Positions 1-64,000 of a stretch of DNA of 64,000 bases are shown in pieces (position 1 is the first letter of the stretch; each line of letters begins with the position of its first letter). This stretch comes from an uncultured Pirellulales bacterium (GTDB lineage Bacteria > Planctomycetota > Phycisphaerae > Sedimentisphaerales > Anaerobacaceae): the NCBI GenBank assembly GCA_964462515.1, contig CAYWXK010000013.1, forward strand, positions 4,675 to 68,674, written 5' to 3'. The notes below the pieces were generated by a model. The model was not told where the DNA came from, searched no databases, and saw only the letters and a program-made list of their open reading frames with translations. Position numbers and translations under genes: made by a program.

Positions 1-251
1 CATAGACTCCTTGCCCCGTTAGAAATTGCCGCAGGATTCGGCGAAGACATATCTGCCATTTTTTTTTCTAACGGGGCGAACTTTACTTTCCTGAAACCAC
101 GTTTTTGTTTAGTGACAGGATAATCCTATCTTTTGATTCGTCATAAGTCAACCCCGCCCTAATTGAACTCTCAAGTGCTTTTATTGCATCAGAAAGCATT
201 ACTGCTGATTTTATACTAACATTTAGGGCGGGGTCTTTTCCACCGTGCCAT

Positions 252-1100
252 TTACCTCTCGCCAATTGCTGCCAGGGTTTTTTCGGCTGCATCGCGCACG
301 TATTTTTCACTTTTCTGCGTCCGGGTGTCACGCAGGCAGGTATATACTTTTGCCGCCTCATTTTTTTTGCCGGCCGTTAGAAGTTTTTCGGCAAGGACCA
401 AACAGGCCTGTGTGAGCTTGATTCTTTCGTAGGGGTTTTCGGTGTCCGCTGCTTTCAGCAGGGTATCTATCGAGCCGGTATCAGCGATGTTTGCTAATGC
501 CCAGGCTGCAGCCAGCTTAGTATCTCTGTCGGTATCGCTGACAATCTGTCTTAATAACTTGGCCGACCTAGCGTCACGGACTACGCCGAGGTTCTGCACA
601 ATGGTCAGGCGACACTTGCCTGCTGCCTTTTGCAGCGCATCTCGAAACTGCTCGGCGGCGCCATCGCCAATAGCGACCAGCGCCTGGGCCGCATCTTCGC
701 AAAGGTCCTGGTCGCACAATAGATTGCCGAGGGCCGAAGCAGCTTCTTTGCCGCCGGCTACCTGTAACTGCCGAATGACATAAGACTGCACTGCTTTTGG
801 TCGATTATCGCCAAGCTGTGAGGCAAGGGTCGTGGTGAATGTTTGTTGCTGGTTTTTATTCTGCAATTTGCATACATAGACCGCCAGGCAGTGAAGTGCA
901 TATCGAGGCTTGACATCATCGCCTTTACCAGGCTCAACGAGCATATCAATCAGGCCGACGATGTTGTCGCGGCCGCCTTTGTGTATCTCGGTGATGACGT
1001 TTTCAACAACTTGCTTGTCTATATTTGAGAGCATCCCTTGTTCATCTGGGTCGGGGAGCTTATTGACAAGTTCGAGCAGTGCTGATGATAGTTCGCTCAT
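252..1100 (-). CDS. HEAT-repeat (PBS-lyase-like) protein
   Basis: 282 aa of repeated alpha-helical HEAT-like units (e.g. ...AAWALANIADTGSIDTLLKAAD...). AAAGGA RBS before the ATG at 1100. It is the last gene of a five-gene minus-strand operon and is paralogous to the 40684-42665 product. Confidence 0.6.
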   Translation of the reverse strand: MSELSSALLELVNKLPDPDEQGMLSNIDKQVVENVITEIHKGGRDNIVGLIDMLVEPGKGDDVKPRYALHCLAVYVCKLQNKNQQQTFTTTLASQLGDNRPKAVQSYVIRQLQVAGGKEAASALGNLLCDQDLCEDAAQALVAIGDGAAEQFRDALQKAAGKCRLTIVQNLGVVRDARSAKLLRQIVSDTDRDTKLAAAWALANIADTGSIDTLLKAADTENPYERIKLTQACLVLAEKLLTAGKKNEAAKVYTCLRDTRTQKSEKYVRDAAEKTLAAIGER

Positions 1101-1137
1101 TACAAAATCCTTTCTACACTCGATGTGTATTTGAAGG

Positions 1138-2364
1138 TTATAAGTGCCAGGGCGCCCTCATTGGCTGATTGACCAGTCGATTGGCTTCCTGGTCGCCTAT
1201 GATTTCTTCTTTGACGGGGTCATAGCGGATTTTTCGGCCCGTTCTGATGGCGATGTTTGCCAGGTGAAGCAACGTTGCGCAGCGGTGAGCCGCCTCAGCG
1301 TGGCCGCCGGGTTGCTTACGGGTCTTGACAGCTTCTGCAAAATTTATCAGAGGTTCCGGGTCCGGCATTACTTCGATTTTCTTACGGCTTTCCTCATCGA
1401 GGTCATTTAGACGGACGCCACGAGACTCTTTGCGGTTATATGGCTGGCCCCACTCTCCGCTGTCAAAAACGAGCGTCAGGCCGTCTGCGTATTTTAGCTC
1501 CACCCAGCCCCACATTCCACAGGCATCCGAATGTGCAGGCGGGGCGTGTGCTTCAATCTCAACCGGGCTTGTGTCATCTTTCGCGTATGTCCACTGGAAG
1601 GGGTCGAAATAATGCTGGCCCATATCGGATAAGCCGCCTCCTTCGTAGTCCCAATAGCCGCGATGCGTTCCACCTGTGCGGTGTCTATGGTAAGGTTTCA
1701 TCGGCGATGGCCCGACATACATATCCCAGTCGAGACTGGGTGGTATCGGTTCAGGCTGCGAATTGACCTTGCCGCTCCACTCTTTAACCTTAAAGCCTCC
1801 TTGCTTAATAGAGACGGCCTCGCACTTTTTCAATAGCCCGCTTTTGATAATTTTGTGAATCAGGATGCTCTCTTTTTTTTGTCTTTCGCCGAACCGTCCG
1901 AAGGTGCCTACTTGAAATATGCGGTTGTATCGTTTCTCTGCCTCGACTACGGCGCGGCCTTCTGCGATGAATCGTGTCATAGGTTTTTCACAGAGGACAT
2001 CTTTGCCGGCCTCCATTGCAGCGATGGAAATCAGTGCGTGCCAGTGCGGCGGGGTGGCAATCGCTACTACGTCAATATCCTTGCGCTCCAGCACTTTGCG
2101 AAAGTCGGTGTAGATTGTTTTGTTATCGGCACGGTCGAGGAACCTCACATCGCAGGAGGCAAGGAGTTTTGCGTTAAGTCCCATTGCTTCGAATGTTCCT
2201 GACCCTCGTCCCCCACAGCCGATTAGCACACCGCCGACTGTTTCGCTGGGCGGCGTGTTACCTTCTCCACCCAAAACGTGTCTGGGAACTATCGTAAAAG
2301 CGGTTGCTACGCCGATAGAGCTTTTCAAGAACTGACGTCGTGTTACAATTTTATTGTTTGTCAC
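1138..2364 (-). CDS. Gfo/Idh/MocA family NAD(P)-dependent oxidoreductase with Tat signal
   Basis: Twin-arginine motif TRRQFLKSS at the N-terminus. Rossmann motif GVLIGCGGRG and the Gfo/Idh/MocA C-terminal fold. GTG start at 2364 preceded by an AAAGGAG RBS. The C-terminus (IRYDPVKEEIIGDQEANRL..PWHL) is paralogous to the 39236-40558 product. Confidence 0.8.
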   Translation of the reverse strand: MTNNKIVTRRQFLKSSIGVATAFTIVPRHVLGGEGNTPPSETVGGVLIGCGGRGSGTFEAMGLNAKLLASCDVRFLDRADNKTIYTDFRKVLERKDIDVVAIATPPHWHALISIAAMEAGKDVLCEKPMTRFIAEGRAVVEAEKRYNRIFQVGTFGRFGERQKKESILIHKIIKSGLLKKCEAVSIKQGGFKVKEWSGKVNSQPEPIPPSLDWDMYVGPSPMKPYHRHRTGGTHRGYWDYEGGGLSDMGQHYFDPFQWTYAKDDTSPVEIEAHAPPAHSDACGMWGWVELKYADGLTLVFDSGEWGQPYNRKESRGVRLNDLDEESRKKIEVMPDPEPLINFAEAVKTRKQPGGHAEAAHRCATLLHLANIAIRTGRKIRYDPVKEEIIGDQEANRLVNQPMRAPWHL

Positions 2365-2456
2365 AGTATGCTCCTTTCGATTTCGTAACTTATTGTATAT
2401 ACAACTTGAACCGTTTTGTCAATTCGATATTTCACAGCCGGCAAAGCTGCATTTTG

Positions 2457-3872
2457 TTACTTTGATTGGTTGGCTTTATATTTTTCCCAGTAATCAGGGA
2501 AGAATTCTTTGGCCTTTGCTTCAAGCTCCTGGTCGCTGATAGCCGTGAGGCGACCATCGCTCTCGTATTGGTCAATGACCCACCGTGCCAACCTGTGGAC
2601 CTTGATTTTGTTAATTCGGTCATCGCCTTTCAAACCGAAAAATTCGTTCACCCAGTGAGCCACACCGTCGGCGCCGCTCTTGTCGGTAATGGCAACGCGG
2701 GGCGGACGGCCGAGGAGCTTTGTGGTGTCGAATATATTGTATATCCTCTCATCCTGGCGCAACCCGCCGGCGTGAATACCCGCCCGCGTCGTATTAAATG
2801 CCCTGCCAGCGAACGGATAATTATCAGGAATAGGCTGCCCGATGGAGCGCATATAGTCAGCAAGGTCGGTAATTGCCATTGTATCGATGCCGCACAAGTC
2901 GCCTTTGAGTGCTATATACTCAAAAATTGCAGCCTCCAGAGGCGGGTTGCCTGTCCGCTCGCCGAATCCGAAGAGCGTTGTGTTGACGGCGTCGCAGCCA
3001 TATAGCCAGGCCGTCGCTGCGTTGATGTGCACTTTATGGAAGTCATTGTGGCCGTGCCATTCCAGGCGGTCGCTCGGCACGCCGCATTCCTTGTTGAGCT
3101 TGTATATAAGCTTGGGAATGCTTCTGGGCAGCCCGGCTCCCGGATAGCTGATGCCGAAACCCATTGTGTCGCATAATCGAATCTTTACGGATAGCTCTTG
3201 CGGCACCAGGCGGCTCATTTCCATCAAGCGATCCACGAATGGAAGAACAAATCCTTCGATGTCCGCACGAGTCAGGTCTTCGAGGTGACATCGCGGTCTA
3301 ACACCGGTCTCGAACGCTGCGTCCACCACCTGGCAGTAACTGTCTATGCACTCTTTTCTGCTGCGGAATTTCAATTTGTGAAAGATATGATAGTCGGAGC
3401 AGCTTGTCAGCATTCCTGTTTCTTTCAAGCCGGCATCTTTGACCAGTTGGAAGTCTCCTTTTACAGCTCGAATCCAGCCGGTGCATTCAGGATACTTGTG
3501 GCCCAGCGCCCGGCAGCGGTCCAGTGCCTCACGGTCATTTTTGGTATAAAGGAAAAATTCGGTTTGCCGTATTACACCGTTTGGGCCGCCAAGCCGTGAC
3601 ATCAAGTCGTAAATGCGCACCATTTGCTCAACTGTATATGGCGGGCCGGCCTGCTGGCCATCGCGGAATGTGGTATCCGTTATGACGATGTCTCTATCCT
3701 TAACAGTTCTGAAATCAAACTCTACCGGTTTGCCGCCAATATACTCAACCACCGGACCATCAAAAGTAATTAGCGGCGGCAAATCATAAGGAAAAATTTC
3801 CTCCAGCAAATTTGGTCTTATTGCGTCAACCAGCCTGTAAGCTCTGGCTGGATGTTTCTTCATTTTTTCCAT
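2457..3872 (-). CDS. LeuA/homocitrate-synthase family (HMGL-like DRE-TIM) synthase homolog
   Basis: Carries the TDTTFRDGQQ substrate motif and HGHNDFHKVHINAATAWLYGCDAVNTTLFGFGERTGNPPLEA, which resembles the LeuA/NifV HxH...GERxGN catalytic region. About 80-aa N-terminal extension. Start refined to the ATG at 3872 (MEKMKK) with an AAAGGA RBS; the ORF track started at the GTG at 3887. Confidence 0.75.
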   Translation of the reverse strand: MEKMKKHPARAYRLVDAIRPNLLEEIFPYDLPPLITFDGPVVEYIGGKPVEFDFRTVKDRDIVITDTTFRDGQQAGPPYTVEQMVRIYDLMSRLGGPNGVIRQTEFFLYTKNDREALDRCRALGHKYPECTGWIRAVKGDFQLVKDAGLKETGMLTSCSDYHIFHKLKFRSRKECIDSYCQVVDAAFETGVRPRCHLEDLTRADIEGFVLPFVDRLMEMSRLVPQELSVKIRLCDTMGFGISYPGAGLPRSIPKLIYKLNKECGVPSDRLEWHGHNDFHKVHINAATAWLYGCDAVNTTLFGFGERTGNPPLEAAIFEYIALKGDLCGIDTMAITDLADYMRSIGQPIPDNYPFAGRAFNTTRAGIHAGGLRQDERIYNIFDTTKLLGRPPRVAITDKSGADGVAHWVNEFFGLKGDDRINKIKVHRLARWVIDQYESDGRLTAISDQELEAKAKEFFPDYWEKYKANQSK

Positions 3873-3902
3873 TTCAAGTCCTTTCACCTTTTGTGTTAAG
3901 GA

Positions 3903-4163
3903 TTACTCTTCTACATCAACACCCTGCCGCTTACAGACATTGGTAATAAATTCAACTGCTTGGCCAACCGTTTGCACTGCGAGGGCGGCGTCCTCATCCA
4001 TTTCTATGCCGAAATCTTCCTCAAACATAGCGACAAGCTCGATGGATTGGATGCTTTCCGCTCCCAGGTCTTCCGTGAAGCTATCCTCCAATCTGATTTC
4101 ATCGGGATTTAGTTTCAAAACCCGGGCTGTAACTGCTATCACTCGGTCTTCTACTGTTGCCAT
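3903..4163 (-). CDS. acyl carrier protein (AcpP-like)
   Basis: MATVEDRVIAV...FTEDLGAESIQSIELVAMFEEDFGIEM aligns to the AcpP helix II, including the phosphopantetheine-serine DLGA(D/E)S motif. Start refined to the ATG at 4163 with an AGGAG RBS. This removes the overlap with the upstream gene. Confidence 0.8.
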   Translation of the reverse strand: MATVEDRVIAVTARVLKLNPDEIRLEDSFTEDLGAESIQSIELVAMFEEDFGIEMDEDAALAVQTVGQAVEFITNVCKRQGVDVEE

Positions 4164-4185
4164 TATTTGTTCTCCTATTATGCTA

Positions 4186-5466
4186 TTATCTTGACAGTGC
4201 TCTACGGCCTTTTTCAATCGCTATTTCTCGCTGCTGTGCTGTTATCGCATAGACAGCTTCCCACATAGATTGCTCTGCGGCAGACCATTTGCAGCCGCGT
4301 CTGCTCATCACTATTTTAGCCGTCTCGAATAATCTTGCTTTGCCGAAACCTTTTGTAACGATGCCTTCAACAAACCATCCAAAAGACGGAATAAATTTTG
4401 GCAATGGTTTGCCTGTTGCAAGGATGACGGTCATAGCTCCGATGTAGGAGCCGGTGTTTAACAATGTTCCGATAGAAGTCTTAGCGTGGTCTCCTATTAA
4501 AGACCCTACCTTTGTTGAGCCGGTATCGATAGGCCGCCGTCCGTCCAGCATTATTGAAACGGTTGAGTAATCGTTTTTAAGGTCGCTATTGGTGGTAAGT
4601 GCACCGAGATTGACCCATTCGCCGATGTAGCTGTGCCCGATAAAGCCTTCGTGGTATTTGTTGGAATAGCCGTGAATAATTGACCCCTCAACCTCTCCAC
4701 CAATCCGACATACAGGCCCAATCGAATTGCCTGCACGACAATTTGCACCGGTGAGAATTGAGTCTTTTCCAATATAGCAAGGGCCTTCAATTCGACTAAA
4801 TGGTTGTATCTGGACGCCCTGGTCGATATAGACTGGCCCATATTCAGCATCGATAACCACCATAGGATGCACGACCGCACCCTGAGCAATATACACATCT
4901 TTTTTGCCGCCTCGAATGGCGCTGGGCTGCTCAACTATTCCTTCGATGCCATTTTGCCCTGCCGCCACAAAGTCTTCGGTTATCTGGTCGGTGTTGGCCA
5001 GGATAAGCTCCCAGATATATCGCCACGTTTTAAGTGTGCACAATACATTGGGCAACTTTGCTTTGGCTGCCTCCAAAAATTCGACAACATCATTGAAAAC
5101 AATGCCTTTCAACTCACCCGAAGTTATGCGGGCATATAGAATCCTTCCATCCTGGTCAAGGCCGACTTCGCTTTTTTTACCAGTTGGAATGCTTAAGTCC
5201 TGACACTTTACCAGCGGGTCCACGATAAGCAGGTCGTTTTCGTTTAAGATAGACAGGTCATTGACCGGATGTTTCACTTTTGCCTGGTATGCTTCAGCCA
5301 TATAGTCGGGCACAAAATAAGCCACGTCGCTTGCGCCCGTCTTAGCTATAAGTTTTTCACCGAGTGAGCTTATACCGCATCGCAGTTCCCACAATGTACG
5401 GTTTAATGCAATGGGATAAAAATTTCTTCTAATTTCCTCGAATCTATCAACCAAAATTAACCGCAT
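4186..5466 (-). CDS. GlmU-like putative sugar nucleotidyltransferase / left-handed beta-helix (hexapeptide) acyltransferase
   Basis: N-terminus MRLILVDRFEEI... is nucleotidyltransferase-like but lacks the GxGxR loop. The C-terminal half is rich in hexapeptide [LIV]-G-x-x-x-x repeats (IGKDSILTGANCRAGNSIGPVCRIGGEVEGSIIHGY...). Start refined to the ATG at 5466 with an AAAAGG RBS. Confidence 0.65.
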   Translation of the reverse strand: MRLILVDRFEEIRRNFYPIALNRTLWELRCGISSLGEKLIAKTGASDVAYFVPDYMAEAYQAKVKHPVNDLSILNENDLLIVDPLVKCQDLSIPTGKKSEVGLDQDGRILYARITSGELKGIVFNDVVEFLEAAKAKLPNVLCTLKTWRYIWELILANTDQITEDFVAAGQNGIEGIVEQPSAIRGGKKDVYIAQGAVVHPMVVIDAEYGPVYIDQGVQIQPFSRIEGPCYIGKDSILTGANCRAGNSIGPVCRIGGEVEGSIIHGYSNKYHEGFIGHSYIGEWVNLGALTTNSDLKNDYSTVSIMLDGRRPIDTGSTKVGSLIGDHAKTSIGTLLNTGSYIGAMTVILATGKPLPKFIPSFGWFVEGIVTKGFGKARLFETAKIVMSRRGCKWSAAEQSMWEAVYAITAQQREIAIEKGRRALSR

Positions 5467-6650
5467 AAGATACCTTTTTCTTAGGAAGCTCACCCTGCGT
5501 GAAAAGCCGTTCGGCATCGCAATAAGATTACTTGCACTATCTTACAATTGTCACACTATAGTTACTTTTGCAAGTTGCACATCCTGCTGGAAGGTGAGGC
5601 CGGTTCGCACCACCGACCATTTCACCTCTTCCTTAAACTTCTTTTCATTCAGGTTTTGCTCAAAACAATGTGTAGAATTCTACCGAAACTCACCGTGCAA
5701 TCAATAAAAAATAACGTGCAAGTCAAACCTTCCTCTACACAATTATTAACTCATTTAGAAATTTTTTGGGCAGTTGGGTAAATTTACGATGAAAAAATGG
5801 TTAGCCCGCGTTTCTCACAGGCTCCAAGTTTTATCGTGAGAGGAAGGGAACATCGTATCCTCCTTGTGAGGAATAGATGTATTACTGACGGGTACTATAG
5901 TAAGCTAAAGGCAACTGGCAGTGACTGGGGAGAAAGCCCCTGCCGCGACCAAAAAATCCTTGAAAAAATTGAGTCCTCCAGAAACCATTAGGTCTTTTTT
6001 GGAAGACTCAAGGATGAATCCTCCCCCCCATAGGGGGTATCTCAAAGAGACTTATCACAGAAGTAAGGATATCATCCAGAACCGGTAAAAATAATTGCCG
6101 TTGGTCATGGTTGAACCCAAAGATAAACCCAGCCAAGCCGACCTATAAAAACAGGAGAATTTGGCAAACTTGATTAAAATGGTGAAAAAACTAATTATTA
6201 TATGGGAATCTGGAAAAGCCATTTGCCTGCAAAAAATGCGATTTTTACAAAGACTTTTGCGGTTTCGAAGCCGTTGCAGGTATTTAGCAGGCTTTCGATA
6301 CACCAAAAATCATAGAAATTTGATAAGAAAATTATTGCTATTAACGCCTTTGACGATTATTATAACAAGTTTGGCTATAATGATTATCGGCTGCCAAAGC
6401 TAACTTTACTGTAGAGATGCTTAAAGCAATTTTGACAGGATTAACAGACAGTGCACGGTAGATGGACAATTTGGCTGCGCAGCCGCGCTTTGTTCGGATG
6501 GCTTGAGAATCAGTGTTTCTGCTTCGGACATCCGGAAATGAACGAGGTTTCTACTACCGGAGGCAGAATGATGTAGTATAAGTGTAAACTATAACTTCGT
6601 TCGTTCTTGGCGTGTTGTGAGTCCGCTTCTATGGCGGCTCACCTTGAGAG

Positions 6651-6682
6651 GTGGAAACTTCGGAAGGTTTCCACTTTTTTTT
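6651..6682 (+). terminator. intrinsic-terminator-like hairpin (gtggaaac-ttcggaag-gtttccac + T8) about 32 nt upstream of nusA
   Basis: A perfect 8-bp stem followed by an 8-T run, immediately before the nusA RBS (AAAGAGAAAG). It may be a leader attenuator, or the terminator of an upstream non-coding transcript. Confidence 0.55.
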
Positions 6683-6714
6683 GCTCTTGTTGTAATAAAA
6701 AAAGAGAAAGAACA

Positions 6715-7935
6715 ATGAACCAGGAATTGCTGAGAATTGTGGACAATATCGCAAGAGATAAGAATATCGACAAGGAGGCGATATTTTTAGACCTCGAAGA
6801 GGCTATGGTCTCGGCGGCGAAAAAGCATTTTGGCGAGCCGCAAGAAAATATAGCGGTTCATATCGACCGCGAAACAGGACAAATTACTGCCTTCAAAGAT
6901 AATAAACAGATTGATATAACACAGCTCGGTCGAATCCCCGCCCAGGTTGCCAAACAGGTGATGATACAGAAAATACGGGCAGATGAGCGGGATAGTATCT
7001 ACACCGAATTCAGCCAGCGAAAAGGCGAAATCATAAGTGGCACGGTCGTCCGATATGAAGGCGGGACGCTCATTGTAAATCTGGACCACTGGACCGAAGG
7101 GTATATACCAAAAGGCGAGCAGATAGCAGGCCAGACGCATAAGCCCGGCGAAAGAATTCGATGCCTGATTCTTAATGTAAAGGAAACTTCAAACCAGGTC
7201 AAAGTTATTCTTTCTCGCACTCATCCTGACTTTATACGCCGACTGTTTGAGCTGGAGGTGCCGGAAATTAATGAAAAAATCATTGAAATACGGGCGCTAG
7301 CGAGAGAGGCAGGCTACCGAACCAAAGTCGCCGTTATCTCATACGATGAGAAGGTTGACCCCGTGGGGGCCTGTGTTGGAGTACGAGGCAGCAGAATAAA
7401 AAACATAGTTGACGAACTCGGCGGCGAAAAAATAGATATTGTCCGCTGGAACGAGTCATCGCAGGTCCTGGTGGCAAATGCGCTGATGCCGGCAAAGGCC
7501 AGCGAAGTTGCCCTCTGTTTTGAATTGGGACGCGCAACCGTAGTTGTCGAAGAAGACCAGCTTAGTTTGGCTATAGGAAAGCACGGCCAGAACGTTCGAT
7601 TAGCTGCACGATTGACTGGTTGGGACATCGATATACTAACGCCGGACGAATATAATCAGGGTATTGAACGATTAACAAACTGTGTCAAGGGTATTGATGG
7701 CGCCGATGATGCTCTGGTTGACAAGCTGATAGCTCTGGGTGTTATATCCATTCTGGACCTCGATGATGTAGGTGTTGAGCCTCTTATCAATGAACTGAAA
7801 TTTGACCCTGAGCTCGCTGAAAGATTGGTTGCTGCAGCGGTAAAAGAAGTGAAGCTTTTGGCTACCGAACCAAAACAAAAACAGGCAGAAAGTATTCTGC
7901 AGCAGCAAGCAAAAATAGTTGATAATCAACAATAA
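6715..7935 (+). CDS. nusA: transcription termination/antitermination factor NusA
   Basis: N-terminal NusA domain, an S1 domain (GEIISGTVVRYEGGTLIVNL) and two KH domains (GACVGVRGSRIKNIVDELGGEKIDIV), plus C-terminal acidic repeat region. Start refined to the ATG at 6715 with a good RBS. Confidence 0.9.
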   Translation: MNQELLRIVDNIARDKNIDKEAIFLDLEEAMVSAAKKHFGEPQENIAVHIDRETGQITAFKDNKQIDITQLGRIPAQVAKQVMIQKIRADERDSIYTEFSQRKGEIISGTVVRYEGGTLIVNLDHWTEGYIPKGEQIAGQTHKPGERIRCLILNVKETSNQVKVILSRTHPDFIRRLFELEVPEINEKIIEIRALAREAGYRTKVAVISYDEKVDPVGACVGVRGSRIKNIVDELGGEKIDIVRWNESSQVLVANALMPAKASEVALCFELGRATVVVEEDQLSLAIGKHGQNVRLAARLTGWDIDILTPDEYNQGIERLTNCVKGIDGADDALVDKLIALGVISILDLDDVGVEPLINELKFDPELAERLVAAAVKEVKLLATEPKQKQAESILQQQAKIVDNQQ

Positions 7936-8021
7936 GCAAGGTCCTTTTTGCCCGACTGCCGGCTACGGAAAAGCTCTTTTAGAAGCTCGGGCAATAGCCG
8001 ACAGAAAAGACCTCTGCAGAA

Positions 8022-10691
8022 TTGGAGATTATTTTGCCTACTACAAGAGTTTATATTTTGGCCAATGAAATTGGTGTAAAAAGCTCGGCCATCGTCAAGA
8101 AGTGCCAGGATGAAGGTCTGGATGTTCAAAACCATATGGCAGTGATATCAGCAGGCCTGGCAGCCACCATTCGCGAGTGGTTTAGCGAGAGCGAGAACGT
8201 CACAACGGTTGAGACCGCAGAGAAGGTGAATTTGTCAAAGGTCCGAATCAAAAAGAAGCCCAAGCGCAAACAGCCCGAAGTAAAAGTCAAGAAAGCTGAA
8301 CAGCCGGAGCCAGTGGCCGAGCCTGTTAAGCCGGTGGAAATGCCGCCCGCTGTAGCAGAGGCTAAACCGGTTGAGCAGCAAGTAGCAGCGGTGGCGACCG
8401 CCGAGGAACCTAAAGTCAGCGCCCCATCTCCAGCACCGGTAATAGAGCAGCCGCCGGCGGAACAAAAGGTAACTGTTGAGCCGAAAAAGCCGCAGCCGGA
8501 AGTGATAATGCCCGCGGGTCCAATTTTGAAAAAGCCGGCACCGGCTCGCCTGACCGGCCCGAAAGTTGTTCGGATTGAGGCGCCTGAGCCGGTATATCGA
8601 CCCAAACCCAAATCGAGAGAAAGATACAACCTGCCTATCACCGAGCCGTTAATGTATGACCAGGATGAGCAGGACGAACCTGCCACGGTTTCTACCAAAG
8701 ATAAGAAGCGGCCGCCAAAGCGAATCAAAGACAGGACCCATGGGCGACAGCGAGACGACCGGGACGTTGATACTGCAAAAAGACCCAAATCAACTCTGAA
8801 ATGGCGTCAAAGGGATATCGAAGAAAGGCAAGCCCGACTTATTGCCGCTGGCGGCGAGGGAATGAGGTTAAGACCTCTGCGAAAAATCGCTGCAAAAACC
8901 AAACGCGAAACTACTGTTGCTGTCAGACCTCAAAAAGCTCTCGTCAGCGAGCCGATTATTGTAAAGGATTTATCCGCAGCTCTGGCGGTTAAATCGTCCG
9001 ACATTATCAGCAAGCTGATGCAGCACGGCGTAATAGCCACAGTCAATCAGCCTATTGCAAAGGATGTTGCTGAGCTGATTGCACTTGAATTCGATACCGA
9101 GCTGGTAGTGCAGAAAAGAACCACTCTGGAGGAACAAATACAACACGAATTCGAGCAACGTTCTAAAACCAATCTCAAAAAACGCGGCGTCGTCGCTGCG
9201 GTGCTCGGCCACGTTGACCACGGCAAAACCAGCTTGCTTGATAAAATTCGCTCGACGCAAGTAGCTGCCCACGAAGCAGGCGGCATAACCCAGCACATCG
9301 GTGCCTCCCAGGTTACCTGGGACGGCAAGACGGTAACATTCCTCGACACCCCTGGACACGAGGCATTTACGGCTATGCGGGCCAGAGGCGCTAATATGAC
9401 TGATGTCGTTGTGCTGGTCGTTGCTGCCGACGACGGCGTAATGCCCCAAACCATTGAGGCAATTGCTCACAGCAGAGCTGCGAAAGTTCCAATTATCGTG
9501 GCATTAAACAAAATAGACCTGCCCGGCTGCGACATAAATCGTATTTATGCTCAGCTCGCTGAGCAAGGCCTCGCGCCGACCGAATGGGGAGGCCAGACGG
9601 AAGTTGTGAAAACCAGCGCCATTACAGGTCAGGGCATAAATAATTTGCTCGAAGCCCTCGATTACGTCTCTGAATTGCTTGAGCTTAAAACCGACGACAC
9701 AATCCCGGCAACAGGATGGGTCGTCGAAGCCAAAATATCGCAACAATGTGGTCCGGCAGCAACGTTTTTGATTAAGGAAGGACACCTCGATAAGGGCGAC
9801 ATAATACTGGCCGGCACAACCTGCGGCAGAGTCAAATCAATGAAAGACAGTTTCACCAAAAGCATCAAAATAGCTACAAGCCCTATGCCGGTTGAAATAA
9901 CGGGCCTGGACGGCGTACCCCAGGCAGGTGACAGGTTCTACTGCCTGGACGACATCAATAAAGCTAAGGCCGCCGCTGAGCAAAATAAGACTCGTTTGAG
10001 AGAAAACTCGCTTGTCACACGAACGCAGGTAACTCTCGATAACCTGTTTACTCAGATGGAAGCCGGAAAGACCAAAGAATTGAGTCTTATCCTCCGCGCG
10101 GATGTGCAGGGTTCTGTCGATGTCCTCAAGAAATATCTTTCTGAGCTCAGCACCAATGAAGTAAAGATTAATATCCTGCACGCAGCAACCGGCGGCGTTA
10201 CAGAAGGTGACGTTGTGCTCGCTGAGGCGTCAAACGCCATCATAATTGGTTTTAACGTGGTTGCCGAAGAACACGTAGCCAAAATGACAGAAACCAAAGG
10301 CGTTGAGATAAGATTCTACAACATTATCTATCGCATAACCGAAGACCTGCAAAAATCTATGACCGGCTTACTTGAGCCACAAGAGCAGGAGAAAATTATC
10401 GGCAGGGCGACCGTCAGGGCAACCTTCAAAGTTTCACGCATCGGCACAGTGGCCGGCTGCTACGTTAGCAGCGGACAAGTAAATAAAAATGCCAAGGCGC
10501 GGTTGATACGTGACAACATTGTGCTAAAAGACAGCCTGAGTATTGAATCCCTCAAGCATTTCAAAGACGATGCCCGTGAAGTCAAAGCAGGCCTGGAATG
10601 TGGCATTAAGATAGCAGGATTTGACGATATTAAACTCGATGACGTTTTTGAATTCTACGAAATCATTAAGGTAGCCAGAACTCTTCAATAG
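8022..10691 (+). CDS. infB: translation initiation factor IF-2
   Basis: IF2_N-like N-terminus and a Pro/Ala/Lys-rich linker. G-domain motifs [20 protein letters not shown] and NKID. C-terminal beta-barrel domains. The listed start is a TTG at 8022, so the exact start is uncertain. Confidence 0.92.
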
Positions 10692-10810
10692 CAGCCGTCA
10701 ATCGGTAGCAGGTAAATTGCTTGGGCCCGGCCCAAGCAGGTAATTTTCTGTGAGCTTAAGTCCACATTTCAATGTTGAGGGCGTTAACTACTGAATATTA
10801 ACGACTAATT

Positions 10811-11200
10811 ATGACAACCCGAAGGCAGGAAAGGGTAGCTCGCATGATAAAGGAAGCAACCAGCGATGCTATCCGCAATCATCTTAACGACCCTCGTATC
10901 GAAGGATTGGTGAGCGTTACGAGGGTTGATGTAGCTGCTGATTTACGCAGTGCCAATGTGTATATTAGCATCCTGGGCAAAAATTGTGCAGCAGAGAACA
11001 AAACTTTCATTGCAATAGAGCACGCAAAGGGCAGAATACAATCTCTGCTGGCTGATAAGCTCCGGATTAAATTCTGTCCTGTTTTGCATTTTTACAAAGA
11101 TGACAAATTCAAAAAAACACTGGAAACTTTAAAACTTATAGACCAGGCAATCAGTGAAATGGAAAAGAAAGACCGGCACAGTAACACACCCGAGCAATAA
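10811..11200 (+). CDS. rbfA: ribosome-binding factor A
   Basis: RVARMIKEATSDAIRNHLNDPRIEGLVSVTRVDVAADLRSANVYISILG matches the RbfA family. It follows infB, as in canonical operons. Confidence 0.85.
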   Translation: MTTRRQERVARMIKEATSDAIRNHLNDPRIEGLVSVTRVDVAADLRSANVYISILGKNCAAENKTFIAIEHAKGRIQSLLADKLRIKFCPVLHFYKDDKFKKTLETLKLIDQAISEMEKKDRHSNTPEQ

Positions 11201-11244
11201 AGTGTTAAAATGGTAAATAGTTCTATCTTCCTTTTAAGGCTTTT

Positions 11245-11934
11245 ATGAAAAATAGTAAGGAATATTCCAAGAAAGTGCTGCGGTTATATCGCTCACTGAA
11301 ACCTAAATATCCAAAAGTTGAAAAGGTTGTCTATGAGGAGCCTGTGGACGCACTGGTTTACGGAATCATTGCCGAGAATATAACTGAGGCGGCCGCTCAA
11401 GCTGCGATGAAAAGATTGGCTGAACATTTTGTTGATTTGAACGATTTGCGTGTTTCACGACCCAAAGAGATTATTGAAGTCCTCGGTGAAAGCTCATCCG
11501 TTACACGAGCGATAGCTTCGTCACTTATCAAAGTTTTGAAAGCTATATTCGACGGATACCACAAAATTAGTCTGGAGGCACTGAAGAAAATCGGTAAGCG
11601 CCCGGCCAGACACGTCATCGAAAAAATAAATGATATCAGCCGCTTTGTGGTCGATTATTGTATGCTTACTGCGCTGCAGGGGCACGCTATACCGCTGACG
11701 CAGACAATGATTGAGTTCTTAAGACACAACAAGCTGGTTAACCCCAACGCCGACCAGGAACAGATAGCAGGCTTTTTGGCTAAACAAACCCCGGCCCCAA
11801 ATGCTTATGAGTTTTATACCCTTTTGCGCCGCACAAGCGAATCCAGCAAGAGAAGCACGGAAAGGAAAAAAGCTGCTTGCAAAACACAACCGAGAGCATC
11901 AACTGAAGCAGTAAAGCAGGAAACTGAAACATAA
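11245..11934 (+). CDS. hypothetical protein (basic, K/R-rich C-terminus)
   Basis: 229-aa ORF with a codon usage consistent with its neighbours. No recognisable motif. It occupies the position where truB often sits after rbfA. Confidence 0.45.
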   Translation: MKNSKEYSKKVLRLYRSLKPKYPKVEKVVYEEPVDALVYGIIAENITEAAAQAAMKRLAEHFVDLNDLRVSRPKEIIEVLGESSSVTRAIASSLIKVLKAIFDGYHKISLEALKKIGKRPARHVIEKINDISRFVVDYCMLTALQGHAIPLTQTMIEFLRHNKLVNPNADQEQIAGFLAKQTPAPNAYEFYTLLRRTSESSKRSTERKKAACKTQPRASTEAVKQETET

Positions 11935-11964
11935 AAAACGAAACAACTTTTCTTAAGGTTTAAG

Positions 11965-12840
11965 ATGCCAGAACAAATATTAAAATTAGGTATTCCCACA
12001 GGCAGCCTGCAAAAGGCAACGATTAAACTTTTCCGCAAAGCCGGCTTCCACATTCTGGACTCCGAACGAAGCTATTTGCCTCGAATTGATGATGAGCAAA
12101 TCAATCTTGTTATGCTGCGGGCCCAGGAAATGGGCAAATACGTCGGGGACGGCGTCCTCGACGCAGGCATCACAGGCTATGACTGGATAATGGAAAGTAG
12201 CTGCGATGTCGTGGATGTCTGCGAACTGCCGTATAGTAAAACTACCAGCAACCCCGCCAGATGGGTCCTGGCCGTTCCTGAAGAATCAAAGGTCAAGTCG
12301 CCTGCTGATTTGCACGGCGGTATCATCGCAACCGAGCTGGTCAATGTAACAAAAAAATACTTCGCAGATAAAAACATCGATGTAAAGGTCGAGTTTAGCT
12401 GGGGCTCTACCGAGGTAAAGGCCCGCCTGGTCGATGCTATAGTTGAGCTTACCGAGACCGGCGCCTCCCTGCGCGCAAATAACCTGCGGATAATTGATAC
12501 CGTGATAACATCCACAAGCAGACTTATCGCAAATAAGCAATCTTGGAAGGATAAATTCAAAAAGGAAAAAATAGAAAATATTTCTATACTACTTAATGCT
12601 GCTATTGAGGCCCGCAACAAGGTGGGATTGAAAATGAACGTCCGAAAGAAAGACCTCGACCGCGTCCTCAAGATTCTCCCTGCTGAAAAAAGCCCGACCA
12701 TTTCGAGTCTGGCTGACCCCGATTACATTGCGCTGGAAGTGATTATTGATGACAAAATCGAACGCACCCTCGTCCCCGCCCTCAAACGCGCCGGCGCCTC
12801 AGGCATAATAACTTATCCACTCAATAAGGTTATACACTGA
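11965..12840 (+). CDS. hisG: ATP phosphoribosyltransferase (long form)
   Basis: LKLGIPTGSLQKATIKLFRKAGF..., the PRPP-binding ELTETGASLRANNL motif, and a C-terminal regulatory domain of about 80 aa. Confidence 0.85.
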   Translation: MPEQILKLGIPTGSLQKATIKLFRKAGFHILDSERSYLPRIDDEQINLVMLRAQEMGKYVGDGVLDAGITGYDWIMESSCDVVDVCELPYSKTTSNPARWVLAVPEESKVKSPADLHGGIIATELVNVTKKYFADKNIDVKVEFSWGSTEVKARLVDAIVELTETGASLRANNLRIIDTVITSTSRLIANKQSWKDKFKKEKIENISILLNAAIEARNKVGLKMNVRKKDLDRVLKILPAEKSPTISSLADPDYIALEVIIDDKIERTLVPALKRAGASGIITYPLNKVIH

Positions 12841-12882
12841 TTTGTAGAGAAAAAGCTACCGAAAGCGGAAAGAGGTGGAAAA

Positions 12883-14007
12883 ATGAAGGACATCGTTTCG
12901 TGTATTGTAAACCTTCGCTCAAAGCTCGACCGGTACCGAAAAGAAGACCTAAAGGAGTATCCAACACGAACAATATTCGTAGACCCACTATTACAGTCTC
13001 TTGGTTGGGACGTAAGAGATACTGATGAGGTGCAACTTGAATACCCAACGATTGATGGAAAAGCGGTTGACTATGCGCCGAAAATAAATCGCAAACCGGT
13101 TCTATTCATAGAAGCCAAACCATTGAATGATCCGCTTACAGAAGTTAAATCTATTACACAGGTAGTCGGGTACGCAGCGAACGCTGGCGTTGAGTGGTGC
13201 ATCTTGACTAACGGTGTCATTTACAAGGTCTACCGAAGTACGGAAAAAGCAGAGGCCCCAGACAAGCTACTTTTCGAAGTTTCAATAGATCCCAAAGAAT
13301 CTGAAGACAGGTCAGTTGAACAAATTGCGGAACAATTCAACCGTTTCTCGAGAGACGCGATGGCAAAGGGGATTCTTGATGAAATTGGAGAGCAGGTGTT
13401 TACCACTGGGAAAATTCGCAAGGCTCTGGATAAACTTTTTCAAGATCCACCGTCCAAATTGATCAGAATTATCCGGTCAGCTGTCGCTGACGAGTCAATT
13501 AAGCCCACACAAATACAGGCAGCCCTCAAAAGACTATGGGCTCCGTCGTCGGAGGTTGAGGTATCTCCAACCTATCCTTGTGACAAATATTCGGAAAAGA
13601 CCGGTCCAAAACACATAAGGGCAAAAGATTACGGGGAAGACCACCACATAAAAGGGAAACCACGAGAGGTTGTAGAACTGTTTCGGATGCTTGATAAGTT
13701 TTGCAGGGAATTGGGCCCAACAAGTGTAGAAAAAAGGTACCTCAAGAAGTATGTTAGCTACGCACATGGTAAGGATATCTTCTGCTGTGTGCATCTTCAG
13801 AAAAGTGGGCTTCGGATCTGGTTAAAGCTGAATTACTCGCGTTTAGAAAACCCACCTGACTATGTCCGTGACGTTTCGAACATAGGCCACTGGGGAACTG
13901 GTGATGTTGAGGTTAGAATAGACACCCTCCAAAAGTTGGAGACATCTACACCCTTTATTAGACAATCTTTTGAAGAAAATAAGCAGACTCATAGGCAACC
14001 GAGCTGA
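12883..14007 (+). CDS. HsdR_N-like PD-(D/E)xK nuclease-domain protein with uncharacterised C-terminal domain (DUF5655-like)
   Basis: N-terminus TRTIFVDPLLQSLGWDVRD...GKAVDYAPKINRKPVLFIEAKP...VEWCILTNGVIYKVY matches the type I restriction enzyme R-subunit N-terminal domain, with D..(E)AK catalytic residues. C-terminal 150 aa conserved-looking but unassigned. The gene has a strong RBS (AGAGGTGG). Confidence 0.6.
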   Translation: MKDIVSCIVNLRSKLDRYRKEDLKEYPTRTIFVDPLLQSLGWDVRDTDEVQLEYPTIDGKAVDYAPKINRKPVLFIEAKPLNDPLTEVKSITQVVGYAANAGVEWCILTNGVIYKVYRSTEKAEAPDKLLFEVSIDPKESEDRSVEQIAEQFNRFSRDAMAKGILDEIGEQVFTTGKIRKALDKLFQDPPSKLIRIIRSAVADESIKPTQIQAALKRLWAPSSEVEVSPTYPCDKYSEKTGPKHIRAKDYGEDHHIKGKPREVVELFRMLDKFCRELGPTSVEKRYLKKYVSYAHGKDIFCCVHLQKSGLRIWLKLNYSRLENPPDYVRDVSNIGHWGTGDVEVRIDTLQKLETSTPFIRQSFEENKQTHRQPS

Positions 14008-14112
14008 ACCCGTATAAAAGCGTCATCAGGTAAAACACGCATCCAGCGTTTGCTTGTATTTCCTCGTTTTGCATGGGAAGAAAGAGCGAGACCTAACACA
14101 GATTTTATCTGC

Positions 14113-14670
14113 TCATTTTGCTCTGGCGACGTATGAGCCGTCTTCGGTGCTGATACGGACAACTTCGCCGACTTCAATAAACGGCGGGACGCGAGTTTTC
14201 AGTCCTGTTTCAAGAACAGCTTCTTTCATTTGATTTGTCGCTGTCGCCCCCCTCGGCATCGGAGTTGTTTCTGTAACCGTCAGCTCGACCACCTTCGGCA
14301 GCTCTATCGCAACGATGTTACCCTCGTGTATCAAAGTGGTCAAAGGCGTATTGGGCTTGAGGAATTTTGCGGAGTCCCCGACCAAATCAGCAGGGATATT
14401 AACCTGGTCGTAGGATTGGTTATCCATAAGGACGTGGCCCGAACCGTCAGAGTAAAGATACTCCATATCACGTTTGTCGAGGAATGCCTCGTTAAGCTCT
14501 TCGGTGGAGCGGAGCCGTTTTTCGATTATTATGCCGTCCGCCAGACAGCGCAGTTTAACCTGCACAAACGCGCGCAAATTTCCAGGCGTCACGTGAACTG
14601 CCTGAACGCATATATATAGCTTACCATCCAGAGTAACAGCCATACCTGTCCGTAAATCATTAGCCTTCAC
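14113..14670 (-). CDS. efp: elongation factor P
   Basis: Three-domain EF-P aligns along its length with E. coli EF-P. The conserved modification loop reads VTPGNLRAF, where E. coli has VKPGKGQAF. Confidence 0.88.
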   Translation of the reverse strand: MKANDLRTGMAVTLDGKLYICVQAVHVTPGNLRAFVQVKLRCLADGIIIEKRLRSTEELNEAFLDKRDMEYLYSDGSGHVLMDNQSYDQVNIPADLVGDSAKFLKPNTPLTTLIHEGNIVAIELPKVVELTVTETTPMPRGATATNQMKEAVLETGLKTRVPPFIEVGEVVRISTEDGSYVARAK

Positions 14671-14708
14671 ACTAATTCTCCTACGATACTCATAGCGTTT
14701 AACAAAAC

Positions 14709-14748
14709 GTCATTGCGAGCCCACCGTTGTTTGGTGGGCGAAGCAATC
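14709..14748. repeat. 'gtcattgcgagcc-caccgttgtttggtgg-gcgaagcaatc' hairpin element
   Basis: Same conserved flanks as the 31080 and 58304 elements, but with a different stem sequence. It lies in the miaA/efp intergenic region. Confidence 0.6.
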
Positions 14749-15209
14749 TAAATTCCAACGGCAGCAATATTACAGGTGCACTTCTCAGACCCCGCAATGA
14801 CAACCATTCAAATAACATTTTACTACCGGTACTATAACTTTATATTCGGCTTATTTTAATAGCTACCTTTCGCATTTTTCAGGCAGCCAACTTTGATGAA
14901 CAGCAAGCAAAAACATACCAACCTTCCGATAAATCCCTTAGGGATAACAAGAAAGTAAGGCTGCCATCGACACAATAATCAGTATAGCGACACAGACGGA
15001 TATTATTCAATACTTTTTGCCAACCTTCACAAACCCCTCAGTCGAAATCAAAATTGGTTTCGGCTGTCTTAAACCCCACCCATTCAGTTTCCTTGGGCAG
15101 AGTCTTTAACCCATCGAGCGTTGCCTTCAAGTTTCCTATATCCATAATTGCGTCTCATTCATTTGCATCTAACTTACCCTTATGAGTTTACCTGATATGC
15201 TGCCGAAAA

Positions 15210-16148
15210 TCAATCTTCGGCTGGATACCTTAATAGAGATTTTGTTTGGTTAAAGATTTTTTCCGGGGGGTCTTCGGTGGCGATGTCGAGCCAGTGGACA
15301 TTTTTGAAGGTTTTGAACCAGGTTCGCTGACCTTTCGCCAGACGGCGGGTGTTCTTCTTTATAAGCTCGATTGCATCCTCCAAAGTCTGCCGGCCGGCCA
15401 GATAGTTGATTATCTCAGCGTAACCGATTGCACATCGAGCTTGTTTGCTCAGGGGTTTTTCTTCGGCCAGCAGCCGATTAACTTCATCGACAAGGCCATC
15501 CGCAATCATCTTTTTAACCCGTTTGTTTATTCGGCTGTTAGTGTCGGTTTTTTCTCTTCGCAGGCCGATTATCGTCCAATCATGCAAAGTCCTTTCAGCA
15601 GCGAATTGTTTCTGAAGGCTTGAGATAGGTCTGCCTGTGAGATGATAGACCTCGAGTGCCCTGATTATGCGTTTGGCATCGCTGAGACTGATGCGGTCGG
15701 CGGCTGCCGGGTCAATTTTTGTTAACTCGCTGTGCAGTTCTGCCAGGCCTTCGGTCTGCGCTCGCATCCGCAATTGTTCACGGAACTGTTCATCGGTTCC
15801 TGGACCCTTGAAAAGGCCATATAACAGGGCCTTTAAGTAGAGAGCAGTTCCGCCGACCGCGATGATGGGCTTGTTGCGATTTTTTATCTGCTCTATTGCC
15901 TCAAGAGCAGCATCGAGGAAGGCTGCCACGCTGAAGGATTCAGAGGGTTCAACTATGTCAATTAAGTGGTATTTAATTCGCTGGCGGGCATCCCTGGGCG
16001 GCTTGGCGGTGCCGATGTCCATCCGGCAATACACTTTCATCGAGTCGATACTGATTATTTCGCCACCGAGGCTTTGGGCCAGGTCAAAAGCTAATTGCCC
16101 CTTGCCGGATGCAGTGGTGCCGAGGATTAAAAACATACTGGAGTTCAT
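15210..16148 (-). CDS. miaA: tRNA dimethylallyltransferase
   Basis: P-loop LILGTTASGKG, then IISIDSMKVYCRMDIGTAKPP, and MiaA C-terminal helices. Confidence 0.88.
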   Translation of the reverse strand: MNSSMFLILGTTASGKGQLAFDLAQSLGGEIISIDSMKVYCRMDIGTAKPPRDARQRIKYHLIDIVEPSESFSVAAFLDAALEAIEQIKNRNKPIIAVGGTALYLKALLYGLFKGPGTDEQFREQLRMRAQTEGLAELHSELTKIDPAAADRISLSDAKRIIRALEVYHLTGRPISSLQKQFAAERTLHDWTIIGLRREKTDTNSRINKRVKKMIADGLVDEVNRLLAEEKPLSKQARCAIGYAEIINYLAGRQTLEDAIELIKKNTRRLAKGQRTWFKTFKNVHWLDIATEDPPEKIFNQTKSLLRYPAED

Positions 16149-16256
16149 AACTTGGATAAATATAACACAATAGCCAGCAAAGCCGTTGTGCCGGACTCAG
16201 AGTGACAGTTTTGAGACAGTTACGTGTTCACCAGTCCCGACTTGTCGGGATTCTTT

Positions 16257-18218
16257 TTATGCCGGTTCAGTTTGGGCAACGGTTTTTTGTCCTAACTGAG
16301 TATTGAAAAATTTCACGAGTGCAGCAGCTAATCCATCAATACTACCTCCGCCGCCGGTAACCAATACATCAGGCATAAACTTTGCTTTACCATCAGAAAG
16401 CACAGTTGCAACGTTTACTAAAGCCGTAGGCATCTGCCCTAATGCTTCAACCTGGGCCCTATAAGCCTTGGCTCTCGCCATTCCAACGGCCTCAACTTGT
16501 GCGCCCTGTGCCTTACCTGTTTTTTCAATGTAAGAGGCCTCACCTCCGCCTTCAGCCTCCCGGGCTTTAGCATTGTTTGTTTTTATCTGAATGCCTACCT
16601 GAGACTTGGCAAGGTCAGCCTGCATGTCAGCAGTTCCTCTTGCCTTTTCTGTTTCAATTCGCTGGTCTTGAGCTTCTCTTTGCATTTTAAATGTTGCTTT
16701 TTGCTGGTTGGCAATTTCCCTGTCAGTCAATACCGCAACGAGAGCTTCAGGAAGAATGACATCCTGAATGTAGACGCCTTTTGTTTCTATTTCATAATCC
16801 TCAAGCTTTCCTCTGATATGTTCATAAGCTTCTTCCTGAACTTTCTGACGAGTCTCGATAAATTTTACAGCAGGCATGCTTTGCATTTTGTCTCTGAAAT
16901 GATTTCCAACAGCCGCCTGCAACACTTCGCTGACCAGATTAGCCATACTTCCAACAATAGAGATAACTTTAGGAGCTTTTGTATCAGCCACGTGAATCTG
17001 TACCTGCAAGTCAATTGTAAATACAAATCCCTCGCAACTTTTTGCGACTATCGACTTTAGGTGCTGGTCTAACTTGTGAGCTTGAGAAACAGCTTCTGCC
17101 CAGTTAAGCGTCAGTATGCACGTTGGAACAATTTCTGCCTGATAACAATGAGGATTTATGGGGTATTTTCCAGTTCTAAGTGGCTCTTCCCAGATGCCTC
17201 TATGTCCCGGCTTTACCAAAGTTCCGAACTTAAACTCGACGCCGGAAGTGTCTTCAGGAACCAAACCAACATACGACTTAATGACAGCCACTTCTCCCTG
17301 CTCAACAACTAACATTGGAACAAGCTCTACAGAAACAAGGAAGGGATTCAGGTTGTAAGCGCCATAAAGCAGAGGGTCATGTTGAAGGCCAATTCTGCCG
17401 CCACTATCCAAAAACGCCTGAAAGTCCTGATAGTTATTATGTTTTTCATTTTGGCTTCCAAGCACCGCCTCAATGAGCTGCGAATTATTAGCTCCCTGGC
17501 TTTCCAAATTTTCAATGTCAGAAAAACCTCCCAATCTGCCGGCAATACTGCCTGGAGGCAAAGGCTGGCCTTCGTAGGTTGTGACAATCCCAACAATATC
17601 AGTTAAGTGACCATCCGCGCTTCTACCTGGCTGAGGTTCTATTCGCACAACATTTAATCGCCCGGGGTCAAGGCCAAACGACGCTGGTGTCAGAAACCCT
17701 CTTTTATCCGCTAACCTTTGAAACTCAGGAGCTACTGGAACGCCGTAGGTCTTGTCTTTCGTGAGCACCAAAAAAGCGACCGGGTGAATTGGAACCAATG
17801 TTCCAGGAGAAAAAACAGGTCTCTGCACGCCCTTTTGCCCGCCGTTCTCAATAAAATGTTTTAGGCCGGTAAAATTGCCAAATTCATTTTTGTAGGCAGC
17901 AGATTTTGCTCCTATCGGCAGAGGTTGACCAACTTGAGCAATCACAACACCAATCTGGCCAGCCGGAATTTGGACCCACGGAAATTTCTTCACAGAATAC
18001 AAGACCCAGAGTTTAATCCTCCAGCCGGGCATCAGCAACTCTGCTTGATAACCGGCTTCTCCCTTAAACGCGATAGGGTTATCCTCTCTAAGTTTCTTGA
18101 AAGAAAACCTTTTTGTCACCAGGCCTACTTCTGTTGGCCCGATTATGCGAATCGACGGCAAAAGCAAGATCAAAACAAACAAAAGGGCCAATCCTAAAAT
18201 TTCGTTTACTGTGCCCAT
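16257..18218 (-). CDS. SPFH/band-7 (flotillin-like) membrane protein
   Basis: N-terminal TM segment, then an SPFH domain (IGPTEVGLVTKRF...). Long C-terminal coiled-coil with an Ala/Glu-rich flotillin-like region. Start refined to the ATG at 18218 with a GAGGAG RBS. Confidence 0.75.
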   Translation of the reverse strand: MGTVNEILGLALLFVLILLLPSIRIIGPTEVGLVTKRFSFKKLREDNPIAFKGEAGYQAELLMPGWRIKLWVLYSVKKFPWVQIPAGQIGVVIAQVGQPLPIGAKSAAYKNEFGNFTGLKHFIENGGQKGVQRPVFSPGTLVPIHPVAFLVLTKDKTYGVPVAPEFQRLADKRGFLTPASFGLDPGRLNVVRIEPQPGRSADGHLTDIVGIVTTYEGQPLPPGSIAGRLGGFSDIENLESQGANNSQLIEAVLGSQNEKHNNYQDFQAFLDSGGRIGLQHDPLLYGAYNLNPFLVSVELVPMLVVEQGEVAVIKSYVGLVPEDTSGVEFKFGTLVKPGHRGIWEEPLRTGKYPINPHCYQAEIVPTCILTLNWAEAVSQAHKLDQHLKSIVAKSCEGFVFTIDLQVQIHVADTKAPKVISIVGSMANLVSEVLQAAVGNHFRDKMQSMPAVKFIETRQKVQEEAYEHIRGKLEDYEIETKGVYIQDVILPEALVAVLTDREIANQQKATFKMQREAQDQRIETEKARGTADMQADLAKSQVGIQIKTNNAKAREAEGGGEASYIEKTGKAQGAQVEAVGMARAKAYRAQVEALGQMPTALVNVATVLSDGKAKFMPDVLVTGGGGSIDGLAAALVKFFNTQLGQKTVAQTEPA

Positions 18219-18622
18219 AATAATTCTCCTCAACCCCGTTAGAAAAACGGCTTTCCGTTCTAACGGGGTCAACTAAAAATCTGCGTTTTTAAGGGAACTC
18301 CACAAATACCGATTTACTGCATTTCTTGAACCACATTCCTATACGCTATTCAGCAATTTCACCCTTTAACCAAAAATATAATAGCCAACTGTGACATTAC
18401 ACGCAATCTTTACCGCCGTCAACCATAAATTCCTCTGAATCGTTGGTTTTCTGTTGACGGCAGTCTTTCTTTTCCGGAGGCAATGTTGGACAGAATTAAA
18501 ACCATATTTGCGTTCATAATTTGCTGTAAAAATCTGCGACAATAAATATAATACAGGGCTGAGTTAAAAACACAACCCCGCACCGTATGGTGCAGGGCCA
18601 GGATTTCAAAAAGGAAATATTT

Positions 18623-19534
18623 ATGTCAGCCATTGAGACGGTTGGGTCAGATTTCGACACGCTATTACGCAAACAAGCGCAATTCATTAATTACGTTCTA
18701 AAGCAGCTGCTATCCTCCAGGCAAATAAATGACGACTTGAAGGAGGCAATGTCTTATACGCTTTTTGCACCTGGCAAGCATATACGCTCAGCACTTGTAT
18801 TGTGGAGCTGCGAAGTTGTCAGCAAGCCTTTGGCGGGGATAAGCCGCAATGCCCAGATAGCTGCCGCCGCTATCGAGATGGTCCATACTTATTCGCTCAT
18901 TCACGATGATTTGCCTGCAATTGATAATGACGACCTTCGGCGAGGGCTGCCGACCTGCCATAAAGCCTTTGATGAGGCGACAGCAATTCTCACGGGTGAC
19001 GCCCTTTTGACGCTCGCGTTTGAGATTCTGGCAAAAGAAATTGACGACCCGGCTATTACGGCGAGGTTGATTAGTGAGCTTGCGGAGGCGGCTGGGCCAA
19101 GCGGTATGGTCGCGGGCCAGATGGCGGACTTAAAAGCCGAGGGAAACACGGGCAACGAAGAAATTTTGCAGTATATTCATCTCAACAAAACGGCTAAGAT
19201 GTTTCGATGTGCGGCTGCAATGGGGGCTATTTGTGGCGGAGCAGGGAAGAAGGAATACGAGTGTCTGTGTGAATACGGCTTAAATCTCGGCTTGGGCTTC
19301 CAGATAGCAGATGACATTCTTGATGTAACTGGGTCGAGTGAGCAGTTGGGTAAGACCGCCGGTAAGGATGCGAGGGCAGCCAAGTGCACATATCCGGCGG
19401 TGGTGGGAATGAAAAAGGCAAAAGAATGGGAGAGAAGGCTGACAGATGATGCTCTGACGGCTTTGGAACCCTTTGACAAAAAAGCTGACATCCTTCGCCA
19501 GTTGGCAATTGCCCTGACCGAAAGAACAAAGTAA
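18623..19534 (+). CDS. ispA: polyprenyl diphosphate synthase (FPP/GGPP synthase family)
   Basis: First aspartate-rich motif LIHDDLPAIDNDDLRRG and second motif GLGFQIADDILDVTG. Start refined to the ATG at 18623 (MSAIETV) with an RBS. The symbol is tentative. Confidence 0.8.
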   Translation: MSAIETVGSDFDTLLRKQAQFINYVLKQLLSSRQINDDLKEAMSYTLFAPGKHIRSALVLWSCEVVSKPLAGISRNAQIAAAAIEMVHTYSLIHDDLPAIDNDDLRRGLPTCHKAFDEATAILTGDALLTLAFEILAKEIDDPAITARLISELAEAAGPSGMVAGQMADLKAEGNTGNEEILQYIHLNKTAKMFRCAAAMGAICGGAGKKEYECLCEYGLNLGLGFQIADDILDVTGSSEQLGKTAGKDARAAKCTYPAVVGMKKAKEWERRLTDDALTALEPFDKKADILRQLAIALTERTK

Positions 19535-19945
19535 CTACCAAAAAGCCGTTATCAGTATTGAAAACACCGATTCAGGGTGGTGCACTTTCATTTTGCATAT
19601 AACCGGTAGTCATTAGTTCTACATTCTGAGTTCCAATTTCAACATTCCAAACCGGCTTGGGGCAAGACTTCAATTAAGGGAAAAATTCACTTTAAGCCGA
19701 TACAACAAAATAGCTTTGGGGGACCAAATTATGAAAGCAAAAAGCTCTTATAGCGGAGTCTGGAGAGTTATTTTCACTTTGTCGGTCTGCTGGATTGAGT
19801 GGAAACCGACAGGTAAGCTCAATCACCAGCCGGCAGACCAGAACGAGCTTTCAAGGAAACCCCTTGGACCGTCTCACATCCGCCCGCCGCCTTAATCCTG
19901 TATGAAATCTTTTTCTAATTCTAAAATACAGGTTTTAACCGACAG

Positions 19946-19976
19946 GCCGTAAGCAGCCAGCTTACGGCTTTTTTTA
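19946..19976 (+). terminator. rho-independent terminator-like hairpin (gccgtaagc..gcttacggc + T8)
   Basis: A 9-bp GC-rich stem followed by TTTTTTTATTT. It lies in the 690-bp ispA/OmpA-like intergenic region, about 410 nt after the ispA stop. Confidence 0.5.
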
Positions 19977-20223
19977 TTTGTGATTTGCGGTTCGTGATTC
20001 TGAATTCTACGTTCTGAGTTATCAATTCTAAGTCCTATCCAAATTTTCTTAACTTTATGCTTGACGGATTGGTGGGAATCTGTTTTATTTGCCTGGTGAG
20101 GCAGAATGAAATATAGTTTATAGTGGTTAGTTCGTAGTTGGTAGATAATGAACAAGGAATGATGAATAAAAGATTCTAAGAAGGTCAAAGGATATTATTT
20201 GGAATTTTGGAAAGGAGTTAATA

Positions 20224-21009
20224 ATGCGGGCGCTAAAACTTTCTTGGCTTGGGTGGGTTTTTGTTGTATGTGCTTGTGTAATGTTTGCAAGCGGCTGCGA
20301 CTCGCAGCTAAAGGACCTAAAAATCCAGAACGACACCCAGCGAAAACGGATAGCGGAGCTTGAAAGCCAGGTTCAGGCTGCTAATCTGGAGATTGAACAG
20401 TTCAAGAGACAGCTTGCTGATGCGCAAGCGAAAGGTGGGATTGAGGTAGAGACACTGCAGGCGAAAATTGCTGCGCTCGAGGAGGACCTTGCCAAGAAGA
20501 AGGAGTTAATTGCCTCGATGCAGAAACGGCTGCTTTTAGGTGCGCCTTTGCCTATTGAGCTTAGCGCAAAGCTGGAGGATTTTGCAAAGGCCAATGAGCA
20601 GTTGGTCAGCTTCGACCCGAACACAGGGATAGTGAAGTTCAAGGCGGACCTGCTTTTTGAGAAGGGTAGTGACAAGGTGGCATCTTCGGCGGCGGAAGCC
20701 GTCAAATCACTTAGCGGGATTCTGAACTCCGAAGAGGGCAAGAATTTCGATATTATAGTTGCCGGGCATACTGACGATATTCCGATTCTCAAGCCCGAAA
20801 CGCGCACACAGCATCCGACTAACTGGCATTTGTCAGCCGACAGGGCAATAGCCGTGTTGGATGTGATGGCGACAAACAATATTGAGCAGAAGCGGATGAG
20901 TGTTCGCGGTTTTAGTGAGTATAGGCCCATTGGACCGAATGCACCCGGCAAGAAGGGCAATCAGCAGAATAGGCGAGTTGAGATTTATATTGTCCCGGAA
21001 GGAATCTGA
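20224..21009 (+). CDS. OmpA/MotB-family lipoprotein with coiled-coil
   Basis: Lipoprotein signal (...MFASGC). Coiled-coil LKIQNDTQRKRIAELESQVQAANLEIEQFKRQL. C-terminal OmpA-like peptidoglycan-binding domain (GHTDDIPI...LSADRAIAVLD...NRRVEIYIV). Confidence 0.75.
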   Translation: MRALKLSWLGWVFVVCACVMFASGCDSQLKDLKIQNDTQRKRIAELESQVQAANLEIEQFKRQLADAQAKGGIEVETLQAKIAALEEDLAKKKELIASMQKRLLLGAPLPIELSAKLEDFAKANEQLVSFDPNTGIVKFKADLLFEKGSDKVASSAAEAVKSLSGILNSEEGKNFDIIVAGHTDDIPILKPETRTQHPTNWHLSADRAIAVLDVMATNNIEQKRMSVRGFSEYRPIGPNAPGKKGNQQNRRVEIYIVPEGI

Positions 21010-21132
21010 AGATAGCATCCAGCAGATAGTATCAATATTTAGCCTGCCGTTTTACGGCAGGTTATGACTTCTTTTTCCTTTATTCTGAACTCTGACCGCA
21101 ACGAAATACCAACTACTCGCGACGCGATACGA

Positions 21133-21594
21133 ATGTTAGAACGCACTCTAATCATCATCAAGCCTGACGGCATACAGCGGCATTTAGCAGGCCAGATAAT
21201 CGCAAGATTCGAAAGTAAAGGTTTGAAGTTAGTTGCTGCGAAATTTATGCGAATCCCGCTGTGGATTGCCAGACGGCTTTATGCTGTTCATAAAGGTAAG
21301 CCTTTTTACGAGGGCCTGGTGAGATATTTTTCTTCATCGCCATCATTTGTAATGGTCTGGGAGGCGGAAGGTGTTGTCGAGATGGTCCGTAAGATGATGG
21401 GAGCTACATTTGGATTTGATGCCTGCCCTGGGACCATCCGGGGGGACTTGAGCTGCTCAAAGGGATACAACCTCGTTCATGGCTCGGACAGCCCAGCGGT
21501 TGCGGAGCGTGAAATCAGGCTGTTTTTTAAGTCTGATGAGATTGTGGATTATCGGTTCAGTGATGCGGCGTGGCTATACGGCAAAAACGATTAG
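21133..21594 (+). CDS. ndk: nucleoside diphosphate kinase
   Basis: MLERTLIIIKPDGIQRHLAGQIIARFESKGLKLVAAK..., then the catalytic His region NLVHGSDSPAVAEREIRLFF. Start refined to the ATG at 21133. Confidence 0.88.
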   Translation: MLERTLIIIKPDGIQRHLAGQIIARFESKGLKLVAAKFMRIPLWIARRLYAVHKGKPFYEGLVRYFSSSPSFVMVWEAEGVVEMVRKMMGATFGFDACPGTIRGDLSCSKGYNLVHGSDSPAVAEREIRLFFKSDEIVDYRFSDAAWLYGKND

Positions 21595-21842
21595 CCCCAC
21601 ACCAATTTGACCGCCCGATGGGGTCTATGACCGAAACTCCGGCGAAGAGTCGCTCTTGTCCGGACAATTGGCGCGGGGTTAGTCCGAGAAAGGGGGTTTT
21701 TTCGATATAAGGGAGGGTTTAGACCGAAATTTTCTGCTGTCAGAGGGTGAAAAATGGTCTTTTTGGCTTGAATTGGTAGAATTTTTGTGGTAGAATATAA
21801 TAAAATAACGTTATAGGAGATTGGAGGTTATAGGGAAAGAAT

Positions 21843-24623
21843 ATGAAAAAATTTATTTTTACCTTTGCATTTGTGCTGGCGGTAGTGGTCTATCCGGCCA
21901 GGAGTCGAGCGAAGGTTTGGACGGTTAATTGCAATGGCGGTGCGAACTTCACTAAAATCCAGGATGCGATAAACGCCTCCTCGAATGGTGACACTATCTT
22001 GGTTACGCCTTGCACTTACACTCAGAACCTTGTTTTCAATGGCAGGGCCGTTACTATTACCAGCACGGACCCGAACAATCCAACTGTTGTGGCGACAACG
22101 ATTATTACCGTCAGCTCCGGCGACAGCGTGAAGTTTGATTTCGGCGAAGGTAGTAATTCTGTGCTCACCGGTTTTACCATCACCGGAGGAGGTATCAATT
22201 GTTACGGCAGCTCGCCGACAATTTCCAAGAACGTTATCAAAAATTGTCCGGGCGAGGGTATTTATGGGCAAAGCGCTGCTGCCCCTATTATTTCGGACAA
22301 TAAGATAAGACTGAATGGCGGGGCAGGCATATATTCTTGCAACGGGCTCATCATCGGCAACAGTATATCGCACAACAATGGAGGTATATCAGAGTGTCAA
22401 AACCAGAATAGCAGGATAATCGACAATATTATTTCAGACAACTCCCGGACTACCGGCGGTTCTGGAGGCGGCTTGTATCTTTGTCACGGTGAAATCTCCG
22501 GTAACGAAATCAAAAATAATTATGCTTCTTTTTATGGGGGCGGATTATATGGTTGTAACGGCAATATCAGCGGTAATATTATCGCCGGGAACATAGCCAA
22601 TTCTGCGGGCGGCGGTCTGTTTAGTTGTCAGGGTGACATCAGTCATAATATTATTTCGGGAAATATCAGCTTCGACGGCGGAGGGCTTTATGGGTGCAAC
22701 GGCTATATATATAACAACACTATTGTGGGCAACAGGGCGGTTTACGGCGGTGCAATCCGTGACTGCACCGGATATGTGTGGAATAATATAATAGCCTTCA
22801 ACGAAATATTCGTTGGGGGTGAGGCAGCCGGCATTTACGGCTTTTGCAATAATTCATTCAATGATTTCTGGAACCAGGGCGGCAACTTTGGTAGTGGCGC
22901 ATCTCGCGGCCAGGGCGATATTGTCGAGAATCCGCTTTTTATAGTTAATGGCTGGTGGGATAATAGAGGCACTCCGGACCCAAGTGACGACGTTTGGCAT
23001 GATGGTGATTACCACGTTAAATCCGCAGTGGGAAGATGGAATCCTAACCCGCCTTCGGTAGGCTGGATTAAGGATGATGTAAACAGCCCCTGTATTGACG
23101 CTGGTTACCCCGCTTCGGATTGGACTGAGGAATTGTGGCCGCACGGCCGGCGGATAAATCAGGGTGTTTATGGCGGAACGCCCGAAGCGAGTATGTCTGC
23201 AAATAAAGTTGGCAACGCTGCCGACATAGATGACGATGGGTGGATTGATTACAACGATTTGATGCTTGTAGCCCAGATGTGGTTATCTGATGAGAAGCCG
23301 TTGGCTGAAGACATCGACAGAGATGTAGCGGTGGATTTTCAGGATTTTGCTGTTCTTTGTGCCAACTGGAAGCCGCAGACGCCGCCAACGCCGAATCCTA
23401 TGACGTGGGCGACTCCGCCTTATGCGACATCATCTTCTTCGATTGCGATGGTGGCTACGACAGCTACAACAACCGATGGCAGCGGCGTGGAGTATTATTT
23501 TGAGGATGTCAATCATCCACAGCACAATAGCGGCTGGGTTTCGTTTGGGGTTGGTGTGCAGGCGATGTGGGAAGATACGGGCCTGACTGCTAACACTAAA
23601 TACTGGTACAGGGTGAAGACCCGCAATAAGGGTAATCTTTTGGAGACCGATTGGTCTATTGTTGCCTCTGCAACGACACCCGGGCCGCCAACGCCTAACC
23701 CTATGACCTGGGCGACGCCGCCTTATGCAACGTCAGATACTTCTATTGCAATGGTGGCTACGACTGCTACATCGACCGATGGAAGCGGTGTGGAGTATTA
23801 TTTTGAGGACGTTAATCATCCGCAACACAATAGCGGATGGATTTCGTTTGGAGTGGGTGTGCAGGCGAGGTGGGAGGATACGGGCTTAACTGCTAACACT
23901 AAATACTGGTACAGGGTGAAGGCACGCAATAAGACCAATCATCTGGAGACCGGCTGGTCTAATGTTGCCTCTGCAACGACACCGAGGCCGCCGACGCCCG
24001 ACCCTATGACCTGGGCGACTCTGCCTAGAGCGACATCATCTTCTTCGATTGAGATGGTTGCTACGACGGCTACAACGACCGATGGCAGCGGCGTGGATTA
24101 TTATTTTGAGGATGTCAATCATCTGCAGCATAATAGCGGCTGGATTTCGTTTGGAGTGGGTGTGCAGGCGCTGTGGGAGGATACAGGCCTGACTTCAAGC
24201 ACTAAATACTGGTATAGAGTGAAGGCCCGCAATAAGGGTAATCGTCTGGAGACCGCATGGTCTATTGTTGCTTACGCAACGACTTCTGGCGTAGATGTTA
24301 CGGCTCCGACGCCTAATCCGATGGACTGGGCTCCTGATGGCGAGCCGAAGGAAATCTATGGAGGTGGTGGAACCTGGGACTACTATGCTACAATGACAGC
24401 GGTAGAAGCCACCGATGCGAGCGGAGTTGTAGAGTATTACTTCCAATGCACCACTGATGGCCGATACTCCAGCCCCGGCTGGCTTTCATTTGAGCCAGGC
24501 GAGCCCTGCACATACAACGTCCTGGTTGGCCAGAAAAACCGGCACTTTTATTTCCGCGTTAAGGCGCGCGACCTGTATGGTAATGAGACGGACTTTTCGG
24601 AAGCACTGCCAGCCGACCCTTAA
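21843..24623 (+). CDS. secreted right-handed parallel beta-helix repeat protein with dockerin-like segment and 3-4 fibronectin-III-like repeats
   Basis: Signal peptide. About 20 tandem beta-helix units of 22-23 aa (..NxIsgNxAxxGGGLYxCxG..). A conserved GDYHVK...SPCIDAGYP module. A dockerin-like calcium-binding DIDDDGWIDYNDLMLVAQMW. Three near-identical repeats of about 100 aa (PTPNPMTWATPPYATS...TKYWYRVKARNK...), then a diverged fourth repeat. Confidence 0.8.
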   Translation: MKKFIFTFAFVLAVVVYPARSRAKVWTVNCNGGANFTKIQDAINASSNGDTILVTPCTYTQNLVFNGRAVTITSTDPNNPTVVATTIITVSSGDSVKFDFGEGSNSVLTGFTITGGGINCYGSSPTISKNVIKNCPGEGIYGQSAAAPIISDNKIRLNGGAGIYSCNGLIIGNSISHNNGGISECQNQNSRIIDNIISDNSRTTGGSGGGLYLCHGEISGNEIKNNYASFYGGGLYGCNGNISGNIIAGNIANSAGGGLFSCQGDISHNIISGNISFDGGGLYGCNGYIYNNTIVGNRAVYGGAIRDCTGYVWNNIIAFNEIFVGGEAAGIYGFCNNSFNDFWNQGGNFGSGASRGQGDIVENPLFIVNGWWDNRGTPDPSDDVWHDGDYHVKSAVGRWNPNPPSVGWIKDDVNSPCIDAGYPASDWTEELWPHGRRINQGVYGGTPEASMSANKVGNAADIDDDGWIDYNDLMLVAQMWLSDEKPLAEDIDRDVAVDFQDFAVLCANWKPQTPPTPNPMTWATPPYATSSSSIAMVATTATTTDGSGVEYYFEDVNHPQHNSGWVSFGVGVQAMWEDTGLTANTKYWYRVKTRNKGNLLETDWSIVASATTPGPPTPNPMTWATPPYATSDTSIAMVATTATSTDGSGVEYYFEDVNHPQHNSGWISFGVGVQARWEDTGLTANTKYWYRVKARNKTNHLETGWSNVASATTPRPPTPDPMTWATLPRATSSSSIEMVATTATTTDGSGVDYYFEDVNHLQHNSGWISFGVGVQALWEDTGLTSSTKYWYRVKARNKGNRLETAWSIVAYATTSGVDVTAPTPNPMDWAPDGEPKEIYGGGGTWDYYATMTAVEATDASGVVEYYFQCTTDGRYSSPGWLSFEPGEPCTYNVLVGQKNRHFYFRVKARDLYGNETDFSEALPADP
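23386..24300 (+). repeat. three tandem near-identical ~300-303 bp coding repeats (FN3-like units) plus a diverged fourth copy
   Basis: Repeat units start at about 23386, 23689 and 23989, with more than 90% nucleotide identity by eye. The diverged fourth copy starts at about 24301. Confidence 0.8.
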
Positions 24624-24732
24624 CAACAAAAAAATTGCCTGCGGGCTTGACAAGGGGCGGACAATTTCCTATTGACTATCGCATATCGGACGCAATAATT
24701 GTGCGCAAATAGTCTAAAAAAGGAGATTTGTT

Positions 24733-24915
24733 ATGAGAGTGAGTATCGAGGATACCTGCACTGCCTGCGGGCTTTGCTGCGATACCTGTCCTGAGGTTTT
24801 TGAGATGGGCGAGGACAGGGCACAGGTCATCGTTGTTGAGGTTCCTGCCGAATATGAGGACGCCGTTCAGCAGGCCGCCGATGAATGTCCCGTCGAGTCG
24901 ATTATAGTGGAATAG
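24733..24915 (+). CDS. small [Fe-S] ferredoxin
   Basis: 60 aa with CTACGLCCDTCPEVF....ECPVESI, a single-cluster ferredoxin of the Pyrococcus type. Strong AAAGGAG RBS. Confidence 0.7.
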   Translation: MRVSIEDTCTACGLCCDTCPEVFEMGEDRAQVIVVEVPAEYEDAVQQAADECPVESIIVE

Positions 24916-24966
24916 GGTATAACAGATAAAGGACAGAAGTTAGCCTGTCTTTATCAGGCGGACTAA

Positions 24967-25086
24967 CCCCGCACCAATGGTTCGACAAGCTCACCATCCC
25001 GAGCGGAGTCGAGGGATGGTTCGCCCAAAGTCGCAAATGTCCGGTCTTTTACAAGAAATGCCCACTACGATTCAATTGGTGCGGGG
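24967..25086. repeat. inverted-repeat element with 'ccccgcaccaatgg ... ccaattggtgcgggg' terminal arms and internal hairpin
   Basis: 14-15 bp terminal inverted repeats enclose about 90 bp that contain the hairpin ccatcccgagcggagtcgagggatgg. The element lies between convergent genes (ferredoxin and proC) and is a member of a dispersed family (see findings). Confidence 0.75.
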
Positions 25087-25926
25087 TCAACTATTGCCGT
25101 AAGGCATGGACAAGCCCACTTTTGAAAGCTCGCGACTTCTATCGCAGGCACTTTTGATAGCTGCTGCTACCAGAGGGCCGAATTTGCCTTCCGCGAGGAT
25201 TTTTAGTGCGGCTTCGGTTGTTCCGCCGGGCGAGGTAACCTTTTGTCGAAGAATGGCAGGGCCTTCATTATTTTTGGCCGCCTCAACTGCAAGCATACCG
25301 GCGCCCTTTGCAGTTTGCAGAACCAGCTCTTTCGCTACCTCCTCCGATAAGCCCATCTCAACACCCACCTTTATCATTTCTTCCATCAGAAGAAAATAAT
25401 AAGCAGGCCCGCTGCCGCTTATTGCTGTTACCGCATCGAGCAAATCTTCGTCACTCACAACAACGGCCTTTCCGACCGATGAGAAAATCAACTTGGCTTT
25501 TTCGAGCATCGACTTTGCCTTCTGATTGGCGAATAGCGCACTTACTCCCTGGCCGATAAGAGCAGGAGTATTAGGCATAACGCGAACTATCGGGATGTCG
25601 CCGAGGACAGCAGCGATGGCGGCGACTCGCCTTCCTGCGACGATGGAAATGATAAGGGCATCTTTTTTGACTGCGCCTTTTATGCTATTGAGTGCGTCAG
25701 TTAGGTTCTGAGGCTTAATGCTTAAAACGAGGGTTTCAACCTTTGCAGCCAGTTCGGCGTTAGTGGTTGCAGGAGTAACATTATATTTTTGGGCGATGAA
25801 TTTGAGGCGGTCTGGTTTGATGTCGCTTATAAAGATATTTTTAGGTTCATAGAGCCTTGCCGTTATTATGCCCTTTATGAGGGCTTCCGCCATATTCCCG
25901 CTTCCTACAAAGCCGATTGTGTCCAT
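25087..25926 (-). CDS. proC: pyrroline-5-carboxylate reductase
   Basis: N-terminal NADP-binding IGFVGSGNMAEAL motif and the ProC dimerisation domain (GSGPAYYFLLMEEM...). Confidence 0.85.
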   Translation of the reverse strand: MDTIGFVGSGNMAEALIKGIITARLYEPKNIFISDIKPDRLKFIAQKYNVTPATTNAELAAKVETLVLSIKPQNLTDALNSIKGAVKKDALIISIVAGRRVAAIAAVLGDIPIVRVMPNTPALIGQGVSALFANQKAKSMLEKAKLIFSSVGKAVVVSDEDLLDAVTAISGSGPAYYFLLMEEMIKVGVEMGLSEEVAKELVLQTAKGAGMLAVEAAKNNEGPAILRQKVTSPGGTTEAALKILAEGKFGPLVAAAIKSACDRSRELSKVGLSMPYGNS

Positions 25927-26019
25927 TCTCTTTACTCCTTGTAAAACAGGAATTGAGAGCTATAATCGTAACTGAGAGTTTATCTGCACTAAATATAAGG
26001 TTGGTTATGGAGAAACACA

Positions 26020-26544
26020 ATGCAAAAGCAAGTTAAGTTCGACCAGGCTATAAAAACCAAATACCCCGAGCAAGTCGTAATTGCCATTGCGAAAGACAAG
26101 AAGGGTAAGGCCAATCCCGTTACACTCGGCTGGACAATGATAGCTTCATACCAGCCGCCGATGATGGCGATAGCGGTGGCCAAGACGCATTATTCGATTA
26201 AAACTATCAGACACTCGAAATGCTTTACCATTGCGTTTCCATCGGCACAGATGGCTGAGGCGGCTTTGTTTTTCGGCTCAAGGTCCGGCCGGGACGCCGA
26301 CAAATTCGCTGAATTCAATGCGCAGCATGGCCGAGTCCATTGTAAAACGTCGCCTGCCAAAAAAATCGACTCGGTACTTTTAGCTGACGCAGTAGCTAAT
26401 TTTGAATGCACGCTCGAATCGCAGACCTCTGTCGGCGACCACATCATTTTTGTCGGCAGGATAGTTGCATCGCACGTCAACACCAGGCCGAAAAAGCGGC
26501 TCTATACTGTTGCTTCAGGGCACAAATTAGGGTCAGTTTCATAA
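26020..26544 (+). CDS. flavin reductase-like domain protein
   Basis: Flavin_Reduct-like pattern: PVTLGWTMIASYQPPMMAIAV...DKFAEF...GDHIIFVGRIV. Confidence 0.65.
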   Translation: MQKQVKFDQAIKTKYPEQVVIAIAKDKKGKANPVTLGWTMIASYQPPMMAIAVAKTHYSIKTIRHSKCFTIAFPSAQMAEAALFFGSRSGRDADKFAEFNAQHGRVHCKTSPAKKIDSVLLADAVANFECTLESQTSVGDHIIFVGRIVASHVNTRPKKRLYTVASGHKLGSVS

Positions 26545-26567
26545 AATGATGGAACTTTTTTGATGCT

Positions 26568-27146
26568 TTGTCCGACTTCTATTGTGCAATGACGACAAAA
26601 CGACCAGAGCAGATTTACGATGAGCTGCTTGTGCTAAAAAGCCAGCAGGGCAGCAAGGACGCCTTCAGTGAGCTTGTCGAAAGATGGCAAAAGCGTCTAT
26701 GGCATTACGCCTTGCAGATGACCAGGTCTGAATCGGCTGCCTGGGATGTTGTTCAGGAGACGTGGGTTGCAATTATCAAGGGGCTGTCGAAACTGCAAGA
26801 TGCAACCCTGTTTTCTTGCTGGACATTCAGCATATTGAACAATAAATGTGCGGATTGGGTGCGTAAGCAGCAGTTGCAATCGCAGCTAAATAGTCGCCTG
26901 GCAACCCAAACCCAAAACTATTCAGGCAAAGAACAAGTTAGTAATGAAAAAACTGAATCTCTGGAGGCAGCGATTGAAAAACTTCCGACAGACCAGAGAG
27001 CACTACTTTCGCTGCGATACCAGCAGGGCTTTGATATCAGCGAGATTGCAGAAATCCTTGCTATTCCCGAAGGCACAGTGAAATCCCGCCTTCACCGCAC
27101 GCTCGCCGAGCTGCGAGAGATTATGGGAGCAAACCAAAATGGATGA
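26568..27146 (+). CDS. ECF-type RNA polymerase sigma-70 factor
   Basis: Region 2 (LVERWQKRLWHYALQMTRSESAAWDVVQETWV) and region 4 HTH (ISEIAEILAIPEGTVKSRLHRTLAELRE). The true start is probably the internal ATG at about 26589. Confidence 0.8.
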   Translation: MSDFYCAMTTKRPEQIYDELLVLKSQQGSKDAFSELVERWQKRLWHYALQMTRSESAAWDVVQETWVAIIKGLSKLQDATLFSCWTFSILNNKCADWVRKQQLQSQLNSRLATQTQNYSGKEQVSNEKTESLEAAIEKLPTDQRALLSLRYQQGFDISEIAEILAIPEGTVKSRLHRTLAELREIMGANQNG

Positions 27147-27528
27147 ACTGGAAAAGACAATACAGGTAACCTTAAGTCAGACCGGTAAGTTTGACGCCGG
27201 CAAAGCAGAAACTCTAAGAAAGGAGATAGTACAAATGTTCGAAGGCAAATTGAAAAAGGTCAAGCTCTTGACGTGGGCATTCCTGCTAATAGATGTGATA
27301 ATAATAGCTGGTGGGATAATTGGCCTGCTTGTTAATTTGCTCATAACTAAAAACACCAACGCAATGATTATTTCAGCAGTTGTAGTGCTGATTGCCCACG
27401 AAGGCACGGTATTAATAAAACTTTGGTACTGGGTCCTCAACACTAAATACGGCGTGCTTAAGGAGCTAAAGCAGCTTCAGCTTCAAATTGCAGAGCTTAA
27501 AGGCAAGACCCCTCCTGCCGAAAATTAG
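27139..27528 (+). CDS. putative membrane anti-sigma factor (2 TM)
   Basis: Overlaps the ECF sigma gene stop by 8 nt. It has two TM helices and a C-terminal coiled-coil. Called an anti-sigma factor from context only. Confidence 0.45.
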   Translation: MDELEKTIQVTLSQTGKFDAGKAETLRKEIVQMFEGKLKKVKLLTWAFLLIDVIIIAGGIIGLLVNLLITKNTNAMIISAVVVLIAHEGTVLIKLWYWVLNTKYGVLKELKQLQLQIAELKGKTPPAEN

Positions 27529-27616
27529 TTGGCTGATGGCTCAAACTACTCTATACTCAGGCCAAAATTCTTAATGGCTCTTGACAAATAAAAGCACTTG
27601 TTAAGGAGTATGCCCG

Positions 27617-28993
27617 ATGAAAGGATTGATTAACTGGTTAATTGTAGTAGCTGTAGGCTTTGTTCTGATGGCTTTTTCTTATTTTAATTATCAGCACCAG
27701 CCAGGCTCTAATCCGTGGAAATATGCCTTTATGTATATAGGAAAGGCCGACCCAAATTTGGAAGCCGAGGGGTTTGAATACGTCAAAAGACCAATCCGTC
27801 TTTTGCCGATGTCGGGCCGGGCGCAGAATTTTATGGCGCTGGCTCGCAGTTTCGGTCCTCATATTGAGCAATCTTATCGTGTTATGTATCAGGAAAGACT
27901 CATTCTGTATCCTGACATTGCTTCGGATTTCACAAATCAGATGCTTGAATGGGGGCGTTTTCCTTCGCCCGATGCCAACGAGGTGCTCGCCGGCTACTGC
28001 ATAAAGAATAAAGATAATGTTACCGTTAATGGCCACAAATTTGGCGTGGTGGGACAATTTAAGAAGGATGTTCGGCTCTTTATAGACAGCTACCTTTTTA
28101 ACGATAGTTCGGCAGCAGGTGAATTGTTTAATCCCCAAAATGAAGGCGTCCAGAATGCCTATATCCTTCAATTGCCAAAAGAGAAATTGAGTGATTTAAA
28201 AGTTCAAGAACAACTTAAAAAGGCATTTCCAGAGTCGCAGTTTGTCGCGTATGCCCCGCTGATTCGGACAGAGCGGGTCCCCTTTTTTCTCTATATTCTG
28301 GGAATGGCGATTCTTTTTATGGGTGGTTCTGTTTTTCTTTTTAAGGTCTATTGTTTTCTGTCTGAAAGGATTGTCAATAATTGGCTTCGTTTGCCTTTAC
28401 TGGAGATTAGCAAATACAAGCGTCTTTTCCTTGCTTTGCATTTTATTTACTTTGGAGTCGCTATTTTGTTTATCCTCGTGGCTTATTGTCTGCCGGAGCT
28501 TCAGGCCTGCTTATTAGCAGGGATAAAGTCCCAGGTAACGGGTGGTTCAGGCCCTCTTGCTGTAGCAGGCAGGGCCTATATGAGCAAAAATATCCTGAGA
28601 GCTGCTGTAACTACATTTGCAATTAACTTTTTCCTCGGTTCTGTGGCTTATATAACTATCCCATCAGTAATCATTCCGGGTGTGGGTGTTTTGGCCGCAA
28701 CTTTCAGGGCTATGGCGTGGGGGCTGCTATTAGCTCCAACTTTTGATACGCTGTCCGGAGCGATGCTGCCGCATAGCTTAACCATATTGCTCGAAGGCGA
28801 AGGATATGTTGTAGCTTCGTTCTTTGGCCTGCTTGTTTTGGTTTATCTTTTCCGCAAGGCCGAAGGCCCAAGCATACCAGGCCGATATGGCAAAGCACTG
28901 CTAATGAATCTTAGAGGTAATGTGCTTGTGGCAATTGTCCTTGCGATAGCGGCGATTTACGAGGCGATTGAAGTTATATTGAGCATGCTATAA
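27617..28993 (+). CDS. polytopic membrane protein (unknown function)
   Basis: 458 aa. An N-terminal TM helix, a soluble domain of about 200 aa, then 6 or more TM helices. No recognised motif. Confidence 0.5.
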   Translation: MKGLINWLIVVAVGFVLMAFSYFNYQHQPGSNPWKYAFMYIGKADPNLEAEGFEYVKRPIRLLPMSGRAQNFMALARSFGPHIEQSYRVMYQERLILYPDIASDFTNQMLEWGRFPSPDANEVLAGYCIKNKDNVTVNGHKFGVVGQFKKDVRLFIDSYLFNDSSAAGELFNPQNEGVQNAYILQLPKEKLSDLKVQEQLKKAFPESQFVAYAPLIRTERVPFFLYILGMAILFMGGSVFLFKVYCFLSERIVNNWLRLPLLEISKYKRLFLALHFIYFGVAILFILVAYCLPELQACLLAGIKSQVTGGSGPLAVAGRAYMSKNILRAAVTTFAINFFLGSVAYITIPSVIIPGVGVLAATFRAMAWGLLLAPTFDTLSGAMLPHSLTILLEGEGYVVASFFGLLVLVYLFRKAEGPSIPGRYGKALLMNLRGNVLVAIVLAIAAIYEAIEVILSML

Positions 28994-28997
28994 ATTA

Positions 28998-29078
28998 GCC
29001 CGCACCAATTGAACGGTAACGAGCGTTTTTTGCAAGAAACTGGATGGCCTCAATTTTGGGCGAACAATTGGTGCGGGG
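28998..29078. repeat. inverted-repeat element 'gcccgcaccaattgaacgg...gcgaacaattggtgcgggg'
   Basis: Same terminal arms as the 24967 and 31080 elements. Located between convergent genes, so it is a candidate bidirectional terminator. Confidence 0.75.
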
Positions 29079-29083
29079 TAAGA

Positions 29084-30793
29084 TTAGCCGGTCAGCAGCT
29101 CGAATTCTTCGGGACTGAGGGATTGTCTTAATTTCTGCAGCGCAATCAATTCGATCTGGCGGACTCTTTCTTTGCTGAGACCGAGGTCTTCGCCGATTTG
29201 CTTGAGGGTCCTTCTGGTTTTTTTTATTGTTGGGCCGAGCAGGCCGAAATGATTTGTGATTATGTATTGCTCGCGCTGGTTGAGATTGTTAGCGATGACC
29301 TGTGCAAGGTTCTGGCGTGCCTTTTCGACAGAAGCAATATCTGCGGCGGTTTGCAGGTTGCGTTCGAGCTGGCCAAGTCGTGCCAGTGAGGCTGCTATCG
29401 CCTTATGGGGTGGTGGTGCCGCGGCAGGTATTTTGCGGGCGTAGTCATAAGTTATGGCCCACGCGAGGCGATTGGCGAATCGGTAGCCTTTGGTGTAATC
29501 AAATTTCTCGACCTCCTCTACAAGGGAAAGATTTCCCCTGCTAATAAGGTCCGTCAGATTTGCGCCTGTGGTAGTGTGCTTGATTGCGATGCTGACGACA
29601 AGCCGCAGATTTGCTTCGGTTATCATTTTTTTAATTGTCTCGGCCTCGGCTAAATACCTTTCGATTTGGTTTAGCAAGGCACTTGAGACGCGCTTTAAAT
29701 TTATCTTGTCACGGGCTGTGCAAGCCAGGTATTTGAGAAAATTGTATCTGCAGAATAGTTCAATTTCGCTGTCTCTGTTGAGCACAGGGGTATTTTTTAA
29801 TATCTGCAAATACTCCGGCAGCAAAGATGTGCCTGCTAACTCGAATGGCTCGGCGTTTTGGGATGTCTGCGGCAGGGCCGGAGCTATAATGCTGAGCGGC
29901 TGCGCAAGAATCCTTTCTTTAGCGTTTTCCTGGAGAAATTCGTCGCTGGGGACAAATTCGATTTTCTTGGCGAGAATGTCTCTTGCCCTTCGTTGGTTTA
30001 TAATCCTATATATAGAGCTTCTGTTGCGGTGGAATCGCTTCATAAGGTCTTTGACATCGGTGTCTTCCTGAAAAAGTTTGTAGATTTCGGCAGCTTGAGC
30101 GGGGTCGATTACACCAGGCGGCTTGTGGAAAATGGGCTTATCAGGGTTGGTCTTTTGGTAGTTTAGGATTGTATATCTGACGGTTTCGTGAGACCTGCCA
30201 ATTTTGGCGGCTATATTGCTTATGATTTGGTGACGTGACAGGTTTGTAGTGGCGGCGAGCCTGGCAGCCAACTGTATAATCCGGCGTTTTTCTCTGTTGG
30301 TTAAGTGCGTTAACCTTTTTGCTTTGTCGGCAAGGTTTGGATTTGCTGCCAGGAATTTGTCCACCACAGAGCGCAGGAAGCCGAAGCGTTTTACACCATC
30401 GTTGAAAACGAACTTTCGGGCAAGCAGGCCCCGCTTTCGCCAGCGGTGAATTGTTTTGGTTGAGACGCCGAGGTGTGCGGCAAGCTCCTCGATGGAATAG
30501 ACCTTTTGAGGTTGCCCTGAGGCGGCATCTGCAACCTGGCCGCTTAGCTTGGAAATGAAAATCTGCAGGTCTTCGAGAAGCTCGCTGCCTTTTATGAGCT
30601 GGCCGGCATCGGCTTTCTTCGGAAGGAAGCCTGTTATGCGAAAGCACACGAACTCAAAAGGGTACTCTTTGTTTTTATCGATGATTGCGCAAAGTTTTTC
30701 GGCAGCTTCGAGCTGCTTGCGTCGTTTTTTGAGGGGCGTGAAGCGAAGCTGCATCAACAATTCCGCAAGATTTTGATTCTTTATCCGTCGCAT
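29084..30793 (-). CDS. sigma-70 family RNA polymerase sigma factor with ~350-aa N-terminal extension containing three HTH-like motifs
   Basis: C-terminal region 2 (LRLVVSIAIKH...LISRGNLSLVEEVEKFDYTKGYRFANRLAWAI) and region 4.2 (TLKQIGEDLGLSKERVRQIELIALQKLR). There is no clear region 3. The N-terminal HTH-like segments are excisionase/MerR-like VYSIEELAAHLGVSTKTIHRWRKRGLL, then LSRHQIISNIAAKIGRSHETVRYTI, then SSIYRIINQRRARD. Confidence 0.75.
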   Translation of the reverse strand: MRRIKNQNLAELLMQLRFTPLKKRRKQLEAAEKLCAIIDKNKEYPFEFVCFRITGFLPKKADAGQLIKGSELLEDLQIFISKLSGQVADAASGQPQKVYSIEELAAHLGVSTKTIHRWRKRGLLARKFVFNDGVKRFGFLRSVVDKFLAANPNLADKAKRLTHLTNREKRRIIQLAARLAATTNLSRHQIISNIAAKIGRSHETVRYTILNYQKTNPDKPIFHKPPGVIDPAQAAEIYKLFQEDTDVKDLMKRFHRNRSSIYRIINQRRARDILAKKIEFVPSDEFLQENAKERILAQPLSIIAPALPQTSQNAEPFELAGTSLLPEYLQILKNTPVLNRDSEIELFCRYNFLKYLACTARDKINLKRVSSALLNQIERYLAEAETIKKMITEANLRLVVSIAIKHTTTGANLTDLISRGNLSLVEEVEKFDYTKGYRFANRLAWAITYDYARKIPAAAPPPHKAIAASLARLGQLERNLQTAADIASVEKARQNLAQVIANNLNQREQYIITNHFGLLGPTIKKTRRTLKQIGEDLGLSKERVRQIELIALQKLRQSLSPEEFELLTG

Positions 30794-31079
30794 CGTTTTG
30801 TATTTCGCATATCGTATTTCGTAGTTCGTATATCGTTATAATCAGAATTCAGAAAACCGTTTGACCATCCAGACCTTTCGCCATACCATGACTTGAAGGC
30901 TGTGGCTGGTGGTCCATAATTCTAAATTCTACATTCTAATACTACAGCGCAAATACTTTTTTTAACAATGGTATAACAAAAATCCGAAGCACGAAATCCT
31001 AAATCCGAAATCTCCCTGCTGGCAGGCTGGAATTCGAAATTAAAAATCCAAATGACTAATAGCTTCTAACAAAAAGACC

Positions 31080-31182
31080 GTCATTGCGAGCCCCGCACCA
31101 ATTGAACTGCTGCGAGCGTTTCTTTCAGAAGACCGGACATTTCCGACTTTGGCCGAACAATTGGTGCGGGGCGTGGCAATCC
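31080..31182. repeat. 'gtcattgcgag-ccccgcaccaattgaac...caattggtgcgggg-cgtggcaatc' inverted-repeat element
   Basis: The most complete copy of the element family: outer gtcattgcgag/ggcaatc flanks plus the ccccgcaccaattg arms. Confidence 0.75.
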
Positions 31183-31639
31183 TATTTCAAAATGGCTCCC
31201 CTAAATGAACGCCCCCGATGTCCCTGCAAACAGCGGCCAAAAAAACCGCCCCCCAAAATCGCTTACACCGAAAACTTAAACCGTCTGCCCCGTCTTCTTG
31301 TTCAGCGCCACAATAAACTGAACATCCGTCCCCTCTAGGTGCAGTATCAATAAATCGCCAAACAGAACCAGCGACGACCAGCCCCGGTCGTGTATCGCAG
31401 TCTTCCACTTTACATTTTGTGTCTCGCCCCACGCCAGGCACGCAAACAAACCGCTAACCACCCCCCCTGCGCTAAACTGCACAAATCAACCTCCGATTAA
31501 AACTCTATAATGATTGAGAAATTGTCATTGCTGGGGACGAAGTAATCTCTGATGTTTGATAGGTTGAGATTGATTAGCCCCGCACCGCTTCTGGTGCGGG
31601 GCTTGCAATAACAGCCCGTCACTTGAGGGTAACAAACCG

Positions 31640-32026
31640 CTATATTTCCAGCCCCGACACATCGCCGCCTTTTTCTTTCAGCTTCAGAAAATAAATCTGG
31701 AACCGCTCTTTCAAGGCTGCAATGGAACTAACAAGCTTTTCCATCTCAGGTTGTATCTTTTTAGTCGCCTCTACCACCTCAGTAACCGAAAGGTTGTCGA
31801 GCTTGGCAGCAATCTTATCTATCTCCTCCTGCTTAGCTGTCAGGGCTTCTTTATACTTCAACGCCATCTCCTTTAGCTCCTCGGCATTCATTTTTAGAGC
31901 TTCAGCCTTGACCTCATCGATAGGCTTGTTTTCATCGGCCCTTGTTTCCTTTTTACTGCAGCCCGTAATTGCCAGTAACCACACAACCAACAGACACCCA
32001 AAAGTGACACTTCTTGCAATCCTCAT
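31640..32026 (-). CDS. coiled-coil lipoprotein (unknown function)
   Basis: Lipobox LLAITGCSKK, then a K/E-rich coiled coil. Confidence 0.5.
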   Translation of the reverse strand: MRIARSVTFGCLLVVWLLAITGCSKKETRADENKPIDEVKAEALKMNAEELKEMALKYKEALTAKQEEIDKIAAKLDNLSVTEVVEATKKIQPEMEKLVSSIAALKERFQIYFLKLKEKGGDVSGLEI

Positions 32027-32255
32027 TTTTCATTTCCTTTCAAAAATCGTTATCATCCTGACGTTCTGGCATACTCAATCCAATCAAATTATGCTCAAGC
32101 CTCTTATTTCATCAGAGCCTACAACTATATCTCGCTCTACCAACAAATCAAGAAAAAAACATACATCCAGAACTTCTGCCTTCTGTCTAAAACGACTTGC
32201 GATATACGAAATACGAACGACGAGCCACGATTCACGAGCCGCGAACCACATGCGT

Positions 32256-33482
32256 CTAACAAACCGCGTTCATTTCTTCTACGTATGACTCAAGTCTCCT
32301 CAGGCGTGCCTTGAAAGCATTATAGAGGCCATCCGAACTTTCGCGTAGAGTCCTTTGCGAGTTAGTGTGCGGATTGATTGAGGTGGCGTAATCTACCTGC
32401 TTTATCAGCTCCTCAGGTACGGATGTTGCACAGCTCAAAGCTCCGCTGATGCCGGCGGCTATAGATGCAAGGCAGTCGGTGTCTCTTCCCATATTCACAG
32501 CCGCTTTCATCGCCTCCCACGTATTGGCTTTAGTCATTTTGAATACGCACACCGCCTTGGTGACAACTTCGTTGGCGTAGCTGCTGGCGTAAGGAATACC
32601 TTTGCCGCTATAGACCGTGTCGAACTTTTTTCGCATATCCCGAAAGTCTTTGCAATCTTCCGTGAGCTTAATAGCTCTTTCCAGCTCCGAGCGGATCCCT
32701 GCCTCCTTGACAAAGCGCCTGTCGGCCTTGTCACAGTTGTCAAAGATTGCCCCCAGCACGCTCTCTACGCTGGCGTCCGGTTTAGTAGCAGCCGCAATAG
32801 CGACAGCCGTAACTTCCGCCCAAAGAATCCCTCGGCTGTTGGCTGTGTTGTAGAGCTGCCCAACTTCACGAACATCGTCGATGGTTCCCTGAATGTCCCC
32901 GGCGTTTATCAGTCCAATCGGGTGACACGACCGCGCCAGAGACACCAGCCCGGAGTAATCGCAATATTTGCCTATATCCGCTGCAGCTATCGGCGTCTTG
33001 GCCATCGCTAAAAGTGCTCCTTCAAACGGTTCCGATACCAGGCCCGCGGCGTTGGGGTTCATATGCTTCACCCAGGCTGCTCGCAGGTCCTCGGCGTTGA
33101 TACGGTCCTGCTTTTCGATGATTGCTGTAATCATCAGCTTCTGGCGTTCGACACCGTCTTCGGTTGTGCCCGGCTCGCGGACCCAGTTGCTTGTCCCCCG
33201 GTAGTGTTGATAAGGCAAGAGTTTGTTGAGCGTGCCGTATTCGTTTTCGATTTTTTCCCAGGGCCATCCTTCAACCGCTGCTCCCATTGATGAGCCGATG
33301 TGGCAGCCGGCAATGCAGCCGAAAAACTTCTCACGCAAGCTTGCCGGTCCCGACTTATCCTGCTCTGCTTTTGATTCCTCCGCCCCCAAAATCGCACGGG
33401 TATAGACTGTCATAGCGGACGCTGCCAACAGACCACCTTTCAAAAAAGAACGGCGGTCGATAAAATTGTTACTGTTTTTCAT
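32256..33482 (-). CDS. ADP-ribosylglycohydrolase family protein with Tat signal
   Basis: Twin-arginine motif RRSFLKGGLLAASAMTVYT. N-terminal family motif GCIAGCHIGSSMGAAVEG and C-terminal DTDCLASIAAGISGAL. Start taken at the internal ATG (MKNSNN). Confidence 0.7.
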   Translation of the reverse strand: MKNSNNFIDRRSFLKGGLLAASAMTVYTRAILGAEESKAEQDKSGPASLREKFFGCIAGCHIGSSMGAAVEGWPWEKIENEYGTLNKLLPYQHYRGTSNWVREPGTTEDGVERQKLMITAIIEKQDRINAEDLRAAWVKHMNPNAAGLVSEPFEGALLAMAKTPIAAADIGKYCDYSGLVSLARSCHPIGLINAGDIQGTIDDVREVGQLYNTANSRGILWAEVTAVAIAAATKPDASVESVLGAIFDNCDKADRRFVKEAGIRSELERAIKLTEDCKDFRDMRKKFDTVYSGKGIPYASSYANEVVTKAVCVFKMTKANTWEAMKAAVNMGRDTDCLASIAAGISGALSCATSVPEELIKQVDYATSINPHTNSQRTLRESSDGLYNAFKARLRRLESYVEEMNAVC

Positions 33483-33511
33483 CTTTTTACTCCAGATAAA
33501 ATTTTTCAAGC

Positions 33512-34471
33512 TTACGCATCCACGCATTCACGTGTCACGGGCGGCCAGTCACGTCTGAGGTGCTGCTGCGCCCATATAGCAAGGGCCGCACCTGCTAACA
33601 AAACCAGCCCGAAAAGCACCTGAAAAATATTCAGCGACTCGCCAAAAACCACGTGCGAAATCGCAAAGACAATAAACGGCTGCGCCAGTATCACCAGCGC
33701 CGGAATCGTAGCCCCAATTCGCCTCATCGCAGCATAATACAAAACGTGCGATAGTGCTATACTCAGCACCGCCGAAATCGCAACAGCCGCCCACTCCCTC
33801 GGCCCAATACCTGCGCAGCCGCTAAGTTTGCCAAACATAAGCGCAAGTAAAAAAAGCCCCACAACCGTATAAATGCTTATCACCGAAAACCCGCTGCGAG
33901 AGTCAATATCTCGAAATGCAACTCTTACAGAAAGCGTATATACCGCCCACATAAACGCCTGAGCAAGTGTAATGACCACACCCGTTACCATTCCGCTCGC
34001 TGCAATCCCGACAGGTCGGGACCTAAAATACATAACCCCAACCACTCCGACCACCGAAAGCACCAGCCCCAGCCAGAAACGCTTGCTTCTCACTAACGGT
34101 CTTTCCTCAGCAAAAAAAATAATAGAAAAGCTCGCCACCCAGATAATAGAGCTTTTCGCCAGCAGGGTCATAAAAGCCGGGCCGATGTAATAAAAAGCCG
34201 CCGCATATAAACCCTGCATAATGATATTCGCCATAGCCGGCACAATCGCCCTCCGCCAGGTCCTTGTGTTAAACCGCTTTGTTTTGATGGAGAACACCAG
34301 AAATGGCAGCCAGAATAGACACGCCACCGTATATCGCAGGACGTTTTGTGTCCATGAGTCTAAATACCCTGTCAGGTATGTTATAAAAATCGGCCCAAGC
34401 GACCAGAACGCCAGTGCCCCCCCACACTCCACCGTCGCCGTAACATCAATCTTTCTGATACGTTCACTCAC
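33512..34471 (-). CDS. EamA/DMT-family transporter
   Basis: Ten predicted TM helices and a duplicated EamA-like layout. Confidence 0.65.
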   Translation of the reverse strand: MSERIRKIDVTATVECGGALAFWSLGPIFITYLTGYLDSWTQNVLRYTVACLFWLPFLVFSIKTKRFNTRTWRRAIVPAMANIIMQGLYAAAFYYIGPAFMTLLAKSSIIWVASFSIIFFAEERPLVRSKRFWLGLVLSVVGVVGVMYFRSRPVGIAASGMVTGVVITLAQAFMWAVYTLSVRVAFRDIDSRSGFSVISIYTVVGLFLLALMFGKLSGCAGIGPREWAAVAISAVLSIALSHVLYYAAMRRIGATIPALVILAQPFIVFAISHVVFGESLNIFQVLFGLVLLAGAALAIWAQQHLRRDWPPVTRECVDA

Positions 34472-34706
34472 TAAAAGACTCTAACAAAAAGAATTTTAGC
34501 CACAGAGAACACAGAGAAATGAATTATAAGCAGTGTAAATCTGTGTTAATCCGTGTCTAATATCAACAGGTTAATCTGTGTCTTTTTCATTATGTTAGAC
34601 GCTCTAAATATCTCCATTCTCCAGATTTCTCCTCACTATATCACATACCCGCTATCGTTTGGCAGAAAAAATTGAAAATAATAAATTGTAAATAGAAAAT
34701 ATCGAA

Positions 34707-34797
34707 CGTCCTCCGTCCTCTGTCTTCTGTCTTCTGTCTTCTGTCCTCTGTGTTCTGTCCTCCGTCTTCTGCCTTCCATCCCTGCCCCCTGCCCCCC
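34707..34797. repeat. pyrimidine-rich microsatellite (tc[ct]gtc[ct]tc units)
   Basis: cgtcctccgtcctctgtcttctgtcttctgtcttctgtcctctgtgttctgtcctccgtcttctgccttccatccctgccccctgccccccc. About 9-10 imperfect units lie upstream of the 34948 gene. Confidence 0.7.
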
Positions 34798-34947
34798 CGA
34801 TAATCTGATGTTCTACACCCATATTTCCTGATAAACTGATTCCCTGAACCCCGAACCCTGGCCCCTAATAAAGAATTTTTTCTTGCTTCTCATCACCTAC
34901 TTTGGTATAATTCGATAAGCTAACGATACTTATGAGGAGACAAAGCT

Positions 34948-37521
34948 ATGAACAAAGCAAATCTAAAAAGTTTGTTTGCGATTTCGATAATTCAGCCAGC
35001 GATTGTATTAGTACTTATCCTGTCCTTATTTAATCCGGCTTGTTCTGTTTTTGCTGAGTCGCACGACATGGTTTCTATCCCGGGCGGCGAGTTTCAAATG
35101 GGCGATAGTAAAAATGAAAGTTGGATATCTGAACGGCCTGTCCATGCAGTTACCCTGGATTCGTTCTATATTGGTAAGTATGAGGTAACAAACCAGCAGT
35201 ATTGTGCTTTCCTCAACTGGGCGGATGACAACGGCTGGATTACAGTCACAAACGGTGTTGTTTACAAAGCCGGTTCCGGGACCAGTTATCCATATTGTGA
35301 CACATTTTCGGCAGATTATTACAGCCAGATTTCCTACAGCGGCGATGTTTTCAGCGTTAGAACCAAGGGCGTTCGCAATATGGCCAACGACCCGATGGTT
35401 ATGGTCAGTTGGTATGGAGCGGCTGCTTATTGCAACTGGCGAAGCCAGCAGGAAGGAAAAGAGCAGTGTTATAATCTTTCGACCTGGGCGTGTGATTTTA
35501 GTAAGAAGGGTTATCGTCTTGCAACTGAGGCGGAATGGGAATATGCGGCGAGGGGTGGCCTTGTGGGGAGGCGATTCCCGTGGGGCGATACTATCTCCCA
35601 TAGCCAGGCGAATTATTTAAGCGATAGTTCATATTCCTATGATATAAGCCCAACAAGGGGTCATCATCCGACCTGGATTGATGGGATTTATCCATATACT
35701 GCGCCAGTGGGTAGTTTCCAAGCTAACGGCTACGGTCTTTATGAAATGGCGGGTAATGTCTGGGAGTGGTGTAATGACTGGTACTCGAGCACTTATTACA
35801 GTACAACACCCTATCCTCATGTTAATCCAACTGGACCGATTTCTGACACTTACCGTGTTATGCGTGGCGGCGGATGGGTCTACTTCGCCGAATACTGTCG
35901 TGTGGCATTCCGCTTCGGCCACGAACCGCGATACCGGGCCTTCAGCCTCGGATTTCGTCTTGTCCTTGGATACGGCAAAGAATTTATGATTACTTTTGAC
36001 GATGGTCCCGTGCCGGGAAATACAAAGAACATCGTCGATGCGCTTAAGAATATCAAGGTCGCTAATGGTGAGCCGGTAAAAGCTGGATTCTTTATGGTTG
36101 GCGTTGGATGTTGTGAAAATTCAACTTGTTTTTGCCCATGGTATGACCGCTGGCCACCTAAAGGAAGCGTAAGAGAGAATCCCGCTCTTGTCCAGATGGC
36201 TGCGAAGGCTGGCCATTACATTGGAGACCATACCCAGCATCATCCTGATTTCAACGCTTGGTTTAAGGACTGGTCTGTTGAGTCTATAAAACTCGAGATA
36301 TCCAACTGTTACAATGAGATAAAAACCGCACTTGGGCTTGGACCTAACGAAGATCTACCAAAAAAGATATTTAGACCTCCTTATTTCTCACTGAACGCGA
36401 ATGTTTGCACGGCCGCGAATAAACTCGACTTCCAGATAATCTTGGGAGCGGGGGAAAACCGTAATCAAGCTCTTGATATCGGTTGGCCTTCTTTGCCTTC
36501 GGCAGACGAAATCAAGGAAAAAGCAAGAACGTTGATTGAAAGTTGGGAAAGAGATGAACCGTGCGTCCTAGTGTTTCATGACATTTCACCCATAACCGCC
36601 AACAACATCGCAGAGATAATTAGGTATCTGCGGGAGGATGAAGGTTTTACTTTGGTTCACTTTGACCCGGACAGACTTCCAGGTGGGCGATCATGGCTTC
36701 TTGGTATAATGAAGAGTTTTATTCGACAAGGTGAGAATAAAAGGGACAGTATATCTTTGGATTCAACGGTCACCAATGCAACCTTTAGTCTTTCATGGCA
36801 AGGAAGCGACATTGACCTTGTGCTCTATAAGCCAGATGGCACAAAGATAGACCCTAATAGCACTCTGGTTGACCCAAATATTAAGTATGCCGAGAGAGAT
36901 ACGTATGAGTATTATTTTATCTCGGATCCAAATCCGGGAAGCTGGATAATGGAGGTTTCAGGCGTAAATGTTCCGCCGGAGGGAGAGAAGTACACCATAA
37001 GAGTCGAGTCCGATACCAATCTGGCACTCTTTGCATTTACTGACAAACCAGCCTATGGATTAAATGAACAGATCTATATAACGGCTGAATTGGTAAATGA
37101 TGAAAACTCAGTTACGGGTGCATTAGTTACGGCAAAAGTCCAACGCCCGGTTGGGTCTATTGATAATCTTACCTTATATGATGATGGCACCCATGGAGAT
37201 GAAGAACCTAATGATGGATTCTACGCAAACGCCTACAAAAACACTTCTCTAAGAGGGTCGTATGAAATTACTGTATCGTCTATTGGTGAGCTAACAGGAG
37301 ACCAATATGAAAGGGCTTTCTCTTTAACAGTTATGGTCGGCTCGATTTTTTATGGGAATATAGACTTTAGTGCCTATGCCGTCTTTGCTGACCACTGGAT
37401 GACTCACAATTGCACGGGTCCCGCTTGGTGTGACACCGCTGACATTGATCAGAGTGGAAAGGTGGACATTTTCGATCTCGGAATCTTAGTCGAATATTGG
37501 CTCGAAGACACTTCCCCTTAG
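34948..37521 (+). CDS. secreted multidomain protein: FGE-sulfatase (SUMF1-like) domain + NodB polysaccharide deacetylase domain + beta-sandwich region + C-terminal dockerin-like repeat
   Basis: Signal peptide. FGE-sulfatase motifs (GGEFQMGD..., WEWCNDWY, RVMRGGGW, GFRLV). NodB motif MITFDDGP with downstream His-rich motifs. C-terminal DIDQSGKVDIFDLGILVEYW. Confidence 0.7.
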   Translation: MNKANLKSLFAISIIQPAIVLVLILSLFNPACSVFAESHDMVSIPGGEFQMGDSKNESWISERPVHAVTLDSFYIGKYEVTNQQYCAFLNWADDNGWITVTNGVVYKAGSGTSYPYCDTFSADYYSQISYSGDVFSVRTKGVRNMANDPMVMVSWYGAAAYCNWRSQQEGKEQCYNLSTWACDFSKKGYRLATEAEWEYAARGGLVGRRFPWGDTISHSQANYLSDSSYSYDISPTRGHHPTWIDGIYPYTAPVGSFQANGYGLYEMAGNVWEWCNDWYSSTYYSTTPYPHVNPTGPISDTYRVMRGGGWVYFAEYCRVAFRFGHEPRYRAFSLGFRLVLGYGKEFMITFDDGPVPGNTKNIVDALKNIKVANGEPVKAGFFMVGVGCCENSTCFCPWYDRWPPKGSVRENPALVQMAAKAGHYIGDHTQHHPDFNAWFKDWSVESIKLEISNCYNEIKTALGLGPNEDLPKKIFRPPYFSLNANVCTAANKLDFQIILGAGENRNQALDIGWPSLPSADEIKEKARTLIESWERDEPCVLVFHDISPITANNIAEIIRYLREDEGFTLVHFDPDRLPGGRSWLLGIMKSFIRQGENKRDSISLDSTVTNATFSLSWQGSDIDLVLYKPDGTKIDPNSTLVDPNIKYAERDTYEYYFISDPNPGSWIMEVSGVNVPPEGEKYTIRVESDTNLALFAFTDKPAYGLNEQIYITAELVNDENSVTGALVTAKVQRPVGSIDNLTLYDDGTHGDEEPNDGFYANAYKNTSLRGSYEITVSSIGELTGDQYERAFSLTVMVGSIFYGNIDFSAYAVFADHWMTHNCTGPAWCDTADIDQSGKVDIFDLGILVEYWLEDTSP

Positions 37522-37576
37522 GGTCAACATAATTTGATGTCGGGCAAAGGGCTGGAAGGTTATTCCATAAACTGTA

Positions 37577-38788
37577 TCAGAAGTGTAGTGACTTCGCCGA
37601 AGCCGGCTTCCGTGTAAATGGATGTATTGCTTCCTTAAGCGATACACCCCTGACCTCGATTTGCTTGATGTCGTGTGTCCCTATACCGGCTTGGGCCAGC
37701 AATTGCAGATAGTTCTCGCCCGGAAACGGTGGCTGTGTATGAGCGGCCATTGGGTTGTGTCCTATTACCGTCGTGCAAACAGCATCGGTGCATACTGCGT
37801 TGCGACCGACAAGTAAAAGCTTGGGCTGAATCGGCTCAACGCCCTCATTCCAAAAACCTTCTCCTCCTCTGACTGTGTCGATGCCGTCAATCACAGCAAG
37901 GTCCACCGGTCTCGCGCACACCACGTCAGCGATAATGCGTGGTAAGCGGTAACGCGAGTCGCGCGGAACCCCTCGGTCAACCTCTTGAGGGACACCGGCA
38001 GATAAAGTGCGCTTGCCGTTATGAAGCTGCTGGACACGGGCCTGAACGCTATCTTCATTGGGGGCATCGTCACCATACAGGGCAGTAGGCAGGACGCCAA
38101 ATAAGTTCTTTGAGGCCATCGTCACACCGGCAGCGGCGTGCTCTTTCAGCTTTGATAAAGAGATAAAAACATCCGTCTTTTCATACCACTGGTTGACGTC
38201 AAATGCAGGGAAAAGGTATCCGCCCCAGGGAACTTTAAGCCGGCTGTATCCTGCCCAGCTTCCGCGATTCTTTGTGTTCTCAAAAATAACCTTGTTGCCC
38301 CCTGCGGACTTGATTGCTGCCAGGTCCCAGCCGGCGTCCGTTAAAACCTGCTCAATCGGCTCGCGGTAATAGAGGGCCTCTACAAGAGCTATCCGTTTTG
38401 CCCCGGCATCGTTAAGTGCGGCGCACAACGCCGCTGCGATGTTCTGATGTATCTGATATGTTCGGCCGGCAGGCAATCCGGCCAACTGCTGAATATTACC
38501 GGTGAGATTCATCTTGACCGTGACTGTCTTGCCGCGGACGAGTTTGTCAATACCGCCTATCAGCTCTATCGCGGCATCGAGCTTGCGACGAACCAAACCC
38601 GGCTCGTATGACTCGCATCGCTGAATGGCCACTGGCACACTGGGGGCGACCTTCGAAAGTTCAGGTAGTGGCGGGATTGTCGGCTTCTGCTCGCTGCCCC
38701 AAACCAGAGAAACTCTGCCGCCTACTAATGCCGCCGCTGTTCCCAGGCCGCGCACCAATATCTGCCGTCGATTCATTTTCACAGACAT
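37577..38788 (-). CDS. DUF362-like protein with Tat signal
   Basis: Twin-arginine motif NRRQILVRGLGTAAALVGG, and a DUF362-like core (PVAIQRCESYEPGLV...KTVTVKMNLTG). The family assignment is from memory. Confidence 0.5.
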   Translation of the reverse strand: MSVKMNRRQILVRGLGTAAALVGGRVSLVWGSEQKPTIPPLPELSKVAPSVPVAIQRCESYEPGLVRRKLDAAIELIGGIDKLVRGKTVTVKMNLTGNIQQLAGLPAGRTYQIHQNIAAALCAALNDAGAKRIALVEALYYREPIEQVLTDAGWDLAAIKSAGGNKVIFENTKNRGSWAGYSRLKVPWGGYLFPAFDVNQWYEKTDVFISLSKLKEHAAAGVTMASKNLFGVLPTALYGDDAPNEDSVQARVQQLHNGKRTLSAGVPQEVDRGVPRDSRYRLPRIIADVVCARPVDLAVIDGIDTVRGGEGFWNEGVEPIQPKLLLVGRNAVCTDAVCTTVIGHNPMAAHTQPPFPGENYLQLLAQAGIGTHDIKQIEVRGVSLKEAIHPFTRKPASAKSLHF

Positions 38789-39235
38789 AACTGTAACCTC
38801 ATTTTTAATCGTTCGTATCTTCTATATCGAAATTCTGTATTCTTTACTCTGCATTTTGTTGTTTGCACGATATATCGAATGCCGGGGTTCTGCAAGCAGT
38901 TTTTTTCTCTTTTTACGCCGAGAACACAAAACTTATTTTCTAAACGACCCTTATGCGAGAAATTCCGGCGGCAAGAATCATCTAAGAATTTCGAAGATTT
39001 GTTTCTAATCCACACCAAATATGAAGCGCCGGCGTAACCGAGGCCACTTTTACACTGGTGTTTCCGGCTAATTTTTTGTTAAAATTATGCTCAAATTTCT
39101 TGTTGTTAGTCTGACGAAATGATAGAATTCTGGCATACGAATCTGACGGTGCAGTAATCCGTCACAAGGAATTTCAGTTGTAGTTATCTATTTGTGCGTC
39201 TTAAAATTGTGGCTTTGTCGATAAGGAGACGATTA

Positions 39236-40558
39236 ATGAGTCAAGCAAAAATGAACCGTTTGAGCAGACGCCAGTTTCTACAAAGCGCCACTGCGGTAGC
39301 AGGTAGTCTGGTGGCTGGACCGGTAATTGTGAAATCAACGGCGTTGGGTCGTGACGGAAGGGTTGCCGCCAGTGAGCGAATTGTGCTGGGTGGTATCGGC
39401 ATCCGCAACCGCGGCATGCACGACCTGCAATGGATGATGCCGGAGCCGGACGTGCAGTTCGTTGCCGTCTGCGATGCCCAGAAAGCCAGCCGAGAGGCCG
39501 TCAAGAAAGCGGTGGACACGCGATATGGTAACAAAGATTGCGCTATGTTCAGTGACATCCGCGTGTTCCTTGCCGAACGCACCGACATTGATGCGGTGCT
39601 GATTGCAACCGGCGACCGCTGGCACGCGCTGGCCTCTATTTTTGCGATGCGGGCAGGCAAAGACGTTTATTCTGAAAAGCCGTCGGCTATGACCATTGCG
39701 GAAGGTCGGGGGGTCGTGGAAACCGCAAGACGCTATCGCCGAATTTACCAAACCGGCACGCAGCGGCTCAGCGAGGGCAACTTTGTCTTCGCCATCGAGC
39801 TTGCCCTCACAGGCCGGCTCGGCAAGGTGCACACTGCCTATGCGCATATTGCTCCCTGGGACGCAGCGGAGATGAGGCACGACTGGCTTCCTGCACAGCC
39901 CGAACCGCCCAAAGAAGTAGTGGACTGGGACCACTGGTTAGGCCCGTGTCCCTGGCGGCCTTACAACGCAGAATACGTCGGCGGAGGCTGGCGCGGCCAC
40001 TACGACTTCCACACCAGTTGCATAGGCGAATGGGGCGCACACACCTTCGCCCAGGCGCAGGCGGGAATCGGCGCTCTGAATACTTCAGCGGTCGAATACC
40101 AATACGTCAACAATCCCACCGGCGATGAAATGGTTACGAGGTTCGCTAACGGCGTCAAAATGATATTGAGTCGAGGCGATAAGTGGTGGCGCGGCTCCTG
40201 CGGTATGCGATTCGATGGCCCCGATGGATGGGTATCAGCGGCAGATGGCTATTCGCAGCCGGATGTTTCGCCGCCTTCACTGATGGCCGAATTCAAGAAG
40301 ATAGTCTCCGACTACATAGCCCGCACAGGCCGACCGATGAGCCACATGCGAGATTTCCTGGATTGTGTCAAGTCGCGCCGACAAACGGTGGCAAATCCGG
40401 AAGTGATGCACCATTCTATGTCAACCGTGCATGCCGCCAATATCTGTATGTGGCTCAAACGTGATATGCGTTACGACCCCGTCAAAGAGGAATTCATTAA
40501 CGACCCGGAGGCCAATCGGATGCGCAGCCGTGCTATGCGTGAGCCTTGGACCATCTAA
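39236..40558 (+). CDS. Gfo/Idh/MocA family oxidoreductase with Tat signal
   Basis: Twin-arginine motif LSRRQFLQSATAVAGS and the GGIGIRNRG Rossmann motif. Start refined to the ATG at 39236 with a TAAGGAG RBS. Paralog of the 1138-2364 product. Confidence 0.8.
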   Translation: MSQAKMNRLSRRQFLQSATAVAGSLVAGPVIVKSTALGRDGRVAASERIVLGGIGIRNRGMHDLQWMMPEPDVQFVAVCDAQKASREAVKKAVDTRYGNKDCAMFSDIRVFLAERTDIDAVLIATGDRWHALASIFAMRAGKDVYSEKPSAMTIAEGRGVVETARRYRRIYQTGTQRLSEGNFVFAIELALTGRLGKVHTAYAHIAPWDAAEMRHDWLPAQPEPPKEVVDWDHWLGPCPWRPYNAEYVGGGWRGHYDFHTSCIGEWGAHTFAQAQAGIGALNTSAVEYQYVNNPTGDEMVTRFANGVKMILSRGDKWWRGSCGMRFDGPDGWVSAADGYSQPDVSPPSLMAEFKKIVSDYIARTGRPMSHMRDFLDCVKSRRQTVANPEVMHHSMSTVHAANICMWLKRDMRYDPVKEEFINDPEANRMRSRAMREPWTI

Positions 40559-40683
40559 TGGGAAATTCAAAAATCAAAAGTCAAAGATTAAAATTGCGGA
40601 ATTGCCGCAGGGCGGCAATAAATTCATCAATTTTGCATTTTACACTTTGATTTTTGCATTGCTCTTGAAAGGAAACAAAGCTA

Positions 40684-42665
40684 TGTCAAAGTCAAAAATA
40701 ATCTTTGCTCTGCTTGTTGCGTTGTTGTTTGCAAGCGCAGTGCAATTGTTCGGACAAACCGTTCCACTCCCCACAAAGGAAAATGTGGACAAGCTGATTG
40801 CCGTGCTCAAGTCTGATGCACCGCAAAAAGAAAAGGTCGATGCCTGCCGACAACTGTCTGTCATCGGCACAAAAGATGCCATCGCACCGCTGGCGGCGCT
40901 GCTCGGTGACGAAAAACTCTCGGATATGGCCCGCTACGCCCTCGAACCCATCCCGGACCCGGCTGTTGACGATGCCTTGCGCGATGCGCTCGGCAGACTC
41001 AAAGGCCGACCGCTGGCCGGTGTAATCACAAGTATTGGCGTGCGGCGAGATGCAAAGGCAGTCGCGGCGTTATCGAAATTACTGCAGGACCAGGATTCAA
41101 TTGTGGTGCAGGCCTCAGGCCGTGCGCTTGGCACAATCGGTAATCAGCCAGCGGCCAAGTCGCTGCGGGGTGCTCTGAAAAATGTTTCCGCCGCTAATCA
41201 GCTCGCAGTGTGTGAAGGCTTATTACGCTGTGCAGAGTCTCTCGCAGCAAAAGGGCAGCGTGATGAGGCCATCGAGATTTATGACCAGCTTCGTGGCCTT
41301 AAGGGAGCAGCCCACCAGGTTCGTGCAGGCGCTCTGCGAGGCGCAATCCTTGTGCGTGGCAATGAAGGCCTGTCTTTGCTTCGGCAGTATTTGAAAAGCG
41401 ATGACTACATTTTGTTCTCCGCAGCCGTCCAGGCCTCTTACGAATTGCCAAGAGATAAGGCAGTAACCGATGTGTTGACCGATGGACTGAGCAAACTGCC
41501 TGCCGACAATCAGATTCTGGTCATCCTGGCACTTGGCAAACGCGGTGATGCGGCGGCGCTGCCGACACTGTTTGCTCTGGCTAAAAGCGGTGAAAAAACC
41601 GTTCGCATCGCTGCTATTCAGGCCCTGCCGGCGATTGGACATAGTTCCGCAGTTCCAGTCCTTGTGGAATTGCTGGCCGATGCCGACCGACAGATTAGCG
41701 ATGCCGCGCAAGAGAACCTCGCTGCATTTTCAGGCAAGGAGGCTGATACTGCCGTGATGGCGATGTTTAATAGCGGTAAAACAGATGAGCGCCTTACTGC
41801 GCTCGAAATAATCGGGCGTAGGCGGATGACGACAAGTGTTCCTTTGCTGTTGAAAGCCGCCGGCGACGCCGACCCAAAAGTTCGTTCTGCCGCAATAAAG
41901 AAAGTTGGTGAGCTGGGCGGCCCAGCCGAGCTGCCGGCGCTGCTCAAACTGCTTATGGATTTGAAAGAGTCGCAAGATATAAACGCCGCTGAACAGGCCT
42001 TGCTCGATGTTTGCAACAAAGCTGATAATCCGCAATCTTACAACGAGAAGTTTATCGGCCTGCTATCGCAAGCCCAGCCCGCACAAAAGAGCTCCCTGTT
42101 GCGTGTTCTCGGTGCTATCGGTGGAGCGAACGCCCTGAAGGCCGTGCGCGAGGCAGTCAATGACTCTGATGCGCAGGTCCATACCGCCGCAATCCGTGCA
42201 CTGAGCGGCTGGAAAACCATAGATGCGGCGCCCGAGTTGCTTGCGCTTGCCAGGAGCGCCGGCAATCCAAATGACAAAACGATTTGCCTGCGTGGCTACA
42301 TAGGATTGGCCGCTCGTTCTGAGATACCTGCCGACCAGCGATTGTCGATGTGCCGGGAGGCCGCCGGCCTTATTGAGCGAAGTGAGGAAAAGAAGCTGCT
42401 GTTAGGCGCTCTGGGCAGTATCAATTTACCGGGTTCACTTGAATTGATTGTGCCGTATATAAACGACCCGGCTACGCAGGAAGAGGCCGGCCTGGCATAC
42501 ATAGCGGTTGCCGATAGGCTTCTCGAAACGCCTGATGCCTCGAAGCTCGCACCAAAAATGCTTGAAACGCTTGAAAAATTGGCACAGGTTACAACTAACT
42601 CCACCCTTGTCCGGCGTGCTAAAGCGTCGTTGAGGCAGGCGAAAGATAAGGCCGGCAACAAATAA
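40684..42665 (+). CDS. secreted HEAT-repeat protein
   Basis: Signal peptide MSKSKIIFALLVALLFASAVQLFGQ. About 15 HEAT/PBS-lyase-like repeats (..D.A..VR.AA..ALG.IG...A...L..LL.D....VR..A..AL..). Start refined to the ATG at 40684. Confidence 0.7.
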
Positions 42666-42737
42666 GATACCGCATTTACAGTAAGAGATTTACAATAATA
42701 ATAAAGGTTCTTAAATTTGTCAGATGACCTGATGATT

Positions 42738-42977
42738 TCAAGATTTCTTTTGGGTGTTCTGTTGCTCTTTTTGTAAATGCTCGGCGATTCGTTTTAGCTG
42801 CTGGTTTATGTCTTCGTTCTGCCGCAGCAATTTTTCAAGCAGCGTAGATATTGCTCTTGACCCGAGGATGCTCTGGGCGAAGACCAAAAAGAACATCATT
42901 GCCAATGCTCCCCCAATAGCAATAAAGCTTACAGCCCATAAAATCTTTTGCACAAGCTCGTTCAAATTCTGGTCCAT
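42738..42977 (-). CDS. small membrane protein (hypothetical)
   Basis: 79 aa with one TM helix and a charged coiled C-terminus. Weak support. Confidence 0.3.
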   Translation of the reverse strand: MDQNLNELVQKILWAVSFIAIGGALAMMFFLVFAQSILGSRAISTLLEKLLRQNEDINQQLKRIAEHLQKEQQNTQKKS

Positions 42978-43309
42978 CGCCTCGGCCTTTTATTATGAAA
43001 ATGCAAACGACTGTTCCCTTATAATTACCTTGGCTTATAATAACCACGACGCCAGCCATAGTCAAACCAAAATCTGCTCCCGACTGTCCAGGATTTCAGG
43101 CCACTTTCTACCGACTTTAGAGGAATTTGTAACGAAATCGCCTATCAAAAAACCAAAGTTTTGCCCGGCGGCGGTTGACAAAGATGAAAGAAACGGATAT
43201 ACTTACATTATAAGCGGAATTCTAAGAAGTGTTCTTCGCCGGCAAGAAGCCGGTTGGTATTTTTTTGTAATTTAATAATTTGGAATTAGATGGAGTAGGA
43301 GAAATAAAA

Positions 43310-45271
43310 ATGAGAGGGCATTTCAGCATTACTTACTGTTTGGTGGCATTCGCCTTTCTATTGGTGATGGATAATATCGGCTTTGCGGAGCGGATTATAT
43401 ACGTCGATGTTAACGCCACAGGAGCAAACAACGGCACAAGCTGGACCGATGCCTACAACTACCTCCAGGATGCCTTATCTGATGCAAATTCTGCCGCCAA
43501 GCCGGTTGAAATCTGTGTTGCCCAAGGCATTTATAGACCAGATAGGAGCTTGGCTGAGCCAAATGGCACCGGCGACCGGGATGCTACATTTCAGCTTATA
43601 AACGGTGTTACTCTCAAAGGCGGCCATGCCGGCACAGGTCAACCAGACCCTAATGCCAGAGACATTGAGGCATACAAAACTATTCTCAGTGGTGATTTGG
43701 CTGCCAATGACATTCCGAATAAGCCATATTACAGAGATAAAAACACAGAGGAAAACAGCTACCATGTGGTAACAGGTAGTGGGACAGATGCGACCGCTAT
43801 TCTCGATGGTCTGACGATTACTGCCGGTAACGCTGACGCCTCCTATTCAAGTTCAAATCCAAAGAGTCTCGGCGGCGGTATGTACAATGACTCTGGTAGC
43901 CCGACAGTGACGAACTGCATATTCAGTAAAAATGTGGCTGCTTATGGCGGCGGCTGTGTATATAACTACTACGGCAATCCGAGCTTCGCAAACTGCGTGT
44001 TCAACGGGGGCATCGCTTTTTACGGCGGGGGTGGGATGCACAACGAACATAGCAACCCAACGCTGACCAACTGCACGTTTAGCGAGAACGTAATAATTCC
44101 CACCCTGATGGCCATAGGTGGCGGTGGGGTGTACAACTATTACAGCAACCCTATACTGACCGGCTGCACGTTCATTAAGAACTGGAGCGCCAGTAACGGC
44201 GCCGGCATGCTCAACTGGTACAGCAGTGTGACACTAATGCGCTGTACTTTTACCGAGAATTTGGGGAGGGGAATTTATAACCGCAATAGCAGCAGTGCAA
44301 AGCTAACCGACTGCACGTTCAACAAAAACTCAGGCGGCGGAATATGCAATGAGAATGGTACCCTGACGCTCAGCAATTGTATCTTCAGCGAGAACTCAGC
44401 AACGGCAGGAGGCGGTATTTATAATATGTATATGTATAACATGAGCAACAACATAACATTGATTAACTGTAGTTTTAGCGGCAACTTGGCTGGCGATGGT
44501 GGCGGAATATACGGAGGTAGCTCGAAGATTGTCAACTGCACATTCAGCGGAAACTTGGCAGAACGTTCAGGTGGTGGGATGTACACCATAGGTGAGCCAA
44601 CGGTTACCAATTGCATATTCAGTGGAAACTCGGCAGTGGACTACGGTGGTGGAATCTATTGTCAACCATTGCGCCTAACACTGACTAACTGCATGTTTGC
44701 TGGAAATTTGGCAAAAAATGGTAAGGCCATGACATGTGAAGGGGGGATTCCGGTCGGTGTCGTGATGCAGGGAATCAACTGTATTCTCTGGGATGGCGGT
44801 GATGAAATATTCAAGAAATTTAATTCAAAGGTTGATATTACATACAGTGACATACAGGGCGGCTGGCCAGACGAAGGGAACATTGACAAAGACCCATGCT
44901 TTGCCGAGCCAGGTTATTGGGACCCAAATGGAACGCCTCAAGACCTAAATGATGACTTCTGGGTCGATGGTGATTATCACTTGAAATCCCAGGCAGGCAG
45001 ATGGGACGCAAACGAAGGACGATGGACGAAGGATGAAGTGACAAGTCCCTGCATTGATGCGGGTGACCCAAAAAATCCTATTGGCTATGAGCCATTCCCT
45101 AACGGCGGAATCATCAATATGGGCGCCTATGGCGGAACTTCTGAAGCGAGTAAATCATACTTCGGCGAGCCGGTCTGCGAAACCATTGTCGCCGGCGACA
45201 TAAACGGCGACTGCATCGTCAATCTTATAGACTTCGCTCTTATGGCGTTGCATTGGATGGAGGAAAAATAG
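43310..45271 (+). CDS. secreted right-handed beta-helix repeat protein (paralog family) with C-terminal dockerin-like repeat
   Basis: Signal peptide. About 18 tandem units (TNC.F..N.A..GGG.YN..S.P.LTNC). C-terminal module GDYHLKSQAGRWDANEGRWTKDEVTSPCIDAGDP...GDINGDCIVNLIDFALMALHW is about 85% identical to the C-terminus of the 55515-56870 product. Confidence 0.8.
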   Translation: MRGHFSITYCLVAFAFLLVMDNIGFAERIIYVDVNATGANNGTSWTDAYNYLQDALSDANSAAKPVEICVAQGIYRPDRSLAEPNGTGDRDATFQLINGVTLKGGHAGTGQPDPNARDIEAYKTILSGDLAANDIPNKPYYRDKNTEENSYHVVTGSGTDATAILDGLTITAGNADASYSSSNPKSLGGGMYNDSGSPTVTNCIFSKNVAAYGGGCVYNYYGNPSFANCVFNGGIAFYGGGGMHNEHSNPTLTNCTFSENVIIPTLMAIGGGGVYNYYSNPILTGCTFIKNWSASNGAGMLNWYSSVTLMRCTFTENLGRGIYNRNSSSAKLTDCTFNKNSGGGICNENGTLTLSNCIFSENSATAGGGIYNMYMYNMSNNITLINCSFSGNLAGDGGGIYGGSSKIVNCTFSGNLAERSGGGMYTIGEPTVTNCIFSGNSAVDYGGGIYCQPLRLTLTNCMFAGNLAKNGKAMTCEGGIPVGVVMQGINCILWDGGDEIFKKFNSKVDITYSDIQGGWPDEGNIDKDPCFAEPGYWDPNGTPQDLNDDFWVDGDYHLKSQAGRWDANEGRWTKDEVTSPCIDAGDPKNPIGYEPFPNGGIINMGAYGGTSEASKSYFGEPVCETIVAGDINGDCIVNLIDFALMALHWMEEK

Positions 45272-45411
45272 AGAGGGAACTTAAAGCCGAGTTGGCTGCG
45301 ATTAAAAACAAACTTGGGATACAATAAAAAGGAGTGATGAAACAGAATCGGCACAGCAACCAAACCCGCTGTAAAAAGGTGGGCTAAATACAGGCCTCTT
45401 ATTCTGTTTTT

Positions 45412-45464
45412 GGTGGCACGGCCATCTTGGCCGTGTTTATTCTTCACGGGCTGGAAGCCCGTGC
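45412..45464. terminator. two adjacent GC-rich hairpins between convergent genes
   Basis: Hairpins cacggccatcttggccgtg and cacgggctggaagcccgtg. The second hairpin recurs inverted at 48356-48377. Confidence 0.45.
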
Positions 45465-46618
45465 CACGCATCGTATGAGGAGGCTGATTGTTTGGCGATG
45501 TTAAGCAGGACGCCGACCGCAGCAGATGATAGCAGCATACTTGTGCCGCCTGCGCTTACGAAAGGAAGTGGGATGCCTTTTGTGGGCAGGACTACCGTAA
45601 CTACGCCGATATTTATTGCCGCCTGGAGTGCTATCGTCAGGACGATTCCACCGGCTAAAAGCCGGCCAAACCGGTCTTTACAGCGCACAATTATTAAAAT
45701 ACCCAGCCAGACAAAAGCAATAAATAGTCCTATGACGACTGCATTTCCGACAAAGCCGAGCTCTTCGCCGATGATGGCGAAGATAAAGTCCGTAGTGTCC
45801 TCAGGCAGATGGCCATATTTGCAGATACCTCTGCCGAGTCCTTTGCCGAACAGTCCGCCGGAGCCGAGAGCAACAAGCGATTGGGTTGCCTGATAAGCGG
45901 CTGAATCGGACAATTTGTCGGGCTGCAAAAAGGCGGTGATGCGCTGCATTCGGCTCGGTGAGCGGATAAGTGCCATCAAAAAGGCAGCCGCTCCAAACGG
46001 CATCGGGGTCAGGATGTGCCACAACTTGGCGCCGCCGATAATTAACATCACAAAAGCAAGAAGAGCTATAAATGCCGCTGTGCCGAAGTCTTCAATTATT
46101 ACCAACCCTACGACTAACGCAACCACAGAGCATATCGGGACAAACCTTTTCCAGAATGATTTGAGCTCATCGGCGAATTTATCACAAACGCCTGCCAAAA
46201 AGAATACAAGAATCCATTTTGCCAGCTCAGAGGGCTGAAAGCTTACGGTTATGGGACCGGCAGGAATTCTAAGCCAGCGGCGGGCGCGGTTTATCTCCGT
46301 GCCGAACTGCGGGAGCAAAACGAGTATAAGCAGGGCGATGCTAAGGACTAAAAGGTAAGTAGTAGGCGACCTGAGGAACCCGTATGTCAGTCTGAACCTC
46401 TGGTAGTTGAAACAGGAGGCGGCGAACATAATTAAACAGGCCAGCGGGAAAAACAATATCTGTCGCAAACTGGCGTAGTTGTAGAATTTCTGTAAGTTGA
46501 TTTCCTGCGTGATGTTGGCGCTGGCTGAGAAGACAAAAACTGTGCCGATAGCCATTAGAGAAACAGCAACAAACGCAAGAGAATTGCCGAGGTTATTGTC
46601 TTTTGTCGTAATGGTCAT
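45437..46618 (-). CDS. ftsW: FtsW/RodA/SpoVE (SEDS) family peptidoglycan glycosyltransferase
   Basis: Ten TM helices and SEDS conserved segments (..LGSGGLFGKGLG.., ..DFIFAIIGEELGFVG..). Whether it is RodA or FtsW is uncertain. Confidence 0.8.
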   Translation of the reverse strand: MTITTKDNNLGNSLAFVAVSLMAIGTVFVFSASANITQEINLQKFYNYASLRQILFFPLACLIMFAASCFNYQRFRLTYGFLRSPTTYLLVLSIALLILVLLPQFGTEINRARRWLRIPAGPITVSFQPSELAKWILVFFLAGVCDKFADELKSFWKRFVPICSVVALVVGLVIIEDFGTAAFIALLAFVMLIIGGAKLWHILTPMPFGAAAFLMALIRSPSRMQRITAFLQPDKLSDSAAYQATQSLVALGSGGLFGKGLGRGICKYGHLPEDTTDFIFAIIGEELGFVGNAVVIGLFIAFVWLGILIIVRCKDRFGRLLAGGIVLTIALQAAINIGVVTVVLPTKGIPLPFVSAGGTSMLLSSAAVGVLLNIAKQSASSYDAWHGLPAREE

Positions 46619-46760
46619 TACACCGTGCTATACAAAAACATTTTCATTCAAGAATAAACACTCTGTCTTTATATTTCGGTTTTCAGGGGCAAAATTCCGC
46701 AAGAAATTATTTCATAATAAACTGGGAAAAAGAAGGACTTATAAGCACACAGATTAGTAT

Positions 46761-48050
46761 CTATTTGAGCGGATTAAGCACTCGGCCGATAAACAGGATG
46801 CTGCCGGAATGGTTATCGCGAATCACAAACACAAAGGGATGGTCTGCTCTAAAGACCGGCGTCTGTGTTGGGCCAGCCGATGTTGTTTTCATTATTACCC
46901 CTGTTGCCGCTGCTGCCTCAGTGCCTTCCTCGCTTACATCGACATAAGCCTTGTGGATAACTGCTGAGATAAAAAGGTCTTTTTTGCCATTGATACCGGA
47001 AAAATCTGCCACGTCCGGTATGAAGGCATCTGTCATACCCATCGACTTGAGAACGTCGGCTAAACTAAACTGGCTGGTCATTTTGAACTTTGGAATCGAA
47101 ACGATAACCTCACATCTGCGAGGTTTAGCCAACCACCTGGAGAGGTTCTCCAGCGTAAGTGTTTTCTCAAAGGCGGCAAGACCATCGAATTTCTTAGGCA
47201 GCAATATAATCATTGAAAGCTCGTTATCAACATAAGGCAACTCAAGTTCTTGAAAGTCCTCGGTCTGCGTATAGTTGAAATCTGCTGTCTGGTTCATCAT
47301 TGGAACATCAATCTTGCTGCCAGTCTGCAGTGTAAATGGGGCCTGCTTCGTATTTTTTTCTTTGAATTGTCTTGCCCACTTGCCCTTAAAGTAAATAGCG
47401 TTGGTTAAAACCAGTCTGGTCATCGAATCCAGAACGCCCCTGGCAATCAGGTCCTTGATTTTATTGTTGGTCTTTTCCTCCACCCAGGCATTGATAGTCT
47501 GGCGTGCCATTTCGGTAGTGGTTACAAAATCAACTTCGTTGAGGCGCCCATCATAATCGGTTTTGATAAGATTCAAAAACTCTTCGAGAAATCCGTAACC
47601 TTTTTGGCCCCACAAAGCATTAGCAACGGCAAGCTCATACTTACCCTTTTTGCCTCTGGCGTTGAGGTCTTTTATGACTTTCCCGAATGCCGAGGAAAAT
47701 TGCTCATATTTCCAGGGTGCTCTTGTTTTTTCCTGTTTCTTAGCTGCCTGCATATCTATTGGAACCGTATAGGTGGGAAAACGCAGGACCTCAGCCATTT
47801 GGGAACCAGTTTGGCCTTGCGCACCGGCGTAAGCCATTGCCAGGGCCGTCGAGATGCTGTAGGGCGAAAAAAACAGGTTTTCTCCCTTGTCTCTCAGCCT
47901 TGCATACAGCTCAAGAGCGAATTTGCTGTTTCCCTGCACGATGGTTTTTCTTTCTTCATTTTCATTTAGGGTTTGGCCATCGCTGCCCAGGCAACAAGCT
48001 GCGATTACAATCACTGCTGTTGCGACTAATACAGATTTAATCGTTTTCAT
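46761..48050 (-). CDS. serpin (serine protease inhibitor) family protein, secreted
   Basis: Signal/lipoprotein-like N-terminus. Serpin core (FFSPYSISTALAMAYAGAQGQT). Hinge and reactive-centre loop GTEAAAATGVIMKTTSAG, then the serpin C-terminal signature FRADHPFVFVIRD...ILFIGRV. Confidence 0.85.
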   Translation of the reverse strand: MKTIKSVLVATAVIVIAACCLGSDGQTLNENEERKTIVQGNSKFALELYARLRDKGENLFFSPYSISTALAMAYAGAQGQTGSQMAEVLRFPTYTVPIDMQAAKKQEKTRAPWKYEQFSSAFGKVIKDLNARGKKGKYELAVANALWGQKGYGFLEEFLNLIKTDYDGRLNEVDFVTTTEMARQTINAWVEEKTNNKIKDLIARGVLDSMTRLVLTNAIYFKGKWARQFKEKNTKQAPFTLQTGSKIDVPMMNQTADFNYTQTEDFQELELPYVDNELSMIILLPKKFDGLAAFEKTLTLENLSRWLAKPRRCEVIVSIPKFKMTSQFSLADVLKSMGMTDAFIPDVADFSGINGKKDLFISAVIHKAYVDVSEEGTEAAAATGVIMKTTSAGPTQTPVFRADHPFVFVIRDNHSGSILFIGRVLNPLK

Positions 48051-48189
48051 ATTAGTGCCCTCTTATAGTTTCCTATCTGCCATTTATGCCTTTAACTGTC
48101 GGTCTATTAAGCTAATTATATGCTGCACCGTAGGAAAATAAACGGTTGGGCTGAAAATATTTGCCCAAATAGTGCCCCACCAACTCTCC

Positions 48190-48430
48190 TCAATGTCATT
48201 CCCGCACAGCCTGCCCTGAGCGAAGTCGAAGGGTCGTTAGCGGGAATCCATTTTTGTAGGGTGTGCTCAGCACACCATTTTCCTTATCGTTTAGCCCCGT
48301 TGCTTGCGACGGGGTGCGATTCATCTTTGTAGGTAGATTATTTTCACACGATGTAGCACGGGCTTCCAGCCCGTGCAAACACGGCCAAGCCTGTCCTGAG
48401 CGTAGTCGAAGGGATGGCCGTGTTACTTTC
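48190..48430. repeat. cluster of nested hairpin repeats including two copies of 'cctgagcgNagtcgaaggg'
   Basis: Outer inverted repeat cattcccgc...gcgggaatc (48197-48248) encloses ccctgagcgaagtcgaaggg. Hairpin ccccgttgcttgcgacgggg (48296-48314). Hairpin gcacgggcttccagcccgtgc (48356-48377). Inverted repeat acacggcca...tggccgtgt (48379-48424) encloses cctgagcgtagtcgaaggg. A third cctgagcgcagtcgaaggg copy lies at 52193-52211. Confidence 0.7.
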
Positions 48431-48571
48431 TTTACCTATAAACGTGAAGCACACCCTCTTGCGACGGGGGCTTTTATTTCCCTTGTAATCGTCCTAACCT
48501 TCGGTATAATGCTTTCTTACAATAACATTATTGGCGATTCCTCTTTGCTTTGAATAAAACAAAGGTGCGAT

Positions 48572-48781
48572 ATGGCAGAGAACATTTTGTATTACGGCGA
48601 TAACCTGGAAATACTCCGCCGCTATATCGAAAACGAATCCGTTGACCTTGTCTATCTTGACCCGCCTTTAAACTCGGGCAACGACCAGTTAAAGACAAAC
48701 ACCGCCCTGCAAATGGAAGCAGCAAAAATAGAGTTTAAGGTTATATGTTTAGCATTTATTTTGCAAATTCGGTTCTTTTAG
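48572..48781 (+). pseudogene. truncated N-terminal fragment of a beta-class (DPPY-type) N6/N4 DNA methyltransferase
   Basis: ENILYYGDNLEILRRYIENESVDLVYLDPPLNSGND matches the N-terminal 'cut-down' motif (LYxGD...IDLIxxDPPYN) of ParB-/M.RsrI-type MTases. The ORF ends after 69 aa, and no remainder of the gene is found downstream. Confidence 0.65.
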
Positions 48782-48836
48782 CTGATAATTTCTCTGGGAA
48801 AATGAAAACCGATGATTCAAAGGGCCTAAATTCAAA

Positions 48837-51362
48837 ATGTTACAAGTAAAACAACAAATACTGGCTGGCTTCAAGAGCTGTGGATATAAAAACAATCTTC
48901 TTAAAGAAAGATATCAGTATTTTGACGGCAAAGAAAGCAAAACTGCGGAAATAGTCGGCTTTAGTCAGCCAACATATAATTCCTCCACTGCGTGCATCGC
49001 TGCAATTGATAAAACTAAATTGAATGGAAACAGGATATCATCCTATCAATTGCTTGGATGTCCGGTGTTGTTGGTTTGTGATGACAGCGGCTTACAGTTC
49101 TGGAAAAACTCCGGTACTGATGTAATACTTCACGAAGAAGTCGACACGCAAAAATTGGCAGGATTTTTTAAAAAATATGAGAAGGATTTTTCACCACAAA
49201 GCATCTACAGAGCCAAAACAATCGGGCGTGTGAAGAAAGAGTATCAACTTAGTTTTGTCGATCGCGGCTTAATGTCAATTGTCGAAGAACAGGAAGGAAA
49301 ATATTTATCTGGTCTAACTGAAAGAATTATCAGATCGCTGCGATCAGATTGTGGGACAGTTAAAGAAGATAGCAAGTTTGAGAAGTGGCTTTTTCAGGCG
49401 GGCTTCTGGCTTATTGGTGCAAAGATATTAAAAGATAAAGGCGTTGAAGGATTCAAAACACTGGAAATTTCGTCGGTGAGGGATTTGGTTAATAAAATAC
49501 AGAGACATTATAATGCGGCACAAAAACTTGATATATCAAATACCGTGCAAAGAAAAGCACTTGAAAAAGTTGCAAGAGAAATTGTAGAGCCAGTATCAAG
49601 TTTTGCTCATCTTACGACCGAGTCATTGGCTTATGTTTATGAAAATACCCTTACAAGCAAAGACACCAGAAAGGTTTTGGGGACCCATGCAACGCCTTCA
49701 TGGCTTGTTAATTATATAGTCTGGGGGGAGCTAATTGACTGGATTGAAAATATCCCCCAAGAACAAAGAGTTATTCTTGAACCAGCTTGCGGTCATGCGC
49801 CATTTTTGACTGCTGGAGCAAGATTATTAGCCGACCCTCTTCTTTACAAAGGCGATGAAAAAGGCAGGCACGATTATCTCAAACGTCATCTGACTGGGAT
49901 AGACATGGACAGCTTTGCCGAAGAAATTGCCAGATTGGCACTTACTCTGGCGGATATCCCAAACCCCAATGGATGGAAAATCCAACATTCAGACATTTAT
50001 GAAGATGATATTTTAAAAAAGGCAGCTCAAAAAGCCACAATACTCTTTTGCAACCCACCCTTTGAAAACTTTTCCACAAAAGAGAAGCAGAGATACGGCA
50101 ATGCTATTACAACCGGCAATAAAGCCGCAGAAGTTCTTGTAAAAACATTGCCCTATATGCCAGCTAATTCTGTCTTCGGGATTATTTTACCACAGGGTTT
50201 TCTTCACAAAAGAAACCTTGCTGATTTGCGAAAGTATATTTTGGACAATTTTGAATTAAGAACTATCTGCAATCTGCCAGATAAAGTTTTTGCTAAATCA
50301 GGACATTTGTCCACTGTATTATTAGGCCGTAAAACTAAATCTAAAAAGAAAATTAATTATTTGAATATAACCAAAGCCAATCTTGAAAATTTCAAAAACA
50401 CCTATCAGGCAGCCGATGCAGAATTAGTCGGCCGAGATACATTTTATGAAGCGAAAGATTACAGTTTTAGGATTCCGGAATTAAAAGAAGTCTGGGATTA
50501 TTGCAGACACCTTCCTAAGCTCAAAAAATATGTAGAAATTGGTAGAGGGATTGAATACAAAAGTGGACTGGATATTGATGATATAATGAGACATACACAA
50601 TTTCCGGGTTCTAAAAAGGGGTTTTATTCTTATGAAAAAGATACATTAATAGAACGACTCCCAAAATTAGTCTGGCTAAATGTATCTGAAAAGGTAGTCA
50701 ATACTTACGCCAAAGGGATGATATGCCAACCCTTTATATTATTAAACCGAATTAGAAGCAGTAGAACTCCTTGGAGACTAAGAGCTTGGATAGACTTTGA
50801 GGGCCATCCATGCGGGAAGGCCTTTCTCGCGGTTTTCTCAAATAAAGACATTTCTTTATATTCTATTTGGGCCCTCTTAAATTCACCTTTTGCAAATGCT
50901 TACATGTATGACCATTGTATGGCTCAAGATAATAATGAGGGCATATTAAAAAACATGCCAGTAAATTTTGAAGGCAAGGACTTGTCAAAGATAGATTCTT
51001 TGGCACAAGAATATTTCACACTTAACAGTAGCGAATATGTATTACGCGATATAAAGCACCTTAATGAAAAGAAAAGGCAATGCCTGGTAGCTATTGATGC
51101 TGAAATACTGCGATTGTACAATTTACCCCCTCGCCTCGAAAAAACGCTGCTCGACTTTTTTGAAGACATTCAGCGCAAAGGTGTAGACTTCGAGTTTGAC
51201 AGATATTACCCGGAAGGTTTCGACTCTTATATCCCTTTGTATATGTATATATCTAAAGAGTTTCGAAATTCTTCCATCGAAAACGTTAAAAAGTGGATTG
51301 AAAATAACCGTTCACCTGAAGTGATTGAGGCATTTAAGACTGCTGCTAAAATTAAGAAGTAA
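48837..51362 (+). CDS. gamma-class N6-adenine DNA methyltransferase fused to a C-terminal TRD-like region and an unassigned ~130-aa N-terminal domain (type IIG/IIL-RM-like architecture)
   Basis: Motif X GTHATPSWLVNYIVW, motif I (SAM-binding) VILEPACGHAPFLTAG and motif IV ILFCNPPF. N6-Mtase C-terminal signature GIILPQGFLHKRNLADLRKYILDNFELRTICNLPDKVF. A further 350 aa of putative target-recognition region. Visibly AT-rich compared with neighbouring genes. Confidence 0.75.
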   Translation: MLQVKQQILAGFKSCGYKNNLLKERYQYFDGKESKTAEIVGFSQPTYNSSTACIAAIDKTKLNGNRISSYQLLGCPVLLVCDDSGLQFWKNSGTDVILHEEVDTQKLAGFFKKYEKDFSPQSIYRAKTIGRVKKEYQLSFVDRGLMSIVEEQEGKYLSGLTERIIRSLRSDCGTVKEDSKFEKWLFQAGFWLIGAKILKDKGVEGFKTLEISSVRDLVNKIQRHYNAAQKLDISNTVQRKALEKVAREIVEPVSSFAHLTTESLAYVYENTLTSKDTRKVLGTHATPSWLVNYIVWGELIDWIENIPQEQRVILEPACGHAPFLTAGARLLADPLLYKGDEKGRHDYLKRHLTGIDMDSFAEEIARLALTLADIPNPNGWKIQHSDIYEDDILKKAAQKATILFCNPPFENFSTKEKQRYGNAITTGNKAAEVLVKTLPYMPANSVFGIILPQGFLHKRNLADLRKYILDNFELRTICNLPDKVFAKSGHLSTVLLGRKTKSKKKINYLNITKANLENFKNTYQAADAELVGRDTFYEAKDYSFRIPELKEVWDYCRHLPKLKKYVEIGRGIEYKSGLDIDDIMRHTQFPGSKKGFYSYEKDTLIERLPKLVWLNVSEKVVNTYAKGMICQPFILLNRIRSSRTPWRLRAWIDFEGHPCGKAFLAVFSNKDISLYSIWALLNSPFANAYMYDHCMAQDNNEGILKNMPVNFEGKDLSKIDSLAQEYFTLNSSEYVLRDIKHLNEKKRQCLVAIDAEILRLYNLPPRLEKTLLDFFEDIQRKGVDFEFDRYYPEGFDSYIPLYMYISKEFRNSSIENVKKWIENNRSPEVIEAFKTAAKIKK

Positions 51363-51365
51363 AAT

Positions 51366-51842
51366 ATGTCAGGTTATTTATTCGATACTAATATTTGGTC
51401 GTATGCCTTTGGGCAAGCAACGTTTGTTACTGATAAAATCCAAAATCTTGAAAAATCGCAGATATATCTTTCAGCAATTGTGTGGGGTGAGGTGGTTTTT
51501 GGCGCTAAATCTAATCCCAAATTCAATTTCGATGAATACAGAGAATTTATTTACAAAGATAAACCTTTAATTTTGCCTATAGATGAACATGTCGCAGAAG
51601 TGTTCGGGTCGTTGAAAGCAGAAATATTTGAGAATAAATCTGTTAGAGCTATGAGATCAAACTCAGGGAGGGCTAGCTTATTTAAAAATCCGATACCAGC
51701 GAAAGATATGGGAGTCCATGAGAATGATTTGTGGTTAGTAGCCCAAGCTCTTGCATATAATCTTGTATTAATTACAAGTGATCGTATGCATACTATTTTG
51801 GAGTTAGCTCCTAAAGAACTTAAACACGAAATATGGCAATAA
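51366..51842 (+). CDS. PIN-domain nuclease (VapC-like)
   Basis: YLFDTNIWSYAF (first Asp), AIVWGEV (Glu) and ENDLWLVAQALAYNLVLITSD (distal Asp residues) match the PIN fold. The start is 4 nt after the MTase stop. No small antitoxin-like ORF is adjacent. Confidence 0.7.
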   Translation: MSGYLFDTNIWSYAFGQATFVTDKIQNLEKSQIYLSAIVWGEVVFGAKSNPKFNFDEYREFIYKDKPLILPIDEHVAEVFGSLKAEIFENKSVRAMRSNSGRASLFKNPIPAKDMGVHENDLWLVAQALAYNLVLITSDRMHTILELAPKELKHEIWQ

Positions 51843-52564
51843 ATTCAGCATGAAGGTTAAATTTGACCCGAAAGAATTTATGGCGGAAAAAAAGAATCGA
51901 AATAATGGGGACAAATAATGGGAACAGCCCGTTTTTCGACCAACTCCTCGTTTTTCCCCTTCGCCCAAACCAAAATTTACCCGCCGACTTGTCCGGCGTA
52001 GCGCAAGCGGAGTCGGAAGATTTATCGAAGGCGGGCTTGCCCGCCGTTCTTTCGCTTTAAGGCATCTCTCCGTAGGAGTAAAAAATTCAAAGCATAAACC
52101 CGATTGAAACTTGTTTCAGAAAGGGTTTAATTTGAATTTAAGGTGCATTTATGCACTGCCTTAAAGCAACTCTCTGTGGCCTCGGTGCCTGTCCTGAGCG
52201 CAGTCGAAGGGACCTCTGTGGCTAAATTTTTTTATGATATCGTTAGATTTTTATTGAATAAATAGGCATAATCTGGTATAATGCACACGCAATTGGAGGG
52301 AATAACTCCCGCCAGGAGCGGCAAGCTCGCGGAGAACCGCACGCTAAGGAACAGCAGTTCCATGAATTAGTCCATTTTAGCCGCAAAAAAGGTTCAGAAT
52401 GATAAAATCTTATGAAAAACGCAGTGCTTAATATACTTACTGAAAATTCGTGTTTATTCGTGGTTACTTTTGTGCCTTTTGTGATGAAAATAATCTGTGT
52501 TAATCTGCGTAATCTGTGGTTCCCTTTCTGTCTTTGTGTCTTGGTGGCTTTGTGGCTATGAGTC

Positions 52565-52795
52565 AATTATGCAAAACAAAGCCAATTTGCTGGACACTCA
52601 AATGAACGTAACCTCCGCCTATATAACCAGTTACCAATTACCAATAACCAATTACCAATATGCAAAACAAACCCAAACAAAGCCAATTTCCGGAGCAACA
52701 AAATGAACACAACCTTCTTATTAACAAATGATTATGAACAAATAACTATGAACAATGAACCAATAAAAACAAACCCAAACAAACCCAACTTGTAG
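52565..52795. repeat. A/C-rich low-complexity tandem repeats (caaacaaagccaatt units; taccaat heptamer x4)
   Basis: ttaccaattaccaataaccaattaccaata (52631-52660). Two imperfect copies of gcaaaacaaa(cccaaacaa)agccaattt...aaatgaac at about 52568 and 52662. caaacccaaacaaacccaac at 52770. Confidence 0.6.
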
Positions 52796-52935
52796 TGAGC
52801 TTGTCGAATCTATTTCAAACATAACCCTGCAAAAGTGGGGCATCGCCAGTTCTTGTTTATTGACAAAATCAAGGCTTTAGGATATTATATAATTAAGATT
52901 TGCTGCGAGGAATCTTTATTTGAAAGAGAAAGGCT

Positions 52936-53919
52936 ATGGACATAGGAAAAGACAGCCTGCTGCAGCGATATAAGTGGCACATTGTCATTATATGCGCGGC
53001 GCTGGTGATTGTAGTTTTGCTGGCACTTTTTACTGATATATTCCAGAGGTCAGAGAGATTGCAGAACCTGGTATGGCTGCTTGGCGCTTTAGTGTTTTTA
53101 AGCGCTCTGTTGACGATGCTGTCGAGGTCAATTAAGATGCTCGATGCGCTTCGAGATAACAGCTCAAAACTTGAACAAGTTACGGGTGCCCTTGAAAAAA
53201 TTCATGCGGGTTTAGCACAGATAAATCACAGCACCCGGCTCAGCGAGACTGCGAAAGCGATTGCGTTCCGCGACGTGGATAAACAATCTTTGCGAGAGGC
53301 CGTTTTTGACAAGCTTCAGCAGCACAATTTTGACGCGGCATACGATGTAATTGGAGAAATTGCAAAGCGTCCTGAATATAAAGACCTGGCCGATGAATTG
53401 CGCCAGCAGGCAGAAAACTATCAAACTGCAACTGAGCAGGAACGGATAAATCAGGTCATTACACACATTGAGACTCTGATGAACGAGTTCCAGTGGGTCA
53501 GGGCAAGCAGCCATATTGAAGGGTTAATCAATGCTAATCCGGACTGCGAAAGGGCAAAGGCGATGCGGCAAGAGCTGCTCGATAAGAAAGAGGGACGCAA
53601 AAGGACGTTGCTGGCTGACTGGGATGATGCCGTTAAACGGCAGGAAACAGACCGCGGTCTGGAGATTCTAAAAGAGCTTGATATGTACCTTACTCCTAAT
53701 GAGGCGTTAGCCCTTCAGGAGGCGGCGAGGGACGTTTTCCGCACAAAGCTGCACAATCTCGGCGTCCAGTTCTCTATTGCCGTTGCCGAGAAGCGGTGGA
53801 CCGAAGCTCTCGATATCGGCGGGCAGATTATCACCGACTTTCCCAACAGCAAAATGGCTGAGGAAATCCGCACTAAAATTGACATCCTCCAGCAAAAGGT
53901 CCAGTTGCAGCAGAGCTAA
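52936..53919 (+). CDS. membrane-anchored coiled-coil/TPR-like protein (hypothetical)
   Basis: Two N-terminal TM helices, then an alpha-helical region of about 250 aa. No catalytic motif. Confidence 0.45.
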   Translation: MDIGKDSLLQRYKWHIVIICAALVIVVLLALFTDIFQRSERLQNLVWLLGALVFLSALLTMLSRSIKMLDALRDNSSKLEQVTGALEKIHAGLAQINHSTRLSETAKAIAFRDVDKQSLREAVFDKLQQHNFDAAYDVIGEIAKRPEYKDLADELRQQAENYQTATEQERINQVITHIETLMNEFQWVRASSHIEGLINANPDCERAKAMRQELLDKKEGRKRTLLADWDDAVKRQETDRGLEILKELDMYLTPNEALALQEAARDVFRTKLHNLGVQFSIAVAEKRWTEALDIGGQIITDFPNSKMAEEIRTKIDILQQKVQLQQS

Positions 53920-53987
53920 ACGCTTGACATTTTACCTCTTTGAATCTGAACTTGGTTGTAAATTGTCAAATTCTATTCCTGGTCGGC

Positions 53988-55010
53988 TTAAGGCGAAACA
54001 GCCGGAACAGAGGCCGGCGTATCTACCTTTTCCTTTTTGAGCGGTGCGGTCCATAGATAGACTTTGTGTTCGACATTGTCATCACTGGAAGTGATGTCGA
54101 TTACCTGGTCAGGCGTTACTCCTTCCATTGCGAAATCGTGAGAGACAATCCGCGAACCCGGCTTGAGCTTGTCTAACTGCGGTATCAGCTTAACATTCAG
54201 GCTCGGAAGCAGGTAAAGGGTGATTACGTTTGCTTTGCTGAGGTCGAGAGTGAATATGTCTTTCTGCTCGATTGTGACCAAGTGGCCGACGTTGTGTTTT
54301 TCTACATTTTCAAGGGATTCTTTAATGCGCTGAGGGTCGATGTCGTAACCTACGGCTATGCAGCCAAACTTCTGGGCTGCTGTTACCACGATTCGGCCGT
54401 CACCACAGCCCAGGTCATAGAGTAAATCGTCCTTTTTGACCTGGGCTAACTCCAGCATTTTGTCCACGACCTCTTGCGGCGTAGGGACAAAAACGACGTC
54501 CGGAGTCCGGAGTTTCTGGACTTCCTTCTTTGGCTTCGGGATTGTCGGCAAAAGCAGTTCGGCTTCGTTTTCTAAAGGCAGCTCAATTAAGCCAAAGGGA
54601 GGCGTATCAGCCGTGAGAGTTAACTGTGCTTTGTAAGGGATTGTTGAGCCCGGTGTAACGTCCTTGAGGGAATTCAACATCTCTATGTAGTTGACTTTGA
54701 CCGGCAGCGAAACTATCTCTTTGCTGCTGGGCGATATTGCGGTTTGGAGGTTAGTGCTGCCTGAAAGGAATGTATTGTCGCCGTTGGTAAGGCGATAGTT
54801 TAGATTTGTCAGCGGTAAGCTTACCGCGTAAGGATTCTCAATTTCAAGGTCGAATAACAGCATTGCCGATTTCGGCCTGACGTTCTGAAATTTAATGTCT
54901 ATTATTTGACCAGTAGGTTTGGGGGGCGGTGCTTTGTGTGTTGTTTCACACCCTGCAAAAAAAGTTGCCATCAGGGACAATAATGCAATTAGATATTTTG
55001 TAGTTCTCAT
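53988..55010 (-). CDS. lipoprotein: LEA_2/WHy-like beta-sandwich domain fused to class I SAM-dependent methyltransferase
   Basis: Lipobox LMATFFAGC. WHy/LEA-14-like region (IDIKFQNVRPKSAMLLFDLEIENPYAVSLPLTNLNYRL...). SAM motif I LYDLGCGDGRIVVTAAQ and the downstream acidic post-I motif. Confidence 0.6.
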   Translation of the reverse strand: MRTTKYLIALLSLMATFFAGCETTHKAPPPKPTGQIIDIKFQNVRPKSAMLLFDLEIENPYAVSLPLTNLNYRLTNGDNTFLSGSTNLQTAISPSSKEIVSLPVKVNYIEMLNSLKDVTPGSTIPYKAQLTLTADTPPFGLIELPLENEAELLLPTIPKPKKEVQKLRTPDVVFVPTPQEVVDKMLELAQVKKDDLLYDLGCGDGRIVVTAAQKFGCIAVGYDIDPQRIKESLENVEKHNVGHLVTIEQKDIFTLDLSKANVITLYLLPSLNVKLIPQLDKLKPGSRIVSHDFAMEGVTPDQVIDITSSDDNVEHKVYLWTAPLKKEKVDTPASVPAVSP

Positions 55011-55514
55011 AGTTTCTACCTCTTTCAAAAAAGTTTAGCGATATACCCTAACACTGACCCAGTTTTTCACAAAACCCGGATTTTATCCGAAACTATCCTA
55101 AAGTCTATAAAAAAATTTTCAAAAATGGAGCATATCACTGGCTGTCAAACCATTTCTCGAATGTCGTAAGCTGTTTGTCCGCATAGTGTTATCCTACTTA
55201 CAAAAACACGCAGATTTCTAATGGTATGCCCAAGCGTTTGGAATAATTTGCCCAAACTTTCCTAAGCAGCCTTAAAAGACGTGAGCAAAAAGAACACCAT
55301 CAGGTCTATATTGTGGGCTTATTGTCCTACTTGAAAAGAAAGGACATCGAGTCGATTGCCTACCTCCACGATAGCGTAACTGTTACTCGCTTATTTCTTC
55401 AAGCCAGTGACAAGCCAATAATTTTTACCGCAGAGTGCGCGGAGCGCGCTGAGATTATATTTCAATTTTTTCTCCGCGACCTCGGCGGTCTCTGCGGTTA
55501 ATGAGAAATTCGGG

Positions 55515-56870
55515 CTAATTCTCTTCAAGCCAGTGAAATGCAATAAAGGAAAAATCTTCGAAATTGACCTCGCAGTCACCATTGATGTCGCCGGCGACGA
55601 TTGTTTCGCAAACAGGTTCGCCGAAGTATGATTTGCTTGCCTCTTCTGTGCCACCGTAGGCACCCATATTTATAATCCCACCATTGGGGAACGGCTCTAA
55701 GCCGATAGGACTTGCAGGGTCGCCGGCATCAATGCACGGACTTGTAACATCATCCTTCGTCCATCGTCCTTCGTTTGCATCCCATCGTCCTGCTTGTGAT
55801 TTTAAGTGGTAATCACCATTCGTAGCATCTGTAAATAAAGGGTCTGTCGTAATGTTTCCTATTCCTTCACCCTGCCAATCTTGAATACAGGAATAAGAAG
55901 GCACAGAACAATCGATTATTTGTGAATCTGTATATCTGGCCTTGTTCTGCCAGATAATACAATTTGCAATAACGCCACTACAATTGCTCAATCCCGCTCC
56001 CCAGTAGTATACCTCGTTGCCAGAGATAGTATTATTCTCAATTTCGCCATTGCACTTGTACAACCCACCACCCACACCGTATGTTGAGTTACCATAAATC
56101 ACATTATTACGGATACTTGCACTGCAGTAGGCCAGTCCGCCGCCATGACTATTGGCTCTGTTATGTGAGACCGTATTGCCTTGGATGACACCATCACAGC
56201 TACACAGACCACCGCCCAAATAACCTGCTTTGTTATTGGTGATAATATTTTTTTGGATACTTCCATCGCAGTCGGCGAGACCACCACCATACATGGCTCC
56301 ATTCCCACTTATAAGACAGTTAATAATCTCGCCATCACATCCAGCAACTCCACCTCCACTACCAGCTCCTAGTAGTGGCCAACTGAAAGCCATACTATTT
56401 ATGATGCGGCAGTTGATAATTTTCGGCCCGCTCCCACTCTCACAATATATGGCGCCACCAAGACTTCCTAAAGCTTGAGTAACGTAACCATTGCAAATTG
56501 TGACTCCATTCAATTCGGAACTTAGATTTTCACCACTATGGAAATAAAATCCTCGGTGTGGATTCTCCTGTGTGCCGTTGCAGTCGATTATTGTCGTAGC
56601 GACGATGTTCGGGTCGTTTGGGTCTGCGCTGCGGACAGTAATGGCCTTTCCCTTAAAATCAATGTCGCGGTTTCCATCGACCGTGTATGTCCCAGCAGAC
56701 ACGATTACGACATCGCCATCGTTGGCATCATCAATCGCAGCCTGAATGGTATTAAAATCATAGCCACCTCCCTGGCCGACTGTAATCGTCCGCCCCTGCG
56801 CTATTCCTGCCGCCACTAATAGGAACATCCCCACCGCCAGCCCCCATAAGATTGTCAATTTCCGCTTCAT
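55515..56870 (-). CDS. secreted right-handed beta-helix repeat protein (paralog) with C-terminal dockerin-like repeat
   Basis: Signal peptide MKRKLTILWGLAVGMFLLVAAGIAQG and beta-helix units. Its C-terminal module is nearly identical to that of the 43310-45271 product. Start refined to the ATG at 56870. Confidence 0.8.
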   Translation of the reverse strand: MKRKLTILWGLAVGMFLLVAAGIAQGRTITVGQGGGYDFNTIQAAIDDANDGDVVIVSAGTYTVDGNRDIDFKGKAITVRSADPNDPNIVATTIIDCNGTQENPHRGFYFHSGENLSSELNGVTICNGYVTQALGSLGGAIYCESGSGPKIINCRIINSMAFSWPLLGAGSGGGVAGCDGEIINCLISGNGAMYGGGLADCDGSIQKNIITNNKAGYLGGGLCSCDGVIQGNTVSHNRANSHGGGLAYCSASIRNNVIYGNSTYGVGGGLYKCNGEIENNTISGNEVYYWGAGLSNCSGVIANCIIWQNKARYTDSQIIDCSVPSYSCIQDWQGEGIGNITTDPLFTDATNGDYHLKSQAGRWDANEGRWTKDDVTSPCIDAGDPASPIGLEPFPNGGIINMGAYGGTEEASKSYFGEPVCETIVAGDINGDCEVNFEDFSFIAFHWLEEN

Positions 56871-57110
56871 TTTCCCATCTCCAACTATTGCCTCTCTTAA
56901 GTCAAAGAGCAAATATCGGTCGGTGTGTTCTTCCAATGCTTATTTTCTCACAACTACCATTTAATCAAAAACAGTTATCTATGTCAACTACAAAATCCCC
57001 AAAATGCAAAGAAATGTCAAAACCAGGTGGGAAAAAACAGTGAAAAATCACTTGCATTTATCGCTGTATTTGCGCAGACTTTCTGTGAGTAGGTTATAAG
57101 AGGTTGAATA

Positions 57111-58217
57111 ATGGCTGATAAAAACTTTTTCTTTGCTGGCGGCGGAACGGGGGGACATATCTACCCTGCTATCGCCGTCGCAGAGCAGATACTAAAACTT
57201 CAGCCCGAATCAAAAATACGATTCTTCTGCAGCACTCGCAATATTGACACGCAAATCCTCGCCAAAACCGGCTTTAAATATACTACATTGCCGGCCAAAG
57301 GCTTTTCTCTCTCGCCAGGTCATCTGCTTACCTTTTGCACATCATTTCTTAAAAGTTACAAGATTGCAGGCCAGGCAATTTCAGAAAATAAGGATTCTGT
57401 GGTAATCGGCGTCGGCGGATTTGTCGCAGCACCGGTTTGTCTGGCAGCCCACAAAAAGAAAATCCCCATTGTTCTTTTGAATGTCGATATTGTGCCGGGC
57501 AGAGCAAATAAGCTGATAGCCCGCTGGGCAGACCAAATCTTTGTGCAGTTTGAGGACACCAGACGATACTTTACCGGTTATAGCGAAAAGGTTAGCGTCG
57601 TAGGCTGCCCACTACGAAGCGGGTTCGATAATCCCCGGCCACAAAGAGCAATCGAGCAACTGGGGCTTGATAAGAACAAAAAAATTCTGTTTATAACCGG
57701 CGCTTCAAGCGGCTCAGAAAATATCAACACAGCCTTCTGCTCGCTGCTAAAAAACTTGGAGGTCTTTGCCGGCGATTGGCAAATAGTTCACCTAGCCGGA
57801 ACCGCCAATTACGAAAAAGTCAAAACCGGATACGCCGGCGCCAAAATCAGTTACAAAGTCTTAGGATACTTTGATGATATGGCGGATTTACTTTCTGCCG
57901 CAGATTTGGTTGTCGGAAGAAGCGGAGCTGTAAGCACCGCCGAATACGCCGCTGCTGCTGTGCCGAGTATCTGCATCCCTTATCCCTACCACAAAGACAG
58001 ACACCAGTATATACACGCCCGAAAGCTCGCCGACGCAGGTGCAGCGGTGATAGCAGATGACCTGCCTGATGGAAACCAGACCGCCGACCGGCTGTGGGAA
58101 AAGTTGCAGGACTTGATGAGTAACCAGGAAAAACGCCGGCAAATGGCACAAAACTGCAAGGCAATTGCAAAATTAGACGCCGGTTACAAAATCGCACAAC
58201 AACTGCTGCAGAAATAA
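57111..58217 (+). CDS. murG: undecaprenyldiphospho-muramoylpentapeptide beta-N-acetylglucosaminyltransferase
   Basis: FAGGGTGGHIYPAIAVAEQ N-terminal motif and the GT28 C-terminal UDP-GlcNAc binding region (LAGTANYEK...VGRSGAVSTAEYAAAAVPSICIPYP). Confidence 0.88.
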   Translation: MADKNFFFAGGGTGGHIYPAIAVAEQILKLQPESKIRFFCSTRNIDTQILAKTGFKYTTLPAKGFSLSPGHLLTFCTSFLKSYKIAGQAISENKDSVVIGVGGFVAAPVCLAAHKKKIPIVLLNVDIVPGRANKLIARWADQIFVQFEDTRRYFTGYSEKVSVVGCPLRSGFDNPRPQRAIEQLGLDKNKKILFITGASSGSENINTAFCSLLKNLEVFAGDWQIVHLAGTANYEKVKTGYAGAKISYKVLGYFDDMADLLSAADLVVGRSGAVSTAEYAAAAVPSICIPYPYHKDRHQYIHARKLADAGAAVIADDLPDGNQTADRLWEKLQDLMSNQEKRRQMAQNCKAIAKLDAGYKIAQQLLQK

Positions 58218-58303
58218 CTTGACAAAAAGAGGCGGCCTATAAATAATAAAACCCTATAAGGGCTAATGTGGCTTTTGATTTGTCATAAATGATTTGAGGT
58301 CTT

Positions 58304-58348
58304 GTCATTGCGAGCCCCGCACCGTTTCCGGTGCGGGGCGTGGCAATC
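58304..58348. repeat. 'gtcattgcgag-ccccgcaccgtttccggtgcgggg-cgtggcaatc' hairpin element (short family member)
   Basis: Same flanks and stem as the 31080 element, without the internal 60 bp. Confidence 0.7.
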
Positions 58349-58436
58349 TCTATCGATGATGAAGCTGGTTTTGTTAGACTTCCATAAATGGTTTTTTGTC
58401 TTTTTTGCTTTTTGAGAGTAAGTAGAAGGAAAACAG

Positions 58437-60245
58437 ATGAAAATAATCCACAATAGTCGCCGCGATTTTCTCAAAACATCAATGTATCTTGGCGCAGCAG
58501 CAGTCGCCGCAAATCCTTTAGGCAGAGCTTTTGCGCAGAGTTCAAGCAAAGGCGGCTCCAAAATGAAACTCGGTTTTGTCACCTACCAGTGGGGCAGGGA
58601 CTGGGACCTTCCGACGTTGATTGCCAACTGCGAAAAGGCAGGAGTACTGGGCGTAGAATTACGAACCGAGCACGCCCACAAAGTTGAATCCAATTTAACC
58701 AGCCAGCAGCGCAAGGACGTCAAAAAGCGCTTTGACGATAGCCCTGTGGTTCTCGTTGGCTTAGGCACCAACTTCTGTTTCCATCACACAGACCCTGAAA
58801 AACTAAAAAAAGATATTCAAGGCACTAAAGACTATGTAATACTCAGCCGTGACGTGGGCGGCTCAGGAGTGAAGGTTAAACCAAACGACCTGCCTGCGGG
58901 TGTGCCGCATGAAAAAACGATAGAGCAAATCGGCAAATCGCTCAACGAGCTTGGCAAATTCGGCGCAGACCTCGGCCAGCAAATCCGCCTTGAAGTTCAC
59001 GGCTCCTGCGCGCCTCTGCCTGTGATAAAACAGATTATGGATGTTGCCAATCACCCCAATGTTACCGTCTGCTGGAACTGCAACTCTCAGGACCTCGAAG
59101 GCCAGGGCCTTAAATACAACTTTAACCTCGTCAAGGACCGCTTCGGTGATATTTGCCACGTCCGCGAGCTGAACATCGGCGACTATCCATATCAGGAGCT
59201 TATAAATCTGCTGGCCCAAATGAATTATGCCGGCTGGGTTCTGCTCGAAGCCCGCACCGAACCCAAGGACCGCATCCAGGCGCTCATCGAGCAAAGGCAA
59301 TTCTGGGAACAAATGCTCGCAAAAGCCCTCTCAGGCAAAATAGCTGCAAAGCAAAGCGAAGGACAATCCGGCGTCAAAATCACAGAACTGCCGGACAAAA
59401 TAAAAGTCGAGGTCAATGGAAAACTATTTACAGAATACAACTTCAAAGATGTCCCGCGTCCCTATTTTTATCCTGTAATCGGCCCGACCGGCGTCAACAT
59501 CACCCGCCACTGGCCAATGAAAGAGGTCGAAAATGAGGACCGCGACCACATCCATCATCGCTCTTTGTGGTTCACACACGGGGACGTGAACGGCAACGAC
59601 TTCTGGGGAGAAAGCAGCAAATCAGGCAAGATTGTCCACGACAAATTCCTTCAGGTCAGCTCAGGCCCGGATGTCGGCGTGATTCAGTCACAAAACAAAT
59701 GGGTGGCGGTTGACGGCAAGATAATTTGCACCGACACCCGCACACACAAATTCTATAGCACACCCGGCGGCCAAATAATGGACTTTGAAGTTACCATTCA
59801 CGCCTCGAACGGTGAGGTGACTTTTGGTGACACCAAAGAAGGCTCGATGGCTATCCGTGTAGCTGCAACGATGCAGGTAGAAGGCAAAATCGCAAAGGGA
59901 CATATCATCAATAGTCAGGGCGACAGCGACGGCTCGGCCTGGGGCAAGCGCGCAACCTGGTGCGATTACTACGGCCCCGTAGATGACCAGGTCGTAGGAG
60001 TGGCCATCTTTGACCACCCGCAGAATCCGAAGCACCCAACCTGGTGGCACGTTCGCACTTATGGTTTGTTTGCTGCCAATCCGTTTGGCGTTCACGATTT
60101 TGAGAAAAAACCCGCAGGAACAGGTAATATCGTTATTCCAAACGGCCAGAGCTTGACATTTAAGTATCGTTTCTACTTCCACAAAGGCGACCAAATTCAA
60201 GGTCAGGTGGCTGAACGCTACCGTGAATATGCAACAGGAAAATAA
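58437..60245 (+). CDS. Tat-secreted fusion: sugar-phosphate isomerase/epimerase (xylose-isomerase-like TIM barrel) + PmoA-like (DUF6807) domain
   Basis: Twin-arginine motif SRRDFLKTSMYLGAAAVAA. N-terminal TIM-barrel region KLGFVTYQWGRDWDLPTLIANCEKAGVLGVELR. C-terminal YFYPVIGPTGVNITRHW...HHRSLWFTHGDVNG...WWHVRTYGLFAANPFG, which is typical of the PmoA/DUF6807 family. Confidence 0.65.
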   Translation: MKIIHNSRRDFLKTSMYLGAAAVAANPLGRAFAQSSSKGGSKMKLGFVTYQWGRDWDLPTLIANCEKAGVLGVELRTEHAHKVESNLTSQQRKDVKKRFDDSPVVLVGLGTNFCFHHTDPEKLKKDIQGTKDYVILSRDVGGSGVKVKPNDLPAGVPHEKTIEQIGKSLNELGKFGADLGQQIRLEVHGSCAPLPVIKQIMDVANHPNVTVCWNCNSQDLEGQGLKYNFNLVKDRFGDICHVRELNIGDYPYQELINLLAQMNYAGWVLLEARTEPKDRIQALIEQRQFWEQMLAKALSGKIAAKQSEGQSGVKITELPDKIKVEVNGKLFTEYNFKDVPRPYFYPVIGPTGVNITRHWPMKEVENEDRDHIHHRSLWFTHGDVNGNDFWGESSKSGKIVHDKFLQVSSGPDVGVIQSQNKWVAVDGKIICTDTRTHKFYSTPGGQIMDFEVTIHASNGEVTFGDTKEGSMAIRVAATMQVEGKIAKGHIINSQGDSDGSAWGKRATWCDYYGPVDDQVVGVAIFDHPQNPKHPTWWHVRTYGLFAANPFGVHDFEKKPAGTGNIVIPNGQSLTFKYRFYFHKGDQIQGQVAERYREYATGK

Positions 60246-60313
60246 TGACCAAACCGATTTCCAGAAAACTATATTGGATTTAACCTTTTACTAAAAATAC
60301 AAGGAGAGCTGTT

Positions 60314-61765
60314 ATGAGTAAGATAACCCGTCGTGATTTTATTAAAAGTTCGCTGGCTGCCGGCGTTACTATGACACTTTTGAGTCCCTACTCTCGTGTC
60401 CGCGGCGCCAATGATGACATTCGCTTGGCTATAGTCGGTGTCGGCGGCCAGGGAAGCGGCCACATTGACAACTTCCGTAAGCTACAAGGGGTGCGTGTAG
60501 TCGCACTTTGTGACGCAGATAAAGACCATCTCGACAAGCGTGTTGAAGACTTCACAAAGCGCAACGAAAAAGTCGATGGATACATTGATGTCCGCAAACT
60601 GCTCGATGATAAGAATATCGATGCTATCACGACCGCTACGCCCAACTTCTGGCACTCTTTGGTAGTGGTCTGGGCCTGCCAGGCCGGCAAAGACGTCTAT
60701 GTCGAAAAGCCGGTTTCGCACAATGTCTGGGAAGGCCGGAAAGCGGTCGAAGCGGCCCGCAAATATAAACGCATTGTGCAGACCGGAACTCAAAAACGCT
60801 CCGATGAAGGGCTGATTGCAGCATTCAAGCACATCCGCGAGGGCAAACTCGGCGCAATCAAATGGGCACGCGGTTTTTGCTATAAACCCAGAGGCAGCAT
60901 CGGCAAGGTCAACGGCCCGCAGCCGATTCCGGCATCGGTCGATTACGACCTTTGGTGTGGGCCGGCTGATATGCTGCCGTTGATGCGTAAGAACCTGCAC
61001 TATGATTGGCACTGGGTGTGGAACACCGGCAATGGTGACATCGGCAACCAGGGTATTCACGAGATGGACCTCGCCCGATGGGCGCTCGGTCAGCCGAAGC
61101 TGGCGCCGGCCGTGATAGGTATCGGCGGCAGGTTCGGTTACGATGACGATGCCGAGACAGCAAACACGCAAATTGCCTTTTATGACTATAAACCAGCTCC
61201 GTTGATTTTTGAGGTCAGGGGCTTACCCCGCAAAGCCGGCGAGACAGGAATGGACGTTTATCGAAAGGTAACTCAAATCGGCGTGGTGGTTCAATGCGAG
61301 AACGGTTATTTCGCCGGCGGTGACGGCGGCGGCTGGACTTACGATAATGACGGCAACAAAATCCAGCAATTCAAGGGCGAAGGCGGCGGCGGACACCACG
61401 AAAACTTCATAAAGGCCGTCCGAAGCCGAAAGGTAAGCGACCTTAACGCCGACATCGAAGAAGGACATTTCTCCAGCGCACTTTGCCATATGGGCAACAT
61501 TTCCTATCGGCTCGGCCGGAAAAAATCCGTCGATGAAATAAAGGAAATGATAAAAGATAACGCCGAGCTGACGGACTCCTTCGAGCGATTTGTAAGCCAT
61601 CTGGCCGCCAACAATGTTGACCTGGCCGCAACGCCCCCCACCATTGGCCCGATGCTCACAATGGATGTTGAGAAGGAAAAATTTACCGGCGAATTCGGCG
61701 ATATGGCGAATACGCTCATTAAACGCAATTACCGTGAGCCCTATGTAATTGGCGATAAGGTCTAA
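60314..61765 (+). CDS. Gfo/Idh/MocA family oxidoreductase with Tat signal
   Basis: Twin-arginine motif ITRRDFIKSSLAAGVTM and Rossmann motif LAIVGVGGQGSGH. EKPV motif (DVYVEKPVSHN). Confidence 0.8.
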   Translation: MSKITRRDFIKSSLAAGVTMTLLSPYSRVRGANDDIRLAIVGVGGQGSGHIDNFRKLQGVRVVALCDADKDHLDKRVEDFTKRNEKVDGYIDVRKLLDDKNIDAITTATPNFWHSLVVVWACQAGKDVYVEKPVSHNVWEGRKAVEAARKYKRIVQTGTQKRSDEGLIAAFKHIREGKLGAIKWARGFCYKPRGSIGKVNGPQPIPASVDYDLWCGPADMLPLMRKNLHYDWHWVWNTGNGDIGNQGIHEMDLARWALGQPKLAPAVIGIGGRFGYDDDAETANTQIAFYDYKPAPLIFEVRGLPRKAGETGMDVYRKVTQIGVVVQCENGYFAGGDGGGWTYDNDGNKIQQFKGEGGGGHHENFIKAVRSRKVSDLNADIEEGHFSSALCHMGNISYRLGRKKSVDEIKEMIKDNAELTDSFERFVSHLAANNVDLAATPPTIGPMLTMDVEKEKFTGEFGDMANTLIKRNYREPYVIGDKV

Positions 61766-62584
61766 ATGAAATTTGCCCTTTGCAATGAGATGTTTGAATC
61801 CCTGCCAATGGCCGAAATCTGCACGACGGCCAAACGGCTCGGCTACGACGGCATCGAGATAGCGCCCTTCACTTTAGCGCGCTCGGCAGAGGATATTTCA
61901 CGAAAGCAGAGAAAACAGGTCCGCAAAATCATCAAAGATTCCGGCCTCGAAACGGTCGGTCTGCACTGGCTGCTCGTCGGGCCGACAGGTCTGCACATAA
62001 CCACACCAGACGATACCGTCTGGCAGAAGACCAGAGATTATTTTTTAATCCTTCTGGACTTGTGCAGCAACCTCGGCGGTAAAGTGGTAGTCCTCGGCTC
62101 ACCGAAACAACGCAGCCTTGTAGATGGACAAACCCAACAAGGCGCCTGGAAAAGAGCTGTTGATTTACTTAGCAGCATTCTCGATAAAGCAAGCTCGCTT
62201 GGCGTTACGGTGTGCATCGAGCCGTTATCGCCAATGGAAACGAACTTTATCAATACGGTGGCCGAAGGATTGCGTTTGGTGCGAGAGATTAACCATCCCA
62301 ATTTTAAGATTCATCTCGATGTCAAAGCGATGTCCTCGGAACTGACTCCGGTCCCAGACATCATCCGTTCTGTCCGGGCCGAAGATATTGGCCATTTTCA
62401 CGTCAACGACACCAACCTTTATGGTCCGGGTATGGGCGATGTGGATTATGGCCCAATCGCAAAGGCGATAAAAGATATTGGTTATGATAAGTGGCTCTCG
62501 GTGGAAGTTTTCAAATACGACCCCGACCCGCAAACCATTGCCCAAAAAAGTATCGACTACCTTCGGTCCTTCTGGCCTTCTTAA
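61766..62584 (+). CDS. sugar phosphate isomerase/epimerase (xylose isomerase-like TIM barrel)
   Basis: KFALCNEMF...AKRLGYDGIEIAP and the conserved His/Glu/Asp metal-site pattern. The start is 1 nt after the previous stop. Confidence 0.7.
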   Translation: MKFALCNEMFESLPMAEICTTAKRLGYDGIEIAPFTLARSAEDISRKQRKQVRKIIKDSGLETVGLHWLLVGPTGLHITTPDDTVWQKTRDYFLILLDLCSNLGGKVVVLGSPKQRSLVDGQTQQGAWKRAVDLLSSILDKASSLGVTVCIEPLSPMETNFINTVAEGLRLVREINHPNFKIHLDVKAMSSELTPVPDIIRSVRAEDIGHFHVNDTNLYGPGMGDVDYGPIAKAIKDIGYDKWLSVEVFKYDPDPQTIAQKSIDYLRSFWPS

Positions 62585-62600
62585 AGGGGTTCTTATTGTT

Positions 62601-63971
62601 TTATCTGTCGATAACTCGCCAGGTTGGCGGTATAAGCTCCGGCACGTGCCATTTGCTGCCGCAGTGATGACACTTATCCATATCCGGGCGACGTAGCTTT
62701 CCGCAGTTGGCACAGGTCACCAATGTTTCCCTTGGCCGGGTGAGTCTATAGGTAATATAGCCAGACAGGCCAAAAGCAACAGTCCCAATTATCCAGCATA
62801 ATCTCGCATTTTCCGAAAGGCCAACCACAGTTGCATCTTTATTAACTCGCCAGGCAAGAAATATTCCCAGCATTATTGATGGCAGTATTATTAGCAGGGC
62901 TGCGGAAAATCTCATTACAATATTTTCACTAATATCCCTTCCTTTCATAGCTATAAAGGAATTGGGAAGGATAAATAGCGCTCTATATCCGGCTGCGGCT
63001 TCAAAGGTGTATGCGCTGAAAAAAGAGACAACAGATAAAACCGGTGGGTGAAGATTCTCTAAAAGGTATTTGGCTATGGTCAATGTAGGTGACCAGGGGG
63101 ACTCAAAAAAGACAGCACTGCTGGAAGGAACATATTCGGGCCTGGACCCAGTCTTATCTTGGACATAGTCCATAGCCCGAGTATATTTCCTTTCTATCGG
63201 AATTCCCTTTTCGTCGAAAACCGCCAGGACCATCGCCGTGCCCTCGCGTGATACGCTCGCCACGAACATTCCTCTGTATTGGTTATCGCTATGAAAAGTC
63301 AGCGGCAAAGCCATATATGCCAGCACATCCTTAGGCGTTACGTCTTCCTTCGATGGGAAAAATGTCTGCGGAGCAGGTAAATAACCGGTAGCTCCGGCAA
63401 ATTCAAGGGTTTCTTTGTCGAGCAGGTCGATTCGTCCGGTTTCGTCAAGCACAAGCAAATACCTGCCTGCATCATAAGAGTTTCCTACGATTGATTTGAA
63501 TTTGCCTGGCGAACGGTATCCTTCCTCTTCCTCTTCCTCTTTTTCCGCTGCTTTAACTTGAGGACCCACCCAATCTAAGTATAAAAATGGATTCTTCCAC
63601 AATAGGCCTATCTGAATGGGCTTGTGTGGGTCATCTTTGCCAAGTTCAGGGCCTTTGGTTACTACTCTTTTCTTGAAGTTAATCGTGAAAAAGCGGTGCA
63701 GCTTTTTGTCGTATAATGTCAGCGGCTGCCAGGGTGTTGCTCTGCCATCCACAATTGGAACTATAAATCGCCCCAGTGCTTTGTCGGGCAACTGTGCAAT
63801 TCCTTCAGGACCGGTATATAGCTTCACTGTCTCAGAGAACACCGTATCGTCAGGCTTTCTTTCCGTATATGTACAGCGACATACGATTTGGCCGGTCTTT
63901 TCGTCAAGATAAATCCATGAGTCGTCTGTCCGGTTATGATAGTAAACGGTTGCGTGACGTGCGCCCGGCAT
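62601..63971 (-). CDS. hypothetical protein with C-terminal TM helices and terminal Cys4 zinc-ribbon (possibly N-terminally truncated by window end)
   Basis: Long ORF whose C-terminus is ...CANCGKLRRPDMDKCHHCGSKW. Two TM helices precede the zinc ribbon. The upstream part may continue beyond position 64000. Confidence 0.4.
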   Translation of the reverse strand: MPGARHATVYYHNRTDDSWIYLDEKTGQIVCRCTYTERKPDDTVFSETVKLYTGPEGIAQLPDKALGRFIVPIVDGRATPWQPLTLYDKKLHRFFTINFKKRVVTKGPELGKDDPHKPIQIGLLWKNPFLYLDWVGPQVKAAEKEEEEEEGYRSPGKFKSIVGNSYDAGRYLLVLDETGRIDLLDKETLEFAGATGYLPAPQTFFPSKEDVTPKDVLAYMALPLTFHSDNQYRGMFVASVSREGTAMVLAVFDEKGIPIERKYTRAMDYVQDKTGSRPEYVPSSSAVFFESPWSPTLTIAKYLLENLHPPVLSVVSFFSAYTFEAAAGYRALFILPNSFIAMKGRDISENIVMRFSAALLIILPSIMLGIFLAWRVNKDATVVGLSENARLCWIIGTVAFGLSGYITYRLTRPRETLVTCANCGKLRRPDMDKCHHCGSKWHVPELIPPTWRVIDR

Positions 63972-64000
63972 ATGTGGTACTCTGTCAACAAAATAATCCA

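Follow-up and report, generated by a model that had tools for sequence, protein, structure and literature searches.

Restriction-modification (RM) and toxin-antitoxin (TA) systems are usually regarded as analogous but separate. Characterized VapC toxins are RNases, and RES proteins are toxins that target NAD+ and have no nuclease activity. In PrrC-EcoprrI, an anticodon nuclease is linked to a type Ic RM enzyme, kept latent and unleashed upon perturbation (PMC1484252), and in MbcA the C-terminus sterically blocks the active site of the RES toxin (PMC6436930). Here, we analyzed a two-gene locus in a 64,000-nucleotide stretch of DNA (the window) from an uncultured Pirellulales bacterium, in which a large N6-adenine methyltransferase (MTase) precedes a PIN-domain protein and in which elements of RM and TA systems appear to be physically joined.

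Two genes in a low-GC islet

A sequence-only reading of the window had described the pair as a "giant" MTase translationally coupled to a PIN nuclease. Both open reading frames were found at 48837-51362 and 51366-51842, and the motifs LGTHATPSW, LEPACGHAPFL, CNPPFENF, FGIILPQGFL and LRTICNLPDKVF are all present in the 841-aa translation. This length is normal for the family, so that "giant" was an overstatement, and the intergenic gap from the MTase stop to the PIN start is 3 nt (TAA-AAT-ATG) rather than 4 nt. The features of the locus are as follows.

48679..48836, + strand: 158-nt leader conserved as part of the mobile unit, recognized by its DNA identity among loci
48761-48789, + strand: promoter-like site TTGCAA-17-GATAAT inside the leader, a consensus match only
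48837..51362, + strand: MTase scaffold protein with target-recognition domain (TRD), whole gene including stop codon (ORF, 841 aa)
48837..49241, + strand: PD-(D/E)xK-like (restriction-endonuclease fold) domain, aa 1-135
49242..49616, + strand: helical linker, aa 136-260, with the conserved motif QLxFVDxGLMxxxExxxG (AF2 secondary structure, conservation)
49617..50426, + strand: gamma-class N6-adenine MTase catalytic domain, aa 261-530, with motif X, motif I and NPPF (Pfam, PDB)
50427..50981, + strand: TRD, aa 531-715 (aligned by Foldseek with type IIG/IIL enzymes and CamA/M.BseCI)
50982..51170, + strand: C-terminal helices, aa 716-778 (IDAEILRLYNLPPRLEKTLLDFF), conserved across all subfamilies
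51171..51359, + strand: partner-specific C-terminal tail, aa 779-841, proposed PIN-binding (antitoxin-like) module
51366..51842, + strand: VapC-like PIN-domain protein, proposed toxin/effector (ORF, 158 aa)

The MTase-PIN unit forms a 3.2-kb islet with a GC content of 0.36-0.40 as compared to about 0.46-0.50 in the flanks, in line with the AT-rich locus noted earlier. Its leader shares 76-85% DNA identity with the DNA upstream of the MTase gene at loci L004/L005, L007, L008, L009, L010 and L024, whose genomic contexts are unrelated to one another. The decayed MTase gene and the flanking repeats that had been pointed out were also recovered. The former is a remnant of a beta-class MTase at 48581-48676, of which only the first 33 codons are left and which abuts the unit, and the latter are copies of a 26-nt element (positions 48209, 48389 and 52187; 4 matches were reached in 0 of 100 shuffles) located outside the conserved mobile unit. 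Scans for tRNA genes and Rfam families gave no match in the flanks of the islet.

The catalytic core of the large protein was matched by Pfam N6_Mtase (3e-18, aa 264-530 of 841) and by the PDB sequences of StySJI M, M.BseCI and EcoKI M. The AF2 model (pLDDT 81.7) gave BpuSI, BrxX/PglX, DrdV, MmeI and CamA as top Foldseek matches. The MTase family comprises 688 representatives at E<=1e-30. N406-P407-P408-F409, E315 and G319 are invariant, and the motifs of an active N6-adenine MTase are thus present. The TRD is conserved to a similar extent as the remaining protein (mean pairwise identity 0.42-0.50). The region of about 350 aa previously likened to a TRD does include this domain, but it also comprises the C-terminal helices and then the partner-specific tail.

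Sequence similarity to type IIG/IIL enzymes is confined to the MTase core. The fold predicted for the N-terminal domain corresponds to that of the DrdV and BpuSI nuclease domains, and what had been called an unassigned domain is a degenerate nuclease fold. The earlier statement that no obvious PD-(D/E)xK motif is seen held at the level of motifs, but aa 1-135 are predicted to adopt a PD-(D/E)xK-like fold. A clear N-terminal nuclease was looked for specifically: across 75 family members, none of the Asp, Glu or Lys residues on the beta-strands of aa 1-110 is invariant, position 48 varies between D, N, E and S, and there is no conserved catalytic triad. Judged by this conservation pattern, the N-terminal nuclease domain has lost its catalytic residues. 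The large protein is best read as a descendant of a type IIG/IIL RM enzyme that retains a TRD and an apparently active N6-adenine MTase.

The 158-aa protein is matched by Pfam PIN (7.6e-12). Its acidic residues D7, E42, D121 and D139 are kept in 35-36 of 36 partner PINs, which bears out the claim that they are intact. The NCBIfam VapC model covers only aa 4-87 (5.6e-11, 42.9 bits versus a cut-off of 140), and VapC is the nearest outgroup of the partner PINs, which are distinguished by a conserved Trp at the C-terminus and by a family-specific insert at about aa 95-117. By analogy with VapC, the substrate of this PIN may be RNA.

Conservation of the gene pair and its genomic setting

The idea of a conserved two-gene unit was borne out, and none of the outcomes that had been named as refuting it was observed. 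A small gene occupies the same slot in 74 of 74 species-genome loci with downstream DNA (38 PIN, 36 HNH), in three of three plasmids and in 61 of 63 metagenome loci (53 PIN, 4 RES, 3 of the metallo-beta-lactamase (MBL) fold and 1 of no known type). In the distant subfamily the partners are PIN at 55 loci, RES at five, MBL-fold proteins at three and one protein of no known type. The partner gene always lies directly downstream of the MTase gene in the same orientation, the two being about -4 to +9 nt apart, and the partner types are interspersed on a rough neighbor-joining tree of the MTases. The HNH partner resembles Septu PtuB (4e-12) and the MBL-fold partner resembles PDC-M48B and the RT-associated MBL. 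The PIN, HNH, MBL-fold and RES partners all belong to toxin or defense-effector families.

The pairing of the MTase with a small downstream gene is not due to chance. Coincidental neighbors, in which an orphan MTase and an orphan VapC lie side by side but are functionally unrelated, would be in keeping with the standalone relatives that each gene has and with nothing further. Synteny of the two genes with almost no space between them extends over more than 130 independent loci, with PIN identities as low as about 28% (the identity of partner PINs across loci drops to about 28-35%), no partner-type gene was found elsewhere within the co-conserved loci, and in 72,556 plasmids this PIN subfamily was found only beside the MTase, so that coincidence is effectively refuted. 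The MTase and the PIN almost certainly work as one unit. An ordinary type IIG enzyme next to an orphan VapC was likewise ruled out by the synteny and the dead nuclease domain.

No further component was detected. The absence of an antitoxin-sized ORF stood up to inspection: besides the 3-nt gap between the two genes, the stretch from the PIN stop to a convergent gene measures only 148 nt in an 89%-identical homologue, and no missed antitoxin ORF or other small conserved ORF was found on either side of the pair. Among 333 neighboring ORFs of the window's subfamily there is no recurrent third gene, and the genomic contexts differ; a MerR-like upstream gene is confined to a portion of the distant subfamily. 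The family amounts to several hundred clusters at 50% identity, mostly in Planctomycetota, Acidobacteriota, Omnitrophota and Verrucomicrobiota and on rhizobial plasmids. A census of 121 nearest neighbors placed the planctomycete modules among housekeeping genes instead of in defense islands, and since most of these neighbors are housekeeping genes, island context was not counted as support. A PADLOC census around the loci returned isolated matches only.

This setting bears on the possibility that the pair serves pure addiction by post-segregational killing, in which the tail would be a fused antitoxin and the PIN its toxin, and the pair would stabilize itself and an epigenetic MTase on a chromosome or plasmid without sensing foreign DNA. 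Solitary mobile islets among housekeeping genes, plasmid copies flanked by transposases, the lack of relatives of the module in a scan of viral contigs and the TA-like logic of tail and toxin are all compatible with such a role. What counts against it is the strict preservation of MTase motifs, TRD and N-terminal domain across members with about 25-90% identity, which is more than an antitoxin carrier would need. In addition, the effectors overlap with known defense effectors, e.g., the PtuB-like HNH and the MBL, and the plasmid copies adjoin Shedu and a BseRI-like system. We therefore regard pure addiction as improbable.

The C-terminal tail and the partner protein

The tail of the MTase differs with the type of partner. 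Tails of the PIN type share an identity of 0.51 with one another and those of the HNH type 0.46, as against only 0.20 when the two types are compared; the other MTase domains retain 0.35-0.49 identity between partner types. In a mirror-tree analysis the partial correlation with PIN divergence was greatest for the tail (0.41), which is weak support only, since the sequence pairs are not independent. A search of PDB and Pfam with the PIN-type tail profile gave no similarity to VapB or another known antitoxin.

The RES-type relatives are more informative in this respect. Their partners score 1e-16 to 8e-20 as RES proteins, and their MTases carry an extra C-terminal candidate Xre/MbcA/ParS antitoxin module, with matches to Pfam _M (3.2e-5 and 1.5e-3) and Pfam _C (1.5e-4 and 9.8e-3) that are each below the gathering score but collinear and recurrent. 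The top PDB match of the RES-type tail profile is MbcA (0.0055). The evidence comes from five loci of the distant subfamily with 25-29% identity to the window protein, and the window's own system carries a PIN and neither a RES protein nor an MbcA/ParS-like module. These matches suggest that the RES-type tail is homologous to an MbcA/ParS-like antitoxin module. By extension, the tail of the window protein may physically bind and inhibit the PIN, and we consider it probable that the PIN acts as a toxin and that the MTase holds it through this tail.

A different explanation for a partner-specific tail is that of a docking site in a split type IIG restriction enzyme, where the MTase-TRD protein would recognize and methylate a DNA motif, and the PIN, HNH or MBL-fold protein would act in trans as the DNA-cleaving subunit and replace the dead cis nuclease. 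Unmethylated DNA would then undergo classical restriction, with no cell death involved. The architecture and fold of type IIG/IIL enzymes, the cis nuclease domain without catalytic residues and the tightly coupled expression agree with this explanation, as do the partners themselves: three of the four identified types have nuclease folds, HNH is a common catalytic domain of restriction endonucleases, and trans-restriction fits most family members because DNase activity is possible for each of the PIN, HNH and MBL-fold proteins. What speaks against it is a RES partner that is a toxin and no nuclease, together with a RES-type tail that appears homologous to an antitoxin blocking the active site of its toxin. 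The PIN is moreover VapC-like, i.e., it resembles proteins characterized as RNases. In a survey of the PIN superfamily, PIN nucleases were absent from type II RM contexts (PMC5499597). A split restriction enzyme is thus unlikely in our view. The sequence-only reading had offered both an in-trans nuclease and a toxin whose partner is the MTase; the latter is favored on account of the swapping to RES and the antitoxin-like tail, and the former has become the less favored option.

Proposed mechanism and comparison with known systems

The finding that relatives swap both the toxin and the tail of the MTase suggests an undescribed hybrid of RM and TA systems. We propose a toxin-armed methyltransferase, whose type IIG-derived scaffold for methylation and DNA recognition has an exchangeable toxin attached to its antitoxin-like tail and which combines sensing in the manner of RM with killing in the manner of TA systems, and we assign this reading a probability of about 0.5. 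The last ~60 residues of the MTase would bind the co-translated PIN and keep it latent, like an antitoxin, and methylation at the recognition sites would label DNA as self. Release or activation of the PIN would follow if the scaffold encounters foreign sites that lack methylation, or if it is inhibited or lost, and the PIN would then cause cell arrest or the destruction of nucleic acids. The module would thereby act as an RM-style sensor with a TA or abortive-infection effector. That unmethylated DNA is the trigger is put forward tentatively. It is also conceivable, with a similar degree of reserve, that the family forms a distinct immune or selfish class, in which a methylation-competent but nuclease-dead type IIG sensor of self and non-self DNA gates an exchangeable toxin (PIN, PtuB-like HNH, RES NADase or MBL-fold protein) by means of an antitoxin-like C-terminal tail that is exchangeable as well.

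The MTase-PIN family appears to join RM and TA physically, as an MTase and DNA reader with an antitoxin-like tail and a plug-in toxin. If the reading of an exchangeable toxin is true, the family would provide a direct evolutionary and mechanistic bridge between RM and TA/abortive-infection systems. Confirmation would show in what way epigenetic self-marking can be coupled to abortive-infection effectors, add a family of defense or addiction systems, largely from poorly studied phyla, and yield a compact, sequence-programmable toxin switch. It also affects the annotation of MTases and PINs, which are currently labeled "N-6 DNA methylase" or "type I RM methylase subunit" and "VapC", respectively.

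The assignment of the pair to no named RM or defense family was upheld. Scans with PADLOC, NCBIfam and Pfam gave only generic MTase matches for the large protein, PADLOC has no dedicated model for the pair and gave no match for the PIN, and no description of the pairing was found in the literature searched. The MTase-PIN unit also differs from MANTIS/Gao_RL and from the PIN systems of DefensePredictor, as inspection of these showed. The MTase-TRD part has weak profile and structural matches to BREX PglX/BrxX, MADS MAD2 and MANTIS, with which it shares the idea of a methyltransferase as discriminator of self and non-self. However, the scores are far below the family cut-offs, with 34 bits versus 720 for MAD2 and 27 versus 500 for PglX, and none of BrxA/B/C/L, PglZ, MAD1-8 or MtsA/B/D was found in any locus (333 flanking ORFs, PADLOC census); these scores and missing genes rule out a fragment of BREX or MADS. 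MANTIS is a four-gene, ATPase-dependent system, unlike the two-gene unit described here. The likeness to Septu concerns the HNH partner of the sister clade and not the PIN of the window, and HNH-type loci have an MTase upstream and no PtuA ATPase.

With PrrC-EcoprrI the locus may share, by functional analogy, a ribonuclease toxin that is genetically linked to an RM/MTase complex, silenced by it and set free upon its perturbation. The proteins are unrelated (ABC-ATPase-ACNase versus PIN), and the RM partner of PrrC is a type I multi-subunit enzyme without tail fusion instead of a single-chain type IIG-like protein. The PIN, with its four acidic residues, best family matches to VapC and translational coupling to the upstream gene, is reminiscent of VapBC; unlike in VapBC, the upstream gene encodes no small VapB with a DNA-binding domain but the 841-aa MTase, and the tail of this protein is not similar to any known VapB. 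The five RES-type relatives correspond to the Xre/MbcA/ParS-RES systems MbcTA and ParST in having a RES toxin and an MTase that ends in an MbcA/ParS-like middle and C-terminal module, but this candidate antitoxin module is fused to an MTase-TRD scaffold of ~800 aa and is not a standalone protein. The type IIG/IIL enzymes BpuSI, MmeI and DrdV are the best structural matches of the 841-aa protein and have the same order of PD-(D/E)xK fold, helical linker, gamma-class N6-adenine MTase, TRD and C-terminal helices. Unlike these enzymes, the 841-aa protein has an N-terminal domain without conserved catalytic residues, ends in an additional tail specific to the partner and is obligatorily accompanied by a second gene, which codes for a small toxin-type protein.

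The two genes and their surroundings

The module comprises two same-strand genes, an 841-aa gamma-class N6-adenine methyltransferase (MTase) with a target-recognition region (TRD) and a small PIN gene directly downstream, preceded by a leader:

48581-48676 (+), remnant of a beta-class (DPPY-type) DNA MTase, first 33 codons, abutting the leader
48679-48836, conserved leader (158 nt) directly ahead of the MTase gene
48837-51362 (+), MTase gene, ORF of 841 aa
51366-51842 (+), PIN gene, ORF of 158 aa

The two ORFs recognized in the sequence-only reading were borne out by their positions and by Pfam matches to N6_Mtase (aa 264-530 of the large protein, 3e-18) and PIN (small protein, 7.6e-12). The MTase motifs named there (LGTHATPSW, LEPACGHAPFL, CNPPFENF, FGIILPQGFL, LRTICNLP) are each present in the translation, and the locus is AT-rich as described, with a GC content of 0.36-0.40 compared with ~0.46-0.50 in the surroundings. 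The intergenic spacing, given as 4 nt, is 3 nt (TAA-AAT-ATG).

The leader, which contains a promoter-like site at 48761-48789, is 76-85% identical to its counterparts in six other loci of unrelated context, while no conservation past the PIN stop was observed across the compared loci. Since the leader is conserved and conservation ends at the PIN stop, the mobile unit extends from about 48679 to 51850. The beta-class remnant is cut exactly at the start of this leader and shares 72% identity with residues 2-33 encoded by a 558-aa gene of a homologous locus (L037, 6909-8585, -); no further parts of the beta-class MTase gene were found within the window. Because only the start of that gene is present, followed by the leader, the 69-aa ORF at 48572-48781 is a chimera of the truncated beta-class gene and the islet leader. 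The decayed MTase reported previously is real as a remnant.

Direct copies of a 26-nt repeat, GCCTGTCCTGAGCGNAGTCGAAGGGA, flank the islet to the left (48209-48234 and 48389-48414) and to the right (52187-52212), and a degenerate copy lies at 24998-25016. The previously noted flanking hairpin repeats thus exist on both sides, and the copy at 48389 sits within a hairpin (48378-48424, 15-nt arms), but all three islet-flanking copies fall outside the mobile unit. Similar sequence was found in other planctomycete loci, among them L032 (12881-12907) and L007 (3936-3962, just after its PIN gene). The repeat is probably a REP-like element, and an att-like role is possible. Scans of the flanks revealed no tRNA or Rfam element near the islet. 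As the neighbours of the module in planctomycete genomes are mostly housekeeping genes, a defence-island context adds no support.

Other features were observed nearby. A ~101-nt unit is present in three copies (starts 52563, 52664 and 52766; 73-92% identity across a 26-nt core) in the AT-rich spacer 3' of the islet, and this region (52563-52791) contains neither an ORF nor an Rfam match. Beta-helix-repeat proteins encoded at 43280-45271 (+) and 55515-56936 (-) bracket the region in inverted orientation, both ending in a near-identical, dockerin-like C-terminus of ~110 aa (HLKSQAGRWDANEGRWTKD to GDINGDC.VN..DF...HW.EE). Just upstream of the islet, 46761-48050 (-) encodes a 429-aa secreted protein that appears bacterial serpin-like by eye. 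In four planctomycete loci, AP2 + HNH_3 homing-endonuclease-like genes lie one or two genes from the module (L006 4874-5605, L013 4373-5008, L019 5184-5759, L025 6227-6814), which hints at a mobile context.

Conservation of the pair

Full-length conservation is a property of the large protein's family: 688 cluster representatives were retrieved at E<=1e-30 (1.84 billion searched), and identities among the best 120 homologues listed were 42-100%, mostly over the full length. One genome per species was scanned for this family, yielding 80 loci, and partners were counted in the 74 whose downstream sequence reaches 300 nt or more. All 74 carry a small same-strand gene right behind the MTase gene, typically spaced -4 to +6 nt from it; this small gene encodes a PIN homologue in 38 loci and a ~200-aa HNH protein in 36. 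The PIN partners keep this position though their identity to the window PIN drops to ~28-35%. The 89%-identical homologue lies between genes for sigma-70 and a sulfatase, a setting unlike that in the window, and no recurrent third gene was detected among 333 ORFs flanking the module loci. Across 72,556 plasmids, members of this PIN subfamily were found only adjoining the MTase, the next-best PIN matches being canonical VapC toxins (E ~7e-4). Both this confinement and the unfailing occupation of the same slot speak against a chance neighbourhood of MTase and PIN, which we consider extremely improbable.

Decayed copies were also seen: PIN is broken by a frameshift in L018 (3126-3624), and the partner is absent from L090, where a RES-type MTase is truncated, and from L123, where the MTase tail is shortened. 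No partner gene without an MTase was seen among the fetched loci.

Scaffold, exchangeable partners and the C-terminal tail

The AlphaFold2 model of the large protein (pLDDT 81.7) best matches type IIG BpuSI, BREX BrxX/PglX, type IIL DrdV and MmeI, and the MTase-TRD proteins CamA and M.BseCI in the PDB. Neither NPPF (406-409) nor motif I varies in the family. Across 75 members, no invariant acidic or Lys residue was found on the strands of the N-terminal domain (aa 1-135, PD-(D/E)xK-like fold), and its single semi-conserved acidic position, residue 48, is N in the window protein. The large protein looks like a type IIG/IIL-like enzyme with a live MTase and a dead nuclease domain. In the PIN partners, the acidic quartet D7, E42, D121 and D139 is kept in 35-36 of 36 distinct proteins.

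More distant full-length relatives (25-29% identity) reside on rhizobial plasmids, as MTase + PIN in Sinorhizobium and Agrobacterium, the latter adjoining a Shedu gene, and as MTase + RES-domain protein adjoining a BseRI-like gene in Rhizobium sp. Q54. A metagenome scan seeded with this distant subfamily yielded downstream DNA for 63 loci, in which the partner is PIN (53), RES (4), a metallo-beta-lactamase (MBL) fold (3), a 136-aa protein with zero family matches (1, L148) or absent (2). The MBL-fold partner (334 aa, L157-L159; Pfam Lactamase_B 3.6e-10) resembles PDC-M48B and RT-associated MBL effectors (PADLOC RTasMBL-like). In a rough NJ tree, deep branches of the MTase mix PIN- and HNH-linked members. 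Of the 57 distant-subfamily loci whose upstream DNA is available, 29 have a gene of ~160 aa that shares 4 nt with the beginning of the MTase gene (for example L087 3510-4007 and L088 3468-3956; loci L086-L121 and others). One member matched the MerR_1 HTH family (4e-4), and the gene may encode a regulator, which would make this subfamily a three-gene system; it was not found in the window's subfamily.

The last ~60 aa of the MTase (aa 779-841 in the window) vary with partner type. PIN-type tails share a mean identity of 0.51 and HNH-type tails, which are ~50 aa longer, one of 0.46, but between the two types the value is only 0.20; for all other MTase domains it is 0.35-0.49 between types. Tail divergence also tracked PIN divergence more closely than that of any other domain (partial correlation 0.41; other domains <=0.21; 35 PIN-type pairs, which are not independent). 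Tails at the MBL-fold loci and L148 are unlike those of other types. RES-type MTases (872-945 aa) carry an extra C-terminus matching Xre-MbcA-ParS_M (3.2e-5 and 1.5e-3) and Xre_MbcA_ParS_C (1.5e-4 and 9.8e-3), which follow one another in the Xre/MbcA/ParS antitoxin, with each match under the Pfam gathering score; a profile of five such tails retrieved MbcA (6fkg) as top PDB sequence (E=0.0055; ParS 0.4).

We propose that a conserved MTase/DNA-recognition scaffold carries an exchangeable toxin together with an exchangeable cognate tail that would keep the toxin latent, a reading to which we assign a probability of roughly one half. Within this model, that the tail binds and inhibits the toxin is an inference, as are the trigger and what the PIN acts on. 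In a split restriction enzyme, the small protein would instead be a trans restriction subunit; this is rather unlikely because the RES partner, an NAD+-targeting toxin and not a nuclease, comes with a cognate tail resembling an antitoxin module, which favours the latent toxin. A pure addiction module appears less probable still. Because the MTase motifs and TRD are strictly retained, methylation and site recognition would belong to the function of the toxin-armed MTase, self/non-self discrimination being the most natural role, and the toxin would be released by unmethylated foreign sites or by inhibition or loss of the scaffold.

Comparison with known systems

Neither the PIN and RES proteins nor the upstream proteins are covered by a PADLOC v2 model, and the scaffold matched generic MTase models alone; its NCBIfam scores for MADS MAD2 and BREX PglX are far under their cut-offs. 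A PIN-superfamily survey explicitly reported that no PIN nuclease was found in type II RM contexts (PMC5499597). The architecture is not described in the Type 2 TA survey, the polymorphic-toxin survey, DefensePredictor or the MANTIS paper, and nothing matching the MTase-partner pairing was found in the full-text literature searched, coverage of which is necessarily incomplete.

Type IIG/IIL enzymes share the fold (BpuSI, DrdV, MmeI), but the large protein lacks conserved N-terminal nuclease residues. VapC is the family nearest to the window PIN (best NCBIfam match 5.6e-11, well under the equivalog cut-off; best PDB matches, chains 6nkl and 3zvk), whereas a family-specific insert (~aa 95-117, RPEQLxDPxT in most) and a C-terminal Trp are common to the PIN partners. 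Likeness to the Septu effector PtuB (4e-12) belongs to the HNH partner of relatives. The tails of the RES-type relatives resemble the antitoxin C-terminus of MbcTA, which sterically blocks the active site of the RES toxin, and removal of ten C-terminal residues from MbcA abolishes neutralisation (PMC6436930). For release of a toxin held by an RM enzyme, the closest functional precedent would, by analogy, be PrrC, which the type Ic enzyme EcoprrI keeps silent and a phage inhibitor of EcoprrI sets free (PMC1484252). It is conceivable, at somewhat less than even odds, that the module will prove to be a distinct class; we regard it as an RM/TA hybrid of known kinds.
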